From positions 1 to 35,248 of the forward strand of contig JBCDHK010000001.1 in assembly GCA_038750185.1 (NCBI GenBank): a stretch of DNA of 35,248 bases. Reading direction: 5' to 3'. Below the pieces are notes generated by a model, which had not been told where the DNA came from, searched no databases, and worked only from the letters and a program-made list of their open reading frames with translations. Every line of letters starts with the position of its first letter. Position 1 is the first letter of the stretch. A program made the translations under genes and the position numbers. The DNA is from Pseudomonadota bacterium (GTDB lineage: Bacteria > Pseudomonadota > Alphaproteobacteria > Rhodobacterales > Rhodobacteraceae). Positions 1 through 35,248 of this stretch are shown here, piece after piece.

Positions 1-141
1 CTCATGGTCTTCACCCTGATCCAGGCAGCAGCCAAGAACTGGCGCCGCCTCAACGGGGCCAACCAGCTGCCCAAGCTGATCGAAGGGATCAAGTTCACCG
101 ACGGCCTCGCCCCAACTGAGGCCCAAACCCGCGCCGCCTGA
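1..141 (+). CDS. IS256-family transposase, C-terminal 46 aa (partial)
   Basis: Open frame from position 1 to TGA at 139-141; motif MVFxLIxAAxKxWRRLxGxNQLPKxIxGxxFxDG. Confidence 0.8.
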   Translation, partial: LMVFTLIQAAAKNWRRLNGANQLPKLIEGIKFTDGLAPTEAQTRAA

Positions 142-174
142 CCAGACCCCGTCACCCAGTCTTGGCCATAGCTC
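1..174 (+). mobile_element. Right end of an IS256-family insertion sequence (truncated by the window start)
   Basis: Frame 1 encodes LMVFTLIQAAAKNWRRLNGANQLPKLIEGIKFTDG..., the C-terminus typical of alphaproteobacterial IS256 transposases. It is followed by a terminal-IR-like end ccgtcacccagtcttggccatagctc (149-174). Confidence 0.8.
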
Positions 175-247
175 AGGCAAACGTTCTGTCAGCCTGAACG
201 CCGCACCCCCTGGCTCTGTTGGCGCGCTCAAGGGTACAAGCGCACTC

Positions 248-913
248 ATGGCATTGGAACTCAGCGAACTGGCTGCCATGCGTGGTGGGCGTGTTGTCTT
301 CAGCGGACTGAAGGCACGGCTGCAGGCAGGCTCGGCAACGGCACTGCGCGGGCCCAACGGCATCGGCAAATCGACGCTCTTGCGCGTGCTAGCCGGATTG
401 TTGCCGCCAAGCGCAGGCGAGGCGTACCACGATGGGGTGTCGCTATCGCAAGCACCTGCCGCGTTTCAAGAGCGGGTGCTGTACGCCGGGCACCGCGATG
501 GCGTAAAACCAGCGCTGCGCGTTGCGGAAAACCTTAGGATCTGGGCCCGTTTACACGCGGCGCCAGAGGCGCGCATCGAGACGGCACTGGCGCGCTTTGG
601 CTTGGAGCGTCTGGCTGAGCGCCCGGCGGCGGAGTGCTCGGCGGGGCAGATGCGCCGTCTTGGGCTGGCGCGGCTTTTGGTGATCGAGCGCCCGCTCTGG
701 CTGCTTGATGAGCCGACGGTGTCGCTCGATACGACCTCGGTCGCGCTGGTGGCGGAGTTGGTCAAGGCCCACATCACGACGGGCGGCATTGCGCTGATTG
801 CCACCCATGCCGATTTGGGCCTCAGCGCCTGCGCGACGCTAGAGATGACGCCGCCTGTCCCCGGACAGCAACCAGTGGCGCCCGATCCCTTTCTCGATGG
901 CGCCTGGCAATGA
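248..913 (+). CDS. ccmA: Heme ABC exporter ATP-binding protein CcmA
   Basis: Walker A GPNGIGKST, signature SAGQMRRLGLARL, Walker B LWLLDEPT; overlaps ccmB via ATGA. Confidence 0.95.
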   Translation: MALELSELAAMRGGRVVFSGLKARLQAGSATALRGPNGIGKSTLLRVLAGLLPPSAGEAYHDGVSLSQAPAAFQERVLYAGHRDGVKPALRVAENLRIWARLHAAPEARIETALARFGLERLAERPAAECSAGQMRRLGLARLLVIERPLWLLDEPTVSLDTTSVALVAELVKAHITTGGIALIATHADLGLSACATLEMTPPVPGQQPVAPDPFLDGAWQ

Positions 914-1566
914 TCGCGCTTTTGCGCCGCGACATTACCCTGGCACTGCGCCTTGGCGGCGGAGGCGCCGTGGCGATCGCGTTCTTCGTGCTTGCGGTAG
1001 TGTTGATCCCACTTGGGGTGGGGCGTGAGGGGGCGACGCTTGCCCGCATCGCTGGCGGCGTGCTCTGGATCGCGGCGCTGCTCTCGGCGTTGCTCTCGCT
1101 CGATCGGCTGTTTCAGGCCGACTATGAGGACGGCACCCTTGATCAACTGATGTTGTTGCAAATGCCGCTCGAAGTGGTGGTGCTAGCCAAGGTCGCAGCC
1201 CACTGGCTGACCACTGGTCTGGCCATGGCGCTGGTCGCGCCGCTGCTCGGACTGGCGCTGCAACTCCCTCTCGAGGCCCTGCCGGCGCTGGTGCTCTCGC
1301 TGCTGCTTGGCACGCCTGCCCTCTCCCTGATTGGGGCGGTGGGTGCGGCGATTACGGTGGGGGTGCGCCGTGGCGGGCTGCTGCTCTCGATCCTGGTGTT
1401 GCCGCTTTATATTCCGACGCTGATCTTCGGCGCGCGTGCGGTGGAGAACGCGCTTTTCGGCCTCTCGCCCTGGCCGGCGCTGGCGCTGACGGCGGCGTTG
1501 ACGCTGTTCTCGGCAGCGCTCACCCCGTTTGCCGCGGCGGGGGCTTTGCGCATCAACGCGCGATAG
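910..1566 (+). CDS. ccmB: Heme exporter permease CcmB
   Basis: Hydrophobic 218 aa with motifs LLSLDRLFQADYEDGTLD, AKVAAHWL and LLLSILVLPLYIPTLIFG. Confidence 0.95.
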   Translation: MIALLRRDITLALRLGGGGAVAIAFFVLAVVLIPLGVGREGATLARIAGGVLWIAALLSALLSLDRLFQADYEDGTLDQLMLLQMPLEVVVLAKVAAHWLTTGLAMALVAPLLGLALQLPLEALPALVLSLLLGTPALSLIGAVGAAITVGVRRGGLLLSILVLPLYIPTLIFGARAVENALFGLSPWPALALTAALTLFSAALTPFAAAGALRINAR

Positions 1567-1569
1567 ACG

Positions 1570-2913
1570 CTATTGTGCCGCGACGCTTTGCCGGCGCACC
1601 TGGACCAGATGGCTGCCGAAGGCCTTCTCGAATTGGAAAAATTCCTTCTCGGTCATTTCGGCCGAGAGCACCACGGCGCTGTCCTCATCGCGGCGTGACA
1701 GCACCTCGGTGCGGTCGTAGAGCCAGGAGACGGCGGCACCCTCGGTGTGGCTTAGTTGAAACTCGAACACGAAGCGGCGCGGGTAGAGCCTGGCTTCGAT
1801 GGTGCTGAGCAGCGCCTCGGTGCCCTGGCCTTGGGCGGCGGAGAGCGCCACCACACCCGCCTCGCGCTCGGCCATGCGCCGGGTAGCCTCGGCGCGCTCA
1901 GGATCGAGTAGGTCGATCTTGTTGTGGGCCTCGATGGCGGTCTCGATCTTATCGGCCTCAACACCCAGCTCATTGAGCACACCGAGCACATCCTGGCGCT
2001 GGGCCTCGGTGTCGGGATGGGCGATGTCGCGCACGTGGACGATGAGATCGGCTTCCAGCACCTCCTCCAGCGTGGCGCGAAAGGCGGCGACCAGTTGCAC
2101 TGGTAGATCGGAGATGAAGCCGACCGTATCCGAGAGGATCGCCGGGCGCCCGGAGGGCAGCGCGATCTTGCGCATGGTCGGGTCGAGGGTGGCAAACAGC
2201 ATGTCCTCGGCCAGGACGCCGGCGCGGGTCAGGTGGTTGAAGAGGGTCGATTTGCCGGCGTTGGTGTAGCCGACCAGCGCCACCACCGGCTCGGGCACCT
2301 TCTGGCGCTTGGTGCGGTGGAGCGAGCGGGTGCGCGCCACCTTATCAAGGCGCTGGCGTAGGCGGGCGATTTTTTCGTCGATCTGGCGGCGGTCGGCCTC
2401 GATCTGTGTCTCGCCGGGGCCGCCCATGAAGCCCACGCCGCCGCGTTGGCGCTCCAGGTGGGTCCAGGAGCGCACCAGGCGTGACTTTTGGTAGGTGAGG
2501 TGGGCCAGCTCGACCTGGAGCACGCCCTCGCGGGTGGCCGCGCGGGCGCCAAAGATCTCCAGGATGAGCCCGGTGCGATCGAGCACTTTGACCTTCCAAG
2601 CCCGCTCCAAATTGCGCTGTTGGACCGGGCTCAGGACGCCGTTGACGATGACGAGGCCGATCTCCTCGGCCTCCAGCACCGTGCCCACCGCCTCGACCTT
2701 GCCGGGGCCGAACAGCGTCGCAGGATTGGGCCGCACCACAGGCACGACCTCACCATCGACGCGGTCGAGTTCGAGGGCCTTGGCGAGGCTGAGCGCCTCC
2801 TCAAGCTGGGCCTCGGGCGAGGCACCGGCTTCCTTGAGGTCGGGGTGGAGAATTCTTGCGCTGATCAGGGCTGGCGCTTTCGTAGACAGGTCATTCTTGG
2901 GCTTGTCCGTCAT
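1570..2913 (-). CDS. hflX: Ribosome-splitting GTPase HflX
   Basis: Motifs [33 protein letters not shown]1 [27 protein letters not shown]; lies directly after hfq. Start placed at ATG 2913 (MTDKPK), overlapping the end of hfq; start uncertain. Confidence 0.95.
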
Positions 2914-3133
2914 AGAGCGAGAAGGGTTGTGCTGGCATAATGGTAGAGACCGCATGCTTGTAGACAAGCTGGGACTGACCATCGCGGCGCAACAGGATGC
3001 AGAAGTTATCGAACGAGGTGATGACGCCCTGCAATTTGACGCCGTTTACCAGGAATACCGTTACCGGTATCTTGGCCTTCCGCACGTGATTGAGAAATGC
3101 ATCTTGCAGATTTTGTTGTTTTTCTCCGGCCAT
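2891..3133 (-). CDS. hfq: RNA chaperone Hfq (80 aa)
   Basis: [67 protein letters not shown], with the Sm1/Sm2 and YKHA motifs; ATG at 3133. Confidence 0.98.
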
Positions 3134-3190
3134 GTTTCGCCTTGTCTTTTTGTCGGTCGTCGAAGCGTCGAAACGCACACCCTCTAGATA

Positions 3191-4762
3191 CTACCAACCG
3201 GACTGTGGTGTCTTGGCGGAAGATTTTCCAGCTTTTTGTGCGCGAGCGAACAAACGCCGCCAAACCTGTGGGTTGAAAAGCGCAATCAAGGCCAGCGTCT
3301 CGATGCGCCCAATCACCATCACCACCGCCAGAATGCCCTGCTGAGGGGCGGTGAAATCGGCAAATGAGCGCCCACCCGTGCCGACGATCTCCAGCGCAGG
3401 CCCGGTGTTGGCGATGGCGGCCACGGTGGCGACGATGGCGGTGTCAAAGCGCAGGCCAAGTGCCGTCAGTGCCAGGACGGCGGCCAGAATGGCAAAGATG
3501 AACAACATGATGAACGACCAGACGATCACCGGGCCTTCGCGCAAGAGCGAGCGCGTGCGCGCGCCTACGCCAAGCACTGAGTTGGGCTGGGCGATGCGCT
3601 CCATCTCGCGCACACCGTGGCGCAGCAGCGCATAGGCGCGGATCAGCTTGATACCGCCTGCTGTGGTCGCCGCACCGCCGCCGATGGCCGCAAGGCCAAG
3701 CAGCATCAGCCCAGGATCTGCCAGCCCCGACCAGTCGCGCGCCTCGGCCCAATAGCCCGAGACATAGCCGGTGGTGGTGAGAAAGGACGTCACCGTGAAG
3801 ATCGTCCCCCAGAGCGCGTTGAAGCCGTCGGTCTCGCCGGTCAGCTCGATGGTGAGCGCGCCGATCCAGTGGCGCAGGAAGAGCGCGGCGGAGGTCAGTG
3901 CCACCAGCACGGCCATTATCCAGATCTCAGGATCGCGTCGGATGCCGCGCCGCTCGCCAAAAGACGATGCGCGCGCATAGACCAGCCGCGTCGCCGCGAC
4001 GATCATGAAGGCCAGCGCCGCCACCTCGGCCACCCGGTTGGTGGCGTCCTCAAAGCCCACACCGCCCTCGATACCGCTGGTCGAGAGTATCCCCATGGCG
4101 TGGATGAGGGCCGAGAGCGGCCCCTGCCCTGCGCCGCTCAGCAAGAGTGCCAGCGCTACCGTCAGCCCGAGATAAATCGGCAAGATCACGCGTACCGCGC
4201 GCCGGATACGCACGCCCAAGGGCGCGGGCGCGATGCCGAGCGCAGTGTCGCGCGGGGCGGTGTCGCTTTGCATGCGCCAGGTGGCGGCCTCGATCTCGAA
4301 ACCGCCGAGCCGGCGCGGCGCCAGCACCACCCAGGCCGCAGTCAGGCTGAGAAAGCCGCCGATCCAGCCGACCTGCGCGCGCCAGAGATGGAGCGCTTCG
4401 GGCACCCTGTGGGGCTCGCCGTAGACGCTGCCGCCGGTGGTGGTAAAGGCTGCCACCATCTCGAAAACCGCCCCGGTCCAGCCGATCCCCGGCGTGATCA
4501 GCATGAGCGGGATAGCCGCGAACACCGGCAGCACGATCCAGCAGGCCAAGAGCGTCAGCAACTCGCGCTGGACACCGCCCCCGGCCTCGTCGCGGGCCAG
4601 CGCCAGCCCCAGGATGCCCGCCGAGACCGCGGTGAACAGCCCGCCGTAGAGAAAGCCGCGCGCCATAGCCCATTCGCTCTCGACCACGGCAAATAGCAAC
4701 GGCAGCGCCATCGCCAATGCCAGGACCGCCAGCATGGGCGCAAAGATCGGCTGGGCGCGCAT
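3191..4762 (-). CDS. trkH: TrkH-family potassium uptake membrane protein
   Basis: Multi-TM protein with four pore-loop-like motifs (FTTTGG, LSTSG, LTTTGY, IANTGP), GGGAATTAGGIK and MVIGRIE; adjacent to trkA. Confidence 0.9.
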   Translation of the reverse strand: MRAQPIFAPMLAVLALAMALPLLFAVVESEWAMARGFLYGGLFTAVSAGILGLALARDEAGGGVQRELLTLLACWIVLPVFAAIPLMLITPGIGWTGAVFEMVAAFTTTGGSVYGEPHRVPEALHLWRAQVGWIGGFLSLTAAWVVLAPRRLGGFEIEAATWRMQSDTAPRDTALGIAPAPLGVRIRRAVRVILPIYLGLTVALALLLSGAGQGPLSALIHAMGILSTSGIEGGVGFEDATNRVAEVAALAFMIVAATRLVYARASSFGERRGIRRDPEIWIMAVLVALTSAALFLRHWIGALTIELTGETDGFNALWGTIFTVTSFLTTTGYVSGYWAEARDWSGLADPGLMLLGLAAIGGGAATTAGGIKLIRAYALLRHGVREMERIAQPNSVLGVGARTRSLLREGPVIVWSFIMLFIFAILAAVLALTALGLRFDTAIVATVAAIANTGPALEIVGTGGRSFADFTAPQQGILAVVMVIGRIETLALIALFNPQVWRRLFARAQKAGKSSAKTPQSGW

Positions 4763-6135
4763 CAGAAGAAGTCCATCGAGACGCGGAACATGTGCTCGAT
4801 CTGGTGGACGGACTGGAAGGTGGCGAAGATCACCATCAGGTCGCCCACCTCGATGACATGATCGCCGCGCGGCATGATCAGGCTGTCGCCGCGCTGAACG
4901 GCGCCGACCACGGTGCCGCTTGGGAAGTTGACATCACGCACCCTCCGCCCGGCAATGGGCGAAGTGTGCATGACCTGGGCCTCGATCACCTCGCCTTCGC
5001 CGCGCCCGATGGAGTAGACCGAGCGTACCTTACCGCGCCGGACATGGCGCAGGATCGAGGACACGGTCGTCGCGCGCGGATTGATCAGCGCCGAGACGCC
5101 GAGCGGATCGGCGATGCGCTGGAAGGTGGTGTCCTTGGAGAGTGCGATGGAGATCGGGCAGCCCTCCTGGCCGGCGAGGGCGCAGGCGAGCACGTTGGTG
5201 CGGTCGTCATCGGTGACGGCGATGACGGCATCGGCTTCGGCCACGCCGGCTTCGGTGAGCATCTCGGCGTCGAGGGCGTCGCCGTTGAGGACGATGGTGC
5301 GCTCCAACGCATCGGCGGCGCGTTCGGCACGGGCGCGGTTGCGCTCGATCATCTTGCCGCGCAGCGCCGGGTGCTCCTCGATATTGCGCGCTACTTTGAG
5401 GCCAACGTTGCCCGCGCCGATCACTACGACGCGCTCGGGCGTCAGGTTTTCGCGCCCAAAGATGCCGAAAGCGCGCGGCACGTCCTCGCGCGCGGCGACG
5501 AAGTAGATGTCGTCTTGGGCGAGCAGTTGGTCGTCGCGGTCGGCAGCCCAGAGCCGCCCCCCCCGGCGTACGGCAACGATGATGGCGCGCAGTGTCGAGA
5601 ATAGCTCGCTCAGTTGGGCGAGTGGGGTGTTGAGGACGGGGCAGTCGTCGTCGAGGCGCAGGCCGATCAATTCGACGCGGCCATCGAGGAAGGGCTCGCT
5701 GTCGAAGGCGGCGTTGGAGAGCAGCTGGCGCATGGTGACACGCGCCACCTCGGCCTCGGGTGAGATGATGACGTCGATGGGCAGGTGCTCGCGGCGGAAG
5801 AGATCGGAGAACTCGGCCTCCAGATAGCTCTCGGTGCGCACGCGCGCGATTTTGGTGGTGACGTTGAACACCGAATGGGCCACCTGGCAGGCGACCATGT
5901 TGACCTCGTCCATCGACGTGGCGGCGATCAGCATATCGGCCTCGGCGGCCCCGGCGCGCGCTAGCACGTCCGGGTGGGAGGCGAAGCCGGTCACGCCGCT
6001 CACATCGAAGGCGTCCGAGACGCGGCGCACCAAGGCGCCGTCGCTGTCGATGACGGTGACGGCGTTGCCCTCGTCCGAGAGCGAACGCGCGATCTGGCTG
6101 CCGACTTGGCCGGCACCGCAGACGATCGCCTTCAT
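4762..6135 (-). CDS. trkA: Trk system potassium transporter TrkA
   Basis: Two RCK NAD-binding motifs (IVCGAGQVG, VVIGAGNVG), DEVNMVACQ, IDVIISPE; 457 aa. Confidence 0.96.
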   Translation of the reverse strand: MKAIVCGAGQVGSQIARSLSDEGNAVTVIDSDGALVRRVSDAFDVSGVTGFASHPDVLARAGAAEADMLIAATSMDEVNMVACQVAHSVFNVTTKIARVRTESYLEAEFSDLFRREHLPIDVIISPEAEVARVTMRQLLSNAAFDSEPFLDGRVELIGLRLDDDCPVLNTPLAQLSELFSTLRAIIVAVRRGGRLWAADRDDQLLAQDDIYFVAAREDVPRAFGIFGRENLTPERVVVIGAGNVGLKVARNIEEHPALRGKMIERNRARAERAADALERTIVLNGDALDAEMLTEAGVAEADAVIAVTDDDRTNVLACALAGQEGCPISIALSKDTTFQRIADPLGVSALINPRATTVSSILRHVRRGKVRSVYSIGRGEGEVIEAQVMHTSPIAGRRVRDVNFPSGTVVGAVQRGDSLIMPRGDHVIEVGDLMVIFATFQSVHQIEHMFRVSMDFF

Positions 6136-6165
6136 GCGCGCTCCCTGGCCGCTGCGTCTGAGAAG

Positions 6166-6193
6166 AGGCTAGCGGGAGGAGGGCGACTTGGAA
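6166..6193 (-). promoter_or_regulatory. Putative sigma70 promoter of trkA-trkH
   Basis: Minus strand TTCCAA-N16-TAGCCT in the ntrX-trkA gap, ~30 nt upstream of the trkA ATG. Confidence 0.4.
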
Positions 6194-6224
6194 AGGCGTT
6201 TTGCGTTGACCACCCGGCCGCCGC

Positions 6225-7637
6225 TCATTCGTCGGCGATCACCTCGCCGTCTTCGGTCACAGCCATGCGCACGCCGCCGCGCGAGGTGGTGGTGACGTTG
6301 AGCATCTTGAGCTTGCGGTGTAGCGCCGAGCGCTCCATGCCGACAAAAGCAGCCGTGCGCGAGATGTTACCGCCAAAGCGGTTGATCTGGGCGATGAGGT
6401 ATTCGCGCTCGAACAACTCGCGCGCCTCGCGCAAGGGCAGCCCCGCAACCAGCCCCATGACGCCACCGAGCCCGTTGCCCGGGGTGCCCTCGCCTTGGGA
6501 GGGCAGCTCGGCGGCATCGATCTCAGCACCGTCGCCGCCCAGGATCAGGAGTTGCTCCATCATGTTGCGCAATTGGCGCACGTTGCCGGGCCAGGCGCGG
6601 GTTTGTAAGGCGGCGGTGGCAGCAGCGCTGAGGCGGCGGCGCGGCAGACCCTGCTCGCGGGCAAACAGCGCCAGGAAGTGTTCGCTCAGTTCGGGGATGT
6701 CGTCGCGGCGGTGCTCCAGGGTGGGCAGGTCGATGGGCACGACATTGAGGCGATGGTAGAGGTCCTCGCGAAAGCGGCCCTGGCCGATCTCGGCGCGCAG
6801 ATCGCGGTTGGTGGCCGAGATGACCCGCACATCGACGCGCACGGTGGTGGCGCCGCCGAGACGGACAAAGGTCTGATCGACTAGCACGCGCAGGATCTTT
6901 GACTGGGTGCCGGGGGGCATGTCGCCGACTTCGTCGATGAACAGGGTGCCGCCGTGGGCGCGCTCGAACAGGCCGATGGCGACACGCTCGCCGTCCTCGC
7001 GCCCGAACAGGGTCTCCTCCATGCGCTCGGGGTCCATGGAGGCGGCATTGACCACAACGAAGGGCGCCTCACGGCGCTCAGAATTGGCGTGGACATAGCG
7101 CGCCGAGACCTCCTTGCCGGCCCCCGGCGCGCCCGCTAGCAATAGCCGCGAGCCGGATTTGGCCACCCGGTCGAGCTTGGCGCGCAAGCCCACCATAGCG
7201 GCGGAGCGCCCGATCAGCTCGACCTGGGGCTCGGTGCGTGCCTTGAGACCACGGTTTTCGCGGCGCAGGCGTGCGGCCTCCAAAGCGCGGCCCACGACTA
7301 CCATGAGTTGGTCGATATTGAAGGGCTTCTCGATGAAGTCATAGGCGCCCTGCTTGACCGCCGCCACCGCGATCTCGACGTTGCCATGGCCCGAGATGAT
7401 CACCACCGGCATGTCGGGGTTGTCGCGCTTGGCGGCGCGCAGGATCTCGATGCCGTCAAGGCGCGAGCCCTGGAGCCAGATGTCGAGAATGACCAGATCG
7501 GGCACAGCGCGCTCGATCTCGGCAAAGGTGGTGTCGGCGTCGGCGGCGGTGCGCGGGGTGTGGCCTTCGTCAGCCAGCAGATCGGAGATCAGCTCGCGGA
7601 TGTCCTCCTCGTCGTCCACGATCAGGATGTCGGCCAT
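6225..7637 (-). CDS. ntrX: Response regulator NtrX (REC-AAA+-HTH)
   Basis: MADILIVDDE, ILDIWLQGS, SGHGNVE; AAA+ domain lacking GAFTGA; C-terminal FGGNISRTAAFVGMERSALHRKLK. SD GAGGAG precedes ATG 7637. Confidence 0.95.
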   Translation of the reverse strand: MADILIVDDEEDIRELISDLLADEGHTPRTAADADTTFAEIERAVPDLVILDIWLQGSRLDGIEILRAAKRDNPDMPVVIISGHGNVEIAVAAVKQGAYDFIEKPFNIDQLMVVVGRALEAARLRRENRGLKARTEPQVELIGRSAAMVGLRAKLDRVAKSGSRLLLAGAPGAGKEVSARYVHANSERREAPFVVVNAASMDPERMEETLFGREDGERVAIGLFERAHGGTLFIDEVGDMPPGTQSKILRVLVDQTFVRLGGATTVRVDVRVISATNRDLRAEIGQGRFREDLYHRLNVVPIDLPTLEHRRDDIPELSEHFLALFAREQGLPRRRLSAAATAALQTRAWPGNVRQLRNMMEQLLILGGDGAEIDAAELPSQGEGTPGNGLGGVMGLVAGLPLREARELFEREYLIAQINRFGGNISRTAAFVGMERSALHRKLKMLNVTTTSRGGVRMAVTEDGEVIADE

Positions 7638-7647
7638 GATGTTCTCC

Positions 7648-9897
7648 TCATTGCGCCGCAACCGGCGGGGCGGGCGCCTCGCGCAAGGCCGCAAAGGCGC
7701 GCGGCAGGCGTAGCGTCACACGCGCACCATCCAGACCGTTATGGCCCGCCGCATCGCCTAGCATGATCTCACCGCCATGCTGTTCGGCAATGCGCGAGAC
7801 GATGGCAAGGCCCAGCCCCGTGCCGGTCTTGCGCGTGGTGATGTAGGGTTCGGTCAGGCGCTCGCGCCCTTCTTTGGGCAAACCGATGCCCGTGTCGCTC
7901 ACCGAGAGCCGGTAGCTGCGCCGCCCGCCATCAAGCGCGATGCGGATGCGCGCTGGTGCGTCCGGGGTGCGCTCGCGCCGGGCATCGATGGCGTCGGCGG
8001 CGTTTTGGAGCAGGTTGGTCAGGCATTGGCTGAGCAGGCCACGGTCGCAGACAAGGCGTGCAGGGCGCGTACCGGTCTCGATCTCGTAGGCGATCTCGGG
8101 GCGGCCTTCGCGCTGGAGCACGGTGACTTCGCGGATCAGCTGGCCCAGATCGGCTTCGGCGAACTTGGGCTCGGGCATGCGCGCGAACTTGGAGAACTCG
8201 TCGACCATGCGGCGGATATCTGCGGCCTGGCGCACGATCACGTCGAGGTATTGCTCGAACTTGGGGCCGTCGGCGTCGAGGCGGGTGACGAACTTGCGTC
8301 TTAGGCGGTCCGCCGAGAGCTGGATTGGGGTCAGCGGGTTCTTGATCTCATGGGCGATGCGCCGCGCCACATCGCCCCAAGCGGCCATGCGCTGGGCGGA
8401 GGCGAGCGCGGTGATGTCGTCGAAGGTCAGGACGTGGCCGGCTTCCGGGTCATCGGGGATGCGGGGTGCGATGCGAGCCAGATACTCGTGGGTTTCGCCG
8501 CCCAGCGCACGGCGCACGGCCCCCTTGGCGATGCCGTTGGGGGCGTGGCGGGCAGCGCGCACCAACGGTGCGAAATCGGGGGCGACCTCGGCAACGGGGC
8601 GGTCGATGAGCGCCGTGCCATCGAGCCCCAGCATATCGGCGGCGGCTTCATTGGCCAGATCGATGCGCGCGTCTTCATCGAGGCCGATCACACCGGCGGT
8701 CACGCCCGAGAGCACCGCGCCGATGAAATAGTGGCGCCGCTCGGCCTCGGCCTTGGCCTCGACCAACGCATCGCGCTGGGATTGGACTTGATCGGCCATG
8801 CGGTTGAAGGCGCGGCTCAGCAGCGCAATCTCGTCCGAGCCGCGCTCCTCTTTGACGCGAGCAGCCAGATCGCCCTCGCCGATGGCCTCGGAAGCACGCG
8901 CCAGGCGCCCGACGGGCTTGGCCAAACGCTCGGCAAACCAGAGGCCAAGCAGGATCGCGGCGACAATCACCAGCGTGGCAAAACCGAAATAGATCAGCGC
9001 GAAATCGAATAATAGCGAGTCGCGGTCGCGCTCCAACTGCTCGTAGAGTTTGACGGTCTCGCGGGTGTCATCGAGCAGCGCCAGCACATCGCCCTGGATG
9101 TCGCGCGAAACGTAAAGAAAGGCATCGAAGAAGCTGGAGAGGTGGACCAGCGCGCGGATCTCGTTGTTGGCGCGGTCCTCGACGATGACGATCTCGCCAG
9201 CGCGCGCGCGGGCCATCTGGCTAAAGGTCGGCGCCTCAAAGCCGAACAGATAGGAGAACTCGCCGCGCGCGACGATCTCACGGCGCGAGTTGAAGACAAA
9301 CGCCTCGGGCAATTCGCGCAACAACGCCTGCTGGCGCACGATCCCCTGAAGCTGAACCTCTCCCAGTCCGCGGTCGGCGGCGCGGTTGAGATCGTTGGCC
9401 ATGGCCAGGATGTCGCCGCGGATGTTGGTGCGATGTTCGCGCTCATACGCCTCAGCAGCAACCAAGGCGTTGCGCACGACCGAGCCGACGCGCTCGGAAA
9501 ACCAGGCTTCGATCCCGAGGTTGATCGAGAGCGTGGCAAAGACGGCCACCATCACCGTCGGCACCAGCGCCACCAGCGCAAACACGCCTGTCAGGCGCAA
9601 ATGCAGCCGCGAGCCGACCGAGCGGCGCCGCCGCGCCAGGACTAGCGAGCCGACACGCCAGCCGATTACCGCCACCAGTGCGAGCAGATAGCAGGCATCA
9701 GCGAGCAAGATCACGCGCAGCGCCGATGAGGAGGACGTCTCGCCCTGGCCCATGATTACCGAGGTGGCGATAGCCAACACCGGGCCGAGCACGACCAACA
9801 CGATCACGCCCCAGCGCCGCAGCGCTTCGGTGGCGGAAGTGGACATGCTCCTCGGCGCGCTTGGCGCGGGGGGCGGACGGCTTGAGATGTCGGTCAC
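7648..9897 (-). CDS. ntrY: Sensor histidine kinase NtrY (HAMP-PAS-HisKA-HATPase)
   Basis: Motifs RLHLRLTGVFALVALVPTVMVAVFA, H-box [38 protein letters not shown]. Start uncertain: GTG 9897 chosen (GGAG upstream); alternatives 9960 and 9846. Confidence 0.93.
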   Translation of the reverse strand: MTDISSRPPPAPSAPRSMSTSATEALRRWGVIVLVVLGPVLAIATSVIMGQGETSSSSALRVILLADACYLLALVAVIGWRVGSLVLARRRRSVGSRLHLRLTGVFALVALVPTVMVAVFATLSINLGIEAWFSERVGSVVRNALVAAEAYEREHRTNIRGDILAMANDLNRAADRGLGEVQLQGIVRQQALLRELPEAFVFNSRREIVARGEFSYLFGFEAPTFSQMARARAGEIVIVEDRANNEIRALVHLSSFFDAFLYVSRDIQGDVLALLDDTRETVKLYEQLERDRDSLLFDFALIYFGFATLVIVAAILLGLWFAERLAKPVGRLARASEAIGEGDLAARVKEERGSDEIALLSRAFNRMADQVQSQRDALVEAKAEAERRHYFIGAVLSGVTAGVIGLDEDARIDLANEAAADMLGLDGTALIDRPVAEVAPDFAPLVRAARHAPNGIAKGAVRRALGGETHEYLARIAPRIPDDPEAGHVLTFDDITALASAQRMAAWGDVARRIAHEIKNPLTPIQLSADRLRRKFVTRLDADGPKFEQYLDVIVRQAADIRRMVDEFSKFARMPEPKFAEADLGQLIREVTVLQREGRPEIAYEIETGTRPARLVCDRGLLSQCLTNLLQNAADAIDARRERTPDAPARIRIALDGGRRSYRLSVSDTGIGLPKEGRERLTEPYITTRKTGTGLGLAIVSRIAEQHGGEIMLGDAAGHNGLDGARVTLRLPRAFAALREAPAPPVAAQ

Positions 9898-9973
9898 GCC
9901 TCGCTGGGCTCCGTCGGTCTCCGTCGGTGGGAGGGGCCTTGCCGCGGGCGGCGCACCCATTGATGTTGCTCGA

Positions 9974-11436
<1,463 letters not shown>

Positions 11437-11440
<4 letters not shown>

Positions 11441-12579
11441 GCCGCGCCCTCCGCCACGCTGCCGCTATCTTCTGCTGCGGCTCTGGCGGCCTCCTCCGCG
11501 GCTTCGCGAATGGTCTCGGCCGGGGCCATGGGCAGGGCTAGGCGAAAGCGCGTCCAGCCGGGCTGACTGTCGCAGGCGACGATGCCGCCGTGCTCGGTGA
11601 CGATCTTGGAGACGAGCGACAGCCCCAGCCCCGAGCCATGCGCCTTGGATGAGACAAACGGCTCGAAGATATGGCGCTGCATGTCCTCTGGGATGCCGGG
11701 GCCGTTGTCAGTGATCGAGATCTGGAGCGGCAGGCTCTCGCGCGAGCCCCCGGTGGTGGCCACTTTCATACCGGCGCGAAAGGCGGTGCGGATCGAGATC
11801 ACACCGCCCACTTTGGGCGCGGCTTCGGCGGCGTTCTTCAGCAGGTTCATCAGCACCTGGATCAGTTGGTCGGGATCGCCGAGGGTGGGCGGGAGCGAGG
11901 GATCGTAGTCCTCGATAAAGCGCGCATGGGCGGCAAAACCGGCGCGCGCCGAGCGGCAGGCCCGATCGAGCACGTCGTGGATGTTGACCGCGGTGCGCCG
12001 CGCGGGCCCGATATCGCCGAACTGCTCGACGCGCTTGAGGAGTGCCGTGATCCGGTCGGCTTCGTCGCGGATCAGCTGGGTCAACTCGCGGTCGGCCTCA
12101 TCGGCGTTCATGTCGAGGAGTTGCGCCGCCCCCGAGATCCCCGCCAGCGGGTTTTTGATCTCATGGGCCAGCACCGAAGACATCCCCGCCACCGAGCGCG
12201 CCGCGCCGCGGTGGGAGAGAGCGCGGTCCATGCGCTCGGCGGTGGCGCGGGGGTGGATTAGCACCACGGCGCCGGTGGTGTCGGGCGTGGTGGGAGCTGC
12301 ATGGAGATCGACCAGACGCAGCGGCAGTTCGGGCCACGACAGTTCCACATCGTACTCCGACATCTTAGTGCCGCGCTTGAGCACCTGGCGCACCAGATCG
12401 GCAAGGCGGCTGTCCGCACCGCTCATGCGCTCGATGGAGCGCCCGGCGAGTTGGCGTTGTGAGGCATCGAGGAACAACTCCGCCGCCCCGTTGACATCGC
12501 GGATGCGCCCCTCGGCGTCGAGGGCGAGGGCGGGGGCGGGCAGCGCCTGCCAAAGAGTTTCGAATTCGGTCTCGCTCAT
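11437..12579 (-). CDS. ntrB: Nitrogen regulation sensor kinase NtrB
   Basis: PAS domain, H-box [48 protein letters not shown]; ATGA overlaps with ntrC and dusB. Confidence 0.96.
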
Positions 12580-13574
12580 GCCGCCCTCGCGGGTTCGAAG
12601 TCGGGGATGGCGGCGCGGATCAGCGCGATCAGGGCCGACGGCTCGTCAAGGCGCACCAGCTTGTCGCGCAAGGCCCGCGCGCCGCTTAGGTGCGTGCAGT
12701 AGGCGTCGAGGTGCTTTCGGAAGGCGCGCAGGCCGACCTCGGCGCCGTAGAACGCCAGATGGGCCTCGATGTGGGCTTCGATCAGCGTTGCCAGCGCGCG
12801 GCCCTCGGGGGCGGGCATGGGGTGCTGGCCGCGCAGCACTGCACGGATTTGGGCAGGTAGCCAAGGCCGCCCGACAGCGGCGCGCCCGATCATCACACCT
12901 TGGGCTTTGGAGTGTGCCAAGGCCTGACGGGCGTCCTCGGGCGAGGCAATATCGCCATTGGCGATCACCGGCAGTGTAGTCGCCCCGCAGACACGCGCGA
13001 TGGCCGCCCAATCGGCAGCGCCTTTGTAAAACTGCGCGCGGGTGCGGCCATGCACGGCCAGACGCACCACCCCAGCGCCCTCGGCGATGCGGGCGATCTC
13101 GGGCGCGTTGAGGCTGTCGTTGTCCCAGCCAAGGCGCATCTTGAGGCTGACGGGCACGGTCGCAGCCTCCACCACCGCCTCGACGATGGCCTGGGCACGC
13201 TGGGGCTCGCGCATCAGCGCCGAGCCGGCGGCGCCTCCGGTGACCTTCTTAGCCGGGCAGCCGAAATTGAGATCGATCACCGCCGCGCCCTCGCCCGAGA
13301 GACGGCGTGCGGCTTCGGCCATCGCAACCGGATCGCGCCCGGCGATCTGGACGGCGGTCGCGGTTTCTCCGGCCGCGATCTCGGCCTTGGCGCGCACCGA
13401 AGGTTTTTCAGATAGCATCTCCTGGGTCGCCACCATCTCGGACACCACCAGATCGACGCCGAAGCCCGCCACCAGCGCACGGAACGGACGGTCGGTAATG
13501 CCCGCCATCGGCGCAAGCATTACGCGCGGCGGCACCGCACGGATGACTGTGTTTTCACCACTCAGAGAGGTCAT
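12576..13574 (-). CDS. dusB: tRNA dihydrouridine synthase DusB (NifR3)
   Basis: LAPMAGITDRPFR, IDLNFGCPAKKV, SLKMRLGWD, AVHGRT, IANGDI, MIGRAA; conserved position ahead of ntrB. Start ~13574 (MTSLSG), uncertain. Confidence 0.93.
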   Translation of the reverse strand: MTSLSGENTVIRAVPPRVMLAPMAGITDRPFRALVAGFGVDLVVSEMVATQEMLSEKPSVRAKAEIAAGETATAVQIAGRDPVAMAEAARRLSGEGAAVIDLNFGCPAKKVTGGAAGSALMREPQRAQAIVEAVVEAATVPVSLKMRLGWDNDSLNAPEIARIAEGAGVVRLAVHGRTRAQFYKGAADWAAIARVCGATTLPVIANGDIASPEDARQALAHSKAQGVMIGRAAVGRPWLPAQIRAVLRGQHPMPAPEGRALATLIEAHIEAHLAFYGAEVGLRAFRKHLDAYCTHLSGARALRDKLVRLDEPSALIALIRAAIPDFEPARAA

Positions 13575-13705
13575 GCTCAATTCCGCATCATGTGGTATCA
13601 TCACTAGCGCGCAGGCTTGCCCCGCGCAAGGCCCCGGCCTAAGAGCATGTCCGAGAAACCTAGGACAGGCCGCCACCCCACCGCCTGTCAGGCAAAGGAG
13701 CGCGC

Positions 13706-14929
13706 GTGCGCCAAGCCAGCCCCAGTAACGCCCAGCCATCCGTCAAGACCGCCGTCATCGTCGTGGCGGCTGGCAAGGGGCTGCGCCTTGGTGGTCCCAT
13801 TCCAAAACAGTACCAAAGCCTGGGCGCCGAAGCGATCCTCGCGCGCACCCTGGCCCAGACCCTGCAAGCGCCCGTCGACACCGTGCTCGTGGCCATCGAA
13901 GCCGGTGCCGAGACGCTCTACGCCGAGGCCACCGCAGCCCTCGATGATCCCCGCCTGCTAGCGCCAGTCCAAGGCGGCGCCACGCGTGCCGAGACTGTGC
14001 GCCTAGCCCTCGAAGCGCTGGAAGCGGATGCGCCTCAGACGGTCCTGGTCCATGACGCTGCCCGTCCCTTCGCCAGCCCTGCCCTGTTTGCCCGTGTGGC
14101 CGAAACCGCCCGCGACGGCGGTGCCATTGCCGCCGAGCCGGTTGTCGATGCCCTTTGGGAGGGCGGCGCAGGCTACGCCGAAATACCACGCCCGCGCGAG
14201 GGGCTCTGGCGAGCACAAACCCCGCAGGGTTTTCCCTTTGAGGCGCTGCTCGCCGCCCACCGCGCCGCCCACCGTACGGATACTGGCGAGCCTCCGGCGC
14301 TCGACGACGCCGAGGTCTTCCGCCGCGCTGGACACCCGGTTGCGCTGGTCATGGGTGAGCCCGAGAATTTCAAGATCACCACCCCCGAGGACTTGGCGCG
14401 CGCGCGCCGCCTTGCTGCCCTGGAGCGCCCCATGATCCCAGACATTCGCGTGGGCCACGGCTTTGATGTACATAGGTTTTGCGCTGGCAGTTCGGTCTGG
14501 CTTTGCGGGGTGGAGATCGCCCATACCCATGCCCTCGACGGCCACTCCGATGCCGATGTGGGGCTGCATGCGCTGGCCGATGCGCTCTACGGTGCGCTTG
14601 GTGAGGGCGATATCGGCACCCATTTTCCGCCCTCGGAGCCGCAGTGGAAGGGCACCGAGAGCCACGTCTTCCTGGCCCATGCCGGAGAGCGCGTCTCGGC
14701 CCGCGGCGGGCGCATCGCCAATCTCGATGTGACGCTTTTGTGCGAGCGCCCCAAGATCGGCCCGCACGCAGCTGCCATGCGCGCGCGCATCGGCGCGATC
14801 CTGGGACTGGCCGCAGAGCGCGTCTCGATCAAGGCGACCACGCTGGAGCGCATGGGCGCGCTCGGGCGCGAGGACGGTATGGGGGCGCTGGCCACGGCCA
14901 CGGTGCTCTTGCCGGGAGAGCCCACATGA
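13706..14929 (+). CDS. ispDF: Bifunctional IspD/IspF (MEP cytidylyltransferase / MECDP synthase)
   Basis: IspD motifs AAGKGLRLGG..PKQY, HDAARP, QTPQGF, NFKITT; IspF motifs GHGFDVHRF, GHSDADV, GDIGTHFP; AAGGAG upstream of GTG. Confidence 0.96.
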   Translation: MRQASPSNAQPSVKTAVIVVAAGKGLRLGGPIPKQYQSLGAEAILARTLAQTLQAPVDTVLVAIEAGAETLYAEATAALDDPRLLAPVQGGATRAETVRLALEALEADAPQTVLVHDAARPFASPALFARVAETARDGGAIAAEPVVDALWEGGAGYAEIPRPREGLWRAQTPQGFPFEALLAAHRAAHRTDTGEPPALDDAEVFRRAGHPVALVMGEPENFKITTPEDLARARRLAALERPMIPDIRVGHGFDVHRFCAGSSVWLCGVEIAHTHALDGHSDADVGLHALADALYGALGEGDIGTHFPPSEPQWKGTESHVFLAHAGERVSARGGRIANLDVTLLCERPKIGPHAAAMRARIGAILGLAAERVSIKATTLERMGALGREDGMGALATATVLLPGEPT

Positions 14930-15447
14930 GCGCCCTGCCCTACCGCATCGCCACGCTGGGCGGGATCGGTCTGCTCCCCAGCGCCCCGGGCACCTGGGCC
15001 TCCATCGCCACGGTGCCGCTGACGTGGGGGTTGCACGCGTTGGGCGGCTTCTGGCTGGTTGCTGCGGTGACGGTCGGCTTTGCCATCCTCGGCTGGTGGT
15101 CGATCGCCCGTCTCGATGGCCCCGACCAAGATCCCCCCGAAGTGGTGATCGACGAGCTTGTGGGCATGATGCTGGCACTTTGGCCGCTCTCGCTCGGCCT
15201 CACCCTGATCGAAGCGGGGCCGGCTGTCTTTCCCTGGCCGGGATGGCTGATGGGCTTTCTCCTGTTTCGGTTTTTCGACATTGTCAAACCGCCACCAGTC
15301 AATTGGGCCGAGCGCTTGCCAGGGGCCACCGGCGTCATGCTCGATGATATCGTGGCCGGGGTCTTGACCGCCGCCATCGCCTTGATCGCCGCCGCCTTGT
15401 CACATGGCTGGTTTGTCCCGACTGCTCCAGCGCCGATGGGAGGATGA
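14926..15447 (+). CDS. pgpA: Phosphatidylglycerophosphatase A
   Basis: [38 protein letters not shown]; true start ATG 14926 overlaps the ispDF stop (ATGA). Confidence 0.93.
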
Positions 15448-15944
15448 CCATGGACGAGACTGCGATCCGCGCGGCGGCACAAGCTGTCCTCGATGCCTGC
15501 GAGGCGCAGGGTTTGATGGTGGTCACGGCCGAAAGTTGCACTGGGGGGATGGTTGCAGCCGCATTGACCGACATCGCGGGCTCCTCCGCGGTGGTCGAGC
15601 GTGGCTTTGTCACCTACTCCAACGCCGCCAAGGCCGGGATGCTGGGCGTCGATCCCGCCTTGATCGAGACCCACGGCGCCGTCAGCGAACCCGTGGCGCG
15701 CGCCATGGCCGAGGGTGCGCTGGTCAGAAGCCTCGCCGATATTGCCGTGGCCATCACCGGCATCGCCGGGCCAGGCGGTGCCACAACGACCAAGCCCGAG
15801 GGATTGGTACATTTCGCAGCAGCCCGGCGCGGGCAAGAGACCACCTCAGGCCCCATCGAATACGGCGCACGTGGGCGCCAAGCGGTGAGAGCCGCGGCGA
15901 CCGTGCGTGCGCTCGAACTCTTGCTAGCGGCAGCCTCCAGCTAA
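15444..15944 (+). CDS. cinA: CinA C-terminal domain protein (PncC, NMN deamidase)
   Basis: [54 protein letters not shown]. Confidence 0.93.
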
Positions 15945-15967
15945 ACCCCGGCCAAGCGGGGCCTCGC

Positions 15968-16462
15968 TCAGAGGTTTTGCGCTGCCACCTCACTCGAAGG
16001 GCGTGGCTTGGGGCGGGCATAAAGCGCCTCGGCGCGGCGCTCAAACGCGCGGACGATTTGTTGCATCGCCTGGGTAAACACTGCCCCGACCACCGTCTGC
16101 AGCGTGCGCGATTTGAACGCGAAATCGATGTAGAAATCGACCTCGCACGCCCCGTCGCCCGCCGGCACAAAGCGCCAGTGGTTGTCGAGATAGCGAAACG
16201 GCCCGTCCAGGTAGCTGACGTCGATCTCGCGGCTCTCGGGGTGGAGCACGACGCGCGAGGCGAACTTCTCGCGGTAGACTTTAAACGACACCACCAGATC
16301 GGCATCGATGACGATGGTGCCGTCCTCGCGCTGACTGCGGTTGCGAATGCGTACGGCAGAGCACCAGGGCAGGAATTCGGGATAGGCGCGAATGTCCGCG
16401 ATCAGATCGAACATCTGTTGTGCGGTGTAAGGCATCCGGCGCTGCTCGGCATGTGTGGTCAC
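15968..16462 (-). CDS. ratA: RatA/PasT/Coq10 START-domain (ubiquinone-binding) protein
   Basis: PYTAQQMFDLIADIRAYPEFLPWC, YLDGPFRYLDNHWRF, AFERRA; GTG start at 16462 with SD GAAAGG. Confidence 0.9.
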   Translation of the reverse strand: MTTHAEQRRMPYTAQQMFDLIADIRAYPEFLPWCSAVRIRNRSQREDGTIVIDADLVVSFKVYREKFASRVVLHPESREIDVSYLDGPFRYLDNHWRFVPAGDGACEVDFYIDFAFKSRTLQTVVGAVFTQAMQQIVRAFERRAEALYARPKPRPSSEVAAQNL

Positions 16463-16633
16463 GTTGACACCTTTCGTTGACAACTAAGAAATAACTAACG
16501 CCCACCACCGCGACAAGGGCATGGCGCCCCACCGTGACCCCAAGACGCGGAAAAGTGCCCGCATCGGCCCCGCGCCTGGACAGAAGATGGCGAGACATTG
16601 ACGACGGACACGGCGCGAACACGTGGTACGAAC

Positions 16634-17614
16634 ATGACATACCGCTTGCTGAGATTCGGTTTCGCACCACGATTGACATCTGGTTTCCTGCCACCCCGAG
16701 CCATCCCGCGCACCGGTGACAACACCCCCGCGGCCACCCTCGGGCGCTACCTCTGGCGCATGAGCGGCTGGCATCAGGCCGGAGCGGGGGCGCTGGCGGT
16801 GGTATTGGCACTGCTCAGCTTTGCGCCCGTCGAAGTGCAACGGCGTCTGATCGACGACGCCATCGCCGGAGACGACACGACGTTGTTGCTCTGGCTCGGC
16901 GGGCTCTATCTGGGCCTGCTGGCCGCAACCCAGATCGTCAAGGCGGTGCTGCTGCTCTACCGGGCGTGGCTCAGCGAGAGCGCGGCGCGCTACTGTCGCG
17001 CCCATCTGATGCAATTGCATGGCGCTCGCCAGGACGACGGCGCCGAGGCGCGCCCGGGCGAAGCGGTCGCCATCGTCAATACCGAAGTCGATAAACTGAC
17101 CGGCTTTGTCGGCGATGGGCCGTCGCAGGCGATCCAGTTCACCGCGCTCCTGCTTGGCGGCACGGCCTATATGCTGTGGATCGATCCAGTACTGGCCGGG
17201 GTGGGGCTGGTGCTTCTGATACCCCAGGCACTCTGGGCGCCGCTCATGCAACGCCGCCTCAACCGGCTGATCCGCCAGCGCGTGCGTCTGATGCGCCTGC
17301 TTGGCGAGCGTGTCAGTGATAGCGAGGCCGACCCGGGCACCCACCTCACCCGCATCTACCGCAACCGCCTCAGCATCGCCGCGTGGAAGGCGCTTACCAA
17401 AGCCGGGCTCGGCCTGATGAACGGCTTAGCGCCGCTCTCGGTCTTGGTGGTCGGCGGCTGGCTGGCCATCGCGGGAGAGACCAGCCTTGGGGTCATCGTG
17501 GCTTTTGTGAGCGGCTTTCAGCGCCTGGCCGAGCCGTTGCGCGCGCTGATCCGGTTCTACCGCGAGTACGCCCAGGCCCGTGTCCAGCACGACATGATCG
17601 CGCGCTGGATGTGA
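16634..17614 (+). CDS. ABC exporter transmembrane-domain-only protein (no NBD)
   Basis: Type IV exporter TMD pattern (LGRYLWR, RRLIDDAI, GEAVAIVNTEVD, VLVVGGWLAIAGETSLGVIVAFVSGFQRLAEPL). It stops right after the last helix with no Walker motifs. Start uncertain (16598/16634/16673). Confidence 0.8.
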   Translation: MTYRLLRFGFAPRLTSGFLPPRAIPRTGDNTPAATLGRYLWRMSGWHQAGAGALAVVLALLSFAPVEVQRRLIDDAIAGDDTTLLLWLGGLYLGLLAATQIVKAVLLLYRAWLSESAARYCRAHLMQLHGARQDDGAEARPGEAVAIVNTEVDKLTGFVGDGPSQAIQFTALLLGGTAYMLWIDPVLAGVGLVLLIPQALWAPLMQRRLNRLIRQRVRLMRLLGERVSDSEADPGTHLTRIYRNRLSIAAWKALTKAGLGLMNGLAPLSVLVVGGWLAIAGETSLGVIVAFVSGFQRLAEPLRALIRFYREYAQARVQHDMIARWM

Positions 17615-17626
17615 GTGTGGGCGTGG

Positions 17627-18607
17627 TCAGACCGTCTCCTTGGCCGAGACTGCAGCGCGGGCGAGCTTGGCCTCGCGCGCCGCTCTGAGGCGCTGGAAGT
17701 CGTCCCCAGCGTGGTAGGACGAGCGCGTGAGCGGTGTCGAGGACACCATTAGAAACCCCTTGGAATAGGCCGATTTCTCATAAGCCTCAAACTCCTCCGG
17801 GCTGACATAGCGATCGACGCGGTGGTGCTTGGAGGTCGGCTGGAGATACTGGCCGATGGTCAGGAAATCGATCTCGGCCGAGCGCATGTCGTCCATCACC
17901 TGCAACACTTCGGTGCGGCTCTCGCCAAGCCCGGCCATCAGCCCGGATTTGGTGAAGATGGTCGGGTCGAGTTCCTTGACGCGCTGGAGCAGGCGCAGCG
18001 AGTGGAAATACCGCGCGCCAGGGCGCACCGAGGTATAGAGTGCGGGCACGGTCTCCAGATTGTGGTTGAAGACGTCGGGGCGCGCCTCGACCACCATCTC
18101 CAAAGCCGAAGGGCCACAGCGCAGGAAATCGGGGGTCAGCACCTCGATGGTGGTGGCGTTGTTGCGCCGGCGCACGGCGCGGATGGTCTGGGCGATGTGG
18201 GCGGCGCCCCCGTCCGCCAGATCGTCGCGGTCGACCGAGGTGATCACCACATGCGAGAGCCCGAGCTTGGACACCGCATCAGCCACGCGCACCGGCTCGA
18301 ACACATCGAGCGCCTCAGGGCGTCCGGTGGCGACGTTGCAAAACGTGCACCCGCGCGTGCAGATCTCGCCCATGATCATCATGGTGGCATGGCCCTGGGC
18401 CCAGCACTCGCCCACGTTGGGGCAACCGGCCTCCTGGCACACCGTCGAGAGTTTGTGCTCTTGGATGATCGCGCGCGTGTCCTGATAACCCTGAGAGGTG
18501 GGCGCCTTGACGCGAATCCACTTGGGCTTGGGCGGGCTTGGGTTGTCCTTGCGGTGCGCCTTTTCGGGATGGCGCTCGGCGGGGATTTTCAGATCGCGGC
18601 TCGACAT
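17627..18607 (-). CDS. lipA: Lipoyl synthase
   Basis: [12 protein letters not shown], radical-SAM [34 protein letters not shown]; SD AAGGAG. Confidence 0.98.
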
Positions 18608-18631
18608 GGCTGGCTCCTTCGGCTGGCGATG

Positions 18632-18660
18632 AACTTAGCGGTGGCAGGCGGCGTGTTCCA
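18632..18660 (-). promoter_or_regulatory. Putative sigma70 promoter of lipA
   Basis: Minus strand TGGAAC-N17-TAAGTT ending 24 nt upstream of the lipA ATG. Confidence 0.45.
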
Positions 18661-18686
18661 CCATGGCGGCAGGGGGTGCGACGGCA

Positions 18687-18701
18687 TGGGCATTTCGTCG
18701 C
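18687..18701 (+). promoter_or_regulatory. RegA/PrrA/RegR-like binding site
   Basis: TGGGCATTTCGTCGC matches the RegR box GNGRCRTTNNGNCGC at all defined positions except the first; it lies 2 nt upstream of a -35 hexamer. Confidence 0.5.
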
Positions 18702-18703
18702 GC

Positions 18704-18732
18704 TTGACGCTGGGGGCGTCGGGCCGCAGGAT
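18704..18732 (+). promoter_or_regulatory. Putative sigma70 promoter of the orphan 100-aa gene
   Basis: TTGACG-N17-CAGGAT; predicted TSS ~18739. Confidence 0.55.
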
Positions 18733-18733
18733 G

Positions 18734-18776
18734 TGTCAGCTTAGATGGACAACTCCAACGTCTATTAAGTGCGACA
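18734..18776. promoter_or_regulatory. Tandem PpsR/CrtJ operator (two TGTC-N10-GACA boxes, 7 bp apart)
   Basis: Box 1 TGTCAGCTTAGATGGACA (18734-18751) is a perfect match. Box 2 CGTCTATTAAGTGCGACA (18759-18776) has one mismatch. The patch is AT-rich and overlaps the predicted TSS. Confidence 0.7.
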
Positions 18777-18838
18777 ATAGTATGTGACGACAGCCGCGCC
18801 GATCCGACCGCCAAGCCCTCCCCTTCAAGGAGCCCCCC

Positions 18839-19141
18839 ATGTCCCAATCCACCCTCGCCGAGGAATTCGATCCGATCACCGGCAGCTTCCGTCCGATCAA
18901 GGGCGCCATCACCGCCAGCGCGCGCAAGCCCGTCAAGCAGACCGCCCCCGATCCACGCCCGGCCAAGATCACCGGGCTGTCGGAGAACGGCCAGCGCTAC
19001 GGCGTGTTCTTCGAGGCGTTCGAGCACGCCGCCAAGAGCCCCATGGGCAACATGCTCTATCGCGGGGCGCAGGCGGTGATCGTGGTGGCGTTTTTGCTCC
19101 TGATGTATGAAGCCCTCAACTACCGCCTCGCCCTAGGCTAA
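18839..19141 (+). CDS. Hypothetical 100-aa protein with a single C-terminal transmembrane helix
   Basis: Strong SD AAGGAG, GC3-rich host-like codons, hydrophobic stretch AQAVIVVAFLLLMYEAL near the C-terminus; no family recognised. Confidence 0.85.
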   Translation: MSQSTLAEEFDPITGSFRPIKGAITASARKPVKQTAPDPRPAKITGLSENGQRYGVFFEAFEHAAKSPMGNMLYRGAQAVIVVAFLLLMYEALNYRLALG

Positions 19142-19151
19142 GCCCGCCCGA

Positions 19152-19187
19152 GGCTGCAGGAGCGCGCGCGCGCTCCAACCCGCAGCC
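19152..19187 (+). terminator. GC-rich stem-loop downstream of the orphan gene (terminator or mRNA-stabilising hairpin)
   Basis: Perfect 18-bp palindrome GGAGCGCGCGCGCGCTCC (19159-19176) inside an outer GGCTGC/GCAGCC pairing; no U-tract. Confidence 0.45.
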
Positions 19188-19269
19188 CCACCCCGCTGCC
19201 CGAGAAAGCCAAGCCCCTGGCCACACCCAGCCTCTTGACGCGTGCCGGTAAGAGCCCACGTCGGGACGC

Positions 19270-20001
19270 ATGATGCACTCACTCGGACAGTCCTACCACG
19301 CCGTGGTGATCGGCGCTTCGGGCGGGATCGGTGGCGCCATGGCGCGGCTTTTGGCCGAAGATGGCGCCTGTGCCGGCGTCCATGCCTTCTCGCGCTCGGG
19401 CTCAGCGCCAGAACACGCCAAGATTAACGCCGGTCGCCTCGATCTGACCGATGACACCAGCATCGCCGTCGCGGCGGAGACCGTCCCGCAAGAGCCCACC
19501 TTCATCGTGGTCGCGACCGGGTTTCTCCATGATGGCGGTGCGGGGCCTGAGAAATCCTGGTCCCAGATCACGCCCGACAGTTTTGCGCATAACTTTGCGA
19601 TCAACACCACCGGCCCCGCGCTTGTGGCACGCCATTTCCTCGACCGCTTCCCGCGGCGCGAGCGCTGCATCTTCGCCGCCCTCTCGGCGCGTGTCGGCTC
19701 GATCTCGGACAATAAAGTCGGCGGCTGGTACGGCTACCGCGCCTCCAAGGCCGCCCTCAACCAAGTGCTGAAGTGCCTAGCCATCGAGGGGGCGCGAAAA
19801 CGCAAGCACCTCGTCGTGGCCGGGCTGCAGCCGGGCACCGTGCGCACCGCCCTCTCCGAGCCGTTCCGCGGCGGTGTCTCCAAGCAAAAACTCTTCGAGC
19901 CAGAGGACGCCGCCCGCCATCTCCTCGGCGTGCTCGATGGGCTGGAGCCCCAGCACTCAGGCCGCATGTTCGACTGGCGCGGCGACGAGGTGCCGCCTTG
20001 A
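19270..20001 (+). CDS. Short-chain dehydrogenase/reductase, CsgA (C-factor)-like
   Basis: IGASGGIG, ATGFLH..GPEKS, LSARVGSISDNKVGGWYGYRASKAALN (YxxxK), QPGTVRT. Confidence 0.9.
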   Translation: MMHSLGQSYHAVVIGASGGIGGAMARLLAEDGACAGVHAFSRSGSAPEHAKINAGRLDLTDDTSIAVAAETVPQEPTFIVVATGFLHDGGAGPEKSWSQITPDSFAHNFAINTTGPALVARHFLDRFPRRERCIFAALSARVGSISDNKVGGWYGYRASKAALNQVLKCLAIEGARKRKHLVVAGLQPGTVRTALSEPFRGGVSKQKLFEPEDAARHLLGVLDGLEPQHSGRMFDWRGDEVPP

Positions 20002-20050
20002 GACTACTGTCGCCTGAGATGGCGAAAACACTCCCGCCGGCCCTCAGCCC

Positions 20051-20079
20051 TTGAACCCCACCCGTGCCTGACGTACCGC
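20051..20079 (+). promoter_or_regulatory. Putative sigma70 promoter of the 20108 glycosyltransferase
   Basis: TTGAAC-N17-TACCGC; SD GGAGG downstream. Confidence 0.35.
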
Positions 20080-20107
20080 TTGGCCACTCAAGCCGGGAGG
20101 GGGCCAC

Positions 20108-21322
20108 ATGCCGAAGATCCTGTTCGTCCATACCAACTTCCCGGCCCAGTTCGGCTTTCTTGGCGAGCGGCTGGCTAAGGCTGGGTGGGAAGTCGCCTAT
20201 GCCACGCGGCGCAAGGAAGCGCGCCATCCGCTGATCCGTGTCGTGCCGTTCGAGGAGTCGCGCGAGATCACCAAGGGGCTCCACCCCTATCTCTCCAATA
20301 CCGAGGCTGCCGTCATCACTGGCCAGCGCGCCGCCAAGACCTTCATTGCGCTGAAAAACCAGGGGTATGCGCCGGACATCGTCATGGCCCACTCCGGCTG
20401 GGGAGCCGGGCTCTTCGTGCGCGATGTCTGGCCTGAGACCGTCTTTGTCCCTTACTGCGAATGGTGGTATCGCTACCCGCCCATCGACAGCGCCTTCCTG
20501 GGTGATCTGGAGCCCTCGCCCGACACTCACCTGCGCCAGCGCGTGCGCAATGCGCCCATGTTGCTCGATCTGGAAGCCTGTGACTTCGCCCTCGCCCCGA
20601 CTGAATTCCAAGCGGCACAGTTTCCGCCGCGCTTGCGGGCGCTGCTCAAGGTGGTCCACGACGGCGTCGACACCGCGGTGCATGCGCCTGCAACCACTCG
20701 TCCCGAGCGCATCGGCGCGCTCGATACCGCCGCCATGCCCGAGATCGTCACCTACGCCACCCGCGGCATGGAGCCCCAGCGCGGCTTTCCCTCGTTCATG
20801 CGCGCCCTGGAAATCCTCCAAGATCGCCGCCCCGGCCTACACGCTATCATCGTCGGCACCGACCGCGTGGCCTACGGGCGCCAGCTTCCCGAGGGCGAAA
20901 GCTGGAAGCAGCGCATGCTGGCCGAGTGCACCCTCGATGAGAGCCGTACCCACTTTACCGGCCATCTTGGGCGCAGCGATTACCTCAAGGTGCTCCAAGT
21001 GACCGATGCGCATGTCTACCTCACGGCACCATTCGTGCTGTCGTGGTCCATGCTAGAGGCGATGAGCACGGCCTGCCCCTTGGTCGGCGCCGATGTCGAG
21101 CCGGTGCGCGAGTTTCTCACCCATGATGAAACCGGCCTGCTCACCGACTTTCACGACCCCAATTCCATCGCAACGGCGATCGAGTACATGCTCGACAACC
21201 CCGAGCGCGCCCGCGCCTACGGTATGGCCGCACGCAAGCTGATCCGCGAGCGGTATAACCTCGACACCGTCTTCGCCGCCAAGCGCACCATGCTGGAGGA
21301 CGCGCTGAACGCACGAGGATGA
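20108..21322 (+). CDS. GT4 glycosyltransferase (LFVHxNFPxQF N-terminal subtype)
   Basis: ILFVHTNFPAQF, PDIVMAHSGWG, TRGMEPQRGF, HVYLTAPFVLSWSMLEAM. Confidence 0.9.
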   Translation: MPKILFVHTNFPAQFGFLGERLAKAGWEVAYATRRKEARHPLIRVVPFEESREITKGLHPYLSNTEAAVITGQRAAKTFIALKNQGYAPDIVMAHSGWGAGLFVRDVWPETVFVPYCEWWYRYPPIDSAFLGDLEPSPDTHLRQRVRNAPMLLDLEACDFALAPTEFQAAQFPPRLRALLKVVHDGVDTAVHAPATTRPERIGALDTAAMPEIVTYATRGMEPQRGFPSFMRALEILQDRRPGLHAIIVGTDRVAYGRQLPEGESWKQRMLAECTLDESRTHFTGHLGRSDYLKVLQVTDAHVYLTAPFVLSWSMLEAMSTACPLVGADVEPVREFLTHDETGLLTDFHDPNSIATAIEYMLDNPERARAYGMAARKLIRERYNLDTVFAAKRTMLEDALNARG

Positions 21323-21425
21323 GGTCGTGTCTCAGTTTCATGTCTGCTCTGGTAATCAGCCGTTCGTGCTCAAGGGGCTGGCTGCACGTGATTTTCAAAC
21401 CGAGACACTGGGGGATGAGCGGCAA

Positions 21426-21456
21426 TTGACAGCCCGCAAGGCTTTGTACATAGACT
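21426..21456 (+). promoter_or_regulatory. Putative sigma70 promoter of argD-argF
   Basis: Consensus TTGACA (21426-21431) followed by CATAGA at a 17-nt spacer, or TAGACT at 19 nt. Confidence 0.5.
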
Positions 21457-21459
21457 AAT

Positions 21460-21498
21460 CAACGCCCCACGGCATCCGGCCTGGGGCGTTGTTTATTT
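21460..21498 (+). terminator. Intrinsic-terminator-like hairpin upstream of argD
   Basis: 10-bp stem CAACGCCCCA/TGGGGCGTTG followed by TTTATTT. Confidence 0.5.
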
Positions 21499-21548
21499 GG
21501 CCTGGAGCACCTTGCGCGCGAAAAGGCCCAACACAGGAGTACGACCCG

Positions 21549-22721
21549 GTGATCTCGCCCGTCATGCCGACTTACGCACGGGCACCGCTCAGCTTTGAGC
21601 GGGGCGAGGGGAGCTGGCTCATCGCCAACGACGGCAGCCGTTATCTCGATTTCGGCGCCGGCATTGCGGTGAACGCCCTTGGCCATGCCCATCCGAAACT
21701 CGTTGCAGCCCTCGAAGCCCAGGGCCGACGCGTGTGGCATGTCTCCAACCTCTACGAGATCCCCGAGCAGCGACGCCTGGCCGAGCAGCTTTGTGCGGCC
21801 ACCTTCGCCGATACGTGCTTTTTCACCAACTCGGGTACCGAGTCGAACGAACTGCTGATCAAGCTCGCGCGCAAGTATTGGGCCGCTCAAGGCCAGTCTG
21901 AGCGCTATCGGATCGTGACCTTCGAGGGCGCCTTCCATGGCCGCTCGACCGGAGCGATCGCGGCGGCGGGCTCGGCCAAGATGACCGATGGCTTCGGCCC
22001 GCTCATGCCCGGCTTCGACACGGTCGCCTGGGGAGACCATGAGGCTCTCAAGGCGGCCATTGGGCCGGAGACGGCGGCGGTCCTGATCGAGCCGATCCAG
22101 GGCGAGGGTGGCATCCGCCCCCTGCCCCTCGATTGTCTCAAGGGCTTGCGCACGCTTTGCGATGAGCATGGGGTGCTGCTTCTCCTCGACGAAGTCCAAT
22201 GCGGCATGGGGCGCACGGGCTATCTCTTTGCCCATGAGGCCGCGCGGATTGCGCCCGATGCCATGGCGGTGGCCAAGGGGATCGGTGGCGGCTTTCCGCT
22301 GGGCGCGGTGCTGGCCACGGAGGCGGCGGCGGCACCCATGGTCGCTGGCACGCATGGCTCGACCTATGGCGGCAATCCGCTGGCTTGTGCCATCGGCTCG
22401 GCGGTGGTCGAGACGGTTGCCGAGCCCAGCTTTCTGGCCGAAGTGCGCCGCAAGGCGGGGCTGCTCGCCCAGCGTCTTGGCGCACTGGCCGACGATAACG
22501 ATCTCATTGAGGAGGTGCGCGGTGTGGGCCTTATGATCGGGCTGCGTCTCTCGACACGGGTTACCCCATCCGATCTGGTGGGGGCTGCGCGCGACGAGCG
22601 CCTGATCGTTGTGCCTGCTGCGGACAACGTCGTGCGTTTGCTGCCGCCGCTCACCGTCTCGGACGAGGAGATCGGCGAGGGTATCGACCGTCTCGACCGC
22701 GCGTGCAAGGCGTTACAATGA
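21549..22721 (+). CDS. argD: Acetylornithine aminotransferase
   Basis: [65 protein letters not shown]; GTG start 21549 with SD AGGAG. Confidence 0.95.
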
Positions 22722-23653
22722 CACGGCATTTTCTCGATCTCGATCAGGTGGCGCCAGCGGAGCTGCGCGCCATCCTCGACCAGTCGGCCCAGACCAAACA
22801 GGCACGTAACGGCGCCCCCCGCCTGACGCCCGACGCCGAACAGCCGCTCAAAAACCGCATCGTGGCGCTGATCTTCGAGAAGCCCTCGACGCGCACGCGC
22901 ATCTCGTTTGACGTCGGCATCCGCCAGATGGGTGGCGAGACCATGGTACTCTCGGGCACCGAAATGCAGCTTGGCCATGGCGAGACCGTGGCCGACACCG
23001 CCCGCGTGCTCTCGCGTTATGTCGATGCGATCATGATCCGCACCTTCAGCCACACCACGCTGGAGGAAATGGCCGAGCACGCCAGCGTGCCCGTGGTCAA
23101 TGGCCTCACCAACCGCTCCCATCCCTGCCAGATCATGGCCGATGTGATGACTTTTGAGGAAACCGTCGGCCCGATTGCTGGGCGCCGGGTGGTGTGGTCG
23201 GGCGATGGCAACAACGTCTGTCACTCGTGGATCCAGGCGGCGGCGGCGTTTGGCTTCGAGCTGGTCTTCACCGGCCCCGAGACCCTTCAGCCCGAGGCGG
23301 AGATGGTCGAAGCGGCACGCGCTGCCGGGGCCACGGTGCGCCTCGAAGCCGATCCCGAGCGCGCCGTGGCCGGTGCCGATGCCGTGGTCACCGACACCTG
23401 GCTCTCGATGCACGACGACCCTTCGGCACGCGACCGGCGCCACAACCAGCTCAAACCCTACCAGGTGACGGCTGAACTGATGGCCCATGCCGCCGAGCAC
23501 GCCGTGTTCATGCACTGCCTGCCCGCTCACCGCGACGAGGAGGTGACGTCCGAAGTCTTCGACGGGCCGCAATCGGTGGTGTTCGACGAGGCGGAAAACC
23601 GCTTGCACGTGCAAAAAGGCATTTTGCGCTGGTGCTTGCAGCCGACCGGCTGA
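22718..23653 (+). CDS. argF: Ornithine carbamoyltransferase
   Basis: [45 protein letters not shown]; ATGA overlap with argD. Confidence 0.97.
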
Positions 23654-23708
23654 CGGGGCTGGCCCACGCCAGCACCCCCTGCGCATGATGGCGGTAGCGC
23701 CGCGCCCT

Positions 23709-25001
23709 TCAGGGCTGGTCGCCTCCGATCACCGCGGCCAGTTGGCGCGTCAGTAACGCCGGGCGCCGCCGGCCCTGCAGTAAGGCACGCGCGCGGGCGC
23801 TCAAAAGGGCCTCGCGCGTATCACGCTCGGCATTGGCGGCGATCTCGGCGATGGCGCTGGCGTAGCGCTCTGGAGTGTGGAGGGCTTCGAGGCGAGCGCG
23901 CCCGGCGGCGCCCACCTGCTCAGAGAGCCCACGCTCAGCATCAAGACGGCGCAACAGCGCCTGGAGCGCCTCGCGTTCGCCTTGGACGGGGATCTTGAAA
24001 GCCACCTCGTCAGGCAGCGCACCATACCAACCCTGATCGGTGACGGCTGCCGCCGCCGCAGCATTCCAGATCCGCAATTGGCTGCCCGAAGCCTCACCCA
24101 TGGTGGGATGGCGCAGATTAAACGCCAAGTGCGCTTGGCGAAGGGCGTCGTCCAGCACCTCTTCCGCCACAAAACCGTTGAAGCGTACTTTGTCGCTCAG
24201 ACCAAGGCGCGCGATCTTGGTGCGGACGCGGTCTTCGTCGCGAAACTGGCCATAGAGCCCAAGCTCAAAGGCCAGATCGAGCCCAGCCAGCGCTTCGAGC
24301 ACGCTGTCGAGGCGGCGGTTAGGCGCCATGTAACCAAACTGCACCAGCTTGAGCGGCCCCTCGGAGGCCCGCGCCGCGCTCGCCGCAGGGCTTGGCGCGA
24401 AAGGCAATTCGGTCTGATAGGCGGGTACGAACTTGCGCGCTGTCACCGCCTTGAAGGCGGTATCGGTGTGGATCAGCACGGCAGTGGCGCGGGGCAGTGC
24501 GATCTCGAAAAGCGGAAAGCGCGTAGCGGCCTCGGCAGGCGACAGTTGCTTGGCCAGGATGCGCTCGCTCGCCTCGCGGCCCTCGCGGCCATACCATGCC
24601 GCCATGGCAGCACGGTAGGCGCCGTGATCGATCAGGCCGTTCTCCAACATCATCCACGCCAGATCCTGAAGGCCCAGATCATGGAGCACGACACACCCCG
24701 GCACGCGCCGCGCCACTTTGAGGATCCCGGCGTGAAACAGCCAGGAGTTGCCGATCTGATAGACCACCATCTCCGAGGAGGCCGGGCGCGGCGGCAGACC
24801 GCTGAGATCGAAGGGCATATGTGCGTCTGCATCGAGATGGCGCACCGGGGCGAGGCGTTCGATCTCCGGGTCCCAGGGCTCGGTGCTCCAGAGCACGACA
24901 TCGACGTGTTCGAGCAGCGCTGGCAGGATACGCCGGGTATAGTGCGCGATGTCAGTCTCGGCAGGGGGCAGCGGCGAGACCCAGTGCAGGCGCGCTCTCA
25001 T
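23709..25001 (-). CDS. GT4-type glycosyltransferase (430 aa)
   Basis: RLHWVSPLPPAETDIAHYT, VYQIGNS..H, VVLHD, FNLRHPTMGEASG; true start ATG 25001 overlaps the upstream stop (ATGA). Confidence 0.85.
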   Translation of the reverse strand: MRARLHWVSPLPPAETDIAHYTRRILPALLEHVDVVLWSTEPWDPEIERLAPVRHLDADAHMPFDLSGLPPRPASSEMVVYQIGNSWLFHAGILKVARRVPGCVVLHDLGLQDLAWMMLENGLIDHGAYRAAMAAWYGREGREASERILAKQLSPAEAATRFPLFEIALPRATAVLIHTDTAFKAVTARKFVPAYQTELPFAPSPAASAARASEGPLKLVQFGYMAPNRRLDSVLEALAGLDLAFELGLYGQFRDEDRVRTKIARLGLSDKVRFNGFVAEEVLDDALRQAHLAFNLRHPTMGEASGSQLRIWNAAAAAAVTDQGWYGALPDEVAFKIPVQGEREALQALLRRLDAERGLSEQVGAAGRARLEALHTPERYASAIAEIAANAERDTREALLSARARALLQGRRRPALLTRQLAAVIGGDQP

Positions 25002-27325
25002 GGCCGGGCAAGCGCCAGGAAGGCGGCTTCGGTACAGGGTAGCGCGAGGGGTGCGCCACGCCCGGCCCCGGCCAGCGGCCCGGCGCCGGCTTCGAACAGC
25101 CCTATGCGTAGTGTGCCGAGGGCGCCGTCGCCGCCGAGCACCAACGCGATCTCGGCACTCTCGCCGGGGGGGACGCCGTGGGGCAGCTCGATCTGGGCGC
25201 TGGGGTGGACCAGGGTACCATGGGCATCGATCCAATCGAGCGAGAGCGTCATGGCGAACGGGCCTTCTGCCACCCAGGCGCGCCGCGAGGTGTTATCGGC
25301 GCGGACCACCAGCGTGTCGCCCTCGCGCCGTGCAAGGCTCAGCCGCCCAGAGAGTTGTTCGGGGCGGCCATGGTAGAACGCTTCGGGGGCGGGCCCCGGA
25401 GTGCCCGTCTTGCGCCCGAGCCAGAGGATGGTTTCGCCGCGCATACTAAAATCGTCGTCACGCGCTGTCAGTACGGCGGCGGCGGCAGGGTCGATGTGAT
25501 CGTCATAGACATCGGCGGTGCACAATCGGACGGTGCTAAAGCCAGCCGCCTCGCCCAAAATCGCCACCTCGCGCGGCACGTACTCGCGGTTGTGGCGGCC
25601 ATGCACGCCGCCCACCGGCACGAACAGGCCAAAGGAATAGGGGCTGTTGCCGGCCAGGATTTTGGCCACGCTGCGGTGGCTCGACATGTTGGGGGTGGTG
25701 ATCAGCAGGTGTCCGCCGGGCCGTAGCACACGGTTGGCCTCAGAGAAGAAATGGAACGGGTCGACGGCGAAATGCTCGACGATCTCCATGGCTAGGACGA
25801 GGTCTTGGCTGGCCGGGCCAAAGGGCAGCGCCTCGCGCTCGACGTTGGCGGGGTGAACGGCGATCTCCACTGGCTCCAGCCCCGCGCGCTGAGGGACTAG
25901 GCGCTGGCGATGGGGGTGGCGTTCGCTCCAGATGCCGGTGATCGCGGCGTTGGGGCGTTGGCGCGCCAGCATGGCCTGAAACACAAAGGGCGGCGACACG
26001 CCGACATCGAGCAGATACGCGCCGTCCACGTCTTCGATCATCGCCAGTGTGGCCAGATAGCGCCGCCAGTGGCTGGCCAGATAGGGGTGCTTGTCGGCCT
26101 CGGCGCGCGGCGCCCAAAAGCCGGGCACCGTGGCGAAGTCATAGGCCTTGAGCAGCGCATCCAGGCTCTCAAACGGTGGATTGGCCGGCGTGGGTGGGGC
26201 CAGCAAGCCCGCCAGCGCCTTGAGATCGGGCGCGCGTGCCTCGGGCCGGGGCGGGGCGGCATCGGGGAGGACGCTGCGCTGCTCGCCGGTGAGCGCTGCC
26301 ACCACTGCGTCCCAGGTGATGCCCTTGGCCTGAAACGCTGCGTGGCCAGCCTGCCCCCAGCGCTCGGCCTCCTTGGGGCTTGTTGACACCCGCTCAAACG
26401 CGGCGCCGAGCGCTGCTGGCGTCGGCTCGACCACCAGCCCCTCGCGCGCGTCTGCAATAAACTCCAGCGGGCCCCCTGCATCGGTGGCCGTGATGACCGG
26501 GCGGGCCGAGAGCATGGCCTCCAGCGTGATGTAGCCGTAGTCCTCATCCACGGGCACGAACACCACCGCGCGCGCTCCCGCATAGAGGCGGATCATGCGC
26601 TCGTCGGAGATCGCGCCCAGGATCTCGACCCGGTCGGCCACGCCGCGCTCGCGCGCCAGCTTGGCCAGGGTGGCGTCGTAGCCTGGGCGGTCGGGGGGTC
26701 CGGCCAGCACGAGCCGCGCCGAGGGGGCGTGGGTGAGGGCTTCGATCATCAGCGTCTGGCGCTTGCTGGGGCCAAGGCGTGAGGGGGCGAAGAGGTAATC
26801 GCCATAAGGGCCCACCCGCAGGCGCTCGGCATTGGGCGGGGGATGGTAGAGCGGGGTCGAGGTGATGCCTAAGTGGCGCTGCATTCTCGCGGCGACATTC
26901 TGGGAATTGGCGAAGACCTGGGTGTCGCGCGCACTGAAGGCTGAGCGGTCCTCGGCGCGGATCAGTTCGCGCACGGCCAGGCCATCGGGGTCTTGCTGTA
27001 GCTCGGAGACCCCCGCCTCCCACATGTCGTAGACTTGGCGGTGCTGGTGCAAGATCCAGTAGTATTTGTCAGGGTGTCGAACGAGATAGGCCGGAAACTT
27101 AAGACCGACCACCCGGTCGACCGGATAGCCCAGATCGGAGAGGTCGATCAGTTTGGCCGCCATCAGGCTCTCGGCCAGCACCCGCCCTGGAAACGGCTTG
27201 AACGGTATCGAGATCTCGCAGGCCTCAAAACCGCGCGCCTTCAGGGCTGCGACCAGATTGGCGGCATGGCGTTCGGCACCGCCGATGATGAACGGGGTCT
27301 GGGTGGTCAGCACGCCAAGGCGCAT
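24998..27325 (-). CDS. Fusion protein: GT4 glycosyltransferase + class I SAM methyltransferase + C-terminal Ig-like domain (775 aa)
   Basis: GT4 motifs PFIIGGAE, LKFPAY, HQHRQVYD, KRQ and EDYGYITLE; MTase motifs LLDVG, DLVLAMEIVEHF, RVLRPGGHLLITTPN; beta-rich C-terminus (VVRADNT..W, LDWID, LPHGVPPGES). Confidence 0.85.
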   Translation of the reverse strand: MRLGVLTTQTPFIIGGAERHAANLVAALKARGFEACEISIPFKPFPGRVLAESLMAAKLIDLSDLGYPVDRVVGLKFPAYLVRHPDKYYWILHQHRQVYDMWEAGVSELQQDPDGLAVRELIRAEDRSAFSARDTQVFANSQNVAARMQRHLGITSTPLYHPPPNAERLRVGPYGDYLFAPSRLGPSKRQTLMIEALTHAPSARLVLAGPPDRPGYDATLAKLARERGVADRVEILGAISDERMIRLYAGARAVVFVPVDEDYGYITLEAMLSARPVITATDAGGPLEFIADAREGLVVEPTPAALGAAFERVSTSPKEAERWGQAGHAAFQAKGITWDAVVAALTGEQRSVLPDAAPPRPEARAPDLKALAGLLAPPTPANPPFESLDALLKAYDFATVPGFWAPRAEADKHPYLASHWRRYLATLAMIEDVDGAYLLDVGVSPPFVFQAMLARQRPNAAITGIWSERHPHRQRLVPQRAGLEPVEIAVHPANVEREALPFGPASQDLVLAMEIVEHFAVDPFHFFSEANRVLRPGGHLLITTPNMSSHRSVAKILAGNSPYSFGLFVPVGGVHGRHNREYVPREVAILGEAAGFSTVRLCTADVYDDHIDPAAAAVLTARDDDFSMRGETILWLGRKTGTPGPAPEAFYHGRPEQLSGRLSLARREGDTLVVRADNTSRRAWVAEGPFAMTLSLDWIDAHGTLVHPSAQIELPHGVPPGESAEIALVLGGDGALGTLRIGLFEAGAGPLAGAGRGAPLALPCTEAAFLALARP

Positions 27326-28617
27326 CAGGCGCTCCGCGGCTTGTGGGCCAGGATGCTGAGGTCTTGCGGGCCGAACAGGAGATGCGCCACGTCCTTATCG
27401 AGCCGCCCCTCGGCCACCACCAGCGTCTCGGCTTCATAGGGATGGAGCGTGCGGGTCTCGACCGGGTGAAAGCCGATGGTATCGAGCAGCGTGGTCATGG
27501 CCTCGGCGGGCAGCGGTTTGCGGTGGGTCGGATCGATGTGGAAGGTGGTGGCGCCCACGATCAGGTTGCGCGGGTTGGGGGTCTCGTATAGGAGGAGCCC
27601 TCCCGGCGCCAACACGCGCAGCGCTTCGCGGCTCATCCAGGCGACGGTGTCGAAAGGCAGGTGCTCGATCAGGTGGTGGGCGGTGATGGCGGCGTAAGCG
27701 CCGTCGGGGGCCTGGGCTAAGGCCTCCAACGCATCGCCCTCGCGCACATCGAGGCCGAGCGCTTGGGCGTCGGCGATCTGGACTGGGTTAAGGTCGATCC
27801 CGGAGGCGGCGATCCCCTCGCGCGTGAGCAACTCGACCCACTCGCCCCGCCCGCAGCCCAGATCGAATACCGGTTTGCCGCTGGCCTCGACCGCCCGTTG
27901 CACTTCGCCGAGATAGACGCGCAGCCGCTCGCGGATGTCCTCGCGGGCGCCGCGGTAGCGGTCCTCTAGGCGGTTGTAGAAGGCATCGAGCAGCGCATCC
28001 AGGCCTTCGCGGCGCTCGGGCGGTGGCCCTGGGGGGGTGGTGTGCGTCTCGGCACCGTTGGTGTAGCGCAGCAGATCGAGGCGGCGGGCAAGATCGCTAT
28101 AGGAACGCGAGAGCAAGGCCTGCTCGGCACGCAACGCGGCCAGGCTTTGCTCCAGATGTCCGGCCTCGGCCTTGCGTTCCAGATGCTCGGACAGCTCGTC
28201 CATCCGGCGTTCCAGGCGCTCAGATAGCGCCTCGATCTCGCCTTGAACTTCGGTCACGCCCTCCGAGACGCCGAGCAGATCATCGCCGAGCGCCCCCAGG
28301 CGCGGCTCGATCGAGGCCAGTGTGCGACTGGCGGATTTGGCCTGCTGGGCGGTGTTGCCGAGCTTGAAAAAGGCGGAGAAGTAACGCTCCAGGCGTTTCA
28401 ATGGGGACACGCGCAAAGCCTCCTGGCTGGACCGCGCAGGCTGACGCGCGGAGGGGGAGCGGACCAAAGAGCGGGGGGCACGCGCGCTGGACAGCGCCAT
28501 CGCCTCAGCGGGCATACCCGGGCGCAAACGCTCTTCCAGGCTGGGACGCATGGCGCGCACCACAGTGCTGTTTGTGGCGCTCTTGGCGGTGTCCTCGGCG
28601 TCACGCATGCCCTTCAT
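27325..28617 (-). CDS. Class I SAM methyltransferase with long N-terminal coiled coil
   Basis: FYNRLEDRYRG, VFDLGCGRGEW, HLIEHL, LAPGGLLLYETPNP, DPTHRKP; heptad-rich region upstream. Start uncertain (28617/28608/28551). Confidence 0.85.
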   Translation of the reverse strand: MKGMRDAEDTAKSATNSTVVRAMRPSLEERLRPGMPAEAMALSSARAPRSLVRSPSARQPARSSQEALRVSPLKRLERYFSAFFKLGNTAQQAKSASRTLASIEPRLGALGDDLLGVSEGVTEVQGEIEALSERLERRMDELSEHLERKAEAGHLEQSLAALRAEQALLSRSYSDLARRLDLLRYTNGAETHTTPPGPPPERREGLDALLDAFYNRLEDRYRGAREDIRERLRVYLGEVQRAVEASGKPVFDLGCGRGEWVELLTREGIAASGIDLNPVQIADAQALGLDVREGDALEALAQAPDGAYAAITAHHLIEHLPFDTVAWMSREALRVLAPGGLLLYETPNPRNLIVGATTFHIDPTHRKPLPAEAMTTLLDTIGFHPVETRTLHPYEAETLVVAEGRLDKDVAHLLFGPQDLSILAHKPRSA

Positions 28618-28758
28618 GCGGCGGTGTATGCGACAGGCCCCAAAGCGATGCAAGCTGGGGCTGGCGGCCACCCTCGCATCGGGTCTGGGCAGCGCGTTTT
28701 CTCAGGCGTATACACCCGCCATCGCGCCAGGGCACCTGCCCGTCAGCCGGAGAACGCC

Positions 28759-29790
28759 ATGCTTGCCAAAGACACCGTCGAGACCGCTTTTCGCCTGATC
28801 CTCGGCCGCCCGCCCGAAAGCGATGCCGTGTGCGAGGCGCATTGCAACTTTGAGAGCACCGAGGCGCTGCGCGAGGCCCTGTTCGCCAGCGGCGAGTTCG
28901 ACCGTTTCTACAGGGCACTCTGCGTGCGCCAGGAGCGCCAGCGCACCCTGGACAAACGCCAGCAGGCCCTGGGCGGCGAAGAGGGCGATTATACGGTGGC
29001 CAAAATCCACACCGGCCAGAGTGTCCTGTTGCCTGCCAACGCCGTCGAGACCGCAACCGCGCCGGAGGCCGAGGCCCGGCTCTGGGCGCGCATCGCCACA
29101 AGCTGGACCGGGCTTGGGCGCGAGGCAGCCCATTGGTCGGTGCTCACCCACGATGATTTCCGCCCTGGAGCGCTCGAAGACAACCGCGAGGACTTCAAGC
29201 GCTCTGCCGATGTGGACGGCCTGCTGGTCGATGCCGCCCTTCAGCGCCTGCCCGGTGTGCGCGCGGACGCCTTGCATTGTCTGGAGATCGGCTGCGGTGT
29301 CGGGCGTGTCACGCGGGTCTTGGCCGAGCGCTTTCGTGCGGTGAGTGGGGCCGATGTCTCTGCCGAACACCTGGCGATTGCGCGCGACGATCTGGTTGCG
29401 GCAGGCCACAAGGACGTCGATCTCATCCACATCCAGCGCATGGAGGACTATGCCGCCCTGCCCTCGCACGGGTTTTTCTATTCGCGTCTGGTGCTCCAGC
29501 ACAATCCGCCCCCCGTGCAGGCGGCCATTTTACGTGCGGTCTTCGCAGCCCTCGATGCCCAAGGCGTGGCGCTGTTTCAGGCCGTCACCCACGCCATGGG
29601 CTACCACTACAGCGTCGAGGACGATCTGAGCGACACCCGCGAGCCCATCGAAATGCACCCCCTGCCCCAAGCCACCATCTTTGCGCTGATGGCCGAAGCC
29701 GGGCTCGATCTGATCGAGGTGCAGGAAGACGATGCGGCCGGGCTCGATGGCTTTTATCGCTCGCATCTATTTCTGGCGCAAAAGCGCTAG
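28759..29790 (+). CDS. Class I SAM methyltransferase with N-terminal DUF4214-like motif
   Basis: ATG 28759 with SD GGAG; N-terminal AFRLILGRPPE...LFASGEF; LEIGCGVGR, GADVS, SRLVLQHNPPP. Confidence 0.85.
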   Translation: MLAKDTVETAFRLILGRPPESDAVCEAHCNFESTEALREALFASGEFDRFYRALCVRQERQRTLDKRQQALGGEEGDYTVAKIHTGQSVLLPANAVETATAPEAEARLWARIATSWTGLGREAAHWSVLTHDDFRPGALEDNREDFKRSADVDGLLVDAALQRLPGVRADALHCLEIGCGVGRVTRVLAERFRAVSGADVSAEHLAIARDDLVAAGHKDVDLIHIQRMEDYAALPSHGFFYSRLVLQHNPPPVQAAILRAVFAALDAQGVALFQAVTHAMGYHYSVEDDLSDTREPIEMHPLPQATIFALMAEAGLDLIEVQEDDAAGLDGFYRSHLFLAQKR

Positions 29791-29936
29791 GCGCCGCCGC
29801 TGACGGGAGGTACGCGCGCAAATGCCCCTCTACAGGCGTAGAGGCGGCTGATACTGTGCTCGACGGGGACGGATTGCGCCGGCTTGGCCGTAACGGTCCA
29901 GGAGACGGCACGATACGCGACGGGAACTCGATATGG

Positions 29937-29950
29937 TTGAGATAGATCAA
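29937..29950. promoter_or_regulatory. FNR/FnrL/FixK-type binding site
   Basis: TTGAGATAGATCAA is a perfect TTGA-N6-TCAA and one mismatch from TTGAT-N4-ATCAA; centred ~40 nt upstream of ATG 29983. Confidence 0.5.
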
Positions 29951-29982
29951 GATCGCCCGGGCCCTCCAGTGCGGCAGACGCG

Positions 29983-31116
29983 ATGAACCGCGGCATGCTG
30001 CCCGTACCGCCCGTTGCGGTGGCCGCGCCGCGCATCGCGCTGGTGGCGCCGCGCAACATGCGCTTTACCCCGGCCTGCGCCACCTCCATCGATCTCAACA
30101 TCCGCGAAACCGCGCTCTGGAGCCGCTTCAACGACCGCATCGTGGTGTTTGCCGAGGAGGTCGAGGCGCCGTTTGACGATGTGGAGGTGCGATTTTGGCC
30201 GCGCGGCCAGCCCAAGGGCAACCTGGAGCGCCTGCTGGCCGAAGAGCGCCCTGACCTGATCGTCGCCCACCAGCATCTACCGACAGCAGCGCGTCTGGCA
30301 GCGCGCTTTGCCGACACGCCAGTGGTGCTGGTCCGGCACAATTTTCAAAACCCGCCGCGCAATCTGCTCTCGGGTTGGCTCAAGCGGCGCCTGCTCAATA
30401 GCCTCGCCGCCATCGCCTTTGTCTCGGAGGGCTGTCGCGAGCACTTCCGCCAGCATTGGCCCAGCATCGCCACCCCGGTGCACGTCATTCCCAATGGTGT
30501 CGACAGCAAAGCGTGGTCGAGCGCTGCCAAGGAGCCGCTGGTGCTGTTTTGTGGGCGCATGGCGCCGGAAAAGGGCGTGCTCGAAGCGGCGCTGGCGTTG
30601 GAGCGGGTGCTGGCGGCCCATCCCGGTTGGCGTGGCCTGTTCATCTGTGCGCTCTCGCCCGAGCATGCGGCCTATGAGCGCGCGGTGCGAGAGGTGCTGG
30701 AGCGCATCGGCGCTGGTGCCGAGCTGCTCACCGATCTGCCCCATGAGGAGGTGCGTGCCTGGATGGCGCGCTGTTCGATCGCCTTAGCGCCCACCCAAGG
30801 GGCCGAGCCGTTTGGGCGGGTGGCCATCGAGGCCATGGCCAGCGGCGCGGCAGTGGTCGCCACCCACGCCGGGGGCTTTGTCGAGGTGATCGGCGAGGCG
30901 GGCGTGCTGCTGCCCCAACCCGATGCCGATCATCTGAGCCAGGCCGTCGCCGCCTTGATCGAGACCCCCGACGAGCGCGCGCGCCTCTCGCGCGCGGCGC
31001 GGGCGCGGGTGACGGCGCACTATGACCTCAGCTGTGCCGTCGCTGCTTTCGACCGCATGGCCGCCGGGCTGCTCGGGCGCGAAGGTGGGATGGACAGTTC
31101 CCCCCGCCTCGACTAG
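29983..31116 (+). CDS. GT4 glycosyltransferase
   Basis: VIPNGVD, LFCGRMAPEKG, EPFGRVAIEAMASG (E-X7-E). Start 29983 or 29995. Confidence 0.9.
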   Translation: MNRGMLPVPPVAVAAPRIALVAPRNMRFTPACATSIDLNIRETALWSRFNDRIVVFAEEVEAPFDDVEVRFWPRGQPKGNLERLLAEERPDLIVAHQHLPTAARLAARFADTPVVLVRHNFQNPPRNLLSGWLKRRLLNSLAAIAFVSEGCREHFRQHWPSIATPVHVIPNGVDSKAWSSAAKEPLVLFCGRMAPEKGVLEAALALERVLAAHPGWRGLFICALSPEHAAYERAVREVLERIGAGAELLTDLPHEEVRAWMARCSIALAPTQGAEPFGRVAIEAMASGAAVVATHAGGFVEVIGEAGVLLPQPDADHLSQAVAALIETPDERARLSRAARARVTAHYDLSCAVAAFDRMAAGLLGREGGMDSSPRLD

Positions 31117-31128
31117 AGCGCAAAGGCC

Positions 31129-32388
31129 ATGCTCCAACCCACACCAGGACCCGCCACCACGCCCCCTGCGCCTGCCTCCCCCGTGCCCGGCTCCCCCGTG
31201 CCCAGTCGCTCTATGCCCAACGACGACCCGGAACGACGCTTTCGCAGCCTGCCGTTTGCCCTGCGCCGCTGGAGCTTTTCTGCGATCTGGCGCCAGGTTA
31301 GGATGCCGGTCAGGCGTCGGCGCTGGCAGGGCTTGAACCGCACCGTAGCCGCGCCTTACGCCAAAGCAGCCGCGCCCAAGGCCGAGGGTATATCGCTGGC
31401 AATGGGCGATTTCTCGGGCCAGAGCGGCCTGTCGCGCGCCGCCCTCTACGAGTTGGAGCGCCTGCGCCAGAGTGTCCCCGATCTAGAGGCCATCGATCTC
31501 AACGCGCCCTCGCCCGTCGAGACTACCGTCGGCACGCTCTATCTGCTCTCGGCGCCAGATACCTTCGCCCGCCTCTTACCGCTGATCGCACCCGAGCGCA
31601 TTGCCGAGGCCCACCGCATCGGGCTCTGGGTGTGGGAGAGCCCGCTGTTTCCCGAGGACTGGCGCTTTGCCCTCGATCTGGTGCACGAGATCTGGACGCC
31701 CTCGGCCTACAGCCGCCACGCGCTGATCCAGGCGGACGAGCGCGTGCCCGTGCATGTGCGCCCCCACCACGTCGGTCCACCACAACGCGTCGCCCCGCTC
31801 GACCGACAGGCCTGGAATATCCCCGAGGACGCTTTTCTGGGCCTCGCCATCATGGACCTGACCAGTTGTCCCGCGCGCAAAAACCCTTGGGCGCATGTCG
31901 CAGCCTGGCAGGCGGCCTTTGGCGACGATCCGGACAAGGTATTGCTGCTCAAGGCCCGCGTCTCCAAACGCACCCGCGTCGTGCTCGACGAACTGGCCGA
32001 GATGATTGGAGGGGCGGGTAACATCCACGTGTTCGAGGCGCATCTGAGCGAGGCGGAGATCGCCGGCCTCCAGCGCGGCGCCGATGTCTATCTCTCGCTC
32101 CACCGCGCGGAAGGCTATGGCCTCAACATCCGTGAATGCCTCGACGCCGGCATCGATGTGCTCGCCACCGATTGGTCGGCCAACGCCGAATACGGTCCCT
32201 CCTACGACAACTACCACCCCGTGCCCTGGCGTCTGGTGCCCTATCGCGACTGGACGCGCCACTACCCCGACGGCGCCTTCGCCTGGGCCGAAGCCGACAT
32301 CGCCGCCGCCGCACGCATGCTGCGCGCCCTTGCCGCCCGCAGCGCCGGCGCGAGCGCTCCCGCCCTGCCCGACCGAGCCCTATCATGA
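31129..32388 (+). CDS. GT4-like glycosyltransferase with Pro-rich N-terminus
   Basis: IGLWVWE, EIWTPSAYS, RKNP, YLSLHRAEGYGLNIRE (E-X7-E), WAEAD. Start may be 31213. Confidence 0.85.
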   Translation: MLQPTPGPATTPPAPASPVPGSPVPSRSMPNDDPERRFRSLPFALRRWSFSAIWRQVRMPVRRRRWQGLNRTVAAPYAKAAAPKAEGISLAMGDFSGQSGLSRAALYELERLRQSVPDLEAIDLNAPSPVETTVGTLYLLSAPDTFARLLPLIAPERIAEAHRIGLWVWESPLFPEDWRFALDLVHEIWTPSAYSRHALIQADERVPVHVRPHHVGPPQRVAPLDRQAWNIPEDAFLGLAIMDLTSCPARKNPWAHVAAWQAAFGDDPDKVLLLKARVSKRTRVVLDELAEMIGGAGNIHVFEAHLSEAEIAGLQRGADVYLSLHRAEGYGLNIRECLDAGIDVLATDWSANAEYGPSYDNYHPVPWRLVPYRDWTRHYPDGAFAWAEADIAAAARMLRALAARSAGASAPALPDRALS

Positions 32389-34175
32389 CCGTCACCGCCA
32401 GCCACGATACCGCCCCGCCCAAGCTGCCCAAACGCCCCCTACCCGAGCAGATCGAACTGCTACGCCGTTTGATGTTCGACACCGCGCTCAAGCACTGGAA
32501 GGGCTATGCTGTGGGGCTCGGCTTCATGGCGCTGGTCGCCACCATGACCGGGCTCAGCGCCTGGATCATCAAGGACGTCATCAACGAGATCTTCATCGAG
32601 CGCAACGCCGATATGGTCGGCGTGATCGCGGGTGCTGTGGCGACGATCTACATCGTCAAGGGGTTGGCCAGCTATGTCCACCAAGTCGCCCTGGCGCGGG
32701 TCGGCAATGCCATCGTGGCCGATCTGCAGATGCGCATGTTCGATCATGTCCAGCGCCACCGGCTCGACTTTTATGATCGGCTGACCACCGGCCAACTGAC
32801 CATGCGCTTCAACAATTGCGCCCGCGCCGCACGCGAAGCCATCAACGGCGTCGTGACCAGCATGGGGCGCGATCTATTCACGCTGATCGCGCTCGGTGTG
32901 GTGATGATCGTCCAGGATCCGCTGTTGGCTGGGATCGCGCTCTTGGTCGGCCCGCCCATCGCCTATGGCGAATGGATCCTGGTGCGCCGCGTCAAGGCCA
33001 TCGCCAAGGCCGAGTTGCAGTCCATCGCTAAGATCGTCACCACCATCCAGCAAACCGCCCAAGGTGCCCGCGTGGTCAAGGCGTTCGGGCTGGAGCCGGT
33101 GATGCGCGCCGATATGGACGAGGCGGTCGAGGGTGTGCGCGAGCGCGCTGACCGCATCGCCCAAGTCGGCGCCCTGACCAACCCGCTAATGGAGACCTTC
33201 GGCGGGCTCGCCATCGCGGCGGTGATCGTCTACGGCGGCTGGCGCGTGATCGCAGGCGACGGCGATGCGGGGGCGTTCTTCTCGTTCATCACCGCGCTCC
33301 TCATGGCCTATGAGCCGGCCAAGCGTCTGGCCAAGCTCAATATCGCACTCAACACCGCCCTCGTCGGCGTGCAGATGCTCTATACTCTGCTCGACATGAA
33401 GCCCGAGATCGAGGAGGTCGACGATGCCAAGCCCCTCAACCTCGACGGCGGCATGGTGCGCTTCGACCGGGTGCGCTTTGCCTATTCGGGCAAGGCCGCC
33501 GCGCTCGACGATGTCAGCTTCGAGGCACCAGCGGGCAAAGTGACGGCGCTGGTCGGGCCTTCGGGAGCGGGCAAGTCCACCGTCTTTGCGCTGATCGAGC
33601 GCTTCTACGATCCCCGATCGGGCATCGTCTCCATCGACGGCCAGGACGTGCGCCAACTGCGCTTTGCCTCACTGCGCGAACACGTCGCCTATGTCAGCCA
33701 GGACGCCTATCTGTTCGAGGGCACCATCGCCTCCAACATTCGCTTAGGCCGCACCGGCGCCAGCGACGACGAAGTGATCGCCGCCGCCAAGGCCGCCAAC
33801 GCGCACGCGTTCATCATGGCCCGCCCCCAAGGCTACGACGCGCCCATCGGCGAGAACGGCGCCATGCTCTCGGGCGGTGAGCGCCAGCGCATCGCCATCG
33901 CGCGGGCCATGCTGCGCCAGGCGCCGATCCTGCTGCTGGACGAACCCACCTCCGCCCTCGATGCCGAGACCGAGGCCAAGGTGGGCGAGGCGCTGGAGCG
34001 GCTGATGAGAGGGCGCACCACACTGGTCATCGCCCACCGCCTGGCCACGGTGCGCCATGCCGATGTGATCCACGTCCTCGACAAGGGGCGCGTGGCCGAG
34101 AGCGGCACCCACGAGGAGTTGCGCGCGGGGGGCGGGCTTTATGCGCGGCTGAGCGATCTGCAGTTCAGCCTATGA
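32385..34175 (+). CDS. MsbA-like ABC exporter (TMD+NBD, 596 aa)
   Basis: N-terminal TMD, Walker A GPSGAGKST, ERFYDP, VSQD, LSGGERQRIAIARA, LLLDEPTSALD, IAHRL; true start ATG 32385 overlaps the GT stop (ATGA). Confidence 0.92.
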   Translation: MTVTASHDTAPPKLPKRPLPEQIELLRRLMFDTALKHWKGYAVGLGFMALVATMTGLSAWIIKDVINEIFIERNADMVGVIAGAVATIYIVKGLASYVHQVALARVGNAIVADLQMRMFDHVQRHRLDFYDRLTTGQLTMRFNNCARAAREAINGVVTSMGRDLFTLIALGVVMIVQDPLLAGIALLVGPPIAYGEWILVRRVKAIAKAELQSIAKIVTTIQQTAQGARVVKAFGLEPVMRADMDEAVEGVRERADRIAQVGALTNPLMETFGGLAIAAVIVYGGWRVIAGDGDAGAFFSFITALLMAYEPAKRLAKLNIALNTALVGVQMLYTLLDMKPEIEEVDDAKPLNLDGGMVRFDRVRFAYSGKAAALDDVSFEAPAGKVTALVGPSGAGKSTVFALIERFYDPRSGIVSIDGQDVRQLRFASLREHVAYVSQDAYLFEGTIASNIRLGRTGASDDEVIAAAKAANAHAFIMARPQGYDAPIGENGAMLSGGERQRIAIARAMLRQAPILLLDEPTSALDAETEAKVGEALERLMRGRTTLVIAHRLATVRHADVIHVLDKGRVAESGTHEELRAGGGLYARLSDLQFSL

Positions 34176-34239
34176 GCCCCGTGCGTTGAGCGCTGTCTCC
34201 ACCGCGGGTCACACCTGAGTGCGCCGACTATAGTGGCGC

Positions 34240-34268
34240 TTGCGAACTCCTGCCGGCAGACCTACTCT
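34240..34268 (+). promoter_or_regulatory. sigma70 promoter of ccmC (probable leaderless mRNA)
   Basis: TTGCGA-N17-TACTCT, then 6 nt to ATG 34275; no SD. Confidence 0.6.
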
Positions 34269-34274
34269 CTACAC

Positions 34275-35048
34275 ATGTCGATCTGGCGCTTTGCAAATCC
34301 GGCCGAGTTCATGCGGCTGACCGACCGGCTGCTCGCCCCGGTCTGGATCGCGGCCTGTGGGCTGCTGGCGCTCGGCCTGTCCTGGTCGCTGCTTGCCACG
34401 CCCGACGACTACCAGCAGGGCTCGACGGTCAAGATCCTGTTCATCCACGTTCCTGCCGCCATGCTGGCGATCAACACCTATGCGCTGATGGCCGTGGCCT
34501 CGCTGATCGGCTTGGTGCGCCGCCATCAGGTCTCGTTTCTCATCGCTAAGGCCGCAGCCCCCATCGGCGCCGCTTTCACTGCCGTCGCGCTGATCACCGG
34601 CGCCGTCTGGGGCCAGCCGATGTGGGGGACGTGGTGGGTGTGGGATGCGCGCCTGACCGCCGTCTTGATCATGTTCTTTTTCTATCTCGGCTACATGGCG
34701 CTCTGGGAGGCGATAGAAGACCCCTACCAAGCCTCCGATCTTACGGCCATCCTCTGCTTGGTTGGCGTCGTGTTCGCCTTCCTCGCTCGCTATGCGGTCA
34801 ACTTCTGGGCAACGCTCCACCAAGGTGCCTCGCTCTCGGTGGCAGCGGGGCAGCGGGTCGACGATGCCTTCCGGCTGCCGCTCTATGTGATGATGGCCGC
34901 TTTCTACGTGCTGTTCATCGCCCTCTTGCTGGTGCGCACCCGCACCGAGATCCGCGCCCGGCGCGCGCGGCGTCTGCGCGAGGAAGCCGCCCGCGCTACA
35001 GAGCGCCTCGACGCTGCGCCACTGCCGCAAGGGGCTGCCGGGGCGTGA
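34275..35048 (+). CDS. ccmC: Heme exporter / heme delivery protein CcmC
   Basis: MSIWRFANP, IHVP, WWD motif WGQPMWGTWWVWDARLT, TLHQ. Confidence 0.97.
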   Translation: MSIWRFANPAEFMRLTDRLLAPVWIAACGLLALGLSWSLLATPDDYQQGSTVKILFIHVPAAMLAINTYALMAVASLIGLVRRHQVSFLIAKAAAPIGAAFTAVALITGAVWGQPMWGTWWVWDARLTAVLIMFFFYLGYMALWEAIEDPYQASDLTAILCLVGVVFAFLARYAVNFWATLHQGASLSVAAGQRVDDAFRLPLYVMMAAFYVLFIALLLVRTRTEIRARRARRLREEAARATERLDAAPLPQGAAGA

Positions 35049-35188
35049 GCGATCCCTATCTTCCATACGTGCTCGGCGCGTACGGCGCCACGGCGCTCAT
35101 CGTGGGCGGGTTGCTCTGGATCAGTCTTGCCGCCAACGCCCGCGTGCGCCGCGAACTCGATGCCGCCGAAAAGGAGCGCCGCCAATGA
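35045..35188 (+). CDS. ccmD: Heme exporter protein CcmD (47 aa)
   Basis: GTG overlapping the ccmC stop (GTGA); YLPYVLGAYGATALIVGGLLWISL followed by the charged tail RVRRELDAAEKERRQ. Confidence 0.88.
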   Translation: MSDPYLPYVLGAYGATALIVGGLLWISLAANARVRRELDAAEKERRQ

Positions 35189-35190
35189 CC

Positions 35191-35248
35191 GCCCCTTGCG
35201 GCAGTGGCGCAGCGTCGAGGCGCTCTGTAGCGCGGGCGGCTTCCTCGC
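35191..35248. repeat. Perfect 58-bp inverted copy of 34978-35035 (ccmC 3' end), running to the window end
   Basis: The reverse complement of 35191-35248 equals gcgaggaagccgcccgcgctacagagcgcctcgacgctgcgccactgccgcaaggggc at 34978-35035. Confidence 0.97.

What the first reader, a model, noticed from the sequence alone, without database searches (positions are those of the whole stretch)
18687..19187. Orphan 100-aa membrane protein under a photosynthesis-type promoter (RegA-like box, sigma70, tandem PpsR boxes)
Seen: four elements run in order upstream of the unannotated ORF 18839-19141. They are TGGGCATTTCGTCGC (18687-18701), TTGACG-N17-CAGGAT (18704-18732), TGTC-N10-GACA (18734-18751) and, 7 bp later, CGTC-N10-GACA (18759-18776). 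A strong SD precedes the ORF and a GC hairpin follows it. Known: PpsR/CrtJ represses photosynthesis genes through paired TGTc-N10-gACA palindromes 7-8 bp apart (bchC and puc promoters), and RegA/PrrA activates from GC-rich sites next to the -35. The divergent lipA gene appears to have its own separate promoter (18632-18660). Inference: the host is an anoxygenic phototroph, and this is an unknown PpsR-regulon member outside the photosynthesis gene cluster. Small membrane proteins encoded outside that cluster have been found as extra RC-LH1 subunits by cryo-EM (e.g. PufW, protein-U/PufY). This protein could be a new photocomplex subunit or assembly factor.
Basis: partly seen in the sequence, partly recalled or inferred. 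Interest (0 to 1): 0.82.

Follow-up and report, generated by a model that had tools for sequence, protein, structure and literature searches.

The report
Phototroph-only membrane peptide with PpsR operator
A small membrane protein with no known family, found only in photosynthetic members of one marine bacterial genus, has in this genome alone a strong double binding motif for the photosynthesis repressor PpsR in front of it, and is likely an unrecognised accessory part of the light-harvesting core complex.

Summary
The genome has pufLM, ppsR and regA. The tandem boxes are the best PpsR-like pair by mismatch count in the 3.98-Mb genome. By an independent matrix they rank second, after the pufL operator; 0 of 20,000 shuffles reach that score. 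The ORF is a real gene with no Pfam, NCBIfam or PDB match. Nine of 61 genus genomes carry clear orthologs. Fifteen more carry similar single-helix proteins, 13 of them at the same site beside lipA; homology to those is weak. All 24 carriers have photosynthesis genes; 0 of 17 genomes without reaction-centre hits carry it. It lies in about 80 extra leader bases, and box 1 with its flank shares 15 consecutive bases with this genome's bchC operator. Twenty phototrophs lack the gene, and the link to photosynthesis rests on at most three independent contrasts (not significant). Best reading: a lineage-specific accessory peptide of the RC-LH1 core, newly wired to PpsR (0.42). Binding is inferred, not shown.

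The parts
17627..18607 (-). lipA (lipoyl synthase), divergent neighbour; marks the locus across the genus
   Evidence: Pfam Radical_SAM and LIAS_N; 76-83% identity in most genus genomes
18632..18660 (-). possible lipA promoter (TGGAAC-N17-TAAGTT); does not overlap the PpsR boxes
   Evidence: sequence; function inferred
18687..18701 (+). RegA/PrrA-like GC-rich box next to the -35; plausible but weak
   Evidence: one mismatch to a recalled RegR consensus; about 0.05 such sites per 250 nt; orthologs have GC-rich but poorer matches
18704..18732 (+). sigma-70-type promoter TTGACG-N17-CAGGAT, likely the ancestral promoter core of the gene
   Evidence: TTGAC lies 51-57 nt before the ATG in 7 of 8 orthologs and 135 nt before it here; fails the strict scan
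18733..18812 (+). about 80 extra leader bases, absent from orthologs, that carry the operator (right end approximate)
   Evidence: difference of the -35-to-ATG distance; alignment of upstream regions
18734..18751 (.). PpsR/CrtJ box 1, perfect TGTC-N10-GACA; 18732-18746 is identical over 15 nt to this genome's bchC operator (C122:7958-7972)
18759..18776 (.). PpsR/CrtJ box 2 (one mismatch), 7 nt after box 1, the same spacing as at this genome's pufL, crtI and acsF-operon pairs
18827..18832 (+). Shine-Dalgarno AAGGAG
   Evidence: sequence; GGAG-type sites in the orthologs
18839..19141 (+). 100-aa single-pass membrane protein, N-terminus predicted in the cytoplasm; no Pfam, NCBIfam or PDB match
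   Evidence: orthologs 41-55% identical; GC3 0.88, like native genes
18857..18898 (+). conserved N-terminal motif (residues 7-20, AEE[FY]DPxTGxF..I), modelled as a beta-hairpin, followed by a variable Pro/Ala/Lys linker
   Evidence: near-invariant in 12 of 13 family-A proteins; strands 8-11 and 16-19 in the model
19001..19033 (+). amphipathic helix (residues 55-65), predicted to lie on the membrane surface
   Evidence: model helix 55-65; hydrophobic moment 0.56
19052..19138 (+). transmembrane helix (about residues 72-90) and conserved C-terminal F.LL.YEA..YRL motif; no histidine in the helix
   Evidence: (pLDDT 93-98)
19159..19176 (+). GC hairpin after the stop, no U-tract

Best explanation
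The ORF encodes a real, genus-restricted single-pass membrane protein that is likely a pigment-free accessory peptide of the reaction centre-LH1 core complex, and in this lineage alone it is predicted to be repressed by PpsR through a newly gained tandem operator. SHOWN: the gene, its conservation, its carriage only by genomes with photosynthesis genes, the operator sequence and its absence from relatives. INFERRED, regulation: sigma-70 polymerase, possibly helped by RegA, starts at the conserved TTGAC promoter. PpsR bound to the two boxes would cover the start site and block transcription when photosynthesis genes are off, so the gene would switch together with puf, bch and crt. The operator was likely copied from, or converged on, the bchC operator. 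INFERRED, protein: the helix would pack against the native parts of the core (LH1 alpha and/or the H subunit), with the amphipathic helix on the cytoplasmic surface, as a spacer or assembly peptide in the manner of protein-Y, -W or -O. The tethered N-terminal hairpin would bind a cytoplasmic partner.
For: 1) Operator quality; the other top pairs include pufL, crtI and the acsF operon. 2) Distribution: 24 of 61 genus genomes carry family A (9), B (13) or a short form (2). Twenty-two have pufL/M hits; the other two (83% and 86% complete) have ppsR and puhA. None of 17 genomes without reaction-centre hits has it; 10 of these are at least 90% complete. 3) In the RpoB tree the one non-phototroph inside the family-A clade (G361, 98% complete) lacks it while the 6 phototrophs have it; no independent contrast goes the other way. 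4) Carriage follows the LH1 type, not pufC or pufX. Among 37 genomes with a readable LH1 alpha, 19 of 20 with DPR[QT] carry it and 0 of 17 with DPRR do. The replaced arginine is the alpha-Arg15 that bonds protein-Y (PMC8589327, passages) and protein-LRC (PMC12618627, passages). 5) This genome keeps the gene with native LH1 (alpha 89-96% to carriers) and native H (67-70% to carriers against 45-50% to pufX-type genomes), although its L and M are foreign. 6) Topology fits a pigment-free single-helix accessory: N-in, no His in the helix, 22 of 22 proteins. 7) Precedent: extra subunits encoded outside the cluster (PMC12618627, PMC13066640, PMC8589327, passages).
Against: No physical evidence of binding or expression. 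No match to any solved chain by profile or fold. The operator is absent from 21 of 21 relatives examined. Twenty of 44 phototrophs lack the gene, including G010, which has the DPRT alpha type. Kinship explains much of the pattern: only 1-3 concordant independent contrasts for phototrophy (sign test p 0.25-1) and about 1 for the alpha residue. In G361 the expected site falls at a contig end, so that absence may be an assembly gap. Homology of A and B is not shown directly (hhalign probability 1.35%; 3.4 bits or less). Family A alone is 9 genomes; 7 members of its clade are in the RpoB tree. In R. sphaeroides two hypothetical genes with strong, ChIP-bound PpsR motifs were not PpsR-regulated (PMC4344238, passages).
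Confidence: 0.42

Rival explanations
1. The protein serves photosynthesis but not as a part of RC-LH1. It could be an extra subunit of cytochrome bc1, a membrane tether that recruits a pigment-synthesis enzyme through its N-terminal hairpin, or a factor that shapes the photosynthetic membrane. PpsR control in this lineage would be real.
For: The same distribution and operator data. A short conserved motif on a flexible linker plus an anchor suits an adaptor. In R. sphaeroides the gene of bc1 subunit IV (fbcQ) lies outside the fbc operon and is a direct PrrA target (PMC4263372, table passage).
Against: It does not explain why carriage follows the LH1 alpha type (weak). No match to any solved bc1 chain. 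The hairpin is missing in one family-A member and in the B and short forms.
Confidence: 0.28
2. The protein is a clade-specific membrane peptide of low-oxygen or respiratory metabolism under the conserved (possibly RegA-activated) promoter. Its carriage by phototrophs reflects shared ancestry, and the PpsR pair is a recent, real binding site with little or only incidental effect.
For: The operator is in 1 of 22 upstream regions examined. Independent contrasts are not significant. Twenty phototrophs do without the gene. PpsR-bound but unregulated sites before hypothetical genes exist in R. sphaeroides (PMC4344238), and CrtJ binds 108 sites aerobically of which 7 were assigned to genes that change on deletion (PMC5362033).
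Against: None of 17 genomes without reaction-centre hits carries it, including G361, G016 and the five-genome non-phototroph clade beside G026. The pair is tandem, correctly spaced and placed over the predicted start site. In run X1 the operator is unchanged while the ORF has two amino-acid changes (one strain, weak).
Confidence: 0.22
3. The boxes are a chance match or serve the divergent lipA gene, and the ORF is an unrelated orphan.
For: Single palindromes are common (299 in the genome). Box 2 alone scores only 9.8 bits, and 373 sites score over 10.
Against: The pair score was reached 0 of 20,000 times in shuffles. There is a 15-nt identity with the bchC operator. The boxes lie about 75-115 nt beyond the lipA promoter-like site, and no tandem pair was seen upstream of lipA in the 57 other genus loci scanned (one has no upstream sequence).
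Confidence: 0.08

Closest known systems
Protein-Y / protein-U (puyA, Rsp_7571) of Rhodobacter sphaeroides RC-LH1 (PMC8589327, passages)
   Same: Small, pigment-free, narrowly distributed membrane peptide whose gene lies outside the puf operon; binds LH1 alpha Arg15 and RC-L.
   Different: 53 aa with two helices in a hairpin; ours has one helix and a 70-residue cytoplasmic part; no sequence match; carriers of our gene mostly lack the equivalent arginine.
Protein-O / protein-LRC of Dinoroseobacter shibae and protein-3h of Rhodovulum sulfidophilum (Urf1 fragments; PMC12618627, PMC13066640, passages)
   Same: Rhodobacteraceae core-complex subunits encoded outside the photosynthesis cluster, with a surface helix and an Ala/Pro-rich linker; the LH1 alpha of PDB 8yy9/8yz2 is the nearest solved alpha chain.
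   Different: They come from urf1 in the nuo operon and have two N-terminal helices; ours is beside lipA/ratA with one C-terminal helix; no match.
PufX (Pfam PF11511)
   Same: Single-pass peptide of similar size with the N-terminus in the cytoplasm (topology recalled).
   Different: No PF11511 match. This genome has a separate true pufX after pufM. Carriers include pufC-type, pufX-type and genomes with neither.
PpsR/CrtJ-repressed promoters such as R. capsulatus bchC (PMC5362033) and Rubrivivax pucB/crtI (PMC4452267), passages
   Same: Two closely linked TGT-N12-ACA palindromes; a cGT start of the second box also occurs in Rubrivivax crtI.
   Different: Spacing is 7 nt (8-9 in those papers; 7 at this genome's pufL, crtI and acsF-operon pairs). 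The boxes lie downstream of the -10 rather than over -35 and -10. The target is outside the cluster and the operator is not conserved in orthologs.
RSP_2095 and RSP_3000 of R. sphaeroides (PMC4344238, passages)
   Same: Hypothetical genes outside the cluster with strong PpsR motifs.
   Different: Those were bound but not differentially expressed, and one motif is listed for each; ours has a tandem pair and a phototroph-only distribution.

Membership tests
PpsR/CrtJ regulon | ppsR and photosynthesis genes in the same genome | tested here: met
   TIGR02040 436.6 bits; PF00124 twice; PF00556 twice
PpsR/CrtJ regulon | two TGT-N12-ACA-type boxes in tandem at a promoter | tested here: met
   rank 2 pair in the genome, 0 of 20,000 shuffles
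PpsR/CrtJ regulon | boxes over -35 and -10 as in bchC | tested here: not met
   boxes begin 1 nt after the predicted -10; no -10-like hexamer 17 nt after the end of box 1 (sequence); the start site is not measured
PpsR/CrtJ regulon | site conserved in orthologs | tested here: not met
   pair score 3.9 bits or less in 21 of 21 relatives; three orthologs have one weak single box (9.5-10.5 bits) 99-199 nt upstream
PpsR/CrtJ regulon | PpsR binding and derepression in a ppsR mutant | not testable with these tools
   no RNA holder listed
RegA/PrrA regulon | regA present and a GC-rich box next to the -35 | tested here: inconclusive
   regA present; box has one mismatch to a recalled consensus, chance about 0.05 per 250 nt; orthologs mostly 2-3 mismatches
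Accessory RC-LH1 subunits (protein-Y/U, -W, -Z, -O/LRC, -3h, gamma) | sequence homology to a solved accessory chain | tested here: not met
   no significant hit with profiles A1, A2, A9 against PDB sequences; Foldseek none at E <= 0.001
Accessory RC-LH1 subunits (protein-Y/U, -W, -Z, -O/LRC, -3h, gamma) | small pigment-free membrane peptide, confined to phototrophs, gene outside the puf operon | tested here: met
   24 of 24 carriers have photosynthesis genes; no His in the helix; weak after correction for kinship
Accessory RC-LH1 subunits (protein-Y/U, -W, -Z, -O/LRC, -3h, gamma) | physically present in the purified core complex | not testable with these tools
   needs mass spectrometry or cryo-EM
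PufX (PF11511) | Pfam match and position after pufM | tested here: not met
   no match; the genome's pufX is another gene
LH alpha/beta polypeptides (PF00556) | Pfam match and a bacteriochlorophyll-binding His in the helix | tested here: not met
   no match; 0 His in the helix in 22 of 22

The most novel reading that the evidence does not exclude
A new, fast-evolving family of core-complex subunits (A, B and short forms being one family) co-evolved with an LH1 alpha type that lost Arg15. In this lineage the reaction centre became chimeric: foreign pufL-pufM-pufX on its own PpsR-controlled cassette, native H and LH1. The subunit gene was then wired into the PpsR regulon by a copy of the bchC operator inserted into its leader, which keeps the scattered parts of the photosystem in step. 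That would be regulon recruitment caught in the act, and a photocomplex subunit predicted from genomes before any structure.
Probability: 0.2. Interest if true: 0.75.

Novelty: new member of a known kind. Interest (0 to 1): 0.52.

Why it matters
In the papers read here the extra RC-LH1 subunits were found from cryo-EM density or mass spectrometry, not predicted from genomes. This gives a named candidate, with orthologs, for a deep-branching marine Rhodobacteraceae genus (records titled Limibaculum and Pikeienuella); no chain related to the protein is in the PDB copy searched. It also shows a photosynthesis operator present in one lineage and absent from all relatives examined, with a likely source (the bchC operator). 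That makes the gain of a regulon member directly testable with reporter fusions. If the protein proves unrelated to the photosystem, what remains is a modest case of operator gain in front of a genus-specific hypothetical gene.

Tried and rejected
COMPLEX PREDICTION of the G036 ortholog with its own L, M and three LH1 alpha chains gave no answer (score 0.00, controls not folded). SEQUENCING RUNS: no RNA holder listed. DATABASE SEARCHES: the word-indexed protein search found only the protein itself. The full HMMER search gave 11 hits, of which 6 are family-A proteins; 5 long, multi-stretch hits (P0006, P0009-P0012) were dropped as repeat or low-complexity matches without being examined further. 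The ESM Atlas gave no hit at or above 0.9 and no named family. Pfam, NCBIfam, PDB-sequence and Foldseek searches gave nothing significant; the weak PsbM hit (E 0.36) is rejected as a helix match. Rfam found nothing at 18500-19400, and the leader does not fold better than shuffles (z 0.76), so there is no sign of an RNA element. OUTSIDE THE GENUS: 0 convincing hits in 300 genomes with profile A1 (three hits at E 0.003-0.004 rejected) and 0 of 400 with profile A9; only 12-16 candidates per genome were scored, so remote members could be missed. None of 29 lipA loci from other genera had a similar small ORF. IDEAS REJECTED: that the protein replaces PufX or PufC (carriers have pufC, pufX or neither); that the boxes serve lipA (position); direct A-B homology. 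An alternative -35 (GTGACG, 18784-18789) lies at the ancestral distance of 55 nt from the ATG but has no -10-like hexamer 17 nt later; it is not excluded as a relic. TREES: the lipA tree used 57 genomes (G382 dropped as a 57%-identity paralog; G021, G027, G368 had no hit); the RpoB tree used 47 of 61 genomes, and G374 is a long, unreliable row. Earlier scan findings: none. PAPER SEARCHES (listings only) showed no paper on this protein, but text search cannot find an unnamed protein. No supplement was read; PpsR/CrtJ target tables there could bear on how often such sites act.

Full report
1. OBSERVATION. A single TGT-N12-ACA means little (3 in the window against 2.47 expected). The tandem pair does. 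Among all TGTC-N10-GACA pairs 6-9 nt apart in the 3.98-Mb genome, this is the only one with a single mismatch; 8 have two, among them the pairs before pufL, the acsF operon and crtI (gene names from my reading of the translations). I trained a matrix on 25 perfect palindromes from 10 relatives' puf regions, so none came from this genome; the set includes some chance sites in coding DNA. Box 1 scores 19.4 bits and the pair 29.1, second only to the pufL operator. Shuffles of the intergenic region reached the pair score 0 of 20,000 times. Other high pairs lie before genes with no obvious link to photosynthesis (C39, C58, C104), so a high score is not proof of function.

2. HOST. The genome has pufL and pufM, ppsR, regA, one LH1 alpha/beta pair and no second LH pair, pufX and puhA. 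Relatives' records are titled Limibaculum, Pikeienuella or Paracoccaceae. The one run that holds the stretch is a marine metagenome and may be the source or a close strain. Its contig covers 18720-19114 with the operator unchanged and two amino-acid changes in the ORF.

3. THE PROTEIN. It has no Pfam, NCBIfam or PDB match. It is not a singleton: 8 of 60 other genomes of the genus encode orthologs (family A), and the representative library adds members; identities to the window protein are 39-55%. All 8 sit in the ispDF-pgpA-cinA-ratA block, 4 of them divergent from lipA as here. The anatomy is a near-invariant N-terminal motif modelled as a hairpin, a variable Pro/Ala/Lys linker, an amphipathic helix, and one C-terminal membrane helix with an invariant F.LL..EA..YR end. 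Basic residues precede the helix, so the N-terminus is predicted inside; there is no His in the helix.

4. A WIDER FAMILY, WEAKLY LINKED. Thirteen other genomes have a 90-106-aa protein with the same layout (family B), 12 of them divergent from lipA (the thirteenth is at a contig break). Two have 64-67-aa forms, one beside lipA. A and B do not align significantly. The short forms bridge them weakly: the A profile scores them 15.0 and 6.2 bits and the B profile scores one 8.4 bits, against 4.2 and 4.8 for the best of 110 control ORFs. The short forms are also the top hits of the window protein in their genomes. Common descent is therefore likely but not shown. A joint profile finds these 24 genomes (most by construction) and no other of 61, and 0 of 400 genomes of other genera (limited sensitivity).

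5. LINK TO PHOTOSYNTHESIS. Forty-four of 61 genomes have photosynthesis genes: 42 by PF00124 and 2 incomplete ones by ppsR and puhA. All 24 carriers are among them. None of the 17 others is a carrier; 10 of the 17 are at least 90% complete, and puhA was checked and not found in 7. Twenty phototrophs lack the gene. On the RpoB tree (47 genomes) family A and family B each follow a clade. G361, a non-phototroph inside clade A, lacks the gene, though its site is at a contig end. G016 and a five-genome non-phototroph group lack the short forms of their phototrophic neighbours, but so does the phototroph G010. Independent pairs: 1-3 concordant, 0 discordant, not significant. Carriage tracks the LH1 type: 19 of 20 genomes whose alpha has DPRQ or DPRT carry the gene, 0 of 17 with DPRR. 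That arginine bonds protein-Y and protein-LRC in solved structures (PMC8589327, PMC12618627, passages), but the pattern amounts to one or two independent events. I recall that DPRQ also occurs in Rhodospirillum rubrum; this was not checked. Carriage does not track pufC or pufX.

6. THE OPERATOR IS NEW. None of 21 relatives' upstream regions has the pair (best 3.9 bits; G365 and G019 were not scored with the matrix). Seven of 8 family-A orthologs have TTGAC 51-57 nt before the ATG; here it is 135 nt. The boxes lie in the roughly 80 extra bases, starting 1 nt after the predicted -10. Box 1 with its flank is identical over 15 nt to this genome's bchC operator and differs by one base from a relative's box. 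The blastn E-value of that match is 0.46, so it counts only because it falls on a PpsR box; copying is an inference and convergence is possible. Three orthologs share one weak single box 99-199 nt upstream, so a weak ancestral site is not excluded. The RegA-like box is plausible but weak, and its consensus is recalled; PMC7561615 (passages) shows only that PrrA sites are GC-rich and variable.

7. CONTEXT: A CHIMERIC CORE. In this genome pufQBA is not followed by pufLM. pufL-pufM-pufX lie on another contig with lower GC (0.54-0.59 against 0.67), beside transposase-like ORFs, under their own PpsR pair. L and M are 87% and 83% identical to the pufX-type G030 but 66-79% to family-A carriers, whereas LH1 alpha (89-96%) and H (67-70%) match the carriers. 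That contig and the window both occur in run X1 at similar depth (about 7-8 and 6-14), and neither is seen in X2 or X3. This fits one organism but does not prove it. G028 also has a detached pufLM-pufX with a 7-nt-spaced PpsR pair. The gene was kept alongside the native LH1 and H, which is why I point to those as partners.

8. MECHANISM. Most likely (0.42) the protein is a pigment-free accessory or assembly peptide of RC-LH1, placed under PpsR in this lineage. Shown: gene, conservation, distribution, operator sequence, lineage-specific presence. Inferred: PpsR binding and repression, RegA activation, membrane topology, contact with the core. Rivals: another photosynthetic role (0.28), a respiratory or low-oxygen peptide with an incidental operator (0.22), chance or lipA control (0.08). 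A caution from R. sphaeroides: two hypothetical genes with ChIP-bound PpsR motifs were not regulated (PMC4344238, passages).

9. COMPARISON AND VERDICT. It would work like protein-Y, -W, -O/LRC or -3h but is homologous to none; it is not PufX and not an LH polypeptide. For the PpsR regulon, the sequence tests are met in this genome and the conservation test is not. Papers seen as passages only: PMC12618627, PMC13066640, PMC4344238, PMC10214105, PMC8589327, PMC5362033, PMC4452267, PMC4263372, PMC6052148, PMC7561615, PMC12654162; no supplements. Novelty: new member of a known kind.

Noticed in passing
G000 contig C143:2281-5160 (L001, L002) and C194:2284-3103 (L094): Split and apparently chimeric photosystem: pufQBA without pufLM on C194; low-GC pufL-pufM-pufX plus a puhC-like gene on C143 beside transposase-like ORFs, with its own tandem PpsR operator. 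L and M resemble pufX-type G030, while LH1 and H resemble the native clade.
   Followed up: partly
L160 (G028:C15:63600-69400); L286, L291: G028 also has pufLM-pufX without pufBA in front, with a 7-nt-spaced PpsR pair about 250-280 nt before pufL, and two puhA genes; possibly a mobile reaction-centre cassette.
   Followed up: partly
L100, L101, L102 (G375, G036, G033): A lone second light-harvesting beta/alpha gene pair far from the cluster, with PpsR-like boxes upstream and a divergent alpha chain; absent from the window's genome.
   Followed up: no
L103, L104, L151, L154, L163-L165, L168-L170, L176, L180: Many genomes of this genus have pufBALM with neither pufC nor pufX detected directly after pufM (simple ORF test), whereas PMC6052148 (passages) found pufX in all 22 pufC-less Rhodobacteraceae it studied.
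   Followed up: no
LH1 beta genes in L094, L103-L110, L151, L154, L156, L163-L165: LH1 beta in types A, B and D mostly has a C-terminal extension of about 15-25 residues after the WRPW motif; type C and G035, G010, G377 lack it.
   Followed up: no
family B alignment A2 (e.g. L049:2656-2949): Family B has an invariant A-x-x-H-N in its soluble part and an invariant Trp in the helix; a possible cofactor ligand not shared by family A.
   Followed up: no
L036:4871, L040:4799, L043:4890: A conserved 18-nt element with one mismatch to TGT-N12-ACA, 99-199 nt upstream of three family-A orthologs; a weak PpsR site or a site of the divergent gene.
   Followed up: partly
G000 C39:14837, C58:4162, C104:4682, C13:22164: Other high-scoring PpsR-like pairs outside the photosynthesis genes: at the start of a galE-like gene, between a Crp/Fnr-type regulator and an acyl-CoA synthetase-like gene, before a glycosyltransferase-like gene, and before an efflux adaptor gene (names from my reading of translations).
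   Followed up: no
L177 and L178 (G383); L179 (G382): G383 has two puf loci, one with a frameshifted pufL; G382 pufL is also in two pieces.
   Followed up: no
L064, L068, L123, L125, L130, L135: In several non-carriers the site beside lipA holds a 143-147-aa lipoprotein-like gene instead, in phototrophs and non-phototrophs alike.
   Followed up: no
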